64,000 nt of DNA from an uncultured Gemmatimonadales bacterium (GTDB lineage Bacteria; Gemmatimonadota; Gemmatimonadetes; Gemmatimonadales; GWC2-71-9): positions 1 to 64,000 of the forward strand of contig CAWGSK010000004.1 in assembly GCA_963825055.1 (NCBI GenBank), written 5' to 3'. The notes below the pieces were generated by a model. The model saw only the letters and a list, made by a program, of their open reading frames with translations, searched no databases and was not told the origin of the DNA. A program made the position numbers and the translations under genes. Shown piece after piece: positions 1 to 64,000 of the stretch; the stretch's first letter is position 1; each line of letters begins with the position of its first letter.

Positions 1-700
1 CGGTGGCGATGAGCGGGCTGTTCGGCGGCATGTTCTCGAAGGTCAACTCCCAGGTCGGCAGGACCTGCAGCCGGTCATTGCCGATCACCCCGACATAGAG
101 CTCGCGGCCGTCGATGAACTCCTCGGCGATGGCGTCCGTGCCCAGCCGCTTGTGGATGAATGCGACCCGTTCGGCCAGCTTCTCGTCGCTGTCCACCAGC
201 GAAGCACGCGCAATGCCCAGTGAGGCATGTTCGATCAGGCTCTTCACGATCAGCGGGAACCCGAGCCGGCGGGGTCGCTTCACCTTGCGGCCCATGGGGA
301 ACACGGCGAAGGCCGGCACGCGAAGGCGGTGGTAGGCCAGGAGTTTCTTGCAGACGGCCTTGCCGCGGGCCAGGATCAGTCCGCGCGGGTTGCAGCCCGT
401 GTACGGCACCCGCAGCAGCTCGAGGTAGCTCACCACGTTCTGGTCGTAGACAGCCTCGCCGTGGAATTCCTCGAGCAGGTTGAAGACCACGTGCGGATGC
501 CAGCTCTCCACCATGTCCCGGATCGGGTGGAGTTCGTCGCGCACTCCCAGCGGGCGGACGTCATGGCCGAGTTCGCGGAGCGTGTGGACGACGTCGAACT
601 CTGTTTTCCACACGCTCTGCTCCCGCCCGGTGTATCCCTCCCGGGAATCGGGTGGCACCAGGTCCGGGTGCATCAGGGCGAGGACGCGACGCGGTCTCAC
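1..700 (-). CDS. D-alanine--D-alanine ligase family ATP-grasp protein (C-terminus beyond window edge)
   Basis: Manual translation: MRPRRVLALMHPDLVPP...VFNLLEEFHG...LELLRVPYTGC...FPLIVKSLIEHASLGI...AIAEEFIDGRELYVGVIGN. GTG start at 700 overlaps the TGA of the upstream gene. Confidence 0.85.
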   Translation of the reverse strand, partial: MRPRRVLALMHPDLVPPDSREGYTGREQSVWKTEFDVVHTLRELGHDVRPLGVRDELHPIRDMVESWHPHVVFNLLEEFHGEAVYDQNVVSYLELLRVPYTGCNPRGLILARGKAVCKKLLAYHRLRVPAFAVFPMGRKVKRPRRLGFPLIVKSLIEHASLGIARASLVDSDEKLAERVAFIHKRLGTDAIAEEFIDGRELYVGVIGNDRLQVLPTWELTFENMPPNSPLIAT

Positions 701-1722
701 AGGGCGATCCAGTCGCGGCGGCCCTGCTCATAGAGGAAGTGCATGGTCTTCACCGTGAGCAGGACGGCAAAATCCATCTTGAGCTGGCGTTCGGGTCCCA
801 CCGCGCGCAGCCGGAGCTGCCGGCACCGACCGATCATGTCCTTCAGCACGATATCAAGCGTGAACTGGTATTCACCGGTCCACTTGGCGACCATGCGCCG
901 GATCTCGCTGCGGTTACGCCTCAGGAACGAGGAGGCGGCTTCACGGCGCCGGTAGCGGGGATCGTCCGAGAACAGCCGCTTGAGGTCACGATCCCAGACG
1001 TCCGGGAAGGAGACTTCGTAGAGGGCACGGCGCTGTTCGTAGTGCTCTCCCAGGGTCTTGGTGATTGTCCGCAGGGAGTCCACCTTCGCGCGACTCCGGA
1101 GCTGCGGCCGCGTGTCGCCGATCTCCTCCATCAACTCATCCACGTACTCCAGCTTCCGGAGCGCGGGCCAGCCGGCGTAGCGCCTGCGCCAGTCCGAACG
1201 GGGCTTGAGCCACACCGCGAACGTCTCGGCGAAGTCCTCGTCGGGGTGGCTCTGCGCATACCACAGCCGCAGGTGCTGGACGTACTGCTTGCTGGCGGGA
1301 TTGGGGCGATAATAGTCGGGATAGCGGGTGGAAGACTTCCCGAACAACTTCTGCCAGTGTCGCCGACGCTGGAGCTGGTAACCGTGCTGGAAGGCATGCC
1401 CCGTCTCGTGGCGGAGGATCCGCATGCACTCGGCGACGGTCCCACCCTCCACGTCGATCATCTGGCTCCGCTCCAGGCGTATCAGCCGCGGATGGGCCAG
1501 GTAGAACGGAATGGCGACGCCGGCGATGCGGTCCGGGCTGAACCACTCGTCGGAGAGCCACATGTGCGGCCGCAGCCGGAGTCCGCGGTGCTCGAGCTCG
1601 TCATGGAGCTCGGCAATGCAGTCCTCGATCCACGTGCCTTCGATCGTGAGGCCCAGGTCCTTCATCCGGACTTCCATCAGCTTCGTGTCGGGCCACCGGG
1701 CCCACGGATGCCTCCGCGCCAT
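697..1722 (-). CDS. putative zinc-binding metallopeptidase (zincin-like)
   Basis: 341 aa; ILRHETGHA (HExxH) and YAQSHPDEDFAETFA motifs. Confidence 0.8.
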   Translation of the reverse strand: MARRHPWARWPDTKLMEVRMKDLGLTIEGTWIEDCIAELHDELEHRGLRLRPHMWLSDEWFSPDRIAGVAIPFYLAHPRLIRLERSQMIDVEGGTVAECMRILRHETGHAFQHGYQLQRRRHWQKLFGKSSTRYPDYYRPNPASKQYVQHLRLWYAQSHPDEDFAETFAVWLKPRSDWRRRYAGWPALRKLEYVDELMEEIGDTRPQLRSRAKVDSLRTITKTLGEHYEQRRALYEVSFPDVWDRDLKRLFSDDPRYRRREAASSFLRRNRSEIRRMVAKWTGEYQFTLDIVLKDMIGRCRQLRLRAVGPERQLKMDFAVLLTVKTMHFLYEQGRRDWIAL

Positions 1723-1804
1723 TACCCACCCTTCGCGTGGTGCCGGGTTTACCTGCGGACAGTCCTCCGGAGTTTAGGGCCGGGGGTGCGGAACCGGGAG
1801 GGCG

Positions 1805-2542
1805 TCAGGGCCGGGCAAGGACGACAATGTCCTGCGCGCTCACCCACCAGGACGACCGGCCCGACCAGAATCCGGGCAGCGGATCGCCCGCGACCTCCAG
1901 CCCTGCAGCAGCCACCATTTCCTCGATCAGGTCGCGGGAGAACGCCGTCATCTGCTCGGGGTTCTCCTCGTGGACGGTCCCGAAGCGGCCCTCAAGCCCC
2001 GGCAGCGTATGCTCGAAGCTGAAATCCGGGCGGTCAAACGGATGAGGACGTGGCCCGCCGGACGTGTACCAGTCCAGCAGGAAGAAGCTGAAGACGGCCC
2101 GTCCGCCCGGGCGAAGGGCCCGCGAGGTCTCCCGGAAATATCGGGTCGCGTTGTCGGGAGTCATGTGCGTGAAGACCGATGCGGCGAAGACCACGTCCTG
2201 GGTCGCGTCCGCGACCGGGAATTCGTATTGCGATGGTAGTGTTGTGCCGGACGGGTTGTAGAAGGTGTTGTGCACGTCCGCGAATACGAACTGGAAGTGC
2301 GGATGGGCGGGCGTGAACGCCTGCTGGAGGCGTTCGATCTTGCCCCGGTCGATGTCGAACCCGGTGTAACGACCTTCCGGCGTCAGGACGTAACGGAGGG
2401 GAAAGGCCACGCGTCCCTGTCCGCACCCGATTTCCAGCACGTGACCGTCCCGGCTGAGCCGGCCCCAGGCGCGGAGGAGCATGCTCCACTCCTCCGCCCA
2501 CCGGAACCACTCTTCCAGGACGGGGATTCCCTCGTCCGCCAT
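1805..2542 (-). CDS. class I SAM-dependent methyltransferase
   Basis: VLEIGCGQG motif I, YTGFDID, ASVFTHM, LRPGG; the frame stays open upstream to 2620. Confidence 0.85.
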   Translation of the reverse strand: MADEGIPVLEEWFRWAEEWSMLLRAWGRLSRDGHVLEIGCGQGRVAFPLRYVLTPEGRYTGFDIDRGKIERLQQAFTPAHPHFQFVFADVHNTFYNPSGTTLPSQYEFPVADATQDVVFAASVFTHMTPDNATRYFRETSRALRPGGRAVFSFFLLDWYTSGGPRPHPFDRPDFSFEHTLPGLEGRFGTVHEENPEQMTAFSRDLIEEMVAAAGLEVAGDPLPGFWSGRSSWWVSAQDIVVLARP

Positions 2543-2616
2543 TCGGTCCGGCGAGGGCAGCAGGTCCGGCTCGTACGCGACCCAGTCCGGGTAACGCCAG
2601 TCCGGCTCGCGCGTGC

Positions 2617-3909
2617 TCAGGCGATACCACGCCGGATGGCCATCGTCATCCGGTCCGTGAAGAGATCAATCTCGTCCGGCGTGGTGTAGACGTTCGGTGT
2701 GACACGGATACCCTGGAACTCCGGGTGCACGATGGGTGTGGTGACGATCCGGTGTTCACGCAGGAGCCAGCCGACCAGCTTGCCGGGCTCAAGACCGTCC
2801 ACGTTCACCAGTCCGATCGCCCCCGAGGTGTTCCCCTCGAGCGGCGTCAGGACCTGCACCCGGTCGCTTACCTTGAGCAGGGCCTCGGCCCAGCGATTCC
2901 GCAGGTAGCGCAGCCGCGCGATCTTCCGCTCGGCGCCAATGCCGCGGTGGAAGGCCAGCGCCGCCGCGATGGCGTTGTGGTTGGCGGCGGGATGCGTCCC
3001 GATCTCCTCGTACTTCCGGATGTTGTCGTTCATGGATGCCGGTGCGGCCATGAGCGGCCACAGCTTCGGCTGTTTCTCGCGTCGGACATAGAGGAACCCG
3101 GTGCCGATCGGCGCCAGGAGCCACTTATGGAGGCTGGTGCCGTAGAAATCGCAGCCGAGGTCGTCCCGCTTGAACGGGAAATGGGCGTAAGCATGCGCAC
3201 CGTCGACCATGACCTCGATCCCACGGGGCCGGGCGAGCTCCACGATCTCACGGACCGGCATGATCTGGCCCGAGAGGTTGGTAATGTGGGTGACCTCGAT
3301 GACACGCGTGCGCGGCGTGATGGCCCGGCGGAACTGCTCCACGAGGTAGTCGGTCGAGGGCGGTGGGATCTTGAAGCTGATCTGCTTCAGGACGATCCCC
3401 TCGCGACGCACCCGCTGGTCCCAGCTGGTGAGCATGCGCCCGTAGTTCTGGTTTGTAGCCAGAATCTCGTCCCCGGGCTTCAGGTCCAGCCCGAAGATCA
3501 TCGTCTCAAGGGCCTCGGAGGCGTTCCGGGTGATCGCCATCTCCTCGGGGTCGCAGCCGAAATCGTGTGCCAGATTCTGTCGCACAGACTCGATCCGCGG
3601 TTCCAGAACCCTCCACATGTGCTCGGCGGGCAGCTCATTGGTGAACCGGAGATCCCGGATCATCTGCTCCAGGACGTGGGTGGGCGTCGGGCAGACGCCG
3701 CCATTGTTCAGGTTCACCATGGTGCGGTCGGCATCGAAGGCGCGCTGGATTTCGCTCCAGTACGCCTCGTCGTCGGCGACCGCCTTCGCCGGACGGGTGC
3801 CCGCGATCCGCAGGCTTTCCGCGAGGTGACGGACTGCGCGAGGCTGGAATGCGGGGAGAACCGCCGCCCCGGCCCCGAGGGCCGAGATGAACGAGCGTCG
3901 GGTCGTCAT
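2617..3909 (-). CDS. aminotransferase class V PLP-dependent enzyme (isopenicillin N epimerase-like) with Tat signal
   Basis: TRRSFI twin-arginine leader; VDGAHA and TSLHKWLLAPIGTG PLP-lysine motif. Confidence 0.85.
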   Translation of the reverse strand: MTTRRSFISALGAGAAVLPAFQPRAVRHLAESLRIAGTRPAKAVADDEAYWSEIQRAFDADRTMVNLNNGGVCPTPTHVLEQMIRDLRFTNELPAEHMWRVLEPRIESVRQNLAHDFGCDPEEMAITRNASEALETMIFGLDLKPGDEILATNQNYGRMLTSWDQRVRREGIVLKQISFKIPPPSTDYLVEQFRRAITPRTRVIEVTHITNLSGQIMPVREIVELARPRGIEVMVDGAHAYAHFPFKRDDLGCDFYGTSLHKWLLAPIGTGFLYVRREKQPKLWPLMAAPASMNDNIRKYEEIGTHPAANHNAIAAALAFHRGIGAERKIARLRYLRNRWAEALLKVSDRVQVLTPLEGNTSGAIGLVNVDGLEPGKLVGWLLREHRIVTTPIVHPEFQGIRVTPNVYTTPDEIDLFTDRMTMAIRRGIA

Positions 3910-4034
3910 GGGAACTCCCGGGTGTTGGGTGTCGAGAAACCGCTGATCGCTGGTTGTGGGCCGTGAGTCGCTGGTCGTTAAATCGCAGGCGTCGACCGCC
4001 CTGACCGCCTTATCCGTCCTGCCCGCCCTGTCCG

Positions 4035-4460
4035 TCAGTTCACCAGCTTCGCATCCATCGTAATCTGCGCGTTCAGCAGCCGCGAGACGGGGCAGCCTTC
4101 CTTGGCTGCCTTCGCGGCTGTCTCGAAGGCCGTCTGGTCGGCGCCCGGGACCTTCGCGGAGAGGTCAAGGTGGACGGCGGTGATGGTGAATCCGGCGTCG
4201 GTTTTTTCCAGGGTGACGGTGGCCGTGGTCTCGATCTTCTCGGCTTTCAGGTCTGCCGCGCCGAGCTGGCCGGACAGGGCCATGGAAAAGCAGCCGGCGT
4301 GGGCAGCTGCGATCAGTTCCTCGGGGTTGGTGCCCTTTTCATTCTCGAAGCGGGTCGAGAACGAATAACGGACGTCCTGGAGGACGCCGCTCTCGGTGGA
4401 CATCGTTCCCTTCCCCTGCTTCAGGTCGCCGCTCCACGCGGCGCTCGCCTTGCGCTTCAT
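4035..4460 (-). CDS. osmC: OsmC family peroxiredoxin
   Basis: GTNPEELIAAAHAGCFSMAL and GCPVSR two-Cys signature. Confidence 0.93.
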   Translation of the reverse strand: MKRKASAAWSGDLKQGKGTMSTESGVLQDVRYSFSTRFENEKGTNPEELIAAAHAGCFSMALSGQLGAADLKAEKIETTATVTLEKTDAGFTITAVHLDLSAKVPGADQTAFETAAKAAKEGCPVSRLLNAQITMDAKLVN

Positions 4461-4632
4461 GAGAGTCCTCCCTGCAGTTCCGGGTCGGTTCCGTGGCCCG
4501 GGGGCACGGAATGTTATCCGCGAAGAATAACGGATTCGGAGAGGAGGACCTTCAGCGGAGGGGCGGAACCGGGGAGCGAGTCGATCATCGCCCCCCCCCC
4601 AACAATGGGCATCCGACGGGTTTCGCCCGGAC

Positions 4633-5142
4633 TCAGCTTCCCGGGGCGGGTTTCCGCTCGACCTGCCACACCCCTTCCACCACGTTCCCCGTTCCTTCGT
4701 GCCAGGAGCGATAGGTACCGCTCAGGCGATCGCCGTCCAGGGTCCCGGTGAAGACGGTGGTGAGGAGACATCCACATTCGGGGTCGCGGTAGGGGTTGAG
4801 CTCACCCTGCACCGTGCCGCGGCTTGCCACGACGAACCTGATGGTGAGGAGTTCGGAGCGTGGTGGGCGGGGGGTGGCGGCGCCCATATCGCCCGGGACC
4901 GCGGGCCCGCGCATGCGAATGTTATTGGGGACCATGATCACGTCGCCACGGGCGGTGTCCGAGCCGGCGGTGAGAGTGAAGACAATACTCCCGGCTCGAC
5001 CGCTTTCCCGCGAGGAGTAGTCGCCGACCCACTGCCCTTCCAGGCCGGCGATGTCGCCCTTGACCGGTACGGGGGTGGACGGGCCGCCACAGGCCAGGAC
5101 GGCCGAGGCGAGAAGGAGTGCAAGAGAGCGGATACGGGACAC
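4633..5142 (-). CDS. hypothetical lipoprotein
   Basis: Signal peptide with lipobox VLAC; GAGGA RBS upstream of GTG. Confidence 0.7.
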   Translation of the reverse strand: MSRIRSLALLLASAVLACGGPSTPVPVKGDIAGLEGQWVGDYSSRESGRAGSIVFTLTAGSDTARGDVIMVPNNIRMRGPAVPGDMGAATPRPPRSELLTIRFVVASRGTVQGELNPYRDPECGCLLTTVFTGTLDGDRLSGTYRSWHEGTGNVVEGVWQVERKPAPGS

Positions 5143-5222
5143 GGGGTCCTCCTGGCTGCAGAGGCTTCAAGGTGCGGCGGTCGTCGTGAAAGGACTGTGA
5201 ATGGCCCCTGAAGGCACAGACG

Positions 5223-5259
5223 GGCGCGGCGGCTCCCGGGTTCCAGGAGCCGCCGCGCC
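5223..5259. terminator. GC-rich hairpin downstream of the fasciclin gene
   Basis: GGCGCGGCGGCTCC...GGAGCCGCCGCGCC perfect inverted repeat. Confidence 0.55.
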
Positions 5260-5286
5260 GTCCCGCGCTCTGTTTCGGCCCGATGG

Positions 5287-5814
5287 CTACTCGGGGAGGA
5301 GGACGGTGTCGATCACGTGAATGATGCCGTTGGAAGCCTTGATGTCCGTCTGGGTTACGGTGGCGTTATTTACCATGACCGAGCCATCCTTTACGGCGAT
5401 CTTCACGTTCTTGCCGTTCAGGGTCGTCGCGGAGTTCATCTTCACGACGGCGCTGGCAGGAACCTCACCGGAGACGACGTGGTACGTCAGGATGGCCGTC
5501 AGCTTCTCCTTGTCGTTCAGGAGCGCCTCGACGGTGCCCTTCGGCAGCTTCGCAAACGCGGCGTCGGTCGGGGCGAAGACGGTGAAAGGCCCCTTCCCCT
5601 TGAGGGCGTCGATGAGGCCTGCGCTCTTGAGCGCGGCCGCGAGGGTGTTGAAGGAGCCGGCGGCGACGGCCGTTTCGACGATGTCCATGCTGGGGGCCTG
5701 CGTGGCGTTCATCGTTGTCATGTTCTTCTCCATGGTCTGGGTGGCCTGTCCCTGAAGGGCGGCCGGCATGGCGGCAACGGCTGCCGCAAGGCTGATCGTG
5801 GCGAGGATCTTCAT
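5287..5814 (-). CDS. fasciclin (FAS1) domain protein
   Basis: [11 protein letters not shown] and [11 protein letters not shown] motifs; signal peptide from ATG 5814 with AGGAG RBS. Confidence 0.92.
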
Positions 5815-5833
5815 GTCAATTGCTCCTGGTTTG

Positions 5834-5930
5834 TGTTCATGTATTGTCCAACTTCCAGGGACAAATATGTGGGCGACGCGCGGAATTGTCAAGTTATTGT
5901 CTAAGATTATATATTGACAAATGTTAGACG
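5834..5930. promoter_or_regulatory. CarH/LitR-type operator in divergent promoter region
   Basis: Three pairs of TnnAC(A/G) half-sites with 11-bp spacing: TGTTCA 5834/TGTCCA 5845, TGTCAA 5887/TGTCTA 5898, TTGACA 5914/TAGACG 5925. Confidence 0.7.
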
Positions 5931-5942
5931 CCGCCGTATCGT

Positions 5943-6914
5943 ATGCATATGACCACTCCAGTCCAGGATTCCGGGAGCAGCCCGCTCTACCATGTTCCGC
6001 GGCATCCAGTGCGTCTTGTCGCCGAGCGGACCGGGCTTACGCCCCACACGCTGCGGGCGTGGGAGCGCCGGTATCAGGTGGTCAATCCGTCCCGGTCCGA
6101 TGGGGGGCAGCGGCTCTATTCCGACCGTGATGTCGAGCATCTCCGGTTGCTGCATCTGGCCACCGAAGCCGGCCGGAGCATTGGACGGGTCAGCAGCCTT
6201 TCCCTCCCGGCGCTTCGGGATCTCGTGGCCCAGGACCGGCAGTCACGGCCCCCGGTGGAGGGCCGGTCCTTCACGGCCACAGCTCCCAACGCCGGCCCCG
6301 AACTCGACGCCGCGATCACCGCCGTCGAGGCTCTCGACGGCCGGGCGCTGGAGGCCATCCTGCGCCAGGCAGCAATGGCCCTGAGCGTGCCGGTCCTGCT
6401 GGAAGGAGTCGTGGCGCCCCTGCTGCGGGAGATCGGGGAGCGATGGGATGCGGGGCGCCTCGAGCCGGCGTTCGAACACCTCGCCACGACCGTCATCCGT
6501 ACCACTCTGGCCGGCCTGATCGAAGGCGCGGGAGTGCGTCCGGACGCTCCAGTGCTCCTCGTGGCCACGCCGGCGGGACAGCGTCACGAACTCGGCGCGA
6601 TGCTGGTGGCCACGGCGGCCGCCGCGATGGGCTGGCGGATTGTGTATCTCGGCCCTGACCTCCCGGCCGACGGCATCGTCCTGGCGGCCCGCCGTACCGG
6701 GGCCGCCATGATCGCCCTGAGCATTGTCTATCCGGACGCCGATGACGCCCTCGTGGCAGAGATCGCGCGGATACGGAAGGCCCTGCCGTCGATACCGCTC
6801 ATCGCCGGGGGGAGGGCCGCCCATGTCAGGGAGGCCGAGCTGGCTGCCACCGGGACCACGATTGCCTCGGACCTGAGTGCCCTCCGGCCGCACCTGCGGC
6901 GCCATGTCGCCTGA
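5943..6914 (+). CDS. MerR-family cobalamin-binding photoregulator (CarH/LitR-like)
   Basis: MerR HTH ([16 protein letters not shown]), W-x9-EH motif ([12 protein letters not shown]), QRHELG B12-binding His, YLGPDLP. Confidence 0.88.
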
Positions 6915-8436
6915 GCCGCGGGATGGCCTGACCCTCCTCACTGGCGCCACGGGGTACGTCGGTGGACGGCTGCTGGATGCGCTGGTCGAGCAGGGCAACC
7001 AGGTCCGCTGCCTGGCGCGGGACACCGCCCGTCTCTCCGCCCGATTCGAGGGGAAGGCCGTGCAGGTCGTGCGGGGCGATGTGCTGGACCCCTCCTCGCT
7101 GGTACCCGCCCTCGCGGGTGTGGCCACGGCGTACTACCTCATTCATTCACTCGGGGGCGGGCCGGGATACCGGGAGACAGATCGCCGGGGCGCCGCGGTC
7201 TTTGGAGCGGCGGCGCGGGATGCCGGTGTGCGGCGCATCATCTACCTCGGGGGCCTCGGAGGCGGGGAGGACCTCAGCGAACATCTGGAGAGTCGCCAGG
7301 AGGTTGGGCGGGTCCTTCGCAGCTGTGGCGTTCCGGTGATCGAGCTCCGGGCCTCGATCATTCTGGGTTCGGGGAGTCTCTCCTTCGAGATGATCCGGGC
7401 CCTGGTCGAGAAACTCCCGGTCATGATCACACCGCGGTGGGTTGGTACCCTGACCCAGCCGATCGGTATCGAGGATGTGATCCGGTACCTGGTGGAGGCC
7501 CTGCGGCTGAAGGAGAACGGGTCCGGGATCTTCGAGATCGGGGGCACGGATCGGGTCTCCTATGGCGACTTGATGCGGGAGTATGCCCGCCAGCGTGGAC
7601 TCCGCCGCTGGATGATCCGGGTGCCGGTCCTGTCGCCCCGACTCTCCAGCCTCTGGCTCGGGCTCGTGACGCCGGTTTACGCGAGGGTTGGTCGTGAACT
7701 GATCGACGGCCTGCGGAACGAGACCACGATCCGGGATGACCGGGCGCTTCGCGAGTTCACCGTACAACCCATGGGCATGCGTGCCGCCATAACCCGGGCC
7801 CTGTCCAATGAGGACCGGGATTTTGCCGCCACCCGCTGGTCCGATGCCTTCTCTTCCTCTTCGCGGGTGCTCTCGGGCAGCACGGACGGCAGCCGGCGCC
7901 TCGGCTCACGACTGGTCGATTCACGAGCCGGCGCGATTCCGGTTTCGCCCCACCTGGCGTTTAGTGCCGTGGCAAGAATCGGCGGCGAGACAGGCTGGTA
8001 CTACGCGGACGGGCTGTGGCGCCTCCGCGGACTGCTTGACCTGCTGGTCGGCGGGCCAGGACTGCGGAGGGGCCGCCGGGATCCTGTAGCCGCCGTTCCC
8101 GGCGACGCCCTCGATTTCTGGCGGGTGGAGGCCTTCGAGCCGGACCATCTTCTCCGGCTTCGGGCCGAGATGCGGCTGCCGGGCCGGGCATGGCTTCAGT
8201 TCGAGGTGAATCCTGCCCCGGGCGGATCCGAGATCCGCCAGACGGCCATCTTCGACCCCATGGGGCTGCCCGGGCTGCTGTACTGGTATGGGATCTACCC
8301 GCTGCACCGGATGGTGTTTCGGGGGATGCTGAGGGGGATTCTCCGGGCAGCGGAGGCCAGGAGCAGGACGGACAGGGCGGACGAGCCGGTCGAGACGGAC
8401 AAGGTGGACAGGTCGGGCTCGTCGACTGACGACTAG
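6904..8436 (+). CDS. NAD(P)-binding oxidoreductase with C-terminal DUF2867-like domain (YbjT-like)
   Basis: LTGATGYVGG Rossmann motif; LDFWRVE...LRAEMRLPGRAWLQF C-terminal domain. Confidence 0.85.
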   Translation: MSPEPRDGLTLLTGATGYVGGRLLDALVEQGNQVRCLARDTARLSARFEGKAVQVVRGDVLDPSSLVPALAGVATAYYLIHSLGGGPGYRETDRRGAAVFGAAARDAGVRRIIYLGGLGGGEDLSEHLESRQEVGRVLRSCGVPVIELRASIILGSGSLSFEMIRALVEKLPVMITPRWVGTLTQPIGIEDVIRYLVEALRLKENGSGIFEIGGTDRVSYGDLMREYARQRGLRRWMIRVPVLSPRLSSLWLGLVTPVYARVGRELIDGLRNETTIRDDRALREFTVQPMGMRAAITRALSNEDRDFAATRWSDAFSSSSRVLSGSTDGSRRLGSRLVDSRAGAIPVSPHLAFSAVARIGGETGWYYADGLWRLRGLLDLLVGGPGLRRGRRDPVAAVPGDALDFWRVEAFEPDHLLRLRAEMRLPGRAWLQFEVNPAPGGSEIRQTAIFDPMGLPGLLYWYGIYPLHRMVFRGMLRGILRAAEARSRTDRADEPVETDKVDRSGSSTDD

Positions 8437-8476
8437 CGACTCTTCCCGCGATCCCCTCTCCTGCATTCCGCATGAA

Positions 8477-8492
8477 TGTGACGTAGGTCACA
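8477..8492. promoter_or_regulatory. CRP/FNR-family (CRP-type) binding site
   Basis: TGTGA-CGTAGG-TCACA is a perfect TGTGA-N6-TCACA match in intergenic DNA. Confidence 0.6.
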
Positions 8493-8603
8493 ATTTCCGC
8501 GCTTTTCTGGCATCAGAACCGCTGGACCCATGGTACAGGCCCGTAACGCTAAGCTGTTATGGTGCTTGGCTTTTCGGGCTCCTGCCCGAGGCCCCGGCCC
8601 CGA

Positions 8604-8619
8604 TGGTACGCCTCCTGCA
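8604..8619 (+). promoter_or_regulatory. putative sigma-54 promoter
   Basis: TGGTACG-CCTC-CTGCA (GG-N10-GC) about 95 bp upstream of ATG 8713. Confidence 0.4.
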
Positions 8620-8712
8620 CGTTGTCGTCGGCAGTTCCCCCCTCTGCTCACTTCATGAGACTCCGGCCGGGCTCCGATCCGGCGAGTGGACGGCATCCGC
8701 CGACGGATACCC

Positions 8713-9288
8713 ATGCGTCTACTGTCATGTGTCAGCCCCCTGTTCGCGTTCCTGCTCCTGGCCGTTCCGGCCGCGGCGCAGGTGCCCGGGGTCGCGCGTG
8801 TCCGGCATGTTCCGGACCGCACCTTGAATGATGCGGCGCTGGCGGTGGCGGATGCCCGTGACCCCGTGGTCTACTACAACCCGGCCCTGCTCAACCGTTT
8901 CGGCCCCGAACTCGCAGCCTTCGTCATGGCCCATGAGTACGGCCACATTTCGTATGGCCACGTCCGTGTGCGCCAGTCCCGGGGCACGATGGCGCCGTCA
9001 GAGATCATGCAGCGCTACGAGCTCGAGGCGGACTGTTATGCCGCGCGCATGCTCAGCCAGTCCAACCCGGGAGCGGTTACGGCAGCAATCCGCTACTTCG
9101 ACCGGATGGGCGAGCGGCAGGTGGACGAGGACCACCCAACCGGACGCGCCCGTGCCGCGGAGTTGCGCCGCTGCATCCCGGACGCACCGGTGGTGACCGC
9201 CCGGACGACGATTGCGCCGGCCGACAGGGGCGCTTCCGCCACGACGTCCGTCGTCGGGACCGGGGCGGGGTTTGTAGAGAAGGAGTAA
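8713..9288 (+). CDS. secreted M48-like zinc metallopeptidase
   Basis: Signal peptide; AFVMAHEYGH, ELEADCYA, HP motif. Confidence 0.7.
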   Translation: MRLLSCVSPLFAFLLLAVPAAAQVPGVARVRHVPDRTLNDAALAVADARDPVVYYNPALLNRFGPELAAFVMAHEYGHISYGHVRVRQSRGTMAPSEIMQRYELEADCYAARMLSQSNPGAVTAAIRYFDRMGERQVDEDHPTGRARAAELRRCIPDAPVVTARTTIAPADRGASATTSVVGTGAGFVEKE

Positions 9289-9308
9289 GAGCCGTTGGCC
9301 GTCAGCTC

Positions 9309-9797
9309 TCAGTCGTCCACCCTGTCCACGCGTTCCAGCCTCCACGTCACCGTTACCTCCGCGACCTGATCGCCGGCCTGGTCGCGTATGCGGGCGACCA
9401 CGTCATATTCCACCAGCGCCGCCACTTCCGGGATCGTCACGCGGGCCTCCGCGATAAGACGGCCCCGGGCCTTCTTCTCGTATGTGATGGTGAGCCGGGT
9501 GACGATGCTCCGGATGCCGGGCGGGAGCCCGCTCAGCATGGCGAGGCCACTGGCGACCTCCCCCAGGTTCGCCAGGGCGATGGCGTGGATGGACCGGAGG
9601 TGGTTGCGAATGGCGTGCCGGTCCGCCATGGCCACCACAGTGTGGCCCGGCTCCAGAGTCTCGACTTCCGGGTGGATACTGCCGGTGTACGGGACGAGCC
9701 GACCGAGCAGCCGGTTGAAAACCCAGCGGCCCGCGGGGAGGCGCGACAGCCGTCGCCAGTGACGGAGCAGTGCGGGACCGGTTGCGCTGGTCGGCAT
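9309..9797 (-). CDS. hotdog-fold (PaaI/DUF4442-like) protein
   Basis: VPYTGSI, RNHLRSIHAIALANLGE, YEKKARG. Confidence 0.8.
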   Translation of the reverse strand: MPTSATGPALLRHWRRLSRLPAGRWVFNRLLGRLVPYTGSIHPEVETLEPGHTVVAMADRHAIRNHLRSIHAIALANLGEVASGLAMLSGLPPGIRSIVTRLTITYEKKARGRLIAEARVTIPEVAALVEYDVVARIRDQAGDQVAEVTVTWRLERVDRVDD

Positions 9798-9799
9798 GA

Positions 9800-11756
<1,957 letters not shown>

Positions 11757-11822
11757 GTATTGCAGGGGAGGGCGCTGTCTCTGAATCACGAGTCCCCAGT
11801 CACCGTTCCTAACGGAGGATGT

Positions 11823-12758
11823 ATGCAGCGACGGTTCCACGTTCCTTCACTTGTCCTTGGTGTCCTGTGCGTCGGTGCTGCGGCAGCGTGTGGGGGCTCC
11901 GCCGCTGACCGCAGCGCAGACACTGCGGACGCGGGGCCCGAGAGACTCGCCGTGGTCACGGGCTTCAGCGCTCCGGAGTCGGCCCTGTACGACGAGGATT
12001 CCGACAAGTGGTTCGTCTCGAACATCAACGGCAATCCCTCGGCGAAGGATGGGAACGGCTTCATCAGCCGCCTCAACGCCGACGGGCGGGTGGACGTCCT
12101 GCGATTCATCGAGAGCGGACGGAACGACGTGACCCTGAACGCCCCGAAGGGCATGGCGCTGGCAGGGGATACGCTCTGGGTCTCCGACATCGACGTCCTG
12201 CGCGCGTTCCACCGGGTCACCGGGCGACCACTGGCGACGATCAACCTCGGCGGCGTGTTCCTGAACGACGTCGCCGAGGGGGCCGACGGGACCATCTACG
12301 TCACCGATACGGGGATACACATCGATTCCACCGGGAGCCTGACTCGCCCCGGACCCGGCCGGCTCTGGGCCGTGGGGCCGGAGCGGAAAGGGAGCATCGT
12401 GCTGGAAGGCGACGCCCTGGAGGGCCCCAACGGAATCACGTGGGATCATCGCAACAACCGCCTCATCATCGTGCCGGACGGGGGCACCGACATCATGACG
12501 TGGAAGCCGGGCCAGACTGCCCCGATGTCCCTCGGAACCGGGCCCCTCGAGCAGGACGGGGTGGAGGTGCTGGACGACGGGCGGATTCTCTACTCCAGCT
12601 GGGCGGACAGCTCGCTGCACAGCTGGGAGCCTGATGCGCAGGAAACGGTGATCACCGGAATCGAGAGCCCGGCCGATTTCGGGATCGATCACGCCCGTCG
12701 GGTGCTGGCAATACCGTCGCTCATGGGGAACCGGGTCGAGCTGTGGCGACTGCCGTAG
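11823..12758 (+). CDS. SMP-30/gluconolactonase/LRE-like beta-propeller lipoprotein
   Basis: GGAGG RBS; lipobox AAAC; FSAPES, LNAPKGM, FLNDV, GPNGI. Confidence 0.8.
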   Translation: MQRRFHVPSLVLGVLCVGAAAACGGSAADRSADTADAGPERLAVVTGFSAPESALYDEDSDKWFVSNINGNPSAKDGNGFISRLNADGRVDVLRFIESGRNDVTLNAPKGMALAGDTLWVSDIDVLRAFHRVTGRPLATINLGGVFLNDVAEGADGTIYVTDTGIHIDSTGSLTRPGPGRLWAVGPERKGSIVLEGDALEGPNGITWDHRNNRLIIVPDGGTDIMTWKPGQTAPMSLGTGPLEQDGVEVLDDGRILYSSWADSSLHSWEPDAQETVITGIESPADFGIDHARRVLAIPSLMGNRVELWRLP

Positions 12759-12916
12759 GGGGCGGTGGATAGCGAATGGCGAATAGCTGATAGTGTTTAG
12801 TGAGTAGGGCTTTAGTGCGCGTTCCTGGCCGTGAAACACTACTCACTGCCTTCGTCAGGTCACTCCCGGGTCACGCAGGCCCTCCATGATGCTCCGTCAC
12901 CATCGACGGGGCATTC

Positions 12917-13735
12917 ATGTTTTCTGGTCAATTGGTCACACTGGCGCTCGTGATGGGGGTCGGGACGGCCGCCGGGCTGCACGTCGCCACCTGGGGCATG
13001 TTCAAGGACTGCCTGTTCGAGGGTTTCAGCTGGGGGAAGTACGCGCGGAGCGTCGTTCTTGCCCTCGTGCTGGCTCTGGTCGTCCAGCGCCTGAATCCCC
13101 TTCCCTTCAACGCCGCCGGGCTCCTGTTGCTCTTCGGCCTCACCTATGCGCTTGAACGTGGCGTCACCGAGTGGAGCAAGGGGTTCCTCCGCCGGGAGGA
13201 TCAGTCGAAGTACTTCATACCGATGCAGTTCGCCGTCCTCGGACGACCGGTCCGGAGCCCCGGACTTCGGCTCCTGGTCGGCCTCGGCTATGCCGTCGCC
13301 GTGATCTTCTCCGTGATTGCTGTCCGCAGACTCGGTACGACGTTTCATCAGGGTGCCTGGCTGGCAGGGTTGCTCGTGTCCGCCGCAGTCGCCGGCATCA
13401 GCGCGATCGGTGGAGCGTGGAAGGACGCGCCACTCGAGGGCTTCCAGTTCTGGAAGTTCTTCCGGAGCCCCGCCGTGGGTGGCGCCTGGGGCATCGTGCT
13501 TTCCCTCCTGAGTGGCGACCTGGTAGCCGTGTCATTCGGCGCCCTCGGGCTCACGATCGCCACGATCGAGACCTGGAAGAAATTCCATCAACCGTATTCC
13601 GCGCCCGGAAAGTTCTCCGGGAAGACTGTCCGTTTCCCGGAACTCGGCCGCTGGCGCCGGAGGTTCATACCGGTTCTGGTCTCGGTGTGGGGATTCGTGC
13701 TCGGTGCTGCCGCGCTGGCCCTTGCTGCATGGTAG
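12917..13735 (+). CDS. hypothetical polytopic membrane protein with internal duplication
   Basis: Many hydrophobic segments; repeated motif G-x-(F/W)KD-x3-EGF-x3-K(Y/F)-x-RS. Confidence 0.7.
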   Translation: MFSGQLVTLALVMGVGTAAGLHVATWGMFKDCLFEGFSWGKYARSVVLALVLALVVQRLNPLPFNAAGLLLLFGLTYALERGVTEWSKGFLRREDQSKYFIPMQFAVLGRPVRSPGLRLLVGLGYAVAVIFSVIAVRRLGTTFHQGAWLAGLLVSAAVAGISAIGGAWKDAPLEGFQFWKFFRSPAVGGAWGIVLSLLSGDLVAVSFGALGLTIATIETWKKFHQPYSAPGKFSGKTVRFPELGRWRRRFIPVLVSVWGFVLGAAALALAAW

Positions 13736-13920
13736 CGTGAGGTCAGCACCCCGATGCTGGCTTGGACCACAGGATCGTATAAATCATTGTATTAAATGAG
13801 TATATGGACTGACCGGGCGGCCAGTCAGGGCCGGTACTTGCGGCTGCTGCCGTGGGTCCTCCCCGGCGATGTTCCCGGTTCATCGCATTCACGGGAGTCG
13901 CAGGTTATGTTGGCCGCCTC

Positions 13921-14682
13921 ATGATGACCATCCTGGGCTACCTGCTCGCGATACTGATCGGGCTCTCCCTGGGCCTCCTGGGGGGTGGCGGATCCACCCT
14001 GACGGTGCCCGTCCTCCATTACGTCCTCCACTACGGCGTCAGGGAATCGGTGGCCATGAGCCTTCTCGTGGTGGGGCTCACCAGTCTCTTCGGGGTCTGG
14101 ACCCATCGACGCGCGGGCAACCTGAACTTCCGGGCCGCCCTGGCCTTCGGCCCGATGGCGATCGTGGGATCCCTCCTGGGCGCCGAGCTGGCGCTCCACG
14201 TGAGCGCCCTGTTTCAGCTCACCCTCTTTGGCGGGGTGATGCTGGTGGCCTCGGTGTCGATGTTCCTGGGCAGAAACCTCATTGCCCGGGCCTCGGAGAG
14301 GCCCCGCCGCCACGGGATCTGGTCCTGGCTGTTCATGGCCTTTCTGGGGGGTGCGGTCGGGGTCCTGACGGGTCTAGTGGGTGTGGGAGGGGGGTTCCTG
14401 TACGTCCCGGCGCTTGTGCTGGTGGGTGGGCTCAGCATGAAGGAGTCGGTCGGTACCAGCCTCCTGTTGATCATGCTGAGCTGCGCCGCGAGCTTCACCC
14501 ACTACCTGGGCAAGGTCCCCATGGACTGGACGATGATGGTCTGGTTCACCCTGCTGGCCTTTGCAGGCGTCACGGCCGGAACGGCCCTGGTGAAGCGGAT
14601 CTCCCAGGACGGCCTGCGGCGGGCGTTTGCGGTCTTCCTGTTCGTGATGGCGGTGGGAATCCTGGCGTTCGGGCGGTCGTGA
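13921..14682 (+). CDS. sulfite exporter TauE/SafE family protein
   Basis: LGLLGGGGSTLTVP and TGLVGVGGGFLYVP repeats; VGTSLL. Confidence 0.88.
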   Translation: MMTILGYLLAILIGLSLGLLGGGGSTLTVPVLHYVLHYGVRESVAMSLLVVGLTSLFGVWTHRRAGNLNFRAALAFGPMAIVGSLLGAELALHVSALFQLTLFGGVMLVASVSMFLGRNLIARASERPRRHGIWSWLFMAFLGGAVGVLTGLVGVGGGFLYVPALVLVGGLSMKESVGTSLLLIMLSCAASFTHYLGKVPMDWTMMVWFTLLAFAGVTAGTALVKRISQDGLRRAFAVFLFVMAVGILAFGRS

Positions 14683-14808
14683 CGGTCCGAAGGTGAGTTG
14701 CGGTCTGGATTCGGGCGGTCGGGGCAGTCTGAAGGGGAGTCACGGTCCGGAATCGGGCGGTCGGGGCGGTCCGAAAGGGAGCTTCGCTCTGGAATCGGGC
14801 GGTCATGG
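14683..14808. repeat. 3 x 42-bp tandem repeat
   Basis: Units at 14683, 14725 and 14767, each c(g/a)gtcyga...ggawtcgggcggtc... Confidence 0.8.
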
Positions 14809-14874
14809 CGGTCGAGGCGGTCGACCGTCCTGTCCGCCCTGTCCGTCTTGTCCGTCCCGCCCGCCTAGACCTCC

Positions 14875-14965
14875 CGCCATTTTGACCATCTTCCCTCCCG
14901 ACCTGACCGACCGCCCATCTTTTCGTTCCGCCAAAATGGCAAATTTCGCTGGCACATGGCCTGCG
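14875..14965 (+). promoter_or_regulatory. sigma-54 promoter with candidate upstream activator sites for hsp20
   Basis: TGGCAC-ATGGC-CTGC at 14950-14964; GCCATTTTGAC and GCCAAAATGGC upstream. Confidence 0.6.
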
Positions 14966-15040
14966 TTTTTTCTGCGGTGAGTTTCAGCCCGGCAGGGGGC
15001 CGGGTGAAGGAGCACACCGTAGCTGAAGGAGGCAGAAACC

Positions 15041-15490
15041 ATGCGTGTATCAGTTGCCCGCCGGAACTGGGATCCGGCCGATTTTGCGGGCCTGAGCCGG
15101 CTCAACCGGATGTTCGACGACCCGTTTGCGGGCCCCTGGGGCCAGGACCAGATGACCGGCTCGTGGGTGCCGGTCTGCGACATTTTCGAGGACGAAAACG
15201 GCCTCAAGCTGATCGCCGAGGTGCCGGGAGTGAGGGCCGAGGACGTGAAGATCTCGGTGGAGAACAACACCCTCACCATCCGGGGCGAGAAGAAGCAGGT
15301 GGCGGAGGAGAAGACGGAACGGGTGCACCGCTACGAGCGGTCCTACGGCAGTTTCGAGCGCGCCTTCGCGCTGCCGAGCACGGTCGACCCCGAGGGAATC
15401 GAGGCCGACTACCAGAACGGCCTGCTCACGGTTGTGATGCCGAAGGCCGAGCGAGCCAGGCCGAGAGAGATTCCGGTGAAGACGAAGTGA
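15041..15490 (+). CDS. Hsp20/alpha-crystallin small heat shock protein
   Basis: ERSYGSFERAFALP, ADYQNGLLTV; AAGGAGG RBS. Confidence 0.95.
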   Translation: MRVSVARRNWDPADFAGLSRLNRMFDDPFAGPWGQDQMTGSWVPVCDIFEDENGLKLIAEVPGVRAEDVKISVENNTLTIRGEKKQVAEEKTERVHRYERSYGSFERAFALPSTVDPEGIEADYQNGLLTVVMPKAERARPREIPVKTK

Positions 15491-15590
15491 GTAGTGAGTA
15501 GTGAGTAGTGAGTAGTGCTTCACGGAAGGTGCCGGTGCGGGAGATCGAAGCCCACCCTGAAACACTACTCACTAGTCACTAGTCACTAGT
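15486..15590. repeat. inverted heptamer arrays (AGTGAGT)n ... (CACTAGT)n between convergent genes
   Basis: agtgagt x4, then cactact cactagt cactagt cactagt. Confidence 0.75.
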
Positions 15591-15792
15591 CCAGCGTAAA
15601 TCCCACCTTCACTGTCACCTGCCAGTGGCTGACCGAGCCGTCCTCGAGATGCCCCCGGGTCTCCAGGACCTCGAACCAGCGCATGTTGCGCACCGTCTGC
15701 GAGGCACGGGTGATCGCCTTGGTGACGGCGTCCTCGATTCCGACCTTGGACGAGCCGACCAGTTCGAGCGTCTTGTAGACGTGATCCGACAT
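15586..15792 (-). CDS. dodecin (flavin-binding)
   Basis: [42 protein letters not shown]. Confidence 0.95.
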
Positions 15793-15815
15793 GGCTGTTC
15801 CTTCCTGATTCCGGG

Positions 15816-16643
15816 TTAGCGCACGTTGAGGGGGCGGTACCAGGAGACCCGGGCCCCGAACCAGATCTTCGTGTCCGCACCGTAGAGTGGGCAGGTGGGC
15901 CCGCCGCAGTCCGTGCGGCGGGTGATTTGGGTAGCGTCGTCGGTGCTGACCTGCAGATGCAGGGCGGGGCGGACGCTCAGGCCGGCGGTTCGCAGGGTGG
16001 TGGCCAGCGAAAAATCCAGGTGAGTGAGGCCGTCGGACGCGTAGCGCGACGCCCCGTTTCCTGTCGCCAGCCCTTCGGCGAATCCTGCGAGGACTCCCAG
16101 CTCGAGACTGACCCGCGGCGAGATGGGGACGGGTTGCATGAGGGCCCCTTCCGCGTAGAGCCCCCGATAATGGTCCATGTCCCAGTAGAGCGAGATCCGC
16201 GGGCGAAGCGGGAGCGCGAACTGGGTGCGGCCGTAGAGCTCAATGCTATTGAGGTCCGAAGTCCGCCCCGCTTCGTTCGGGTACTGATAGCCCGTGACAC
16301 CCCCGGTAACGCGGTGGCGGCCGACCGGCCCGCCGAGTTCCACCCACCAGTTCCACTCGGTCAGGTCTGGGCCAGCCAGGCCGCTTCCCTCGCTGATATC
16401 GGTGGCCCCGTCATACTGGCCGGGCTCGACGTTCGCCCAGACGCCGACTGAGGCGGCCGTGCCGCCGAAGGCCGTGGCGAGATAGGCGTCCGGCTGGATG
16501 ACAAGCCGGTTGGTGTAGGTAAGTCCGCGCCAGACGTAGTCGCTGTACAGGCCGACGTCGGCGCCGACGGCGATCTGGGCCTGCGCCCCTCGGGGGGCGA
16601 ATGCTGCGAGGACGAGACACAGGCTGACGCCAGGGGATTTCAT
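15816..16643 (-). CDS. TorF/Gcw_chp-like outer membrane beta-barrel
   Basis: Signal peptide; [10 protein letters not shown] and VIQP N-terminal motif; aromatic C-terminal strand. Confidence 0.65.
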
Positions 16644-16671
16644 TGCGGTCCGGCCTCCAGCCGATACCTGA

Positions 16672-16732
16672 AAACCGCAGAGGCGCAGAGGACGCGGAGC
16701 GCTCCGCCGCGTGCTCTGCGTCTCTGCGGTTT
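16672..16732. repeat. nonamer-type inverted repeat hairpin (ACCGCAGAG family)
   Basis: AAACCGCAGAGGCGCAGAG ... CTCTGCGTCTCTGCGGTTT. Confidence 0.7.
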
Positions 16733-16766
16733 GTCGTTGAACGCCGAACGGATCAGGGACTCGCTC

Positions 16767-17417
16767 CTACATCTTGCTGACTTTCCAGCCGTCCACCCGG
16801 GCGTCCAGGTTGTGGTTGATCCGGAACCCGACGATGCCGTCCGTCGCGATCTCCGAGGCGGGGGCGGTGTAGACCTCGGTCCCGTTCACCATGAAGCGGA
16901 CCGTCTTGCCGTCCGCCGCGACGGCAAGCCGGTTCATCGTGTGCCCAGTGGTATCTGGTGCGGCCTTCACGGCGTCATTCGCCGTCCATTCCGGGATGAG
17001 CCGCGCGGTCTTGTCGCCGTCCCGCTTCACGACCAGGAACTTCCCGTCGCCCCGGATCAGGAAATAGGTGTAGGCCTGGCCGTCGCCCTGGAGATCCTTG
17101 CCGCCGACGATGATACCCAATCCCTCGGCATGGCGACCGGATGAGAACTGGTGGAACAGCCCGCTGGCCTCGAAGCCGCCGGAAACCGTCTCCGAGGCCT
17201 GGTACAGGATGATGGCCGGGCCCAGGGTGACGTGGAGGTTGCTGCCATCCATGGCAACCTTGACGTTCTCCATGGGGGCGCCGCGGTCGGTCCGGGCCAT
17301 CCAGCCGGTCGGGAGGGTTCCGCCGCCCGTGACTGCCTGGTCAGCGTCGTGCTGTTGTGCTGCGAGGGTGGTGGTGGCCGCGAGAAGGAGGGTGGCGGCC
17401 AGGGGTGCGATACGCAT
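16767..17417 (-). CDS. secreted beta-sandwich protein (DUF1080-like)
   Basis: Signal peptide MRIAPLAATLLLA; YTYFLIRGDGKFLV, RFMVNG, GIVGFRINH. Confidence 0.65.
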   Translation of the reverse strand: MRIAPLAATLLLAATTTLAAQQHDADQAVTGGGTLPTGWMARTDRGAPMENVKVAMDGSNLHVTLGPAIILYQASETVSGGFEASGLFHQFSSGRHAEGLGIIVGGKDLQGDGQAYTYFLIRGDGKFLVVKRDGDKTARLIPEWTANDAVKAAPDTTGHTMNRLAVAADGKTVRFMVNGTEVYTAPASEIATDGIVGFRINHNLDARVDGWKVSKM

Positions 17418-17536
17418 GGGAGTGACTCCGGCAAAAAAGGTGGAACGTCCCGCCAGGGCAGCGGTAACGATGGCTTGCCAAGGCCCTGCAGTGAAACTAA
17501 TGTACGCGCCTGCTGCGACTGACTTTCGGAGAGACG

Positions 17537-17713
17537 ATGGAAACATTGAAGATCTTCTTCGCCGGCCTTGGCGCGGCGGGAATCATCGGTGCGCTGCTGG
17601 GTGTCTCCCTGCTGATCGGGGCGATCGTGAACTCGATGATCGTGCTGTTCGCCGGCCCGCTCATCGATGGTCTTATCGCCCGCTGGGAAGCCCGGAAGCT
17701 CAAGGCGACCTGA
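17537..17713 (+). CDS. small membrane protein (58 aa), absent from ORF track
   Basis: METLKIFFAGLGAAGIIGALLGVSLLIGAIVNSMIVLFAGPLIDGLIARWEARKLKAT*; GGAGA RBS; fills the gap between two genes. Confidence 0.7.
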   Translation: METLKIFFAGLGAAGIIGALLGVSLLIGAIVNSMIVLFAGPLIDGLIARWEARKLKAT

Positions 17714-17718
17714 GAGCG

Positions 17719-18069
17719 TCACTCCCCGGGGTCGGTCTCCGGCGTGCTGGCCGCCTTCCGGGCCTGGGCCACGGCGTGCTTCAACGCCCCGATGCCATCC
17801 CGGAGCCCCCTGACCTTGACCTGCAGTCCTCCCCCCCGGCGCGACAGCATGGCCATCATGCTGGCCGCATCCGCTACCATCGGCAGTCCTGACGTCGCCG
17901 CGCCGCCCTTGAGTTGATCGAACAGCCGGGCGAGCTGGCGCGCCGCCCCCTCGGTCTCGCTGGGGGTGTTCATGCGCTCGATGAGCGACCAGGCCCGCTC
18001 AAGCTTGGGAGCTTCGGCGTCGAGGAAGGCGAGCCGGATCTGCTGCTGGGCGGAGAGCTTGGGGGCCAT
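17719..18069 (-). CDS. HPt-like helical protein lacking the phospho-His
   Basis: LFDQLKGGAATSGL resembles the HxLKGsa motif with Asp at the His position. Confidence 0.55.
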   Translation of the reverse strand: MAPKLSAQQQIRLAFLDAEAPKLERAWSLIERMNTPSETEGAARQLARLFDQLKGGAATSGLPMVADAASMMAMLSRRGGGLQVKVRGLRDGIGALKHAVAQARKAASTPETDPGE

Positions 18070-18377
18070 GATGGAGGATAACGGGAAAACGGGCAGGAGG
18101 GAGTAGGGAGTAGGGAGCAGGGAGTGGGAGAAGAGTGGGGGCGGGGTCCAGACCGTCCCGTCCGTCATGGCCGCCCTGACTCTTCTGCCCCCCAGCCGGG
18201 GAACCCGGCGCTGTCGAAAATGGTATGTATCAAACGTCATAGGGCAGGAAAGGGTGAAACCTCCGTCGTACCCGGCCGTACGACGGGCATGAATCCAGGG
18301 CAGGGCTCCGCCGTCGGCCGCGCGGGAGCCCGGCCCTTGTCTGTCCCGTACAGGCTACGGGGAACTGTGAGGCCCGC

Positions 18378-21300
18378 ATGAATCTGTCCGACCTGTCCAT
18401 ATCCCGGCCCGTGCTGGCGAGCATGATGAGCGCCGCGCTCGTGCTGTTCGGCGCCATCGGCTACACCCGGCTCTCAGTCCGCGAATTTCCCGACGTGGAC
18501 CCGCCGATCGTTTCGGTGACCACCACGCTCCGTGGGGCGAACCCGCGGGTCATGGAGTCCGCTGTCACGGACATCCTCGAAGAGGAACTCAGCACGGTCG
18601 AGGGCCTCCGGACCCTGACCAGCTCGAGTGGCGAGCAGGTCAGCAACATCACCCTGGAGTTCAACCTCGACCGGGACGTGGAGAGCGCCGCGCAGGATGT
18701 CCGGGACAAGGTGTCCCGGGTGCGCGGCCGGCTGCCTCAGGAGGTGATTGATCCGGTCGTCGCCAAGCAGGACGCGGACGCCAATCCGTTCCTCTGGCTG
18801 GCACTCTCGGGCGAGAACTACTCGCTGATCCAGCTGTCGGATATCGGCGACCGCATCGTGAAGCAGCGGCTCCAGACCATCGACGGTGTCGGCCAGGCCT
18901 TCATCGCCGGCGAACGCCGGTACTCGATGCGGGTCTGGCTCTCGCCGCGGGAGTTGTCGGCGCGCGGACTCACGGTCCAGGACGTCGAGAACGCCATCCG
19001 GAGCCGGAGCGTCGAGATTCCTGCCGGGCGGATCGAGTCGTCGAACCGCGAGTTCTCCGTCCGGTCACTGGGGGAGTTGAAGACGCCGGACGAGTTCGGC
19101 AACCTTACCGTCAGCACCGTCGGCGGGCAGCCGGTCAAGCTGCGGGACCTGGCCCGGGTGGAGCTTGGCGCCGAGGATGAGCGGAGCACGCTCCGCTTCA
19201 ACGGCACCTCGTCGGTCGCGGTGGGTATCGTCCGCCAGTCCAAGGCGAACCTGATCGAGGTGGCCGACGCCATCCGGGCGGAGCTGCCGAACATCGAGCA
19301 AGCGCTCCCGCCAGGCGTGCACCTGAACGTCGGCTTTGACCAGTCGGTCTTCGTGAAGCGGTCCATCGATGAAGCCAAGGAGACGTTGATCCTGGCCGCG
19401 ATCCTCGTGATCGTGATCATCTTCGTCTTCCTGCGGAACCTGCGCGCGACCATCATCCCGGGCCTGGCCATTCCCGCGTCGATCGTCACGACGTTCATGG
19501 TGCTGTACGTCCTGGGGTTCTCGATCAACAACTTCACACTGCTGGCCCTGATCCTCGCCATCGGCATCGTGGTGGACGACGCGATCATCGTCCTGGAGAA
19601 CGCCTACCGGCACCAGGAGGAGCTGGGGGAGGATCCCGAGACGGCCGCCCACGAAGGCACCCGGGAGATCATCACGGCCGTCATCGCCACGACCATCGCA
19701 CTCGTTGCGGTGTTCGCCCCGCTTGCCTTCCTGACCGGGACAACCGGACGGCTGTTCAACGAGTTCGGCATCGCGCTGGCGGGCGCCGTGGTGATCTCGA
19801 GCTTCGTGGCCCTCACCCTGACGCCGATGCTGTGCGCCAAGATTCTGCGCGTGCCGAAGTCGCACGGGCGGGTCTACAGGGTACTGGAGCGGGGCTTTGA
19901 TGCACTGGCTGTCCACTACAGCCGCGGGCTGGCCGCGGCCATCCGGCACCGCTGGTTCGTGGTCGGGGCGGCCGTGGCCACCATCGGGGTGGCCGTAGTG
20001 ACGTTCAACTCGCTCAAGCGCGAGTTCGTCCCCCAGGAGGACCGCGGGTGGTTCCTCGGCATCACCATCGCGCCCGAGGGATCGACGGTGCAGTACACCG
20101 ACCAGTACCAGCGGCAGGTCGAGCGGATCCTGGACAAGACACCGGAAGTGTCGACGTACTTCAGCGTCGTGGGGTTCAGCGCGGTGAACCAGGGCATCCT
20201 GTTCGTCCGCCTCAAGGACTGGAAGGAGCGGGACCGCTCGGTCGAGGAGGTGATCGCCGGACTCCAGCCGCAGTTCTTCGGCATTCCCGGCGTGTTTGCC
20301 TTTGCCAACAACCCGCCGGCGATCGGGTTCCAGAGCCCGGTGCAGTTCGTGGTCCGGAACCCGGACTTCGACTCGCTGACGTTTGCGCTCGATACGTTTG
20401 TTACGCGCGCCCGGCAGATCCCCGGCCTGGTCAACATCCAGACCGACCTCCGGGTCAACAAACCGGAACTGACCGTTCGCTACGACCGGGACCGGATGGA
20501 GGACCTCGGCGTCCCGGTCCGGGATGTGGGCGCCACCCTCGAGACGATGCTTGGCGGCCGGCGGACGAGCACGTTCACCCGGGACAACAAGCTGTACGAC
20601 GTGATCGTCCAGATGGACCCGAAGGACCGGGCCACGCCGAGTGACATGAGCGACCTCTACGTGCGGGGGCAGGGCGGGGAGCTGGTGCAGCTGGATGCCG
20701 TGGCCCATGTGAACGAAGGCGTGGGCCCGACCCGGTTGCTCCACTTCAACCGGGTGCGCTCCTTCACCCTGAGCGGCAACCTGGCGCCCGGCTTCGTGCT
20801 GGGCGAGGCGATCGATTCACTCAACGCCCTGGCTGCTGAGGTACTGCCGAAGGGCAGTACGGTGGCACTGGCCGGTGAGTCCCGTGAACTGGACGAGAGT
20901 GGTACGGCGCTGTACTTCGCGTTCGTCCTGGCGCTTGTCGTGGTGTACATGGTCCTGGCGGCGCAATTCGAATCACTTGTCCACCCGATGACGGTGCTCA
21001 TGGCGGTGCCGCTCGCGGTGACCGGAGCCCTGGTGAGCCTCTGGATCGCCGGCTCCACGCTCAATCTGTACAGCCAGATCGGGATGATCCTGCTGATCGG
21101 GCTGGCCACCAAGAACTCCATCCTGCTGGTGGAGTACGCCAACCAGCTGAAGGCCAGGGGCCTCGATACGGTGGCGGCGGTGGTGGAAGCAGGCCGGATC
21201 CGGCTGCGCCCGATCCTGATGACCTCGGTGGCCACGATCATGGGCGCCATGCCGATCGCCCTGGGCCTCGGCGCCGGCTCAGCCAGCCGCCAGCCCCTGG

Positions 21301-21458
21301 GCTACGCGATCGTGGGCGGCGTGACGGTGTCCACGGTCCTGACCCTGTTCCTCGTTCCGGTGGTCTATGTGATCTTTGATGCCCTGCTGGCCCGCTTGCC
21401 CCGGCGCGCGCGGCAACTCGATCCGTCACCAGCGCCCCGCGCCCCGGAGGCCTCGTGA
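18378..21458 (+). CDS. RND efflux transporter permease (AcrB/MexW-like)
   Basis: 1026 aa; GIVVDDAIIVLEN, GLATKNSILLVE, RLRPILMTS. Confidence 0.96.
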   Translation: MNLSDLSISRPVLASMMSAALVLFGAIGYTRLSVREFPDVDPPIVSVTTTLRGANPRVMESAVTDILEEELSTVEGLRTLTSSSGEQVSNITLEFNLDRDVESAAQDVRDKVSRVRGRLPQEVIDPVVAKQDADANPFLWLALSGENYSLIQLSDIGDRIVKQRLQTIDGVGQAFIAGERRYSMRVWLSPRELSARGLTVQDVENAIRSRSVEIPAGRIESSNREFSVRSLGELKTPDEFGNLTVSTVGGQPVKLRDLARVELGAEDERSTLRFNGTSSVAVGIVRQSKANLIEVADAIRAELPNIEQALPPGVHLNVGFDQSVFVKRSIDEAKETLILAAILVIVIIFVFLRNLRATIIPGLAIPASIVTTFMVLYVLGFSINNFTLLALILAIGIVVDDAIIVLENAYRHQEELGEDPETAAHEGTREIITAVIATTIALVAVFAPLAFLTGTTGRLFNEFGIALAGAVVISSFVALTLTPMLCAKILRVPKSHGRVYRVLERGFDALAVHYSRGLAAAIRHRWFVVGAAVATIGVAVVTFNSLKREFVPQEDRGWFLGITIAPEGSTVQYTDQYQRQVERILDKTPEVSTYFSVVGFSAVNQGILFVRLKDWKERDRSVEEVIAGLQPQFFGIPGVFAFANNPPAIGFQSPVQFVVRNPDFDSLTFALDTFVTRARQIPGLVNIQTDLRVNKPELTVRYDRDRMEDLGVPVRDVGATLETMLGGRRTSTFTRDNKLYDVIVQMDPKDRATPSDMSDLYVRGQGGELVQLDAVAHVNEGVGPTRLLHFNRVRSFTLSGNLAPGFVLGEAIDSLNALAAEVLPKGSTVALAGESRELDESGTALYFAFVLALVVVYMVLAAQFESLVHPMTVLMAVPLAVTGALVSLWIAGSTLNLYSQIGMILLIGLATKNSILLVEYANQLKARGLDTVAAVVEAGRIRLRPILMTSVATIMGAMPIALGLGAGSASRQPLGYAIVGGVTVSTVLTLFLVPVVYVIFDALLARLPRRARQLDPSPAPRAPEAS

Positions 21459-22747
21459 TCCTCGCACTGGTGGCGCTGCTGCAGGTGGCGGCGCCGGATA
21501 CCACCGTGCGCGACATGCCGCGCGTGACGCTCACGGAAGCGCTCGAGCGCGCCACCCGGCTCGACCCGTCCTATGTGTCCGCACTGGGCCAGGTGGATAA
21601 CGCGGAGTGGGGCCGCCGGGCGGCGTTCCTCGCGTTCGTGCTGCCCTCGATCAACGCCAGCGCGAGCTACACCAGGAGTTCCTCGCCGAGCTTCAATTTC
21701 GGCACCAACCAGCCCGCGAGCACCATCGTGATCGCACAGCTCGATGCGCGCTATGAGTTGTTCGCCGGTGGCCGGAAGTTCTTCGAGCTCTCCCGTGCCC
21801 GTGCGCAGCTGGAGGGGGCCGAAGCCAGCGAGCTCCAGGCGAGGCTCCTTTCGGCGCTCGACACGGAGCAGGCCTACTACGCCGTCCTGTCCAACGCCGA
21901 ACTGCTCGACGTGGCACGCGCCCGGGTGGAGCGGGCGACCGAACAGCTCAAGATCTCCCGGGCACGGGTGGTCTCCGGCGCAGCGGTGCAGAGCGACTCG
22001 CTCCAGCTCGCGCTTGAGCTCACGCGAGCCAGGACCGACCTGCTTCGGCAGGAGACGGCCACGCGCGTGGCTCGGCTCACGCTCGGCGCCCGGATCGGGC
22101 TCAGCGGACCGGCCGATGCCGAGCCGCTGGGTGGAGCGGATGCGCCCGAGCTGCCGCTCGACCTGGCGCGCGCCGTGGACGAGGCCTTGAACCAGGGGCC
22201 GCAATACCGGGTGGCCAGGGCGAACGAGCGGGAGGCGGCGGCCACGCTCAAGACGCGCTGGAGCGCGTACCTGCCGACCATCGCCGTCACCGCGAGCACG
22301 GCGGCCTTCGACGACAAGTTCTTCCCGTCAGCGACCCGGCGCTCGCAGGTCGCGCTCACGGCCTCGCTTCCGATCTGGAACAACGGGCAGCGGGAGATTG
22401 CCCTGACACAGGCCCGGGTGAATCGGGACGTGGCCCGTGCGATCCGCTCGGACCTGGAACGCGGGGCGATACGGGACGTGACCGCCGCCTATGACGGGTA
22501 CACCACCGCGCGATCGGCGACCGAGCTGGCCCAGACCGGCGTCGCGGTGGCACGGGAGAATTTCCGGGTGCAGGACGCCCGTTACCGGGCCGGTGCCAGC
22601 ACCATCCTCGACCTGCTCGAGGCTCAGTTCAATCTGACGCAGGCCGAGGCCGACCTGGTGCAGGCGCGGTTTGCGGCACGGCTCTCACTCGCGGGCCTCG
22701 AGGCACTGATCGGCCGGCGACTCTTTCCGGGGAAGGACAATTTGTGA
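21455..22747 (+). CDS. TolC family outer membrane efflux protein
   Basis: Two OEP repeats; RYRAGASTILDLLEAQ; overlaps the permease stop. Confidence 0.9.
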   Translation: MILALVALLQVAAPDTTVRDMPRVTLTEALERATRLDPSYVSALGQVDNAEWGRRAAFLAFVLPSINASASYTRSSSPSFNFGTNQPASTIVIAQLDARYELFAGGRKFFELSRARAQLEGAEASELQARLLSALDTEQAYYAVLSNAELLDVARARVERATEQLKISRARVVSGAAVQSDSLQLALELTRARTDLLRQETATRVARLTLGARIGLSGPADAEPLGGADAPELPLDLARAVDEALNQGPQYRVARANEREAAATLKTRWSAYLPTIAVTASTAAFDDKFFPSATRRSQVALTASLPIWNNGQREIALTQARVNRDVARAIRSDLERGAIRDVTAAYDGYTTARSATELAQTGVAVARENFRVQDARYRAGASTILDLLEAQFNLTQAEADLVQARFAARLSLAGLEALIGRRLFPGKDNL

Positions 22748-23871
22748 GACATACGGGCATGCTCGTGCTCGCGGCGCTCGGGGTGGCCGCCTGCAAGGAT
22801 GGGGAAAAGACTGACAGCGCCGGCGCGAACGGCGGTGGAATGCCGCCGATGCCGGCCGAAGTGGCCACAGCGCGGCAGGACACCGTGGTGGACGCCATCT
22901 CCGCCACAGGGGAAATCGAGGCGGTACAGTCGATCAAGCTCCGGCCCGAGGTGGACGGCAGGATCGTGTCCATCATGGTTCGTGAGGGCCAGCGGGTCGG
23001 TGCCGGCACGCCGCTCTTCAAGGTGGATGACGCCGAGTTGAAGGCACAGGTCGCGCGCCTCGAGGCCCAGAAGGATCTGGCCAACCAGGCGCTGGAACGG
23101 ACAAAGGGCCTGCTGGAGCAGAACGCCGCGTCGACGTCGGATCTGGAGCGCGCGGAAGCGACGGCCCGGAGCAACGCCGCCGACCTGGCGCTCTTCAAGG
23201 TCCGGCTCGAGCGGACCACGGTGCGGGCGCCCTTCGCGGGCGTTGCCGGGGAGCGCTCGGTGAGCCTGGGCGACTACGTCACCACCAGCACGCCGCTCGT
23301 GTCGCTCCAGACGGTCAACCCGATCCGGGCGACCTTCCAGGTGCCCGAGCGATACGCGCGGGACGTGGCCAACGGACAGCAGGTGCGATTCCGGGTGGCG
23401 GCACTGCCCGGGCAGGAGTTCACCGGCACGGTGGACTTCGTGGACCCCGTTGTGCAACTGCCGGGGCGGACCATCCTGGTGAAGGCCCGCGTGGCGAACC
23501 CGAACGGGCGCCTGCAATCGGGGATGTTCATCGAAGCCCGGCTGGCCACGGAGATTCGGCCCAACGCGGTGATCGTGCCTGAGGAGGCCATCGTGCCGCT
23601 CCAGAGCGTCAACTATGTCTGGGTCGTCACGCCGGACCAGAAGGCTGCCCGCCGGGAAGTGGTCCTGGGCGTCCGGACGCCGGGGTTCGTGGAAATCCGG
23701 AGCGGAGTCGAGGTCGGGGAACAGGTGGTCACTGGCGGCCAGGCGCGACTGCAGCCCGGCGCCCCCGTTCAGCCGATCCCGGTCGACCGGGCGCCGCAGG
23801 GTGGGGGAGAAGTGCCGGATTCGGCCGGCGCAGCGCCAGCCCCGGCTCCTGCTGATTCGACGGGTGCCTGA
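22744..23871 (+). CDS. RND efflux periplasmic adaptor (MFP) lipoprotein
   Basis: Lipobox VAAC; VREGQRV, VRAPFAG, LQSGMF. Confidence 0.92.
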   Translation: MRHTGMLVLAALGVAACKDGEKTDSAGANGGGMPPMPAEVATARQDTVVDAISATGEIEAVQSIKLRPEVDGRIVSIMVREGQRVGAGTPLFKVDDAELKAQVARLEAQKDLANQALERTKGLLEQNAASTSDLERAEATARSNAADLALFKVRLERTTVRAPFAGVAGERSVSLGDYVTTSTPLVSLQTVNPIRATFQVPERYARDVANGQQVRFRVAALPGQEFTGTVDFVDPVVQLPGRTILVKARVANPNGRLQSGMFIEARLATEIRPNAVIVPEEAIVPLQSVNYVWVVTPDQKAARREVVLGVRTPGFVEIRSGVEVGEQVVTGGQARLQPGAPVQPIPVDRAPQGGGEVPDSAGAAPAPAPADSTGA

Positions 23872-24203
23872 TGTTCCGCGACGCGGCTCCCCGGCTCCAG
23901 CGCATGCTCGCCTCGTACCTCGACGGCGGTCGCAACCTGGTCGAGTTCCAGCGCGAATTCCTCGAGTATTACGTCCGGCTGCCTGCCGGCGCACTCGCGC
24001 CCGGGGACGCTTCCTTCTGGCATGAGGCGTTCGGACTGGTGACGCGTGCAGCGTCGGAACCCGCTGACGGCGCCCTTGGCGATGCCGAACTCAAGGAGGG
24101 CCTGGGGGGGTTGTGGAGGGGGAGGCAAAGCCGGGTGTCGGGCATCGGGCATCGGGCATCGGGCATCGGGGGCCGGGAGCCGGGAGCCGGGAGTAGGGGG
24201 TAG
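23871..24203 (+). CDS. small hypothetical protein, weak resemblance to colicin D immunity-like fold
   Basis: TGATG coupling to the MFP gene; YLDG...EFQREFLEYY...GDAELKE; C-terminus runs into heptamer repeats. Confidence 0.5.
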   Translation: MFRDAAPRLQRMLASYLDGGRNLVEFQREFLEYYVRLPAGALAPGDASFWHEAFGLVTRAASEPADGALGDAELKEGLGGLWRGRQSRVSGIGHRASGIGGREPGAGSRG

Positions 24204-24465
24204 GCAGTAGGGAGTCGGCAGTCGGCAGTCGGCAATCGGCAATCGGCAGTCGGCAGTCGGCAGTCGAAGGAAACCGTGTCATCCCGAGCGTTCAGCGAGG
24301 GATCTTCCGGCCCGGGATCGAGCGTCTTTGCAAGCAAAGCGGAGTTCGATTGCCTGCTGACAAGATCTCTCGGACCTCCGAAGCCACGTCTGCTTATCTT
24401 CTGCCGATACCCGATACCCGATACCCGATACCCGATACCCGATACCCGATACCCCCGATACCCGG
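24137..24465. repeat. composite heptamer arrays flanking a REP-like palindrome
   Basis: (TCGGGCA)n, (CCGGGAG)n, (TCGGCAR)n, then GTGTCATCCCGAGCG-TTCAG-CGAGGGATCT at 24276-24305, then about 8 x CCGATAC. Confidence 0.85.
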
Positions 24466-24474
24466 GAGCCCCCC

Positions 24475-26370
24475 ATGCTCGCCGCCACACTCGCCCTCAC
24501 CCTGGCACTGCAGGCCGGAGCGCAGGTTGAAGCGCCGGTCCTTCCCCACGATCCGGAGATTCAGGCCGGGACGACAATGCAGCTCAGCTTCCAGGGCGCC
24601 CGGGGTGATACGGCCGCGCTGCGGTGGTTCTCCTCGAACCCCCGGGTTGCCACGGTGGACTCCGCCGGGACCGTTGCGGCGGTCCGCCCGGGCACGGCGA
24701 CGATCATCGCCCGGAAGGGCTCGTCTTACGGACGATCCCAGGTCACGGTTCCCCAGCTGCCTCCCGCCACGCTCAGCCTGCATGCCGCCGAGGGCGACCT
24801 TCCCGCCGGCACGAGCCGGGTGGTGGGCGTCAGGGTCATGAGTCGACTGGATGACCCGCTCGAGGCCCCGGTGACCTGGACCAGCACTGCGCCGGAGGTC
24901 GCCACGGTGGACGGCATGGGGCGCGTCTGGGCCCGGAAGGCCGGCACCGCCACCATCCACGCGCAATCGGGTGCGGCTGAAGGCAGCGTTCGCGTCAGGG
25001 TTACCGCGAATCCCGCGACCGCGTGGAGCGTTGCGCCGGGCGACACGGCGGTGCGGACCGGGGATGTTGTCCGGCTTTCCGTCCGCGGCCGAGCGAGGAA
25101 CGGCACGACGGTGACGGGGTTTGAACCCGCCTGGAGCGTGTCGGGCGAAGGAGCGTCGGTCGAGCGGGAGGGCGCTCTGGGTGTCTTCGTCGCCGAGCGG
25201 CCGGGGACGTACCGGGTGACGGGTCAGGTGGGGGAATCGACCGTCGCGACCTCCACCATCCATGTGCGGGAACGCTCGGTGCCAGGGCACCTGGTGACGG
25301 TGGGGCGGGGGGCGGCCGCCGAGCACCATTCGGCCGACATGTGGGCATGGGCCGGGGTGGATGGCCGGGACTATGCGATGATCGGGACCTACGCCTATGA
25401 CTGGCTCAAGGTCTGGGACGTGACCGATCCATCGCATCCGGTGATCACGGACTCGGTCCAGCTCGATGCCCGCAGAATCAACGACGTCAAGATCCATCCC
25501 AATGGGCGACTCGCCGTCGTCACCCGCGAAGGAGCCTCCAACCGGAAGAACGGCATCGTCATTCTGGACCTCTCCAGGCCGGCGCATCCAACCATTCTCT
25601 CCGAGTACACCGAAACGGTGAGCGGGGGAGTGCACAACGTCTGGATCCGGGGGGACGAGAACCTCGTCTACGCCTGCCACAACGGTACTTCGGACGTGCA
25701 CATCATCGACATCGCCGACCCGGCGCACCCGCGTGAGGTGGGGCGCTGGGGCCTGGACCAGCAGGGGAAGGTGCTGCACGACGTGATCGTGCAGGACGGG
25801 TACGCATACCTCTCGTACTGGACCGACGGCGTCATCATGCTGGACGTCGGGGCGGGGACGCATGGCGGCACGCCAACGAAGCCGACCCTGGTGAGCCAGT
25901 ACCGGTACCCCGTGCCGAGCAACACCCACACCGCATGGCGCTACAACCAGTATCTCTTCGTGGGCGACGAGGTCTTTCCGTCCGACTGGAACGGGAATGC
26001 CACCCGGCGGATCGACGCGCGGGGCTATATCCACGTGCTCGACTATTCCGATCCGGAGCACCCGCGTGAGGTGGCGAAGTACGAGGTACCGGAAGCCGGG
26101 GCGCACAATGTCTGGGTCGAGGATGACATCCTCTACGCCGGCTACTACCAGGCCGGCCTGCGCGCGGTGGACGTCTCCGGTGAGCTCCGCGGCGATCTCT
26201 ACCGGCAGGGCCGGGAGATCTCCGCGCTGATCACGACCGACTCGCTGTCGACCGTGCCCTACTGGCCGATGGCATTCGGCGCGCAGGTATTCAAGGGCAA
26301 CATCTACCTGGGCGACCTCAACTCCGGCCTCTGGATCGCGAAGCTGGAGCGGCCCGCCCCCACGCCCTAG
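24475..26370 (+). CDS. secreted Ig-like (Big_2) plus LVIVD-repeat protein
   Basis: WFSSNPRVATVDSAGTV and WTSTAPEVATVDG Big_2 domains; VHIIDIADPAHPREVG-type repeats. Confidence 0.85.
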   Translation: MLAATLALTLALQAGAQVEAPVLPHDPEIQAGTTMQLSFQGARGDTAALRWFSSNPRVATVDSAGTVAAVRPGTATIIARKGSSYGRSQVTVPQLPPATLSLHAAEGDLPAGTSRVVGVRVMSRLDDPLEAPVTWTSTAPEVATVDGMGRVWARKAGTATIHAQSGAAEGSVRVRVTANPATAWSVAPGDTAVRTGDVVRLSVRGRARNGTTVTGFEPAWSVSGEGASVEREGALGVFVAERPGTYRVTGQVGESTVATSTIHVRERSVPGHLVTVGRGAAAEHHSADMWAWAGVDGRDYAMIGTYAYDWLKVWDVTDPSHPVITDSVQLDARRINDVKIHPNGRLAVVTREGASNRKNGIVILDLSRPAHPTILSEYTETVSGGVHNVWIRGDENLVYACHNGTSDVHIIDIADPAHPREVGRWGLDQQGKVLHDVIVQDGYAYLSYWTDGVIMLDVGAGTHGGTPTKPTLVSQYRYPVPSNTHTAWRYNQYLFVGDEVFPSDWNGNATRRIDARGYIHVLDYSDPEHPREVAKYEVPEAGAHNVWVEDDILYAGYYQAGLRAVDVSGELRGDLYRQGREISALITTDSLSTVPYWPMAFGAQVFKGNIYLGDLNSGLWIAKLERPAPTP

Positions 26371-26483
26371 AATGTGACCGCGCGCACCGCGCGCCAGGTC
26401 TCCATGAGGCACTATGTAAGGAAAGCGGCGTCGCCAGAATGGGACGCCGTTTCCGATGATGGATTCTGACTCAAGGAGGACAT

Positions 26484-26912
26484 ATGGCACGCACCTGCAA
26501 GGATATCATGACCCCGGACGTCACCTGCTGTTCGCCGGGTGACACGGTCGAAGCCGCTGCCCGACTCATGGAAAGCGAAGACGTCGGCTCCATTCCCGTG
26601 GTTCAGGGCCAGAACGACAAGACACTGCTTGGCATCGTGACCGACCGGGACATTGCGCTCCACGTGGCGGCGCGTGGACGGGACGCAAAGTCGACTCCGG
26701 TCGAAGACGTGATGACCCCCCAGCCGGTGAGCTGCAAGCCGGACGACAGTATCGATCTCGCGATCGAACGGATGTCGCAGCGGCAGGTCCGGCGGATTCC
26801 CGTGGTCCAGGATGGAAAGATTTGCGGTATCATCGCGCAGGCCGACATCGCAATCCGGTTGAGCCAGGAGGAGGAGACGGGCGAGATGGTGGAAGAGATC
26901 TCGAAGGCCTGA
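26484..26912 (+). CDS. CBS domain protein
   Basis: LGIVTDRDI, VRRIPVV, GIIAQADI; AAGGAGG RBS. Confidence 0.93.
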   Translation: MARTCKDIMTPDVTCCSPGDTVEAAARLMESEDVGSIPVVQGQNDKTLLGIVTDRDIALHVAARGRDAKSTPVEDVMTPQPVSCKPDDSIDLAIERMSQRQVRRIPVVQDGKICGIIAQADIAIRLSQEEETGEMVEEISKA

Positions 26913-26940
26913 CCTGCGCCCGGGTGTGGCTGGGATCGAC

Positions 26941-27064
26941 AACAGCCTTACCACAGAGGACACAGAGAACACAAAGGAATCGTATCAGCCTAGATTCCTG
27001 AGGCGCTCAAGGCACCTGCCGGTGCTGAGCGCCTTCTTTGTGTCCGTTGTGCTCTTTGTGGTAA
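26941..27064. repeat. nonamer-arm inverted repeat element (ACCACAGAG family)
   Basis: TTACCACAGAGGACACAGAGAACACAAAG ... CTTTGTGTCCGTTGTGCTCTTTGTGGTAA with an internal hairpin. Confidence 0.7.
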
Positions 27065-27084
27065 AAACGGAGTCCTATACTGAT

Positions 27085-28998
27085 ATGCGACCCACCATCC
27101 TGAAGCAGGCCCCCTGGTTGTTGCTGCTGCTCCTGGCGCCGGCGCTCGAAGCGCAGGGGGTTGTGGGACGGTGGACCGTGCAGCTGGAAGAGCCGTCGCT
27201 TTCCTGGCGGGGAGAGTTGCGTTTGCGGGCGGGGGCCGGGGGAACACCGGGGTCCGGACAGATCCTGCTTGACGCCGCGGACACGACCTGGCTGCCCCTG
27301 GCGGACCTGCAGTATGCCGAAGGCCTGCTCTCGTTTACGGTGCCCGGCGAAGGCGGGATGCGGTTCGTGGGTGTGGTAACCGGCGACGATATCGCCGGCG
27401 AAGCCCGCTCGACCGCGCTCACCTTCAGCTGGCGGTCCTTCCGCCTGGACGCGGACCAGGAGTATTACGCCGCCTTCCCCCGCTTTCTCCAGCGGCAGAT
27501 CCGCGCGGGCTCGTCCCGACAGGAAGTCCGGGTTCCCGGCCCATGGGCGGCCGCGGCATCGGCGACTCCCGATCCGGACGCGGAGTATGCGGCGGCGCTC
27601 AAGGCGACGGGGCTCACACCCATTCCCCGGCACGAACTGGCCTCGCTTGGTGTACTGCGCGCGATGGGTGTGTACCATCGGGATGAGCTGCGGAAGGCCG
27701 CCATCGAGACCCTCACCGCGGTGCGGTCGGGCCTGACGAGCGACTCCGCCCGCGCCCGGTTCGACTTTCTGTTCCGGCCGCACGGCGAGTGGCTGGTGGA
27801 TATCCACGACATCGCCCGCGACCGTGCGACCACGAAGTTCCATGACGTGAGCTGGGACGCCGCCCGCCCCGCCCTCCGAACGGCTGGCGTGGTGCAGGAT
27901 GACCAGGCCGATGTGGCCGCCGTGCCGCTCGCTCTGTACCGGTTGTGGATCCGGCTTCATCAGGACTCTGCCCAGGGCGGATGGCAGGGAGATCCCAGGA
28001 TGGCCGAGGATCCCGTTTCGGCGCGGGCCGTGAAGATCCTCCTGGACGGCTATGACGAGGCGGCCGAGTGGTATCCCATGGCGATGGCCTTCCTGCTTCG
28101 CGAGCCGTGGGTCGGCGGGCGGCAGTCGATTGCGGGACTGGTGCAGGCGCGCTGGCCCGGGGCCGGAACGCCGCCGTCCCTCGACGTCCGGTACTGGGGG
28201 TACCCGGAAGGCGCGTCGCGCCTCGGCGTGAGTGACGCGACAGCCCGGCTGGTCGTCCGGCCAGAGAACGAGGACGCGCGGCGATGGCTGGCCCGTCGCG
28301 GCTGGTCGGCACTGCTCGTGGTACTGCATGCCATCCCGTTCAACTTCGGGCCGGCCACCACGGTGGAGAGTTCGGCGGGACCGGTTCGCCTCGGGTCCGT
28401 CGGACGCTACGCCGCCGAATCGTTCAATGGCTTCCTGGAGCCGGCCGACCGGATCGATCTCGACCCGAGCTATGTCCCCGTGCTGGCCCTGGCGTCCGTC
28501 GTGCACGAGTGGCAGCACCTGGTGGCAGAACACGTGCGCCGCAACCTGCCCGGCGGCCGGTCGTCCGTCCGGGAAGAGGGAGACGAGGTGGTGATCACGC
28601 CCCCGGATCCGTTCGTGGCCGAGGGGCTGGCCGAGTGGCGTACGATGACGATCCTCGGCTCCCTCGCGAAGCGGCTCCCCCTCCTGACGTTCGGGGAAAT
28701 CGAGAAGCGGGCGTCGCTCGGCCAGGACGATCCGCACGTGCTGGGCTACCGGATGGCGCAGGCGCTGGCGGACGCGGTTGGGGCGGTGGCGGCGGACAGC
28801 ATGCTGATCCTCCAGGGCGATGATCCGGGCAGCATCGCGTCAACCGCGCCCGTATCCACCGTGTGGGCGGCACACGCCTCGCGTCCTGACCGGGTCTTTC
28901 CTTACCGCGGTGGCGTGACGCTCATTCCCGAGACCAGGTTTCGCGTGGAAGACGGGCATCCAGAGGTGATTGAAAGTCGAGTGAGAAGTAAGAAGTGA
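27085..28998 (+). CDS. secreted protein with gluzincin-like metallopeptidase motif
   Basis: Signal peptide; VVHEWQH...FVAEGLAEW. Confidence 0.6.
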   Translation: MRPTILKQAPWLLLLLLAPALEAQGVVGRWTVQLEEPSLSWRGELRLRAGAGGTPGSGQILLDAADTTWLPLADLQYAEGLLSFTVPGEGGMRFVGVVTGDDIAGEARSTALTFSWRSFRLDADQEYYAAFPRFLQRQIRAGSSRQEVRVPGPWAAAASATPDPDAEYAAALKATGLTPIPRHELASLGVLRAMGVYHRDELRKAAIETLTAVRSGLTSDSARARFDFLFRPHGEWLVDIHDIARDRATTKFHDVSWDAARPALRTAGVVQDDQADVAAVPLALYRLWIRLHQDSAQGGWQGDPRMAEDPVSARAVKILLDGYDEAAEWYPMAMAFLLREPWVGGRQSIAGLVQARWPGAGTPPSLDVRYWGYPEGASRLGVSDATARLVVRPENEDARRWLARRGWSALLVVLHAIPFNFGPATTVESSAGPVRLGSVGRYAAESFNGFLEPADRIDLDPSYVPVLALASVVHEWQHLVAEHVRRNLPGGRSSVREEGDEVVITPPDPFVAEGLAEWRTMTILGSLAKRLPLLTFGEIEKRASLGQDDPHVLGYRMAQALADAVGAVAADSMLILQGDDPGSIASTAPVSTVWAAHASRPDRVFPYRGGVTLIPETRFRVEDGHPEVIESRVRSKK

Positions 28999-29081
28999 GA
29001 AGGGACCGCAGGCCAGGGCCTGCCCCTTCGTACTTCCCACCTCTTCCATCTTACGTTTCGCTGTTATCTATATTGCGGTCC

Positions 29082-30686
29082 ATGCGCACACCATCACTCC
29101 TGCTCCTCTCCCTGCTGATCGCCGCACCGCTGGCCGCGCAGTCTACGCGCGCCGAGCGGACCAATGCCGGGGAGACGTCGAGCTTCGCCGACGTGGTCTC
29201 GTTCCTCGATTCCCTCCAGCATCGTACGCCCGACATCCGGCGGTGGACCCTCACGGTGAGCCCGGAAGGCAAGGCGGTTCCGGTGGTGCTCGCGGCCCGG
29301 CCGATGGTCTGGTCGCCCGAAGAGGCGCACCGCAGCGGCAAGCCGCTGGTCTATGTCCAGGCGAACATCCACGCCGGGGAGGTGGAGGGAAAGGAAGCGG
29401 CCCAGATGCTGCTCCGGGACCTCACCGTGGGGCCGCTCAGGGCGCTGCTGGACAGCGTCAACGTCCTGGTGGTGCCGATCTACAACGCGGATGGCAATGA
29501 TCGGTTCGGACCTGCGGACCAGAACCGGCCGGGACAGAATGGTCCCGCCGTCGTCGGTCTCCGCCCGAACGGCCAGGGGTACGACCTGAACCGTGACTAC
29601 GTCAAGATGGAGGCGCCGGAGACCCGCGGCTCCGTGGCGCTGATGGACGAGTGGGGGCCGGACGTCTTCGTGGACCTGCACACCACGAACGGCAGTTACC
29701 ATGGCTACGTCCTGACCTATTCGCCGGGGCTCAACCCCAACTCTCCGCCGGCCAACGACTATACCCGGGACGTTTTCCTGCCGGAGATCCGCCAGCGGAT
29801 GCGGACCCGGCACAGGCAGGAGACCTTCTGGTACGGCAATTTCGACAACCAGGACCCGGACTCGATCGCTGCGGGCGGGTGGCGGACCTATGAGCCCGGC
29901 CCGCGGTTCGGCACCAACGCGATGGGCCTCCGTGGCCGCATCTCCATCCTGAGCGAGGCATACAGCAACGCGCCGTTCCAGGAGCGGATCGATGCCAGCT
30001 ACAACTTCGTCCGCGAGATCCTGAGCCTGGCGGCCGAGCGTCGGGATGCCATTCACCGGGTGATCGACGCCTCGGCCAGAACCACGGCCGACTCCGTGGC
30101 GGTACGCTCGACCTATGGCGCCCCCACCATGCAGGACGTCATCGCCGAGACCACGTATCCGGACGAGGACGGCAACGGCCCGTTCGCGCGCCGGAAGCGG
30201 ACGGGCAAGTTCCGTACGCTGAAGATGCCGGTGTACGACCGATTCGTTCCCGAGCGGAAGGTCGCGATGCCCGCCGCGTACCTGATTCCGCCGTACGAGC
30301 AGGAGACGGTGCAGTTGCTTCTGCGGCAGGGTGTGGTAGTGGATCGCCTCGAAGAGCCGTGGAAGGGCAACGTCCAGACCTTCGCCGCGGACAGCATTCG
30401 CGCCGCCGGCCGGCCGTTCCAGGGCCATCGGATGGTGTCGGTGGAGGGTGCATGGGCTGCCATGGACACGAGCGGCACCGCCGGCTGGTACTACGTCCCT
30501 ACCAGCCAGCGGCTGGGCCTCTTCGCCGCCTTCATCCTCGAACCATCGAGCGAGGACGGCGTCGTCACGTGGGGGATGTACGACCGCTCACTGCAGCGGG
30601 GGGCCCGTTTCCCGATTCTCCGCACCTTGACGCCGATGCGGCTTGACCGCCGGCAGGTGCACCTCGACGAACTTCCCACCTGGTGA
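29082..30686 (+). CDS. M14 family zinc carboxypeptidase
   Basis: [27 protein letters not shown]; signal peptide. Confidence 0.9.
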
Positions 30687-30693
30687 GCTGACC

Positions 30694-31158
30694 ATGCCCG
30701 ATGTTGGTGACCGTGCTCCAGCCTTCTCCCTTCCCTCCGACGCCGATGGAACGGTGACCCTCAAACAGTTCAAGGGCCATCCGGTAGTGCTGTACTTCTA
30801 CCCGAAGGACGACACCAGCGGCTGCACCACCCAGGCCTGTGGCTTCCGTGACTCCTGGGACGACGTGACAGCCCGCGGGGCCACGGTGCTGGGCGTCTCG
30901 CCAGATCCTGTTAAATCGCACGACAAGTTCCGGAACAAGTACGACCTGCCCTTCCCGCTCCTGGCCGACACCGAACACGAGGTCGCCCTGGCCTATGGGG
31001 CGTGGGGCGAGAAGTCGATGTATGGGCGGAAGTACATGGGGATCCATCGCACCACGTTCATCATCGACGGCGACGGGAAGATCGCGAAGGTGTTCCGGAA
31101 GGTGAAGCCGAAAGGACATGCGGCAGAGGTGCTGGAGGCGCTGGACGAACTGCAGTGA
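30694..31158 (+). CDS. bcp: thioredoxin-dependent peroxiredoxin BCP/PrxQ
   Basis: [17 protein letters not shown]. Confidence 0.93.
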
Positions 31159-31253
31159 CCGGTGAGGAGAACACGTGGATGAGGGCCCAGGGCCCGACGG
31201 GGTCCGTATTTCTACGGACCCCTTTCCTTTTAGGGTCTGGCTACATTCTTCCC

Positions 31254-32336
31254 ATGCCAAAATCTCCCCTTATCCGTCTCCTGGCCCTGGCCGGTGCCGC
31301 CGGGCTCGCGGCCTGCTCCGGTTCCTCCGCCGATGCCGAGGCCCAGACCTCTCCCGCCGTGGCCATCCAGCCCGAAGCGGGCGAGACGCACCTGACGAAC
31401 ATCCGACAGATCACCTTCGGCGGGAACAACGCCGAAGCCTACTTTTCGAACTCCGGGAAGCAACTGATCTTCCAGCGGCAGGACAGCGTCTCCACCGGCT
31501 GCGACCAGGAATACGTCATGAACATCGACGGCTCCGGGATGCAGCGAGTGTCAAACGGGAAGGGCCGGACGACCTGCGGCTACTTCTACGACAACGACCA
31601 GCGGATCCTCTACAGCTCGACATTCGAGCACGATCCAGCCTGTCCGGCCCGGCCCGATTTCTCCAGGGGCTACGTCTGGCCGCTGGGGCATTTCGAGATC
31701 TACTCTGCGAAGACGGACGGCAGCGACCTGAAGCAGCTCACGAACAACGGCGAGTACAACGCAGAGTCGACGGTGTCGCCCGACGGGAAGCGGATCATTT
31801 TCACCAGCACCCGTGATGGTGACATCGACATCTACTCGATGAAGACGGATGGCACCGACGTCCAGCGGATCACGAATCGCGTCGGGTATGATGGTGGGGC
31901 CTTCTACTCGCCGGATGGCTCCATGATCGTCTGGCGCGCCGGCTACCCGGAGACGACGGCAGACACTGCGGACTACAAGGCGCTTCTCGCCGAGCGACTC
32001 GTCCGGCCGAGTCACATGGAGGTGTGGGTCGCCAACGCGGACGGCTCCAACCCGCGCCAGGTGACCAACCTGGGCGGGGCCAACTTCGCGCCGTACTTCA
32101 CGCCTGATGGCAAGAAGATCATCTTCGCCAGCAACCACACGAACCCGCGTGGTCGGAACTTCGATCTCTACCTGGTCAACGTGGATGGCACCGGACTGAC
32201 CAAGGTGACGACGTCAGAGGAATTCGATGCCTTCCCGATGTTCAGCCCCGACGGGAAGAAGCTTGTCTGGGCCTCGAACCGTCATGAGCAGGAAGTGGGT
32301 GAGACGAATCTGTTTATGGCGGACTGGAAGGAGTAG
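31254..32336 (+). CDS. TolB-like PD40 beta-propeller lipoprotein
   Basis: Lipobox LAAC; repeated SPDG motifs; NAEAYFS. Confidence 0.88.
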   Translation: MPKSPLIRLLALAGAAGLAACSGSSADAEAQTSPAVAIQPEAGETHLTNIRQITFGGNNAEAYFSNSGKQLIFQRQDSVSTGCDQEYVMNIDGSGMQRVSNGKGRTTCGYFYDNDQRILYSSTFEHDPACPARPDFSRGYVWPLGHFEIYSAKTDGSDLKQLTNNGEYNAESTVSPDGKRIIFTSTRDGDIDIYSMKTDGTDVQRITNRVGYDGGAFYSPDGSMIVWRAGYPETTADTADYKALLAERLVRPSHMEVWVANADGSNPRQVTNLGGANFAPYFTPDGKKIIFASNHTNPRGRNFDLYLVNVDGTGLTKVTTSEEFDAFPMFSPDGKKLVWASNRHEQEVGETNLFMADWKE

Positions 32337-32548
32337 GGAGTCGACAATCGGCAACCGGCAATCGGCAACCGGCAGTCGGCGAGTGGCTGGTGGAACGTCC
32401 CATCTCGAGCGAAGCGAGAGATCTCAAGGGTTGGGCGCTATCGAAGGCGGCCCTTGAGATCTCTCGGGCCTGGACGGCCCTCGAGATGACACGTCCTGGG
32501 ATAACCTGACCGCCCTGACCGCCCTGACCGCCTGACCGCCCTGACCGT
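32337..32548. repeat. heptamer array, REPIN-like long hairpin (32401-32492) and nonamer/octamer array
   Basis: (CGGCAAY)n; CGAGAGATCTCAAGGG/CCCTTGAGATCTCTCG and CATCTCGAG/CTCGAGATG stems; (CTGACCGCC)n. Confidence 0.8.
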
Positions 32549-32562
32549 CTATATTTGCCCCC

Positions 32563-33312
32563 ATGCCCGACACCCCCAAGCCCGACAAGGCCCCAGAGGA
32601 GCCGCCCCGTACCACAGCCGCCTGGCTCTGGGACTGGACCAAGTCCATCCTGGTGGCCCTGGTCATCTGGCTCATCCTCCGGACGTTCCTGATCGAGGCT
32701 TTCCGGATCCCTTCCGGCAGCATGGAGAACACGCTGCTGATCGGGGATTTCCTGTTCGTGAACAAGGCGCTGTACGGGGCGGAGGTGCCGTTCACCGGGA
32801 AGCACCTTCCGGCGTTCCGGGAGCCGCATCGGGGGGACATCGTCGTGTTCAAGTCGGTCGAGGCGGAAACGCCGGACCTGAACGTGGTGAAGCGGCTGAT
32901 GGGGCTGCCGGGTGACACGCTCGCCATGAAGAACGGCGAGGTGTACCGGAACGGGGAGCGGCTGGATGAGCCCTACGCACGGCACGACGATCCGACGCTG
33001 TCTATCGATCCGCTGCAGCGCTCGCGGATGCGTGAGTGGCAGCTCCCGCATCTGACCGGGGACATGGACACGGCGAACTACATGCCGGACCTCCACGACT
33101 GGGGGCCGATCGTGGTGCCGGCCGGATCGCTGTTCGTGATGGGAGACAACCGGGACGGCTCCTACGACGGGCGGTACTGGGGGTTCCTGCCTCGGGAGAA
33201 CGTGGAAGGCCGCCCGCTGATCATCTACTACAGTTACGACCCGCAGAGCTGGAAGCCGCTGCCGTTCCTGTCGGCCGTGCGCTGGGGACGTCTGCTCAGT
33301 ACTCCTGAATAG
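32563..33312 (+). CDS. lepB: signal peptidase I
   Basis: IPSGSMENTLLIGD, VKRLMGLPGD, MGDNRDGSYDGR. Confidence 0.95.
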   Translation: MPDTPKPDKAPEEPPRTTAAWLWDWTKSILVALVIWLILRTFLIEAFRIPSGSMENTLLIGDFLFVNKALYGAEVPFTGKHLPAFREPHRGDIVVFKSVEAETPDLNVVKRLMGLPGDTLAMKNGEVYRNGERLDEPYARHDDPTLSIDPLQRSRMREWQLPHLTGDMDTANYMPDLHDWGPIVVPAGSLFVMGDNRDGSYDGRYWGFLPRENVEGRPLIIYYSYDPQSWKPLPFLSAVRWGRLLSTPE

Positions 33313-33398
33313 CCGCCTGCCTTAACTGCCTCAACACAAAGGGCACAAAGAACACGAAGGAGTGTAAAGGTGGGTCTGCTGATCGGGCCCACCTTTTC

Positions 33399-33900
33399 TA
33401 CGTAGGTGATGTCCGCGGCCCACACCTGATTGGGACCGGTGACGCGGAAGTCCCGGGCCAGACGATTCGGCGCCGGCTCCGCCCGCGGATGGCGGCGGGT
33501 CGTCATGCGCCAGCGGCGCCGACTGACGGCGAACAGCCCCTGCGCGCGCATGAGGCGGGCGACCCGGTGCCGCCCGCAGCGGTAGCCCTCCGCCTGGAGA
33601 GCCCGCAGCATCCGCGGACTCCCGTACGTGGCATCGCTGGCCTGATACAGGGCCTGCATCCGGGTCACCAGCACGGTGTTCTCCCGCGCCCGAGCACTGG
33701 GCTCCCGCCGCCGCCACGCGTAATAGCTGCTCCGCGCGACCCCGAGCACCCGGCACATCAGCCCCAGCGGAAACTGGCTCCGGTAGCGATGCATACAGGC
33801 GCACCTCACCGAGACTCGCGCGCAAAAAACGCCGTGGCTTTTTTTAAAAAGTCCCGCTCCTGGCGCACCAGCGCCAGCTCGCGCTCCAGCTGCCGCACGT
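33399..33900 (-). mobile_element. IS3-family transposase remnant (3' end of orfA plus 5' half of orfB)
   Basis: RQLERELALVRQERDFLKKATAFFA; A7G slippery site at 33838-33845; CRVLGVARSSYY, YGSPRM, PNQVWAADITYV, then truncated; no terminal IRs seen. Confidence 0.88.
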
Positions 33901-33954
33901 TGTTGTTCTTTGTGTCCTTCGTGTCCTCTGTGGTAAGGCTGTTCTGGCCGGGTC

Positions 33955-35157
33955 CTACCGGGAGCCGTGGTCCAGCCGGCGCGCGCGGGTCGCCGCGGCC
34001 GCGGCCACGAGCGCCATGGCCGCGCTCCCCAGGAACGCCACGCCCGCCCCGCCAAGCTCGTTCAGGAACCCCGCCGCGGGCGGGCCGATGATACGACCCA
34101 TCGAACCCACGCTCTGCAGGCCGCCCAGGGCCCGGCCCTGGTCGTCCGCGTCAACGATACGCGAGAGGTAGCCCGCGACGGTCGGCGAGACGAGCGCCGT
34201 CCCGAACCCGACCAGTACCAGTGCCGTCAGGAACGCGGGAAGGACCAACGCCACCGGCAGCGGCCCGTGGTGGCAGAATGGCAGCGCCGCCAGGCCGACC
34301 GCCATGAGCAGCGCCCCCCAGAGCATGAGTGCCCGCTCGCCGAAGCGGGGTGCGATTTTCCCCACCAGCCAGCCCTGCGTCACCGCGGACACTCCGCCCA
34401 TCAGCACGAAGAAGTAGGCCACCGTTCGGCGGTCATAGCCGAGCTGCCGGGTGACGAAGAGCGGGAAGACGACGGTAATCACGGTGAACGCGAGCACGTA
34501 GAAGAACATGACCACGTAAGGCAGCGCGGTCTCGCGCCGTATGATCGGGAGTCGCCGGGCAACGACCGGACGGTGCACCCGCGTTTCCGGCAGACGGAAG
34601 AGGGCGATGATCAGGCTCAGGAAGCAGATGCCCGCGGCCACGAGGCCGGGCACTGCCTCACCATACTGGAGCGTGATGCCCGCCAGGGCGGGCCCGATGA
34701 TGAACCCGAGCCCGAAGGCAGCACCGATCATGCCCATGGCACGGGCCCGCCGCTCGGGAGGAGTGACATCGGCCAGGTACGCCTGGGCCACGTTCACCGT
34801 CGCACCCATCCCGCCGGCCACGAGACGCGAGAGCAGCAGCACCAGGAAACTGCCCGCGAAGGAGAAGATGAGGTAGGAGATGGTGCTGCCCGCAAGACCG
34901 ATGAGCAGCACCGGCCGCCGCCCGATCCGGTCACTCACCCGGCCCCACCAGGGTGCCAGCAGGAACTGCATGAGGGAGAACGCCCCCACCAGCCCGCCGA
35001 TGGCGACATCGGACACATGGAACTCGGCACCGTAGGTCGGGAGGATCGGCAGAATGATCCCGAACCCGATGAGGTCTATGACGACAATAAGGAAGAGAGT
35101 AGCGGTCGGGGAGGACGACCGCGGCGCGGAGGGCCCCGCGGGTTCAGCGTGCGTCAT
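33955..35157 (-). CDS. MFS transporter, TetA/DHA1-like
   Basis: IDLIGFGIILP, GRVSDRIGRRP, GAAFGLGFIIGP. Confidence 0.92.
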   Translation of the reverse strand: MTHAEPAGPSAPRSSSPTATLFLIVVIDLIGFGIILPILPTYGAEFHVSDVAIGGLVGAFSLMQFLLAPWWGRVSDRIGRRPVLLIGLAGSTISYLIFSFAGSFLVLLLSRLVAGGMGATVNVAQAYLADVTPPERRARAMGMIGAAFGLGFIIGPALAGITLQYGEAVPGLVAAGICFLSLIIALFRLPETRVHRPVVARRLPIIRRETALPYVVMFFYVLAFTVITVVFPLFVTRQLGYDRRTVAYFFVLMGGVSAVTQGWLVGKIAPRFGERALMLWGALLMAVGLAALPFCHHGPLPVALVLPAFLTALVLVGFGTALVSPTVAGYLSRIVDADDQGRALGGLQSVGSMGRIIGPPAAGFLNELGGAGVAFLGSAAMALVAAAAATRARRLDHGSR

Positions 35158-35208
35158 CGAAGGATGGGCGGAAGGTGGATGCGCGGTGCGGGGGGCCCCT
35201 GGAGGAGG

Positions 35209-35418
35209 CTAGAGATCCCCGACGTATACAGCGAGCCGGCTGCAGGCTGCGCAGTGGAGGCTGATTCTCCCTCGATCGGAGTGGTCAGCCCGCTTTGGCA
35301 CCCGCTCGATCTCGTTCGCACCGCAACTCGGACACACAAGGTCCTTGTCTTCACGGTCCGCCATGATGAGCGTCAGGGCTTCCGCCGCCCTGTATTCGGT
35401 TATGTCTCGGCGTCCCAC
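35209..35418 (-). CDS. small zinc-ribbon protein
   Basis: CPSC...CAAC; GTG start at 35418 after AAGGA. Confidence 0.6.
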   Translation of the reverse strand: MGRRDITEYRAAEALTLIMADREDKDLVCPSCGANEIERVPKRADHSDRGRISLHCAACSRLAVYVGDL

Positions 35419-35576
35419 AGGTAGTTCCTTCCCGCGGGAGGTGGACGGACAGAATGCCATCCCGCGTCCCTGCAATGTAAGCCGGTTCGCCCCATGGGCA
35501 AAATGAGCCGGCGCGGTTGCTGGCACTGCCCGCGGCTCCTACATTGGCCGGACACCGTCTTCCACCGGGATACCGC

Positions 35577-36914
35577 ATGCCCCGTATGCCGCTCGCCATC
35601 GTTTCCCTCGCCCTGCTGGCAGGCTGCTCAGGCGGCATGCGGGCGCCCGCCGTGGGCCCGGAGGACATTCCTGCCCTCGAAGCCCGGCACGAGACTGACC
35701 CCGCCGACGCCCCCACGATGCTGGCCCTGGGTATCGCCTACTACGAGGCGGGCCGGTATTCGCCCGCCAGGGACGTGCTGGCGTCCCTCTCGGCGGTGGC
35801 CCCGGAGTCGGTGAACGGAGCGATTTACCTCGCCCGGTCCTGGACAGCACTCGGCGACCTCGACTCGGCGCAGGCCGCCCTCGATCGGGCTTCCTCGCAC
35901 TCCCCCTCAAGGGCGGAGCGGGGGGCGCTGGAGGACGAGCGCGCCGTGCTCGCCCGGGAGGAGATGACGAGCGCGGCACGGCTGGCGCTGGCGCAGGAGT
36001 CAACTCTTGCGAGCAGTCCCCCCGTCGCGAATACCGTCGCCGTTTTCCCTTTCCGCTACCTGGGCAGCGATGAGTCGCTGCGGCCGCTCGAACGGGGCAT
36101 GGCGTACCTGATGGTGAGTGACCTGAGCCAGGTGGCCCGGCTCCGCCTTCTCGAGCGGGAGCGGGTGCAGGCCCTGGTGGACGAGATGGCGCTGGCTGAG
36201 TCGGGGCGGGTGGATCCCTCCACGGGGGCCAGGTCCGGCCGCCTGCTCAAGGCCGAGCACGTGATTCAGGGAACCCTGCGCGAGCCCGAGGGGAAGACCG
36301 AGCTGCTCGCCGACGCATCGGCGGTGAATACCAGCGACGCGCGGGTAGCAGCCACGGGCTCCGCGCAGGATCGCCTGCAGGACCTGTTCGACATCGAGCA
36401 ATCGCTCGTCATGCAGCTGCTGGGCGAGATGGGGACTCCCCTCACACCGGCTGAACGGCGGGCGATCGGTCGGCGCCCCACGTCAGATATGCAGGCCTTC
36501 CTCGCTTTCAGTCGGGGGCTCGAGGCGGAAGACCGGGGTGACTTCGCGGCAGCTGCGGAGGCCTACGCCGAGGCGGAGCAGCGGGATCCCCGCTTCAGCG
36601 CGGCCCAGCGACGGCGGCAGCAGGCCCGGAGACTGGCTGCGGCGTTTCGTGACCGGCCGCTGCGATTCGCCGGCCGTGATCTCCCGCCGGCGCTACGCAC
36701 CCGGCTTACTGACCTGCGCTCCCCGCCGGGCCGAAGCGGCGCCCTGCGGGACCTCGTCGTATCGACCGTGCCCGGGGCGTCGGACCACTTCGGGCGAAGG
36801 CTCGGGACCCGGCCTCCGGGAGCGAGACGTGCGCTGGCCGAGGCTCTCAGGCAGGACGACCTCCGGGTTACGTCGCAGCTTGGTGAGATCATCATCCTGA
36901 TCGTCCGTCCATGA
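35577..36914 (+). CDS. TPR plus CsgG/TolB-N-like lipoprotein
   Basis: Lipobox LAGC; TPRs; VAVFPF, LLERERVQALVDE, ARSGRLLKAEHVIQG. Confidence 0.75.
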   Translation: MPRMPLAIVSLALLAGCSGGMRAPAVGPEDIPALEARHETDPADAPTMLALGIAYYEAGRYSPARDVLASLSAVAPESVNGAIYLARSWTALGDLDSAQAALDRASSHSPSRAERGALEDERAVLAREEMTSAARLALAQESTLASSPPVANTVAVFPFRYLGSDESLRPLERGMAYLMVSDLSQVARLRLLERERVQALVDEMALAESGRVDPSTGARSGRLLKAEHVIQGTLREPEGKTELLADASAVNTSDARVAATGSAQDRLQDLFDIEQSLVMQLLGEMGTPLTPAERRAIGRRPTSDMQAFLAFSRGLEAEDRGDFAAAAEAYAEAEQRDPRFSAAQRRRQQARRLAAAFRDRPLRFAGRDLPPALRTRLTDLRSPPGRSGALRDLVVSTVPGASDHFGRRLGTRPPGARRALAEALRQDDLRVTSQLGEIIILIVRP

Positions 36915-38023
36915 GGGCGCCTCCGTTCGCGGCGCTCCCACTCGCGCTTGTCCTGGCCGCCCCGCTGGTGGCGCAGGAGGGGATCTTCTCCGAGCGGGCC
37001 ATTGCCGGGGGCATCGAGGCCCGGCGCTATGACTTCGACGCCGGGCTGGGGAGCGAGTCCATCAGGCAGGTGGCGTTCCCGTTCGCAGCGGTCATCCCGC
37101 TGACCAACCGTTTTTCGGTGGATGTCGGGACGGCGTATGCCACCACGACCGTGTCAGGATCTGGAGGTGCCGAGGAGTCGTTCTCGGGACTGACGGACAC
37201 GCAGGTCCGGATGGCCTACGTGTTCGGCAGGGACGTGGTGGTGGCGAGCCTGCTGGTCAATCTCCCCACGGGTGACCAGAGCATCAGCCTGACCAAGTTC
37301 GCCGTCGTGGGTGCGGCCTCCTCGAACTTCCTCTCCTTCCCTGTTTCCTCGTATGGCACCGGCACCTGGGCAACGGGTGGCGCGGCCGCGGCGTTCCCCG
37401 CCGGCGCCTGGACCATTGGAATCGCTGCCAGCGCCCGTGTGAGCGGTTCCTACGAGCCCTTTACCGACAGCGGTGAGGATTTCACCTATGACCCCGGGAT
37501 CGAGACCCGTCTCCGCCTCGGGGTCGACCGCCTGCTCGGCTCGAGCCGGCTCACGGCCGGTTTCACGTTCAGCACTTTCGGGACGGACGACTTCCGGTCC
37601 ACCGGCACATCGACGGTCAGCGGGACCTACCAGCCCGGCAACCGGTACATCGGGCAACTCGCCCTGATCTCCCCGCTCGGCAGCGGTACCCTGAGCACAT
37701 ATGCCTGGGACTACTACCGGAACGCGTCAGGGGGTACGAGTGGGATCCCGAACAGCGAGAACGTCCTCACCGCCGGGGCCACGGGTTCATGGCCCCTGGG
37801 CCGTACCCTCCGGCTCGAGCCGTTAGCCGAGGCACGATTCTGGGCCCCAGAAGGTGGAACCGGACGGATGTTCGGTGGCGGACTCTCCCTCGTGATCCCG
37901 ATCGGGGACCTTGAGATAGTGCCGGGTGGCCGCTTCGATGCCGGAAGCGTGGAGAACGAAGCGGGCGCATCGGTGGATGTGACCGGATGGGAGGCGACGA
38001 TGAGTGTGAAAATGAGGATTTAG
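36911..38023 (+). CDS. putative outer membrane beta-barrel protein
   Basis: Signal peptide; GLTDTQVR, NLPTG (MetA-pathway/PKD-type barrel style); alternating strands. Confidence 0.6.
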   Translation: MRAPPFAALPLALVLAAPLVAQEGIFSERAIAGGIEARRYDFDAGLGSESIRQVAFPFAAVIPLTNRFSVDVGTAYATTTVSGSGGAEESFSGLTDTQVRMAYVFGRDVVVASLLVNLPTGDQSISLTKFAVVGAASSNFLSFPVSSYGTGTWATGGAAAAFPAGAWTIGIAASARVSGSYEPFTDSGEDFTYDPGIETRLRLGVDRLLGSSRLTAGFTFSTFGTDDFRSTGTSTVSGTYQPGNRYIGQLALISPLGSGTLSTYAWDYYRNASGGTSGIPNSENVLTAGATGSWPLGRTLRLEPLAEARFWAPEGGTGRMFGGGLSLVIPIGDLEIVPGGRFDAGSVENEAGASVDVTGWEATMSVKMRI

Positions 38024-38084
38024 GGGCGGGCGGGACGGATAGATGTGACAGGGCGAACAGGACGGAAGATGAGCTGATGTGTTC

Positions 38085-38641
38085 AAAATATTGCGATTTC
38101 TAGGAAAATTTGAGTGATTTTGCCTCTTTTTGGAAGTTTTCTGACCCATTTAACGCAACATATATACTGCCCCACCAACGGATGAGTCAGACAAGGCACA
38201 CCTCGATCGCGGAAAGACGACGGCGGTGAGCTTCAGGAGCAGGTCGTCAATTATTGATGATAATTGGGCAAAATTGCTCGATTTCATGTTAAAATTGGCC
38301 AATTTTGATAACCTTTGGGAGTTTCGAGCCGGTGAAGCGATCACTCTGTTCTAGCGCTGCGATCTTCCCAGGGCATGGCCTTGAAGCATCCAATCAGCTT
38401 TCGTCACTAAAATTGGCTGGAATTGCCTGAATTATTGAGAAAATAGGCGAAAACGGCACGATTCTGGATAAAACGAAGGAACTACTGGCCCCACGAATGG
38501 GATGGGGGAACTTGGATGAGGCACGCTCCGAGACATCTCTCCCGGCAACGGAGTTGATGTGACCAGAATATGGCTAATCTAGCTGAAAATCGATGAATTC
38601 GAGTGAGTTTTGTGCAAATAGACGCAAAATTGCCTGATTTT
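38085..38641. other. four blocks of helically phased A/T tracts (predicted curved DNA)
   Basis: A/T tracts every ~10-11 bp in blocks starting ~38085, 38249, 38409 and 38567-38586; no convincing ORF. Confidence 0.7.
38148..38176 (-). other. dif/XerCD-like site
   Basis: Minus strand GGTGGGGCAGTA-TATATG-TTGCGTTAAAT; right arm matches E. coli XerD arm TTATGTTAAAT at 9/11. Confidence 0.35.
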
Positions 38642-38703
38642 GCCATGATGTGGGCATACCGGCCGCCTTGTCTGTCCCGTCCGTCTTCTCCGCCTCATCT
38701 CGC

Positions 38704-38732
38704 TTGACTCCCCCATAGGCGGGTACTACGTT
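38704..38732 (+). promoter_or_regulatory. sigma-70 promoter of the histone-like gene
   Basis: TTGACT-N17-TACGTT; GGAGGA RBS before GTG 38801. Confidence 0.55.
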
Positions 38733-38800
38733 GCCGCCATTCTGGATAGCCACCGTCGAGACGCTCCCGTCCCGCGGGGCGACCATTTGAGGGAGGACCC

Positions 38801-39364
38801 GTGGCCACGGAACTCGGCGGCTCACAAATCTCGAACCTGCTTGAAACGCTCCCCGGCATTGCCAGCGTGCTGCGGAGCCCTGTCGCGGATGCCCTGGTCA
38901 ACGTGATCAGGGCGGCGGCCGGTGAGGCCGATTTCCAGGAAGACGACGCCGAGGAACTGATCCGGTACGCGGTCCGGCGTGGTCTGGTTGGGGCCGAAGA
39001 AGGGGAGCAGGTGCTCTCCGAGGTACAGAAGAACCCGAGGCCCAAGGCCAAGGCCACCAAACCAGCTCCGAAACCGAAGCCGACCAAGGCCCACGCCCCG
39101 CAGCCGATCGAGCAGAAGCCGGTGAAGAAGGCCAAAGCCACAAAGAAGGCCGCCGCCAAGGTCAAGCCCAAGGCAAAGCCGAAGCCTAAGCCGAAGTCCA
39201 GGCTGAAGTCGAAGCCCAAGCCGAAGCCCAAGCCGAAGTCCAGGGCGAAGGCCGGCAAGCCGAAGGGTAAGGCCAGGGCCACACCGAAGAGGAAGGTCGC
39301 GAAGAAGTCAGCGAAGAAGGCGGCGAAGAAGAAGGTGACGAAGCCAATCCGCCGTAAGCGCTGA
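38801..39364 (+). CDS. histone H1-like Lys/Ala/Pro-rich DNA-binding protein
   Basis: Acidic globular N-terminus followed by ~110 aa of PKAK/KKAA repeats. Confidence 0.75.
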   Translation: MATELGGSQISNLLETLPGIASVLRSPVADALVNVIRAAAGEADFQEDDAEELIRYAVRRGLVGAEEGEQVLSEVQKNPRPKAKATKPAPKPKPTKAHAPQPIEQKPVKKAKATKKAAAKVKPKAKPKPKPKSRLKSKPKPKPKPKSRAKAGKPKGKARATPKRKVAKKSAKKAAKKKVTKPIRRKR

Positions 39365-39379
39365 CCTTCAGGAAAAGCT

Positions 39380-39408
39380 AAGGCCCCCGGTGGTGGCGGG
39401 GGCCTTTT
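39380..39408 (+). terminator. intrinsic (possibly bidirectional) terminator
   Basis: AAGGCCCCCG-loop-CGGGGGCCTTTT between convergent genes. Confidence 0.75.
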
Positions 39409-39426
39409 GTCGTTTCGGGACGCGGA

Positions 39427-41121
39427 TCAGGTCTGGAAGTCGCTCACCAGCCACATGAGGCGGTTGGCGCCCTGCATGAGTTCGCTCGCCGCCGCGGCCA
39501 TTTCCTGGGTGGCGGCGTTCTGCTGTTCGACCGCCGCGCTCACCGATTCGCTGGAGGCGGCGTGCTGTACCGCTGCCTCTGCGGCCTTGGAGGTGGCTCC
39601 GGCCAGGTCGTCGACCACCTCCTTGTTGCGTGCCGCCTCTTCCTTCACCCTGGCGGCTGCCGTCTGGATGCTCTGGACGGTGGAGGAGATCTCCTCCAAT
39701 CCCCGCGCGGCCGCCTGTGCGACGTGCTCGATGCCCTCGACCTTCTCCGTGCCGATCTCCATGGTGGCGGAGATATCCCGAATCTGCGCGAGCAGCTCCT
39801 GCACCGTCCGCGTCACGTCTTCGGCTGCGCGAGCGCTCGAGTCGGCGAGATGACGCACTTCTTCAGCCACCACGGCGAACCCACGACCCTGTTCCCCGGC
39901 ACGTGCCGCCTCGATCGCGGCGTTCAGGGCGAGCAGGTTGGTCTGCGACGAGATCTGCTTGATGAGATCGATGAACGCCGTAATGGAGGTGGAAAGCTGG
40001 GTCAGTTCGCGCACCTGGCCGGTGGATGTCTGAACGACCTCGCGCACGTCGAGCAGCGTCTGCCGGGCCTGGTCCACATCGGCCCGGTGCTGGGTTGCGA
40101 CGCGGTGGATCCCGTCGCCAGCCCGCACCATCTCGTTGGTGGCCTCCGTGTTGGTGACGGCGGTCTTTCGCAGGTGGGAGATGAGCCCGTCGGCCTTCCT
40201 CATGTCTCCGACCTGACCGTCGGAGCTGGTCGATACCTTGACCATCTGGGTCGAGATCTCGTTCCCGCTGGCGGCGAGTTGCTCGCTCATGGCGGAGAAC
40301 TCGCCGGCGCTGGTGCTGATCTGCTCGGCTTCCTGGATGACCTCGGATACCACTTTGCGGAGCCGAGCTCCGGTGCTGTCGATGGTGGTGGCGAGCGCTT
40401 CGAGTTCGGTCGGCATCTCTCCGAGTTGCACGGGGCGCAGGTCTCCGTCCCCGAACCGCTTCGCGGCATCCACCAGACGGCGGAGCGGGACGGACACGGA
40501 AGAAATCGTCGCCCAGCTGAACCCGAGCCCGGCGACCACCGCCAGACCCAGAAGCGCAAACAGGAAAATCTGGCGGCGGGTGGCGTTCTCCCTGAGCGCG
40601 GCTGCGCGGGACAGGGCAGCATTGGCCCGGGCACGGTTAAAGCCCCGCACGCTGGCAACGAGGGAGTCCGCGGGAGCCTCGGCGGCCTGGGCCTGGGCGA
40701 GCGCGTCGGAGGTCCTGCCGATGTCCTCGAGCGCATGCGCGAGCGAATAGGCAACTTCGATCTCCGCCTGCCTGATCTCGATCCTGTTCAGGATGAGGCG
40801 GTTGTCGTCCGTCAGGGAGGGCAGGCCGCGGAACCGTCGCTGGTACGCGTACGCCGAGTCGCCATGCGAGAGAAATTCCGCGCGGAGGTCGGCGGTTGGA
40901 CTGATGAGGTACTGCTGCGCCGTGCGGATTTCCCCGAGGATGCTGGCGACAAGACCGCTTTCGATCTCTGCTTCGCTGGCGAGCGACGCGACCTCGGCGT
41001 TTGCTGAACCGGAGACGGACCGCACTGCACCGTATCCGACCAACGCTGCCAGGAGGACGAGGAACAGCAGCCCTGCTGTCAGGATCCAGATGCGTTCGGT
41101 CAGCCCGCGATACAGCCTCAC
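39427..41121 (-). CDS. methyl-accepting chemotaxis protein
   Basis: Two TMs, [35 protein letters not shown]. Confidence 0.96.
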
Positions 41122-42278
41122 TGCCCCTCCACCGGCACCGTGCGTCCATTGTGGACGACGCCCATGAACACGCGCTGGTTCTCGAGATCGCCGCCGGAAT
41201 CGAAGGCGATCGGCCGGATCACGCCCTGGTACGCGGGACGACCGTGACCCACCTCGGCGAGCGCGTTACGAATGTCCTCGCGATCCGTACCGACCTCGGC
41301 GATCAGGTCACGCAGGAGATGCAGGATGTCCCAGGTACCGACGGCGGACTGGTTGGGTGCCGAGCCATCGGGGAACATCTCGCGATAGCGGGCGACGAAC
41401 GTCCGGTTGGCAGGAGTGTCCAGGTCCTCAAAGTATGCCGAGGTCATGTAGGTCCCTTCGGCGATGGGACCGAAGCGGGTGACCTGTTCCAGCCCGTCGC
41501 CCCCGAGCACCGGGAGTTGCACGTCCCATACGCGCGCGGCTTGCAGCACCGCCAGTGCGTCGTTCTCGTAGCCTGCGACGACGATGAACTGCGCCTGGCG
41601 ATTGCGGGCGATACGTTCGAGGTACGGCGCGACCTCCGGCGGGTCGCCGAGGAAGGGATCGACCGCCACTGTCACGCCGTTCAGGCGGGTGAATTCCTCG
41701 TTGAATGTCTTCCGGATTCCGCGACCGTAGCTGTCATTGATGTACAGCACCGCGCCACGGGCCAGGTTCAGCCGCTCCCGTGCCCAGCGGGCCAGGGCCG
41801 AGCCGTGCGCGAGATCACTCGGACAGACCCGGAAGGTGTAGGGGCCCGCCGAACTCAGGGCGGGACTCGATGCGGAGGGAGAGATCTGCAGCACCGGGTC
41901 CGGGCCACCATTGTAAATGGGGCTTGCTGCGATGGTAGGGCCGGAATAGCTGTGGCCGATGACCGCCACGACGTCCGACGCGTAGAGGTCGGTGGCGATG
42001 CGTACGGCCGAGTCCGGGTCGCCGAAGTCGTTGCGTTCCACCAGTTCGAGGGGGCGCCCGTTGATCCCGCCGCCGGAGTTGATGTCCTGCACGGCGAGCC
42101 GGGCGGAGTGGAGCATTGCCACCGTCGCGCTGTCGTCAAATGTCCCGGCGAGCCCGATGCGGACCGGTCCGTCCCCGCCACCGCACGCCGCGAGGAACGC
42201 AGCGGCGCCCAGGAGAGCGAGGCGCATCCGCGCCCGTAAGCCGTGGAAACGATCAGGCGACAGGGTCAATGCAGTCAC
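41118..42278 (-). CDS. branched-chain amino acid ABC-type substrate-binding lipoprotein (LivJ-like)
   Basis: Lipobox [37 protein letters not shown]; start uncertain. Confidence 0.85.
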
Positions 42279-42309
42279 GTTCGGTTCGAGGTTGGACGGG
42301 CGTACAAGG

Positions 42310-42903
42310 TTACCGGGTGACAGAGTCCTTCGCAATATCTTCGCCCCGGCGTGATTGCGCCCAGCCATCGAGCACATGGCCATCCACATAGCTGAGGGAG
42401 AGCAACGGCCGCGACCCATCCGTGCGCCAGGTCAGGCGCAGCATCGTCCCCTGGCGTACCCACTGCATCATGCGCTGGGTGCCTTGAACGGTTGTACGAA
42501 CGTTGCCGTATCGGCCGGAGAGCGAGGCACGCCAGTGCTCAAACCCCGCGCTGTCGAACCGGCCCGCGAGCGCGAGGATGCCTGCCTGCCCTCCCATGGT
42601 GCTCAGCCAGATTTCCAGCGCGGGCGCACCATCGTGCGCCGGCAGTGTTCCCCGGCAGTCCACGACGAGAGTATCGGCACGGGAACGCCGACAGATGAGT
42701 GCCGGACCGCCGGCGGCGCGGATCTCCCGGCGGATGGCGCTCAGGGACATCCCTGGCCTGAAGCCATGGAAAAGGAGCGGGCCCGGTGGGGAGGGCGCTG
42801 ATGAGGGGGCCTGTCCGGCCAGTGATGCCGGAGTGGCCAGCGCCAGGAGCACCACCACCAGGCGCGCTACTGCCCGGGCGCCGCGACCCGGGGTCCGGGT
42901 CAC
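42310..42903 (-). CDS. secreted hypothetical protein
   Basis: Signal peptide after GTG 42903; FHGFRPGMS; start uncertain. Confidence 0.55.
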   Translation of the reverse strand: MTRTPGRGARAVARLVVVLLALATPASLAGQAPSSAPSPPGPLLFHGFRPGMSLSAIRREIRAAGGPALICRRSRADTLVVDCRGTLPAHDGAPALEIWLSTMGGQAGILALAGRFDSAGFEHWRASLSGRYGNVRTTVQGTQRMMQWVRQGTMLRLTWRTDGSRPLLSLSYVDGHVLDGWAQSRRGEDIAKDSVTR

Positions 42904-42952
42904 CGCGCCTTCTCGCGCAACGGGATTGTCCAGCGGCTTGGAAATCGGGTAT

Positions 42953-43153
42953 TTACGCCTTGCGGACGTTCGAGGCCTGCAGTCCCTTGGGGCCCTCCAC
43001 GATGTCGAACTCGACCGCATCCCCCTCCGCCAGGGAGCGGAACCCTTCGGCGACAATGGCGGTGTGGTGGACGAAGACGTCCTTGCCGCCCTCCTGGGCG
43101 ATGAAACCGAACCCCTTGGCATCGTTGAACCACTTCACAGTACCCTTCGCCAT
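42953..43153 (-). CDS. cspA: cold-shock protein
   Basis: [25 protein letters not shown]. Confidence 0.96.
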
Positions 43154-43324
43154 CGTGAGACCTCTTTGGAAAGGGAGCCCTCGGCTCCGACCACATCAGC
43201 CGGACAACTGACTCGAAAAAAAGCCGACCGGGCATGTGCCCGACCGGCTGCCTGCACCTGCGATCAACCCGACTGCTCTTCCGGGACGTGCATGGCGCTA
43301 AGTTCCCGTCCGGCGGGTGTTTTG

Positions 43325-43858
43325 TCAATATGCCGTCCCGCTCAGCCTGAGGCCTCCCGCGCGCAGTTCGTGGTCCAGGAGCCAGCGCTTGCGGGCCAGC
43401 CCGCCGCCGTAGCCCACCAGTGCCCCATCGGTGCCGACCACCCGATGGCAGGGGAGCAGGATGGCCAGGTGGTTGCTGCCAACCATGCGGCCGGCTGCCC
43501 TGGCATGAAGCCCCGTCTGCCGGGCTACGTGGGTGTAGGACCGGGTCTCTCCGGGGGGTATCGCCGCGAGGGCCCGCCAGACCGCCAGGGCGCTGGGCGG
43601 GGCCTGGACGAAGTCCGGCAGGTACTCCGGGAACGGAAAGCGGACCGGATAGCCCCCGAAGTAGGCCTCAAGCCAGCCCCGTGTGGCCAGGCATGGGCCG
43701 TAGCGGAAGTCAGCATCCGGCATCCGCGCCTGAATGGGCTTCATCCAGGTGCTCCCCCGGGCCTGCCGGGGGTACTCCACGAGGAGAGGGCCTGCCGGGC
43801 ACTCGACCATCAGCAGGGCCCCAATCGGGGAATCGAAGGTGTTCCACTCGATGGGCAT
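43325..43858 (-). CDS. ogt: methylated-DNA--protein-cysteine methyltransferase
   Basis: PCHRVVG active site; GYGGGLARKRWLL. Confidence 0.93.
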   Translation of the reverse strand: MPIEWNTFDSPIGALLMVECPAGPLLVEYPRQARGSTWMKPIQARMPDADFRYGPCLATRGWLEAYFGGYPVRFPFPEYLPDFVQAPPSALAVWRALAAIPPGETRSYTHVARQTGLHARAAGRMVGSNHLAILLPCHRVVGTDGALVGYGGGLARKRWLLDHELRAGGLRLSGTAY

Positions 43859-44018
43859 GGTGGGATGTGGAGTGTAATAAAGAGGTGGTCAGGCGGACAG
43901 GCGGGCAGGGCGGTCGGACACTACTCCACGATTCAACTACTCAACGTTGCTTCCCGATTCCCGATCCCCCACCATCCCTCCTTCCCCTTCGCACAATTCT
44001 TGCTAGGTTGCACCACAT

Positions 44019-44630
44019 ATGACCACCCCCTCCACTCTCGTTGTCCGGACCTTCCTGGACCGGCCTGATGCCCTGTCGCATTTCATGCTCCGGGCGGGGG
44101 AGGCCCCACGCCTGATCGCGTTTGACGACGCGCTCGGGTGTCCCATCGAGACGGCACTGGCTGCCCTCGAATGGACCAACGCGGTGGGCGCGCTTCAGGA
44201 TGACGACCTCCTGCAGGCAGCCCGCCTCACCAGTGAAACGGCCGCGGCGGTCGTCGAGCGGAAGAGTGACGAGGGCCGGCGGTTCCTCTATCTGGGGCCG
44301 CGCCTCGATGCGCCCCCGATGGACGTGTTCGAAGGCGCCGTCATCTTCGATGAGCCGGGGGTGAAGGTCGTGGAGTTCAGCCAGCGCGCTCATGCGCTGG
44401 CGCATTTTCTCCGCGCGACGGCGGGCGCGGGCGCGCTGCTGGCGCTGCTCGGACGCCGGGCTCCGGAGCTGCGGCACATCCGACGCTGGATGGGGTCGAT
44501 CGTGCAGGAACTTGACGGGCCTCGACTGCTCGTGGCCGGGTGGTTTGCCGCCAGTACGGCCGCCTGCCTTTTTGCCTCGACTGATGCTGAGCCCTCGTAC
44601 CGATATATCGAGGTTGGACTGGAATCATGA
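44019..44630 (+). CDS. hypothetical protein with two internal repeats
   Basis: VVRTFLDRPDALSHF and VVEFSQRAHALAHF. Confidence 0.65.
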   Translation: MTTPSTLVVRTFLDRPDALSHFMLRAGEAPRLIAFDDALGCPIETALAALEWTNAVGALQDDDLLQAARLTSETAAAVVERKSDEGRRFLYLGPRLDAPPMDVFEGAVIFDEPGVKVVEFSQRAHALAHFLRATAGAGALLALLGRRAPELRHIRRWMGSIVQELDGPRLLVAGWFAASTAACLFASTDAEPSYRYIEVGLES

Positions 44631-45187
44631 AACTGCTGCTGACCCTGGCTGCCCTCACGATCTCTGCTGTCCCGCTCTCTGCCCAGGCCAGCATGGTGCT
44701 GCCCAAGCGCCTCGCGCCCGAGCAGGAGGCGGTGAAGAGCGAGTACTTGCGCTTCCGCGATACGCTCAACGCGGTCGAGGCGGCGAGCGCGCGACTCGTG
44801 CGTGACATGGGCCGGACATCCGATGCGGCCATGTCCGCGCGGGCGAAGACGGTGCAGGCTGGCTGTGTCGCCTCGCTGGCGATGTACGACTCGGCCCTCG
44901 TCCGGATCACTGCACTGAATCCCGACAACCCGAAGACGCAGCGCGACCGCAAGCACCTGCTCGAGTCCTTCGGCGAACTACACCAGGGCCTCCAAGAGTG
45001 TGATGAAGGGTACGGCCGCCTGGCAAAGCCCGAGAACATCGAGGAACTGCGCGGCTACAGCATGGGCCGCGGGACCAGGCTTCGGGCGACCATCCACCGA
45101 TTCAATGGAGCAGCCCGGGCATACCTTACTTCGGTTGGGATCGAAGTCCGGCCGATCGGTGCCGGAGAGAATCCGCTTGCCGGGTGA
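44627..45187 (+). CDS. secreted helical hypothetical protein
   Basis: Signal peptide; ATGA overlap with the previous gene. Confidence 0.65.
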   Translation: MKLLLTLAALTISAVPLSAQASMVLPKRLAPEQEAVKSEYLRFRDTLNAVEAASARLVRDMGRTSDAAMSARAKTVQAGCVASLAMYDSALVRITALNPDNPKTQRDRKHLLESFGELHQGLQECDEGYGRLAKPENIEELRGYSMGRGTRLRATIHRFNGAARAYLTSVGIEVRPIGAGENPLAG

Positions 45188-45352
45188 GGGGTGGTTGAGA
45201 CGTTAGTCGCTGGTCGTCCGGCGACCGACCTGCCCGCCTTGTCACGGGACTGAAGTCCCTCATCGGCACACCGTCGCCTTCCGGCGACGGTGTCCTGCCC
45301 CTCTCGCCCGCCTTGTCCGTCCCGCCCGCCCCACCCGTCCTGTTCCCAATGT

Positions 45353-45433
45353 TGATACACATCTCCACAATGCTGTGGAGAAGCGCCGTGAGCGGGTATC
45401 GGACAACGCTTTGCCTGTCCACAACTATCCACT
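45353..45433. promoter_or_regulatory. cluster of DnaA-box-like 9-mers
   Basis: TGATACACA, ATCTCCACA, TGTGGAGAA (reverse), CTGTCCACA, CTATCCACT; each has 1-2 mismatches to TTWTNCACA. Confidence 0.5.
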
Positions 45434-45466
45434 TTAGAGCAGCGTAAACCGAATAAAGACAGGCAC

Positions 45467-45494
45467 TTGCGCGATTTTCGGAGTGACGTATCTT
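45467..45494 (+). promoter_or_regulatory. sigma-70-like promoter of putative ncRNA
   Basis: TTGCGC-N16-TATCTT. Confidence 0.45.
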
Positions 45495-45497
45495 GAT

Positions 45498-45923
45498 TGC
45501 ACGCCAGTCGAGAGCACGGAGGAACCTGGTGTTCTTCCGCAGCACGATTGACGGGTTCGCGTCGGACTTCGGTGGAGATTGCTCAAACCACGCAAGGGTA
45601 ACAGGCAATCGACGATACCGGTGATCACCCGGCCGAACAGGTGAAGCCAGTCGCGTGCTTCACCCGCCCCGATCTGGCGCCTCGGGGTGCAGTGCGAGAG
45701 GTTGGTCCGCGACCCGGCCCGACTCGCAGCGCTCATGACGATGAACCAGGTGGGATGGCCATCCGGCCTGGGGATGGAAGACGAGGCCTCATCGGCCTCA
45801 CCGCGAGACGAATCAGTCCGTCGGTGGCCGATGGGAGAAGAACGGCGGCGCAAGCCCCGACCCCGGATAATCGTCGTGCAGGGCCGCCGCCTGGTCTGAG
45901 GGCCAGGTGGCGGTCCTTTTTTT
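45498..45923 (+). ncRNA. putative large structured ncRNA of unrecognised class
   Basis: More than 10 hairpins, nested long-range stems closing the 5' and 3' ends, GNRA tetraloops, and a promoter and terminator at the ends; no plausible CDS. Confidence 0.65.
45881..45923 (+). terminator. intrinsic terminator
   Basis: GGGCCGCCGCCTGGTC-TGAG-GGCCAGGTGGCGGTCC-T7. Confidence 0.85.
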
Positions 45924-45999
45924 GGGGGTAGGCCCGCCGACAAGGCGGAGGGGCGGACGGGACGGACGACTCAACGACTCAACGACTCAACGACACCCG

Positions 46000-46404
46000 A
46001 TGCCCCATTCACTACCTACCCTCCGCTTCTTCCTCATCAGCGCCAACGCCGGCCGCCGGAACGAGATCACCGCTGCCCTGCGGGACGCCGGCTATGAAGT
46101 GATCGAAGCCCAGGATCGCGCGACCATCGCCGAGCGCCTCAGTGCCCGGGACGGCCTGCTGGTCATTGACCTCGATGCTCCCGGGTCGGCGCGGCCACTG
46201 CTCCATGAACTGCGCGAGCCGCGCGGCCCGGGGGCCGACTGGTCACTCGACGAGATGGAACGCCGGCATATCCGCGCGACCCTCGAGCACACTGGCGGCA
46301 ACCGCCGGGAAGCCTCCCTGCTCCTCGGGATCGCCCGTTCCACCCTGCTCTCGAAGCTGCGACGGTACGGGCTTGACCAGCCTGACGTTACGGAGCAAGC
46401 CTGA
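46000..46404 (+). CDS. Fis-type HTH_8 protein with degenerate receiver-like N-terminus
   Basis: SLDEMERRHIRATLEHTGGNRREASLLLGIARSTLLSKLRRYGL; no AAA+ domain. Confidence 0.75.
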   Translation: MPHSLPTLRFFLISANAGRRNEITAALRDAGYEVIEAQDRATIAERLSARDGLLVIDLDAPGSARPLLHELREPRGPGADWSLDEMERRHIRATLEHTGGNRREASLLLGIARSTLLSKLRRYGLDQPDVTEQA

Positions 46405-46816
46405 CCCTGCCGAGCCGGGAAACGATGACCCGGTGCCTGGCCGAGCCACGGGTGAGCGTAAAGGTCACGTTGCTGAATCCGTACGCGATGCCTATGGGGG
46501 CATACCTGACGATGCGGGGTGATGGGCTGAGGTTCACGCCGCTGCTGCCGGGGCCGTCCGCCCGCCAGACCACCGTGGTGTCCGGCCCCTGAACCAGCGC
46601 GACCTGAAGCGAATCCTGATCCACGGTGAGCAACGCCACGCGATGACGTATCGTCGCCAGGATACGCGCCCGACCGTGCGCTGCCGCGACCCCGCGCGCC
46701 GCGGCAATGGTGGCGTAGTGATCTGCCAGCCGCTCCGCCCCTGGCCATCCCACCATCAGGAGCAGGCCGAGCAGGACCAAAACCAGCACCACCTCGGGAA
46801 GTGTGAAGCCGCGCAT
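46388..46816 (-). CDS. prepilin-type N-terminal cleavage/methylation protein (FimT/GspH-like)
   Basis: RG|FTLPEVVLVLVLLG; C-terminal VSRLGRVR. Confidence 0.85.
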   Translation of the reverse strand: MRGFTLPEVVLVLVLLGLLLMVGWPGAERLADHYATIAAARGVAAAHGRARILATIRHRVALLTVDQDSLQVALVQGPDTTVVWRADGPGSSGVNLSPSPRIVRYAPIGIAYGFSNVTFTLTRGSARHRVIVSRLGRVRLAP

Positions 46817-46953
46817 GGCCCAAGTCTAGGGGAAGGCCGCCCTTTGGGCGGCATCGATTCCCCGCGATGATAGGTCGATCCCCGCAGCCTTGCCACCATC
46901 AGGGGGGAGGGGCATACTAGCCCTCATCCCAAGGCGAAGTCCCTGGAGTCCTG

Positions 46954-48234
46954 ATGTCCGAGTTACTGGAGCTTTTCGAGATCTCTGTCGGGACATCCGC
47001 CGGCGCGTCCTTTCTGGAGCGGGCCGGGGGAGAGCGGCAGCTCGGCCGGATCCAGTCAGCCGCCGCCGCCGAGGCTGCCTGGCATCTCCTGCGGGTGCTG
47101 GGAGACGAGCCGGAGGGCGAATCGTCCCAGGCCGCTTCAGACTGGGCGCGCCGCCGGGCCAGCCAGCTCCTCGACCGCCTGCCCCCTGAGGACACCGAGG
47201 CTGCCCACCTTCGCGGGATTCTCGAGGCTGCCTCGGCGGGGATCAGCCACCGGGCCGGGGTCCTCCGGATGGCGCTGTCTGCCTACGCTTACTATCTGGA
47301 ACATGGTGGCCGGTATGAAAGCGCGCTCGAAGTCCTGCGGGCCGCTATCCAGACCGGAGGTGTGTCCCACCTGCATGACTCGCTCCCGCTGGCGCTGTTC
47401 GTGGCCCGGGCCCGGAGCGCGCTGGCCCGCTGGCAGGAGGCCGAGCGAGCATGGATGCTTGCCGACCGGATGGCAGTGGAAACGGGGGATCTGGAAACCG
47501 CCATGGCTGCCAGGCTTGGCCTGGCCGGCGTCCTCGCGGGGCGTGATGACCTTGCCGGCGCCGAGCGCACGGTGTGTGGTGTCCTGCAGCAGGCACGCGA
47601 AGCAGGATGGAGGGACCTGGAGGGTCGCGCGATGGGAGAGCTGGCAGGACTGCTGGCCCGCCAGGGCCGTCCCGCCGACGCGGTGGTCATGCGGTATGAC
47701 AGCCTGGACCGCCTGCGGGACCCCACCCAGCGGGCCCGCGTGCTGGCTGAGATAGGGGCCGGCCTTCGGGCCGCCGGTATTCCCGATGCCGCCCGTTGTG
47801 CCCTCCAGCTCGCCCTGGCGGATGGACCGGAACCCCGGCAGGCCGCCAGGGTCCACGTGGAACTCCTGGGGCTGGAGGCGGAACTCGACAACCGCGTGGG
47901 TTTCGAGCGGGAGCGGGTGGAAGCGGCTCGACTGGAGTCAGCCATGGATCCGCCAACACTCGTGGCGTACCGCTATCATGCCGGAACCGGCCTGCTCCGG
48001 TTCGGGACCATCCCTCGTGGCCGAGCCATGCTGCGGGAGGCGTTGAGGGTTGCGGAGTCGCACCAGCTGCGCGACTGGTATTTCCGGATTGATGGGGTTC
48101 TCCGGGACATCGGGTCGCCCGCCCCTGCGGAGGTGGATCCCGGTGTCCCGGCGGCGGACCTCCAGCGGGTGGCGAAGGGGCTGCGAGACTCCTGGCCGCC
48201 GGTTCGAAATGACGAGCTACCGGGTCTATCTTAG
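46954..48234 (+). CDS. TPR-like helical repeat protein
   Basis: Ala/Leu-rich TPR-like repeats; GGAG RBS. Confidence 0.6.
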   Translation: MSELLELFEISVGTSAGASFLERAGGERQLGRIQSAAAAEAAWHLLRVLGDEPEGESSQAASDWARRRASQLLDRLPPEDTEAAHLRGILEAASAGISHRAGVLRMALSAYAYYLEHGGRYESALEVLRAAIQTGGVSHLHDSLPLALFVARARSALARWQEAERAWMLADRMAVETGDLETAMAARLGLAGVLAGRDDLAGAERTVCGVLQQAREAGWRDLEGRAMGELAGLLARQGRPADAVVMRYDSLDRLRDPTQRARVLAEIGAGLRAAGIPDAARCALQLALADGPEPRQAARVHVELLGLEAELDNRVGFERERVEAARLESAMDPPTLVAYRYHAGTGLLRFGTIPRGRAMLREALRVAESHQLRDWYFRIDGVLRDIGSPAPAEVDPGVPAADLQRVAKGLRDSWPPVRNDELPGLS

Positions 48235-48293
48235 GGAGACCGCCCGCAACCGCCGGCGGACACCGCCCATACCGTCGACCGAGTCATGACTCC

Positions 48294-48950
48294 ATGAGCA
48301 TGCCCCATCCGGGCGCCGACCCGCTGGCCGCCCTTCGCGAGTACCGCGCGCTGGCACCCTGGAGCCTGCGTGATCTCGCCGCCCTCGCCGGAGCGATCCT
48401 CGAGGCGTCCGGCATTTTCCCGGTGAACGCCGCCGCACGGGCCCGGCCGTCGGAACGGACCATCCGCTTCTACGTCTCGCGGAACCTCGTGAGCCCTCCG
48501 GAAGGGCGCGGTACCGCTGCGGTGTACTCGTACCGGCACCTCCTTCAGGTCCTGGCCATCAAGCTGCGCCAGATGGAAGGTGCCACGCTCGGGGTGATCA
48601 CCCGTGAACTGGGCGACACCGGGGGAGACGTCCTGGAGCGGCGTGTCGCATCCCAGCTTGGGACGGGCCTGCCCACGCCGGGGCAACTTGACCTCGGGCC
48701 GCCAACGGGTGCGCCCCGAGGGCGAATGAGCCGGGTAACGCACGCCTGGCCTCCCCGGGCCCTGGAGGACGGCCCGGGCCCCCGGACCTGCCGCCGCCTG
48801 CCGCTCGGCGCCGGCGCCGAACTCCTCATCGATGAGCAGCATCCGGCCCTGCGTCGCGGCGGCGGGGAGGCGGCGCTCACCGCCGCACTCCGTCACGTCA
48901 TCGTGCGCGCGCGCGACGAGGATCTGCCTGACGATCCCCCCTCATCCTGA
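48294..48950 (+). CDS. MerR-family HTH regulator
   Basis: SERTIRFYVSRNLVSPPEGRGTAAVYSYRHLLQVLAIK. Confidence 0.8.
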   Translation: MSMPHPGADPLAALREYRALAPWSLRDLAALAGAILEASGIFPVNAAARARPSERTIRFYVSRNLVSPPEGRGTAAVYSYRHLLQVLAIKLRQMEGATLGVITRELGDTGGDVLERRVASQLGTGLPTPGQLDLGPPTGAPRGRMSRVTHAWPPRALEDGPGPRTCRRLPLGAGAELLIDEQHPALRRGGGEAALTAALRHVIVRARDEDLPDDPPSS

Positions 48951-48973
48951 CGCCCCTTTTCGGGAGCACGCCC

Positions 48974-49546
48974 ATGCCACAACTGATCCTGATCGTCGTC
49001 CTCGCGCTCATCGTGTTCTGGGTGATCCGGGCATACAACCTGCTCATTTCCCTCAAGAACCGGGTCCTGAATGCCTGGAAGCAGATCGACGTGCAGCTGA
49101 AGCGCAGGCACGACCTCATCCCGAACCTGGTGAACTCCGTCCGGGGCGCGATGGAGTTCGAGCGGGACACGATGCAGGCCGTGATCGAGGCGCGGAACCG
49201 CGCGGTGCAGGCGACGGGCGTCCAGCAGACGGCACAGGCGGAAGGCATGCTCACGCAGGCCCTGGGCAAGCTCTTCGCGCTGGTGGAGAACTATCCGGAC
49301 CTGAAGGCAACGGGCAACATCAGCCAGCTGCAGGAGGAGATTACCAGCACGGAGAACAAGATCAGCTTCGCCCGGCAGCTCTACAATGATGTCGCCACGG
49401 AGTACAACACGCGGCAGATGCAGTTTCCCACCAACCTGGTGCGCGGGTTGGCGCAGGCCCGGCCGGCCGAGCTCTGGGAGATCGAGGACACGGGTGAGCG
49501 CGCGGTGCCCGATGTCGACCTCTCCTTCCGTCCCCGGGATGCGTGA
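48974..49546 (+). CDS. lemA: LemA family protein
   Basis: NAWKQIDVQLKRRHDLIPNLV, ENYPDLKA, FPTNL. Confidence 0.93.
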   Translation: MPQLILIVVLALIVFWVIRAYNLLISLKNRVLNAWKQIDVQLKRRHDLIPNLVNSVRGAMEFERDTMQAVIEARNRAVQATGVQQTAQAEGMLTQALGKLFALVENYPDLKATGNISQLQEEITSTENKISFARQLYNDVATEYNTRQMQFPTNLVRGLAQARPAELWEIEDTGERAVPDVDLSFRPRDA

Positions 49547-50574
49547 GCACCACCAACCTCTTTGCTGAGCAGGAAGCCAACCGGCGCAGCTCTGCCTGGC
49601 TCATCGCCGGGTTCATCCTCTTCTTCGCCTGGCTCGGCTTCGGCGGTGACCTCGCCTGGTACCTGATGACCCGGGGCTCGCCCGATGGCGGGGCGCACCT
49701 GGTGCCGGTCCTGGGAATCGTGATGCTGGCACTGGCCGGGGGGATCGCCTGGACCTCCTTCCGCAACGGCCCACAGCGGGTGCTGTGGTCGACCGGCGCA
49801 TGGGAGATCATCGAACCTGCCACCGAGGCCCAGAAGCGCCTGGTCAACGTGGTGGAGGAGATGGCGATCGCGTCGGGCATTCCGAGACCGCGGGTCTGGG
49901 TGGTGCCCGACGCCGACCCGAACGCCTTCGCCACGGGGCTCGACACGGACCGGGCGAACATTGCCGTGACCGAGGGGCTGCTCCAGACCCTGAGCCGGGA
50001 CGAGCTGCAGGGCGTCGTGGCGCACGAGATGGCTCATATCAGGAATCTCGACGTGCGCCTGATGACACTGCTCGCAGCGATGGTCGGCGCGATTGCGCTG
50101 CTGTCCGACGGCGCCGGCCGCCTGCTCCGCGGGGCACGCGTGCCCTCCGGCGCCGCCCGCCGTGCCGGCGGGAAGAAAGGCGGCCAGCTCGGCCTGATCG
50201 TCCTGGTTTTCTGGCTGATCAGCCTCGTACTCGCGCCCATCATTTCCCGGCTGCTGTCGATGGCCGTGAGCCGCCGGAGGGAGTACCTGGCGGACGCGAC
50301 CGGGGCACAGTTCACCCGGAACCCCGTGGCGCTGGCGCACGCGCTCGAGAAGCTGGAGGGTGCAACCGGGGCCACACGATCCATCAAGCAGGGTTCGGCG
50401 CACCTCTGCATCGTGGACCCCCAGGCCCGAGCGATCAGCAGCCGCGAGGGATTCCTGGGGGATTTCCTCGCGTCACATCCCCCGATGCGCCAGCGCATCG
50501 CGAGACTCAAGGCAATGGGGTATCAGATGGAGAAGCAGGGAATGGGGAGTAGGGAGTTAGGGAGTAGGGAGTAG
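49543..50574 (+). CDS. htpX: M48 zinc metalloprotease HtpX-like
   Basis: PNAFATG, VVAHEMAHIRN, REYLADA, SHPP. Confidence 0.88.
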   Translation: MSTTNLFAEQEANRRSSAWLIAGFILFFAWLGFGGDLAWYLMTRGSPDGGAHLVPVLGIVMLALAGGIAWTSFRNGPQRVLWSTGAWEIIEPATEAQKRLVNVVEEMAIASGIPRPRVWVVPDADPNAFATGLDTDRANIAVTEGLLQTLSRDELQGVVAHEMAHIRNLDVRLMTLLAAMVGAIALLSDGAGRLLRGARVPSGAARRAGGKKGGQLGLIVLVFWLISLVLAPIISRLLSMAVSRRREYLADATGAQFTRNPVALAHALEKLEGATGATRSIKQGSAHLCIVDPQARAISSREGFLGDFLASHPPMRQRIARLKAMGYQMEKQGMGSRELGSRE

Positions 50575-50660
50575 GGAGTAGGAGCAGGGGTAGATGGTTA
50601 GTCGTTGAGCCGTTGAGTGGTTGAGTTGTCGGTTCGTCCGTCCTGTCCGTCCTGTCCGAG
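50545..50660. repeat. heptamer (GGGAGTA), octamer (CGTTGAGT) and nonamer (GTCCGTCCT) arrays
   Basis: Directly visible between convergent genes. Confidence 0.7.
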
Positions 50661-50661
50661 C

Positions 50662-51705
50662 TCATTCCGCCCTCGCGTCCATCAGTTCCACAATCTCTTC
50701 CGCGAACGTACCCGGATCGAACGGGACCCCGATGAAATGATCGGCGCCGGCCTGCAGTGCTGCCTCTGGTGCCCCGGTGCCCAGGACGACGAGGGCCCAG
50801 CCCCGATCCGGGGTCGGCTGCAGGCCGCAGAGCGGGTCATCGTCCGGGCCCGCCACAACCACGAGCGTCAGGCCCAGCCTGTTGCCGACGCGCTCCATCC
50901 GCTCCAGGCTGGGAACCCGCTCCACGCCGAACCCGGCGTGCTTGAGGAGAAGGGTCACGATGCGTGCCAGGTCTTCGTCCGTGATCCACACGGCGGCATC
51001 GCCGCGTGACACCAGTGGCGCCCCCGGCTCGCCCTCCTCGAGGTCCACCATGTCGATGCCCTCGAGGTACTCCCGACTGTGGACCTGGTCAAGTTCTTCG
51101 ACCCGCCGGAGAGTATCCCTGATGCGTCCGAGCGAATCGCGGATGCTCTGGATGGAGCGCCGCCGGGTTTCGTCCAGCGACGGATCATCGAGCAGCAGCT
51201 CGGCCTCGGTGAACGCGGACATGAGGGGGTTGTTGATCTCATGCTTGAGCGTCACGGTCATCTCGCCCACGGCGGAGCGCCGCTCGGCATTCATCAGGTC
51301 CTGTTCTGCGGCGTCGAGTGCCTGCCGCAGGGCCCGGGTCCTGCGGACGCGCTCGAGGATCTGCGGCAGGAGCTCGATCAGTGAGCCGTCTTTCACCAGG
51401 TAGTCTTCGGCGCCGCGGCGAAGCGCGCTGGCCGCCAGGTGCTCGTCCCCGGCGCCGGTAACCATGACGATCGAGGGTTGTTCGGCCTGGTTGCGCAGTG
51501 GCCCCAGCAGATCCAGCCCCTCGCCGTCAGGGAGGTGGTGGTCGAGCAGGATGATGTCCACCGGCGGGGCTTCGAGCGCTTCCCGGCTGGTCGTGGCGAT
51601 CCCCCTGACCTCGAAGCCGGCGTGACGGAGCAACTCTTCGTAGACTCGCACGATGGCCGGGTCGTCATCGACGATCAGTACCCCTGGCCGGGGCCGTTCA
51701 GCCAC
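50662..51705 (-). CDS. receiver-HisKA(DHp)-degenerate receiver signalling protein
   Basis: LIVDDD...ILLDHHLPD...DYLVK; TLKHEINNPL; no HATPase motifs. Confidence 0.8.
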   Translation of the reverse strand: MAERPRPGVLIVDDDPAIVRVYEELLRHAGFEVRGIATTSREALEAPPVDIILLDHHLPDGEGLDLLGPLRNQAEQPSIVMVTGAGDEHLAASALRRGAEDYLVKDGSLIELLPQILERVRRTRALRQALDAAEQDLMNAERRSAVGEMTVTLKHEINNPLMSAFTEAELLLDDPSLDETRRRSIQSIRDSLGRIRDTLRRVEELDQVHSREYLEGIDMVDLEEGEPGAPLVSRGDAAVWITDEDLARIVTLLLKHAGFGVERVPSLERMERVGNRLGLTLVVVAGPDDDPLCGLQPTPDRGWALVVLGTGAPEAALQAGADHFIGVPFDPGTFAEEIVELMDARAE

Positions 51706-53263
51706 GTGCGTACTCCTGCTCGGTCCGGAAACCCATGCGCTCGAATTTCTCCCAGGTTGTCTTGCCGCGCCAGGCGTCCCACAGCCCGCGCATCCGCCAG
51801 ATCAGTGTCCAGTGGCGGAACATGAAGGGCAGGTTCTCGCCCACGGCGTACAGCAGCAGAATGAGCACGTCACGGCGCCGGCTGAACGGGAGCAGGCCCC
51901 GCTGGAGGCGGTCAGCCAGGCCGAAGCGGAACCGCCACGCCCCGACCAGCACCGCGAAGAGATTCACCAGAATACCATAGCCGAGCGATGCCAGGAAGAA
52001 GGCTATCGCATAGGCCTCGTTCAGGAAGTCACGATGGAACACGGCCTGGAGGACGAGGAACAGGACCACGAAGAAGTAGCCGAGGAGCTCGATGATCGGC
52101 CCCCAGTACTCGAAAAGCCAGAAGGTGGGCAGGGCGAACCATCCGATGCGCCCGAACTTCCGGCGGAAGAGCATCGCGCGGTGATAGAGCAGGGACTCGC
52201 GCAGCCCGCGATACCAGCGGCCCCGCTGCTTGCGCAGGGAGTCGAACGTCTCGGGTACCTCGGTCCAGGCCACGGGGTGAGGGAGGAAGGCGACTCGCTT
52301 GTTCCGGGCCTTGTCCCGCACGAAGCGATGCAGCCGGACGATGATTTCCATGTCTTCGCAGACCGTGCCCACGCGGGCCCCGACGTACTCCCGCACGATC
52401 CGGTGGGTTACGAACGGGGTCAGGTAGCCCCCGGCCCGGATGACCGTCTCCTTCTCGAAGACGGCGAAGACGCCGGAAAGGATGAGGATGGAGTCGAGCC
52501 GGTCGAGGCCGGTCCGTCCGGTGGTGAACGAACGGAGATACTCGACCATCTGGAACCTGGCCAGCGCGTTCTCGGGCAGGCCCACGCTCACCACCCGGCC
52601 GTTCCGGATGGTGCAGCCGTTGGCGATGGCGACCTGCCCTCCGACGGCGACGACACGGGGGTCCTCCTGGATCACGCGCATCAGTTCCTTCAGCGCACGC
52701 TGGTCCAGGATGCTGTCGGCGTCCAGCGAGACGAAGTACGGGGAAGCGGACGCGTTCACGCCCGCATTCAGCGCATCAGCCTTCCCCGCGTTTTCCTTGT
52801 CGATCACCAGCACCTTGGAGACGCTGGGAGGCAGGGGGATGGTCGCCTCGTAGGTGGCCCTGACCCGGGCCGTGCCGATGGCGGAGCGATAGGCCAGGTC
52901 CGTGCGCCGGAGGCGGAACGCCTGCTTCATTACCTCGAGGGTACGGTCGGCGGAACCGTCGTTTACGACGACGATCTCGAACCGCGGATAGTCGCAATGG
53001 ATGAGGTTGGTCACCGTGTCGACGATCGTGACTTCCTCGTTGAACGCGGGGACGATCATCGTGATCGGCTTGGTGGAGTCATGATCGTCGATGAGGTCCA
53101 GGTCCTCGACGAAATGGCCGGCCACACGGCGGCGGACCTGTCGCGCCGACAGCGCGATCAGGGACAGCGTATAGGTGTTGTAGAGGAGGAAATAGCCCAG
53201 GAAGAAGGGCTGGAGGACCAGCCCGACCAGGCCGACAATAACCGCCACCCGTTCGGCGGTCAC
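51698..53263 (-). CDS. processive GT2 glycosyltransferase (PgaC/IcaA-like)
   Basis: IVPAFNEE, VNDGS, LDADS, CEDME, QRGRW; N- and C-terminal TMs. Confidence 0.9.
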   Translation of the reverse strand: MTAERVAVIVGLVGLVLQPFFLGYFLLYNTYTLSLIALSARQVRRRVAGHFVEDLDLIDDHDSTKPITMIVPAFNEEVTIVDTVTNLIHCDYPRFEIVVVNDGSADRTLEVMKQAFRLRRTDLAYRSAIGTARVRATYEATIPLPPSVSKVLVIDKENAGKADALNAGVNASASPYFVSLDADSILDQRALKELMRVIQEDPRVVAVGGQVAIANGCTIRNGRVVSVGLPENALARFQMVEYLRSFTTGRTGLDRLDSILILSGVFAVFEKETVIRAGGYLTPFVTHRIVREYVGARVGTVCEDMEIIVRLHRFVRDKARNKRVAFLPHPVAWTEVPETFDSLRKQRGRWYRGLRESLLYHRAMLFRRKFGRIGWFALPTFWLFEYWGPIIELLGYFFVVLFLVLQAVFHRDFLNEAYAIAFFLASLGYGILVNLFAVLVGAWRFRFGLADRLQRGLLPFSRRRDVLILLLYAVGENLPFMFRHWTLIWRMRGLWDAWRGKTTWEKFERMGFRTEQEYARG

Positions 53264-56200
53264 GGCTGATCCCCGAGCGCCTGCCTCACGGCGGCCACGC
53301 CGGCGCGGACCTCGTCCGACGGGTCTGACGCCGCGATTTTCGCCCCTGCCGGATCACCCACGACGGCCAGCGCGATGCCTGCCGCCAGCCGGTGTTCCGC
53401 CTCGACGTCGGTCCGTGCGACCCGATGGAGGGTCTCGATGTCCAGGGTGGCGCGTATCTGGCCGGCGAGTGTCTCGCGGTCCAGGTCGGGGGGCAGGGCG
53501 GTGGTCTCGTTCCGGATGAGCCGGGTGATCCACGCCGTGGCACGGACGGTGTCGTCCGGATCGGCCACTATCCGTGCCAGTGCCCCCGCCGACGGCGCAT
53601 TCCGGAGCTCGATCGCGGCCTGGCGTCGGACAGCCGGATCGGGATCCTCGAGACGCGCCTCGAGTCGTACGAACTGCCGTGCGGCGCCGGTCGCCCGCAC
53701 CGCCGCGATTCGCACCGCCGCGACCGGGTCTTTGAGGAGCGCGTCCAGGGTGTCCCCATCCACGAGATCCGGGCGATAGGTAAACAGCTCGGCCGTGGCC
53801 TCACGCACTTCCGGCTCGCCGCTCCTGGCCAGCGGGGGCAGCAGCCGGCCCAGGTCATGATGGTGGATATGACGGGCCACGTGCGCGACCATCACGCCTT
53901 CCCGGCCATCGCCCCGGAGCCCCATGATCAGGTCCATGAAGACGTCGAACGCCTTTTCGGCGTGGCCGGCGATGATCTTCATGACCTCGTCGTCATGGTC
54001 TTCCACCCGGAGGACCTTGACCAGCGTCGGCAGGGCGAGGTCCGGCGGAATGCGGGCGAAGAGCGCCACGGCCACACGGCGCACGGCCGGCTGCGGGTCG
54101 GTCACGGCGCGGCGGGCCGTGAAAAGCAGTTCCTCGGGCTCCAGCAGCTCCCCGATGGCCCGGAGCGCCGCGGCGCGCACCTCCGGGCTGGGGTCGCTGC
54201 GCACGGCGTAAATCAGCGCGCGACGGCTCCGCTCACCCTCGAAGGCTCGCAGGGCCCCCACCAGCCGCACCCGTTCGCCGGCATCGAGCACACCCCGCAT
54301 GCCTTCCACCAGCGTGGCTTCCATCTGGTCGCGGCTCAGGCTCGCCAGGGCACGGAGTTCCACCTGGCGCGATTCGCGCAGCCGAGTCCGGATCAGGCGA
54401 TAGGCGGGATCCTGGCGGAGTCGTTCGCGCAGGAGATTTCGCACCGGCTCCTCGTCCATCATGTCCACCACCTGCGCGACGATGCTTTCCTCGTCGTAGG
54501 CCCCGATCGCGAGGGCTGCCGCCGCCCGCACCTCCAGTGGCTCCTCAGGACGGCAGGCATGTGCCAGCGGCCCGGCGCCACCAGGCACGCGGAGGAGTCC
54601 GGTGGCGAGCGCGGCGCGCTCGCGGACCTCCGCCGCCGGGTCCTCGGAGAGGAGCGACAAGAACTTCGGGCCGTACTGCCCGGGCATGTGGCGGATCAGG
54701 GCGTTAACGCAGGCGGTCCGCACCGTCCCATCCGGGTCATCAAGACCGCCGCCCAGCAGGGCGATTGCCTGTTCACTACCCAGCGTGCCGAGGGCGGTGG
54801 CCGCCGCGGCGCGAACCTCCGGCTCGCCATCCTGCCACACCAGCTGGAGCAGGTCGGCGGTGTGCGGCGCGCGCACCTGCGTCAGCACATCCACTATCGC
54901 CAGGCGCGCTTCCGTGTCGCGGCTCTCGAGCAGCACATCGATCAGTTCCGGCAGCGCCTCGGGCTCGATCAGGGCGACTGTCCGGGCGAGCACGCGCCGG
55001 AGCTCGGGGCCCCCCGTCTGGAACGCGCGGAGCAGAGGCGGAAGGGAACTCCGGTCCGCGACCCGTCCGAGCGCGGCGGCGGCCGCCATGCGCACGGCCG
55101 AGTCGCTGTCACCGAGTAGGCGAAGCAGCTCCGGGGTCGCCCAGGAACCGCGTCCGTCCGCCACGCCCTCCGCCGCGGCGGCACGCACGTCCGGCACGGG
55201 GTCATGCAGCAGGCGCGCCAGCTCGGGCTGCGCATCCTGCGCCCGCACCTGTCCCAGGGCGCGCGCCGCGGCGGCGCGGACCACCGGTTCCGGATCGCCG
55301 GTCTTGGGGCGGATCAGCTCGGCCACCTCCGCCTCGCCCAGTTCGCCGACCAGCTTCATCGCGGCGGCGCGCACCTGCTGGTTCGTGTCGCCGAGGCCGG
55401 CGATGGCGGCCGGGACGGCCTCGCGGTGGCCGAACTGCCGGAGGATATCGTACACGAGGGTCCGGATATCGGGATCCGGGTCGTGCGTTGCCAGCTGCAT
55501 CAGCTCGCCGCCCAGGTCATGACGGCCCGACCGGTGGATCGCCTTCACCACCGCCTCGCGCACCGTGGCGGATGGGTGCAGCAGCTGTTCGGCCAGGAAC
55601 TCACGCGCGCCGGCCAGCCCGAACCTGGTCAGCGTCTCGATCGCCTCAGGCGAGGCGGATCCGCCCTCGATCTGGTGGATGATCCGGTTGGGCACGCCGA
55701 GTCGTTCGAGGGCCACGGCGGCGCGGATCCGGATCTCGGGGTCAGCGTCATCCAGGGCCAGCATCAGCGGCCCCTCGGCCGCCGGACCGATATGCTCGAG
55801 GGCCTCGACGCTCCGCATCCGGACCCACCAGGCGGCATCACCCAGGGCGCGGACCAGCGTATCCACCACCTCCGGCTCCTGGAACTGGCCCATGGCGCTC
55901 GCGATACGGGCCCGGACGAACGGCGCCGGGTCGGTCAGGAGGTGGTCGAGCAGGTAGGTGACGGCGCGGGGATCGCCGATCCGGCCCAGGGCGGCAGCCG
56001 CCTTGGCGCGGACCTCGTCGTCCAGGTCGTCCAGGGCCCGGACCAGCGCGGGGAAGGCCCGGGCCGCGCGGACCTCGCCCAGGATGTTCGCGGCCCAGGC
56101 GCGGGCGGGATGCTGGCTCCGCTCCTCCAGGAAATCGATCATCGGCTCGACCACCATTGTGCCGTGGCGGGCGAGGATGTCGGCGATGCGCGGGGCGAGC

Positions 56201-56751
56201 CAGACTTCTGCCTGTTTCAGGGCCTCCACCAGCGGCTCCACCGCACGCGGATCCCCGATCCGGGCCAGGGCACGGAGGGCAATCTCGCGCACATCCGCAT
56301 CCTCGTCCCTCGTCGCCTGGACCGAGGCGAGGAGAGCCGGGACCGCCTTGGCGCTTCCCACCCGGCCCAGGAGCTCCGCCGCGAAGGCACGTTCGCGCCA
56401 GCTGCCGGATTCGCGCAGCCGCTGGATGTAACGCTCGACGAGGCCCAGCCGGTCGTAGGTGTCGAGGAGCCATTGCGGGCGCTCGACCGCGCCCCGGGCC
56501 TGCTCTTCCAGGACGGCCTCAAGGGCCTCGAAGTCACGGAGTGTGCGGGCCTGGTGGAGGACCGGATCGAGCAGGGCGCGGTCACGGGTGGCAAGGCCGG
56601 CCACCAGGTCGCGGTAGATGCCCTTGCGGGCGGCGAGGTTGCGCTCGACCCCGTTGAGATAGGTGGTGTACCCGAACCAGACCGCCACGGCGAGCAACGA
56701 CACGCCGGCGAACACCGCCGCGACGATGAGGATGATGGTCAGGTAGCTCAC
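53260..56751 (-). CDS. membrane-anchored giant HEAT-repeat protein (1163 aa)
   Basis: N-terminal TM, then many DPxPxVRAAAAxALG repeats. Confidence 0.88.
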   Translation of the reverse strand: MSYLTIILIVAAVFAGVSLLAVAVWFGYTTYLNGVERNLAARKGIYRDLVAGLATRDRALLDPVLHQARTLRDFEALEAVLEEQARGAVERPQWLLDTYDRLGLVERYIQRLRESGSWRERAFAAELLGRVGSAKAVPALLASVQATRDEDADVREIALRALARIGDPRAVEPLVEALKQAEVWLAPRIADILARHGTMVVEPMIDFLEERSQHPARAWAANILGEVRAARAFPALVRALDDLDDEVRAKAAAALGRIGDPRAVTYLLDHLLTDPAPFVRARIASAMGQFQEPEVVDTLVRALGDAAWWVRMRSVEALEHIGPAAEGPLMLALDDADPEIRIRAAVALERLGVPNRIIHQIEGGSASPEAIETLTRFGLAGAREFLAEQLLHPSATVREAVVKAIHRSGRHDLGGELMQLATHDPDPDIRTLVYDILRQFGHREAVPAAIAGLGDTNQQVRAAAMKLVGELGEAEVAELIRPKTGDPEPVVRAAAARALGQVRAQDAQPELARLLHDPVPDVRAAAAEGVADGRGSWATPELLRLLGDSDSAVRMAAAAALGRVADRSSLPPLLRAFQTGGPELRRVLARTVALIEPEALPELIDVLLESRDTEARLAIVDVLTQVRAPHTADLLQLVWQDGEPEVRAAAATALGTLGSEQAIALLGGGLDDPDGTVRTACVNALIRHMPGQYGPKFLSLLSEDPAAEVRERAALATGLLRVPGGAGPLAHACRPEEPLEVRAAAALAIGAYDEESIVAQVVDMMDEEPVRNLLRERLRQDPAYRLIRTRLRESRQVELRALASLSRDQMEATLVEGMRGVLDAGERVRLVGALRAFEGERSRRALIYAVRSDPSPEVRAAALRAIGELLEPEELLFTARRAVTDPQPAVRRVAVALFARIPPDLALPTLVKVLRVEDHDDEVMKIIAGHAEKAFDVFMDLIMGLRGDGREGVMVAHVARHIHHHDLGRLLPPLARSGEPEVREATAELFTYRPDLVDGDTLDALLKDPVAAVRIAAVRATGAARQFVRLEARLEDPDPAVRRQAAIELRNAPSAGALARIVADPDDTVRATAWITRLIRNETTALPPDLDRETLAGQIRATLDIETLHRVARTDVEAEHRLAAGIALAVVGDPAGAKIAASDPSDEVRAGVAAVRQALGDQP

Positions 56752-57122
56752 GATGGGTCCGGCAGCAGGCCCTTCACCGCATCAATGAGATCGGAAGGCT
56801 CGATTGGTTTGCTCAGGAAAACGGTGGCCCCTACCTGGCGGGCCCAGTATTCGTCGGCCGGATCGTCCTTGGCCGTGAGCATCAGGATCGGGATCTGCGC
56901 CGTGGCCGGATTCTGCCGGAGGGCACGGCAGACCTGGTAGCCGTTCATCGCGGGAAGGACGACATCGAGAATCACGAGGTCCGGGGGGGAGGACCGTGCG
57001 GTCTCAAGGCCACTTTCACCGTCGGGAGAGAGGACCACCGTGTAACCCTGGGCCGTGAGAATCCGCTCCACCAGGCGTCGCTGGTCCGGATCGTCCTCGA
57101 CCAGGTGGACTACCGCTGGCAT
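56748..57122 (-). CDS. single-domain response regulator
   Basis: LVEDDP, VILDVVLP, MLTAK, FLSKP. Confidence 0.92.
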   Translation of the reverse strand: MPAVVHLVEDDPDQRRLVERILTAQGYTVVLSPDGESGLETARSSPPDLVILDVVLPAMNGYQVCRALRQNPATAQIPILMLTAKDDPADEYWARQVGATVFLSKPIEPSDLIDAVKGLLPDPS

Positions 57123-57234
57123 TCGAGTCGGGAGCTGGAGCCTCGTCCGTCGGGAGTCATGCCCAAACGTAGGCCCCCGGCGCCGGAAACGGAACGCGGG
57201 GGGCCGAATCGGTCCGGGCGGGCCCGGACCGCGC

Positions 57235-58293
57235 TCAGCTCCGGTCGTTGTCCAGGTAGACCAGGGCCTGCCGGCGCCGGATCACCGTCGCGAGCGCGTC
57301 ATAGACCTGGGCCTCAAGCGTGTTGCCGACCAGCTCGCGCATCCGCTCCACCGCGACGTCCGGGCTCATCTTCTCCTGATAGGGACGGCTGGTGGACAGG
57401 GCGTCGAAAATCTCGCACGCGGCCAGGATCCGGGCTCCGAGGGGGATGGACTCTCCCTTCAGGCCATCCGGGTATCCCGTCCCATCCCAGCGTTCGTGGT
57501 GGCTGCGGACGTAGCTGATGATGGAATCCAGGTGCATGAGCGGTGAGAGGATCTGGGATCCGATGATCACGTGCTCCTTCACCGAGTTGTACTCGTCGTC
57601 CGTGAGCGGCCCCTCCTTGGCGAGGATGCCCTCGCGGATGCCGATCATGCCCATGTCGTGCAGCCGACCCGCGATCCGGACCGCTTCGACCTGTTCGTCG
57701 GAGAGACCCATCTCGGCGGCGATCTGGGCGGCCATGTCGGCGACTCGGGACGAATGGCCCCGAAGGTACGGATCCTTCGCCTCCAGGGCGTTGACAAGGG
57801 TTTCGAGGGTCGCCACGGACAGGCGCTCAAGCTTGGCCCGCTCGCTCCGGACCTCCGCGGTCCGGATGGCGACCTCCTCCTTGAGCCACTGGTTCAGCTT
57901 CTGTTGCTCCAGCATCGTGCCCCGGCGGCGGAGCGAGCGCTGAATGGCGTTCGCGAGGTCGGTGAGCTCGATGGGCTTGGTGAGATAGTCCATCGCACCG
58001 CGCTGCATGCAGAGGGCGGCGCTGGTGGCGTCGTTCACCGCGGTGAGCATGAGGAGGGCGATATTCGGTTCCAGTTCCATCACCTGGGGGACCAGGTCCA
58101 CGCCGCTCAGCCCGGGCATGCGGACGTCGAGCAGCATGCACGCGATCTTCTGGCGCTGGAGGACATTGAGCGCCTCCTGCCCGCTCGCGGCGGTCGAGAC
58201 CTCGTAGCCCTGCTGGGTGAGATACTTCTTGAGCGCGGTGCGGATCGGTTCTTCGTCATCCACGACCAGCACGCCAATCGGCCCGTCGGTCAT
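57235..58293 (-). CDS. response regulator with HD-GYP phosphodiesterase domain (RpfG-like)
   Basis: REC (LLDVRMP); GHSSRV, LHDMG, HHERWDGTGYP, SRPY. Confidence 0.93.
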   Translation of the reverse strand: MTDGPIGVLVVDDEEPIRTALKKYLTQQGYEVSTAASGQEALNVLQRQKIACMLLDVRMPGLSGVDLVPQVMELEPNIALLMLTAVNDATSAALCMQRGAMDYLTKPIELTDLANAIQRSLRRRGTMLEQQKLNQWLKEEVAIRTAEVRSERAKLERLSVATLETLVNALEAKDPYLRGHSSRVADMAAQIAAEMGLSDEQVEAVRIAGRLHDMGMIGIREGILAKEGPLTDDEYNSVKEHVIIGSQILSPLMHLDSIISYVRSHHERWDGTGYPDGLKGESIPLGARILAACEIFDALSTSRPYQEKMSPDVAVERMRELVGNTLEAQVYDALATVIRRRQALVYLDNDRS

Positions 58294-58417
58294 CGGAACT
58301 CGCAGGAAAGCGGGGCGCGTCCCGCGGGGGACACGTCAGGCAGGGTGGGGTGGGTTCGCACCCGTGGGGTCAAGCTATGAACCGGTCGGAGGGCCGTCAA
58401 GCAATGCGGGTGCACGT

Positions 58418-59263
58418 TCATCCGACGAAATCCACCTGGACCCGGCGGGGGATCAGGTCCGCATCGGCCGCCCGGTCCAGCAGGAGCTGGACGGCGGCGC
58501 GGCCACGCGAGCCGTAATCGACCGTCCAGTCGTTCACGTACATCCCCACGAATGTGTCAGTCCGCTCCTCGCCGATCCCCCGGTTGAACCGGCTGGCATG
58601 CGCCAGGGCAGGCTCCCGGTGCTCGAGGGCATAGACGATGCTGGCCTTGAGGTCTCGCGCGATCTGGCGGGTGACGGCCTCGCCCAGGTCCCGCCGGACC
58701 ACGTTGCCGCCAAGCGGCAGGGGATAGCCGGTATCCTCGAGCCACCAGGCGCCAAGGTCAGCCCAGAGGTGCAGTCCGTCGTCACCGAAGGTGAGCTGGC
58801 CCTCGTGGATCAGGAGCCCGACCTCCACCTCACCCTGCTCCACGGCCTCCTGGATGCGGTCGAACGGCATGATGACCGTCTCACAGGCCGGCTGGTAGAG
58901 CCGGAGGGCGAGGGCTGCCGTCGTCATGGGACCCGGGATGGCCACGCGGCGTCCGGCCAGCGCGGCGCGCGGGTCGTCCGGTGTCGGCTCGCGGGACACC
59001 AGGCGGGGGCCGTACCCGTCGCCCATGGAGGAGCCGCTGCTCAGCAGGGCGTAGGTGTCGTGGAGGTAGGCGTAGGCATGAATGGATACCGCCGTCACCT
59101 CCAGCTCCCCGTGCAGGGCTCGCTGGTTCAGCGACTCGATGTCGGATAACTCGTGTACGTAGGTGAGCGCGCCTGTATCGATCTTGCCTTCGGCAAGGGC
59201 GTAGAACATGAAGGCGTCGTCCGAATCGGGACTGTGCGCCACATGGATGGTACGGGGTTCCAT
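58418..59263 (-). CDS. mqnD: 1,4-dihydroxy-6-naphthoate synthase (futalosine menaquinone pathway)
   Basis: AHSPDSDDAFMFYAL, DIESLN, LIHEGQLT, PLPLGG, MYVN. Confidence 0.88.
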   Translation of the reverse strand: MEPRTIHVAHSPDSDDAFMFYALAEGKIDTGALTYVHELSDIESLNQRALHGELEVTAVSIHAYAYLHDTYALLSSGSSMGDGYGPRLVSREPTPDDPRAALAGRRVAIPGPMTTAALALRLYQPACETVIMPFDRIQEAVEQGEVEVGLLIHEGQLTFGDDGLHLWADLGAWWLEDTGYPLPLGGNVVRRDLGEAVTRQIARDLKASIVYALEHREPALAHASRFNRGIGEERTDTFVGMYVNDWTVDYGSRGRAAVQLLLDRAADADLIPRRVQVDFVG

Positions 59264-59298
59264 CGGCTTCCCATCAACTCTGGAGACGGCGGGCCCGG

Positions 59299-60099
59299 TC
59301 ACGGCGTGACCCCGGCGGCCTGCGCCTCCCGGTGAAAGTTGCTGACTACGTCCGTATGCTCGGCATACTGCGTGCCGCGGGCCTGCATCTCGGTGGCATA
59401 GTGCTGCTCGAAATCCCTGCGTGCCTGCCGCAGTGTGGCCTGGTCCTGCTGGAAACCGGCGGCGGTCCCCCGGACCAGGTAGGCATAGAGGTTCCCGGGC
59501 TGCTGGACCAGCATCGTGTCCGCCAGCGCGCGGGCCCCGTCCCAGTCACCGATGTCCAGATGCAGCAGGGCGGCGTGGAATCGGGCATCCAGGCCGGGAT
59601 CGGGGACCAGGGCATAGGCCCCAAGCGCCATCGGCATGAACTGGATGACCTGCGCCGTGTCGCCCTGGGCTGCGGCGCGCGTAACCCGGTCGAACAGGCG
59701 GTCGAACTGTTCCTGCGGGGTCATCTGGCTGATATCCGGTGCCGGGGTGATGAAGCCACCTCCGGACGCACCGCCGACGTTGGCCATGTCGGGCGTGGAG
59801 GAGGTGGCCGCAGCGTGCTGCCGGTTCAGGAATATGGCTGTCGCGACGACCAGCGCGATGCAGGCGATCCCCGCAAAAAGCCACGGTCCCCGTTCACTCC
59901 TCGGGAGAGGCACCGCGCCGCGGAGGGCGGGAGCCCCGGAAGCCGGGGTTCCGCACCGGTGACAGAACGCGGCGTTCGGGGAAAGGGATGCTGCGCAGGC
60001 AGTACAGGTACGGGGAGCCAGTGAAGCCCCGCAACTGCTGCAGAAGCGGCCCTCGGCCGGGGCACCACAGGACGGACAGCTTGTGGCAGGGAATGTCAT
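59299..60099 (-). CDS. double zinc ribbon plus TM plus TPR-like protein
   Basis: CPSC/CSSC/CTAC/CHRC, hydrophobic TM, helical C-terminus. Confidence 0.75.
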   Translation of the reverse strand: MTFPATSCPSCGAPAEGRFCSSCGASLAPRTCTACAASLSPNAAFCHRCGTPASGAPALRGAVPLPRSERGPWLFAGIACIALVVATAIFLNRQHAAATSSTPDMANVGGASGGGFITPAPDISQMTPQEQFDRLFDRVTRAAAQGDTAQVIQFMPMALGAYALVPDPGLDARFHAALLHLDIGDWDGARALADTMLVQQPGNLYAYLVRGTAAGFQQDQATLRQARRDFEQHYATEMQARGTQYAEHTDVVSNFHREAQAAGVTP

Positions 60100-60160
60100 G
60101 GGGCGGAATGTAAGGGGGGACCCCCGGCCACGCACCGGGCGCCGGGCCCTATCTTACGGC

Positions 60161-60988
60161 ATGACCGCACAGGCGCCTCCTCCCGCGCGGGCCTTCCTGA
60201 TGGACCTCGACGGGACGCTGTACCAGGGCGGGGGCCCGGTCGCCGGGGCTCCCGGCGTTCTCGAGGCCCTGCGGCGACGGGGGATTCCCTTCCGCCTGGT
60301 GACCAACACGTCGAGCCGTCCGCGCTCCGCCCTCCTGGCCCGGCTCGCGGAGTACGGCTTCCGGGTCGAGCCGGACGAGGTGTTCACCTCAGTCGGGGCG
60401 GGAGCGGCGCTGGCGCGGCAGCGGGGCTTCCACCGCCTCCTGCCCCTGGTTTCGCCGGCCGCGCTGGAAGACCTGGCCGGGTTCACCCTCTCGGGAGGCA
60501 CCTCCGGACCCGCCGTCAGCGGCCCGGTGGATGCCGTCCTGGTTGGCGACCTGGGCGAGGGGTGGAACTGGGCGCTCATGCAGCAGGCCTTTGCCCGCCT
60601 CATGGACGGTGCCGCCCTGATCGCGTGCTCCCGTGACCGCTACTGGCGCCGGGACGACGGGCTCGTCCTCGACATGGGGCCGTTCGTGGCGGGACTGGAA
60701 TATGCCTGCGGGATCACCGCGGAAATCGCCGGCAAGCCGAGCCGTGTGTTCTACGACATGGTCGCAACGGCGCTCGATCCCGCGGGGGAGATCCCACGGG
60801 GAGCCATCGCCATGGTGGGCGACGACGTCTGGTCCGACGTCGGTGGCGCGCAGCAGGCGGGGCTTCAGGGATGGCTGGTCCGGACGGGAAAGTTCCGGCA
60901 GGATGCGCTGGCCGGATCCGGCGTCACGCCGGACCGCGTGCTCGATTCCGTGACCGGGTTGCTGCCGAATGATCCACAGCCTGCCTGA
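60161..60988 (+). CDS. HAD-IIA family hydrolase (LHPP/NagD-like)
   Basis: DLDGTL, VTNT, GKPS, VGDDVWSDV, VRTGKF. Confidence 0.9.
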   Translation: MTAQAPPPARAFLMDLDGTLYQGGGPVAGAPGVLEALRRRGIPFRLVTNTSSRPRSALLARLAEYGFRVEPDEVFTSVGAGAALARQRGFHRLLPLVSPAALEDLAGFTLSGGTSGPAVSGPVDAVLVGDLGEGWNWALMQQAFARLMDGAALIACSRDRYWRRDDGLVLDMGPFVAGLEYACGITAEIAGKPSRVFYDMVATALDPAGEIPRGAIAMVGDDVWSDVGGAQQAGLQGWLVRTGKFRQDALAGSGVTPDRVLDSVTGLLPNDPQPA

Positions 60989-62642
60989 TTGCCGGGTTAG
61001 ATTGCGCGGCTTCCCGATACCGGAGTGTTCCCTGCGGCCGATTGTCCTGCTCACTCTCCTCCTCCTGCTGTGCCCCCCGCTGCTGGCCGGACAGGAACCG
61101 GCCAACAGCGCCGGTGCGCCGGTCGTGCGGGCGATCGAAATCCGCCGCTACGACATCTTCGATCCCGACGAGTCCTCGGGGTTCATTGCCCGGATGGCCA
61201 ATGGCCTGCACATCACCACCCGGTCGTTCGTGGTGGATCGGGAGCTGCTTTTCCACGCCGGCCAGCCGTGGGACAGCGCGCTCGTGGCGGAGACCGAGCG
61301 GAACCTCCGCTCGCTGGGACTGTTCCGACGGGTGGAGATCGATTCCATCCGCACCGACTCCGGACTCATTGCCCGGGTCACCACGCACGATGGCTGGAGC
61401 ACGAAGGCGGATGTGCGGTTCCGGAGCACCGGCGGTGAGGTCGACTACGGAATCGGGCTTACGGAAGACAACGTCGGCGGCACGGCCACGCAGGCCTCAG
61501 TGCGTTTCCGGAAGAACCCCGACCGGACCCGGCTCGTCTTCGGCTTCCTGCAGCCCCGGTTCATCCTGCGGGCCCTGCGTCTCGGCCTGGAGTACGAGGA
61601 CCGCTCGGACGGCCGGCTCTTCGCAGCACAGGTCGGGAAGCCGTTCTACTCGCTCTCGCAGAAGGAGAGTCTGCTGCTCTATGTGGACACCCGCGATGAG
61701 CGCATCCTGCGCTTCTTCAACGGCGAGGACGACCCGAGCGACTCACTCCGCCGCAACTACACCCTGGTGCGCGTGGATGGCACGATTGCCCCTCGCGCAG
61801 ATGAATCGGGATACACTCGCCTGGGGTTCGCGGGCCAGGTCCGGCGGGATGACTACCGGCCGGAGGGGCTGACCGGCGTCGCGCAGGCGCGCACCGTGAC
61901 GGGAGCGGCCGGTCCGGTGATCGAGTGGCGACAGGCCCGGTTCGTCGTCACCGAGGGGTTTCTCGGGTTCGCGCGGGAGGAGGACGTGGACGTCAGTAAC
62001 CGGGTGCGGCTCGGGCTCCTCGCGGCCCCGGCGGCGTTCGGCTATGATCGTGACGGTCTCGCTCCCGACCTCACGGTCCGGCTGGGAGCGACACTCGGTC
62101 CGGGGTTTCTCTTCGTGGACGGCCACGCCAACGGCATGTTCACGAGTGCGGGACTCGACTCCGGCCTGGTGCAGGTCGGCGCGACGGTTGCTGCGCGGCC
62201 GGGCCGGCGCCACGTCGCGATCGTGCATGCGGAAGCGGGCTGGCAGCAGCGGCCGCTGCCCGGCGAGGAATTCGACCTGGGACTCGGGGTCGGCCCCCGG
62301 GCATTCCGCTCGCATGCATTCACCGGCGACCGGGCCTTCTTTCTCACGGGAGAATACCGGTACACGGTGGCGGAGGACCTGTTCGACGTGGTGGGTGTCG
62401 GCCTGGCGGGCTTCGTTGATCATGGGGGGGCGTGGTACGCCGGCTCGCCCCGGCGGAGTGGCTGGGACGCCGGCGTGGGACTGCGGCTCGGCGCCAGCCG
62501 TGCCGCGAGCGTCGAGGCGATCCGGGTGGACCTGGCGAGGAGGTTCGGCAATGACGCCGAGGGCTCCGGCTGGGTGCTCGTCATCGGGAAGGGCTTCACG
62601 TTCTCCACCCGTGGCGGGGGTGTCCGCTCGGTGGCCCGCTAG
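60969..62642 (+). CDS. BamA/TamA (Omp85)-like POTRA plus beta-barrel protein
   Basis: RELLF..G...ETERNLRSLGLF POTRA; EYRY, FVDHG, GVGLRLG; real start may be CTG 61032. Confidence 0.75.
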   Translation: MIHSLPDCRVRLRGFPIPECSLRPIVLLTLLLLLCPPLLAGQEPANSAGAPVVRAIEIRRYDIFDPDESSGFIARMANGLHITTRSFVVDRELLFHAGQPWDSALVAETERNLRSLGLFRRVEIDSIRTDSGLIARVTTHDGWSTKADVRFRSTGGEVDYGIGLTEDNVGGTATQASVRFRKNPDRTRLVFGFLQPRFILRALRLGLEYEDRSDGRLFAAQVGKPFYSLSQKESLLLYVDTRDERILRFFNGEDDPSDSLRRNYTLVRVDGTIAPRADESGYTRLGFAGQVRRDDYRPEGLTGVAQARTVTGAAGPVIEWRQARFVVTEGFLGFAREEDVDVSNRVRLGLLAAPAAFGYDRDGLAPDLTVRLGATLGPGFLFVDGHANGMFTSAGLDSGLVQVGATVAARPGRRHVAIVHAEAGWQQRPLPGEEFDLGLGVGPRAFRSHAFTGDRAFFLTGEYRYTVAEDLFDVVGVGLAGFVDHGGAWYAGSPRRSGWDAGVGLRLGASRAASVEAIRVDLARRFGNDAEGSGWVLVIGKGFTFSTRGGGVRSVAR

Positions 62643-62656
62643 GGTAAGTTTTCGGG

Positions 62657-63022
62657 ATGGATACGACGGGAGTCTGGGCCCGGTGCCGCCAGGACACAGC
62701 GGACATCCTGCGGCGGGGAGCGTGGTACCCGGTGCTGGAACGGGCCAGCGATGGTGGTGTCATCATAGCCATGGGCGGGCGGCATTTCTTCCTGACCGAG
62801 GCTCAGGTCCACCTTCGTACGAGTCCGCCTGACCACTGGTGCGTGGTGCGCCGGAGGGACGTGTTCCGCGAGCGCAACCCCGAGGGTGGCGCCGTGCCCG
62901 GACGCTATGCCGTCTGCCCCGCCTGCCGCCATCGCCAGGACATGGACGAGGACCGCCCCGACGCACTGACATGTGAACGGTGCAGCGTGACTTCTCCCGT
63001 TGATCACGAATCCCATGGATGA
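62657..63022 (+). CDS. hypothetical zinc-finger protein
   Basis: LRRGAWYPV; CPAC...CERC. Confidence 0.6.
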   Translation: MDTTGVWARCRQDTADILRRGAWYPVLERASDGGVIIAMGGRHFFLTEAQVHLRTSPPDHWCVVRRRDVFRERNPEGGAVPGRYAVCPACRHRQDMDEDRPDALTCERCSVTSPVDHESHG

Positions 63023-63503
63023 TGACTCCAGCCTCCGGCTGATCCAGCGGGGTGACGACCGGGAGATGGCGCGGATCATCCGCGACGTCATGACCGAGTT
63101 CGGAGCGGTTGGCCCGGGCTATTCCATCAATGACGCGGAAGTGGATTCGATGTACGAGGCCTACCAGGGGCCGCGCGCGGCGTACTTTGTGGTCGAGGAC
63201 GACGGGCGCCTCGTTGGCGGAGGTGGCGTCGCTCCGCTCGACGGCGGCGATCCCGACGTGTGCGAGCTGCGGAAGATGTATTTCGTGCCGGGGCTGCGGG
63301 GACGCGGGATCGGGCGGCGGCTGCTGGCGCTCTGCCTCGACGCGGCGCGCGAGCGCGGGTTCCGGCAGTGTTATCTCGAGACGCTGGCCGGCATGTCCTC
63401 CGCGCAGCGTTTGTACGAGGCGGCCGGGTTCCGGCGGATCCCGGAGTCGATGGGCAGCACCGGCCACACGTCGTGCAATACGTTCTATGTGATGGATCTG
63501 TAG
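63015..63503 (+). CDS. GNAT family N-acetyltransferase
   Basis: CELRKMYF, RGRGIGRRL, CYLET, LYEAAGF. Confidence 0.9.
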   Translation: MDDDSSLRLIQRGDDREMARIIRDVMTEFGAVGPGYSINDAEVDSMYEAYQGPRAAYFVVEDDGRLVGGGGVAPLDGGDPDVCELRKMYFVPGLRGRGIGRRLLALCLDAARERGFRQCYLETLAGMSSAQRLYEAAGFRRIPESMGSTGHTSCNTFYVMDL

Positions 63504-63540
63504 CGTAGGTCGAAGGTCGAAGGGCAAAAAGAGCCGGGTT

Positions 63541-64000
63541 TCAGTTCGGGAAATGCACGGGCCTCAGCAATTCCTCCAGTTTCGGGTTGTCGGGCAGCAT
63601 CCGGAAGACCGTCCAGCACCGTACGGTGGCCAGGTCCTTCTCCTCCCGGAGGGCGGTGATGGTCGCTGAGACGGCACGGGCGGTGTCGCCCAGGGCGGCG
63701 TAGACGGCGGGCTCCCCCACGAGGCCGGATGACCACCCCTTCTCCTCCATCCACGCCACCAGCGACCGTGCCTCGCCGGACCGACCCCCCATCGCCAGCG
63801 CGAATGCCAGCGCCGGTCCGGCATAGAGGGTGTCGGTGCGCGCCAGGAGTTGTTGTCCCGCCGCGATGGCCTCGGCGTGCCTGCCCGCAAAGGAATTCTC
63901 CCGCACCAGAAACGCCAGGAGCCAAGTCGAATCTCCCACTACACCGGACCTGCCGGATGCGGCCACGCGGGCGGTGAGTTTACGGGCCTCGGCGACTGCC
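63541..64000 (-). CDS. C-terminal part of a TPR-like protein (start outside window)
   Basis: Open frame ending at 63541; AVYAALGD...DNPKLEELLRPVHFP resembles TolB-N/TPR protein tails. Confidence 0.55.
   Translation of the reverse strand, partial: AVAEARKLTARVAASGRSGVVGDSTWLLAFLVRENSFAGRHAEAIAAGQQLLARTDTLYAGPALAFALAMGGRSGEARSLVAWMEEKGWSSGLVGEPAVYAALGDTARAVSATITALREEKDLATVRCWTVFRMLPDNPKLEELLRPVHFPN

Follow-up and report, generated by a model that had tools for sequence, protein, structure and literature searches.

Four discrete blocks of helically phased A/T tracts with strong predicted curvature in an intergenic insert of a Gemmatimonadales bacterium

Results

The window analysed here is a 64,000-nucleotide stretch from the genome of an uncultured Gemmatimonadales bacterium with a GC content of 67%. 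In this window a gene coding for a 370 aa protein with a signal peptide (36911..38023, + strand), which is the second of a TPR/CsgG-like gene pair and has no Pfam or NCBIfam family, is separated by a 777 bp gap from a gene coding for a 187 aa Lys-rich protein (38801..39364, + strand). The TAG stop codon of the upstream gene occupies 38021-38023, and an insert begins at the next base (38024) with a G-rich left arm (38024..38054, + strand). A C-rich right arm (38665..38694, − strand), inverted with respect to the left one, ends directly before a sigma-70-type promoter look-alike of the Lys-rich gene at the right edge of the insert (TTGACT, 17 bp, TACGTT; 38704..38732, + strand). Both arms are degenerate members of the GGACAGGCG-type short tandem repeat family, which forms 116 arrays in this genome. 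Past the Lys-rich gene, and before a convergent MCP gene, lies a terminator candidate (39380..39406, no strand assigned), a hairpin with T runs on both sides that is likely a bidirectional terminator.

Between the arms lie four blocks of A/T tracts, to which no strand is assigned. Block 1 (38085..38151) holds seven phased tracts; block 2 (38249..38306) holds six and is followed by weaker TTT runs out to ~38326; block 3 (38409..38473) has six tracts that are 4 bp or longer and, at 38461, a 3 bp ATT; and block 4 (38586..38641), also with six phased tracts, ends 62 bp 5′ of the −35 box. An earlier note on this DNA had listed 26 tract starts, 25 of which do mark the exact start of an AnTm tract no shorter than 4 bp, the exception being the ATT at 38461. 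The blocks are 56-67 bp long (roughly 65 bp) and have best periods of 9.95-10.3 bp. Their GC content is 30-36% compared with 56-62% in the linkers, in agreement with the GC-richer linkers described in that note. Its recurrence of about 160 bp holds for the starts of the blocks, which are 164, 160 and 177 bp apart. The phasing between blocks is not significant, its coherence of 0.80 being matched by 35% of 1000 random offsets. The AAAATT-N4-RATTTT palindrome that it proposed as a common form is perfect over 16 bp at 38291-38306, but three other look-alikes are self-complementary at only 8-10 of 16 positions.

The earlier note had also called for the ~10 bp periodicity to be measured against the rest of the genome. 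We scanned the 3.53 Mb genome for AA/TT/AT steps in 70 bp windows at periods of 10.0-10.9, and the four blocks took ranks 1 to 4. Among 41 peaks with an amplitude of at least 9.5, block 1 came first (17.4), followed by block 3 (16.9), block 4 (16.8) and block 2 (15.3); the next best peak reached 13.7, and the 99.99th percentile of the background was 11.1 (100,919 sampled windows). Dinucleotide shuffles attained the observed amplitudes of blocks 1-4 in 0, 3, 0 and 0 cases out of 2000 each. Strong blocks are confined to this one locus in the genome. A 1019 bp contig from sequencing run X1 is identical to 37711-38729, without a single difference, and parts of the array are covered by runs X2-X4 from the same study, where no listed piece shows more than one difference; all four are soil metagenomes, and X1 may be the source sample. 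Given the exact match in X1 and the partial coverage in the three other runs, the array is no assembly error.

Neighbouring blocks resemble each other (pairs 1-2, 2-3 and 3-4, with 0-4 of 500 shuffles as similar). A ~160 bp tandem repeat was considered and rejected: whole units align above shuffles, but the linkers alone show no mutual similarity above them (best 11 of 500), which indicates that the similarity of the whole units stems from the tracts. Over the blocks, TRF found a single array, a 1.9-copy 10-mer at 38630-38649; the spacers between tracts are heterogeneous and the tracts persist. Arms and linkers also contain a GATG(A/T/G)G hexamer (within 38042..38699), present on the + strand at 38042, 38068, 38076, 38181, 38501, 38515, 38556 and 38647 and on the − strand at 38694. 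We regard these nine copies as a candidate protein-binding or repeat-derived motif, given that any one-wildcard hexamer occurred nine times in 4 of 1000 linker shuffles. A fixed phase of the hexamer relative to the tracts was discarded, as its positions are scattered.

The two arms are predicted to pair with each other (38025-38054 with 38665-38694, pair probabilities of 0.87-0.99). Their duplex energy of −45.9 kcal/mol, for arms chosen after inspection of the fold, compares with −34.6 ± 4.1 kcal/mol in shuffles and was reached by 11 of 1000. The inner flanks of the four blocks showed no pairing (p 0.19-0.99). This genome has 36 other arm pairs, and no block lies inside any of them (maximum amplitude 9.8). 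Intergenic tandem repeats of 7-9 bp abound in the genome, often as inverted pairs at gene ends. Tandem repeats of the window lie at 14669-14857, 15486-15591, 24130-24472, 26952-27060, 32341-32547, 43890-43969, 45944-45994 and 50537-50658, and at 33317-33932 a transposase-like fragment, putatively IS3-like, sits inside inverted 9 bp repeat arms directly after the stop codon of a signal peptidase gene.

Strong curvature, expected in the earlier note, was borne out by prediction. A wedge model using the Bolshoy 1991 parameters assigned bends of ~132, ~129, ~83 and ~91 degrees to blocks 1 to 4, that is, 83-132 degrees per block compared with 12-21 per linker. The predicted ratio of end-to-end distance to contour length is 0.40, a value reached by none of 400 random genomic windows (median 0.92), and predicted curvature over ~73 bp is high, as expected of a plectoneme pinning site by the criterion of PMC6301789. 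The region also lacks a codon signal, its longest open frame has 70 codons, and a reading of it as non-coding, strongly bent DNA architecture is supported.

The Lys-rich gene was found in 40 of 41 genomes and is near-universal in the order. We collected 109 orthologous loci (29 + 80, some genomes possibly repeated), 104 of them with at least 800 bp of upstream sequence. None of these 104 carries a block upstream of the Lys-rich gene at an amplitude threshold of at least 11. The 370 aa gene is syntenic with the Lys-rich gene in 38 of the 109 loci, where the gap is 70-397 bp, and the same promoter motif lies at most 200 bp upstream in 73 of the 109. Because relatives have the short gap, lack the block and keep the promoter motif, the region from 38024 to ~38700 is, on sequence comparison, a lineage-specific expansion of ~680 bp inserted before an old promoter. 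The array is dispensable at the family level, as the promoter works without a block in 104 of 104 relative loci. By blastn, the only similar DNA in 150 family genomes consisted of short repeat-arm matches, and phages and plasmids yielded no homologues of the insert.

A sister strain is also present in run X1; over 315 bp of the upstream gene it shows 27 differences (~91% identical). Its gap is nearly as long (66 letters compared with 78, and 487 with 510, between anchors). Alignment at 80% or more is limited to 38104-38189, with 16 differences over 86 letters, and to the promoter, where 38700-38729 is identical; the 487-letter stretch that corresponds to blocks 2-4 was reported as unlike. The seven listed changes in 38135-38159 all fall outside tracts (P ~0.04, with nine more near the alignment ends unlisted). 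The insert is young, and its divergence outpaces that of the genes.

Next to the array, the Lys-rich protein comprises a conserved five-helix N-terminal domain and a 109 aa Lys/Pro/Ala tail with 40 Lys, the latter modelled as disordered and basic. The histone H1-like identity given in the earlier note did not hold: the protein has no H1 globular (winged-helix) domain and no Pfam match, and its all-helical model found no Foldseek match at E ≤ 0.001. A protein search of the ESM Atlas matched only unnamed Gemmatimonadota clusters (0.84). Many homologues are named phasin by JGI, and these names together with the tail fit a PhaF-type protein. Pseudomonas putida PhaF (PMC3574117) likewise combines a helical N-domain with a disordered Lys/Ala/Pro nucleoid-type tail; in contrast to PhaF, the protein studied here has a much shorter N-domain and no Pfam phasin match, and no PhaC_N gene was found in its 87%-complete genome. 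The tail has its 40 Lys where the 25 longest of 106 relatives do not exceed 25 (a single coincidence), and two relatives with longer proteins lack blocks. The proposal that array and protein work together is not supported in its obligate form, given that 0 of 104 orthologue loci have a block. The gene lies 30-180 kb from dnaA in 17 of the 18 genomes in which both share a contig and 357 kb in one; in 10 of 28 genomes they are on different contigs.

Across the Gemmatimonadota, single phased intergenic blocks are common and include perfect 10-11 bp tandem arrays. Among 70 loci selected by pattern (GC of at least 50%, partly overlapping), 34 held one strong block, seven held two and one held three. 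A three-block pattern matched none of 189 other family genomes and, besides our genome, gave two false loci in 400 genomes of the order, so most relatives lack such an array. Perfect to decaying intergenic 10-11 bp arrays with AATT/ATTT cores were seen at L088, L089 and L090 (genome G150), L116 (G035), L119 (G344), L120 (G434), L121 (G339) and L122 (G427). Sixteen matches to a two-block pattern were examined: six from genomes G617, G271 and G234 have multiple blocks, the one from G105 has none, and neither have 8 of the 9 regions outside the genus g17.

Genus g17 belongs to the same family, and six of its genomes carry 30 blocks of the same size as those described here, single or in pairs 123-185 bp apart, with a median period of 10.28 bp. 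In these regions, which were chosen for their blocks, 22 of the 30 lie beside a CTTCGCG-type repeat arm, against a 4.4% share of positions close to an arm. With the 30 bases nearest the arm left out, phase-locking of the tracts to the arm still holds (R 0.75 over 20 non-redundant units, which are related by descent). The units share one orientation and separate variable accessory genes (RHH + AbiEii-like, macro, DUF2779, PDDEXK_3 and Pua-like). Near-identical blocks of G617 flank an M16 peptidase pair, which is missing from this site in G193. Pairing of the flanks was significant in only 4 of 28 blocks. In orthologous g17 blocks, T positions are 56-80% identical vs 42-55% for G/C positions, a contrast possibly inflated by the alignment of low-complexity runs.

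The g17 block locus lies 18-25 kb from dnaA. A three-tract pattern searched genome-wide had 5 of 5, 6 of 7 and 2 of 3 matches at this locus and none in G105, and strong blocks are nearly confined to one locus in G157, G193 and G215. The g17 cases are largely one inherited orthologous locus, which we describe as a cassette-like hot spot ~20 kb from dnaA. It comprises L233/L234 (G157:C4:372,000-375,800), L235 (G215:C2:16,690-16,930), L099/L238 (G193:C9:124,830-127,620) and L269-L274 (G617, G271 and G234). The g17 arm profile had no match in our insert (46 of 100 shuffles scored equally). Homologue searches in two metagenome scans, and in one viral scan that used a g17 pattern, came back empty. 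Judged from such comparisons, the resemblance between g17 and the window is one of analogous architecture and not of sequence homology.

Discussion

The explanation to which we give an even chance is that the four ~65 bp bent modules are kept for their shape and serve as plectoneme tips, or as loops bent by HU/IHF, in the stretch from the upstream operon's end to the promoter of the Lys-rich gene. They would have arisen by local duplication or expansion of ~10 bp repeat units inside repeat-arm elements, for which the 10-11 bp AATT-core tandem arrays of other Gemmatimonadota are a plausible raw material, and selection would retain the shape of a module and not its sequence. Supercoils from the upstream operon would gather at the pre-bent arcs and, once pinned there, would buffer or tune the downstream promoter. 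The size of the blocks, close to a plectoneme tip of ~73 bp (PMC6301789), argues for bent modules, and the sister-strain and g17 orthologue changes, which spare the tracts, argue for selection on shape. On the other side, a single block would suffice for pinning and four are unexplained, the blocks show no significant mutual phasing, the array can be dispensed with in the family, and the insert has no match to the IHF consensus. Our genome has three HU/IHF-family matches. DnaA motifs are not present in the insert beyond chance, and there are four Fis motifs vs 1.9 expected.

We compared the array with published systems. In one of them, a single 75 bp curved insert pinned plectonemes, and hot spots were located ~100 nt 5′ of start sites in E. 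coli (Kim et al. 2018, PMC6301789). The blocks are similar in having ~70 bp of high predicted curvature, the last of them ~100-150 bp upstream of the inferred start site; they differ in forming four sites in series where that work had one, and pinning was measured there whereas curvature is predicted here. A-tract clusters have been modelled at loop apexes (PMC4761138), and those clusters and curved intergenic DNA (Tolstorukov 2005, as cited in PMC4761138) share with our array AnTm tracts one helical turn apart, an intergenic position near a gene start, a scale on the order of 100 bp and a proposed place at loop apexes. The present case departs from them in its four discrete ~65 bp clusters at 160-177 bp spacing within one gap, which are unique in this 67% GC genome, in its inverted tandem-repeat arms and in its gain in one lineage.

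The E. coli gyrase motif, Mu SGS and BIME-2 (Sutormin et al., PMC6379681) are similar to the array in the helically periodic AT/GC content and in the position 3′ of a transcription unit. The gyrase motif has two 47 bp arms, a 36 bp centre and a period of 10.75 bp, in contrast to arms of 56-67 bp, gaps of ~95-112 bp separating the tract runs, jumps of 101-116 bp from the centre of one block to that of the next and a period of 9.95-10.3 here. The wrapping site for gyrase suggested in the earlier note is, as a single footprint, not supported, while there is room for gyrase binding to one block. REP/BIME elements (Ton-Hoang et al., PMC3333891) and the paired inverted heptamer repeats of Xanthomonas and Nostoc (Rehm et al., PMC4692102) appear to resemble the insert in having inverted arms at gene ends, a G-rich strand after the stop codon, linkers between arms and local amplification. 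They contrast with its degenerate 8-9 bp tandem-repeat arms, which are not Y1 REP hairpins, its bent linker without IHF consensus and its one cargo-bearing copy. Phased A-tract clusters are already known, and the new part is the modular, stacked, arm-bracketed layout. In the full-text literature outside subscription journals and supplements, we found no description of a fixed-size, stacked, arm-associated layout for this phylum.

A possible but unlikely alternative is that the blocks serve an undescribed gene-cassette system as sites of recombination or attachment, each a repeat arm plus a pre-bent spacer with BIME- or integron-like logic, so that the window would hold four empty sites whose cassettes were lost or not yet gained. 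What speaks for it comes from g17, where 22 of 30 blocks adjoin an arm to which their tracts are phase-locked, where co-oriented units separate variable accessory genes and where the blocks of G617 bracket the M16 peptidase pair, and from the insert itself, which is enclosed by inverted arms and starts at a stop codon. These points are countered by the mismatch between the g17 arm profile and the insert, by the unpaired inner flanks here and the 4 of 28 g17 blocks with pairing flanks, and by the 36 other arm pairs of our genome that enclose no block. Moreover, direct repeats may also result from ordinary duplication. An integron attC array was rejected: there is one chance-level half core of RYYYAAC...GTTRRRY and no attC core pair, and the only two tyrosine recombinase genes (PF00589) of the genome are on contigs C12 and C13, apart from the array contig C4. 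The arms were also rejected as REPs of the Y1 (TnpA-REP) genes, which are flanked by two other palindrome families. The wider proposal that Gemmatimonadales have undescribed mosaic elements, in which a ~65 bp pre-bent spacer rotationally locked to tandem-repeat arms would provide attachment sites that need no integrase and that collect and reorder accessory genes close to the replication origin, with four empty sites in the window, seems to us rather unlikely.

We also consider it rather improbable that the blocks are functionless remains of ~10 bp minisatellite expansions and their bending a by-product. Such an origin would suit a young insert that diverges faster than genes, the similarity of neighbouring blocks, the abundance of 7-9 bp intergenic tandem repeats and the perfect AATT/ATTT-core 10-11-mers of relatives. 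It sits poorly with the lack of TRF arrays over the blocks save the 1.9-copy 10-mer, with tracts that persist between heterogeneous spacers and are avoided by changes, and with a block length and period that are alike in two genera without common sequence.

It is more doubtful that the array is a once-per-chromosome, origin-proximal organising site (a strong gyrase site, or an SMC or nucleoid anchor), to which the neighbouring protein, its Lys-rich tail lengthened in the same lineage, might bind. The restriction of strong blocks to one locus here, and nearly so in three g17 genomes, is consistent with this idea, as are the 40-Lys tail, the proximity of the g17 locus and, mostly, of the Lys-rich gene to dnaA, and the absence of a canonical parS from our genome (best sites with 2-3 mismatches to the consensus, the best in a low-complexity stretch). 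Yet most relatives lack the array, the g17 cases amount to essentially one locus, C4 is unjoined to the dnaA contig, the gyrase geometry does not fit, and two relatives combine a longer protein with no blocks. A histone-wrapped array was rejected, as PF00808 and PF09123 were found in 0 of 12 genomes, ours being 87% complete.

Two further alternatives are very improbable. The first, which builds on the Xer accessory DNA raised in the earlier note, is that the blocks are of the cer/psi type and serve a dif-like 28-mer that overlaps the end of block 1 (38148..38175, − strand). This look-alike has a XerD-like arm with two mismatches to the E. coli arm and a centre identical to that of the genome's own dif at 5 of 6 positions, and it lies within the part of the gap best conserved in the sister strain. 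It is at chance level, though: over own dif centre and XerD arm it has 4 mismatches in 17, five other non-dif sites match equally with 3-4, and its XerC arm is poor. The sister strain changes 38152, 38158 and 38159, altering the XerD arm twice and the centre once. A better dif exists on C12, and the GC skew of C4 is one-signed overall, the skew switch being on C12. The likely chromosomal dif, C12:457,948-457,975, has both a tyrosine recombinase gene (C12:478,344) and the cumulative GC-skew peak (~484 kb) in its vicinity.

The second sees in the region a gene for a structured RNA, or else a low-GC protein gene that has decayed and whose amphipathic helices left the ~10.5 bp period; folding of the + strand is slightly better than that of 20 shuffles (z −2.0), but folding of the − strand is not (z 0.13), and Rfam gave two sub-threshold matches and none at gathering level. 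The decayed gene, which the earlier note had named as a way for its reading to fail, is contradicted by 4-15 stops per frame, a longest open frame of 70 codons and the absence of a 3 bp bias or codon signal, as well as by the lack of similar DNA in family genomes (beyond short repeat-arm matches), phages and plasmids.

Returning to bent modules kept for their shape, the function of curved intergenic DNA is disputed because it is usually diffuse. Here, the strongest predicted curvature of one GC-rich chromosome takes the form of four discrete modules, each the size of a plectoneme tip, at one site missing from close relatives, and this difference among relatives provides a clean with/without test of whether bends pin supercoils and tune a promoter. 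The same-sized, arm-locked modules that separate genes near oriC in g17 would represent a new kind of mosaic element if a recombination or chromosome-organising code proved true.

Some minor observations concern the rest of our genome. Long AT- or purine-rich low-complexity stretches at C7:185,628-192,280 and C11:105,327-109,081 are possibly assembly debris or contamination. Apparent duplicate segments, in line with a contamination of 6%, occur at C8:84,049 and C14:11,832 (a periodic window and its reverse complement) and at C13:97,727 and C27:5,892 (HU-family matches with identical scores). Finally, the Y1 transposase genes at C3:21,200-22,030 and C20:59,930-60,900 have their own REP-like palindrome families and resemble REPtrons.
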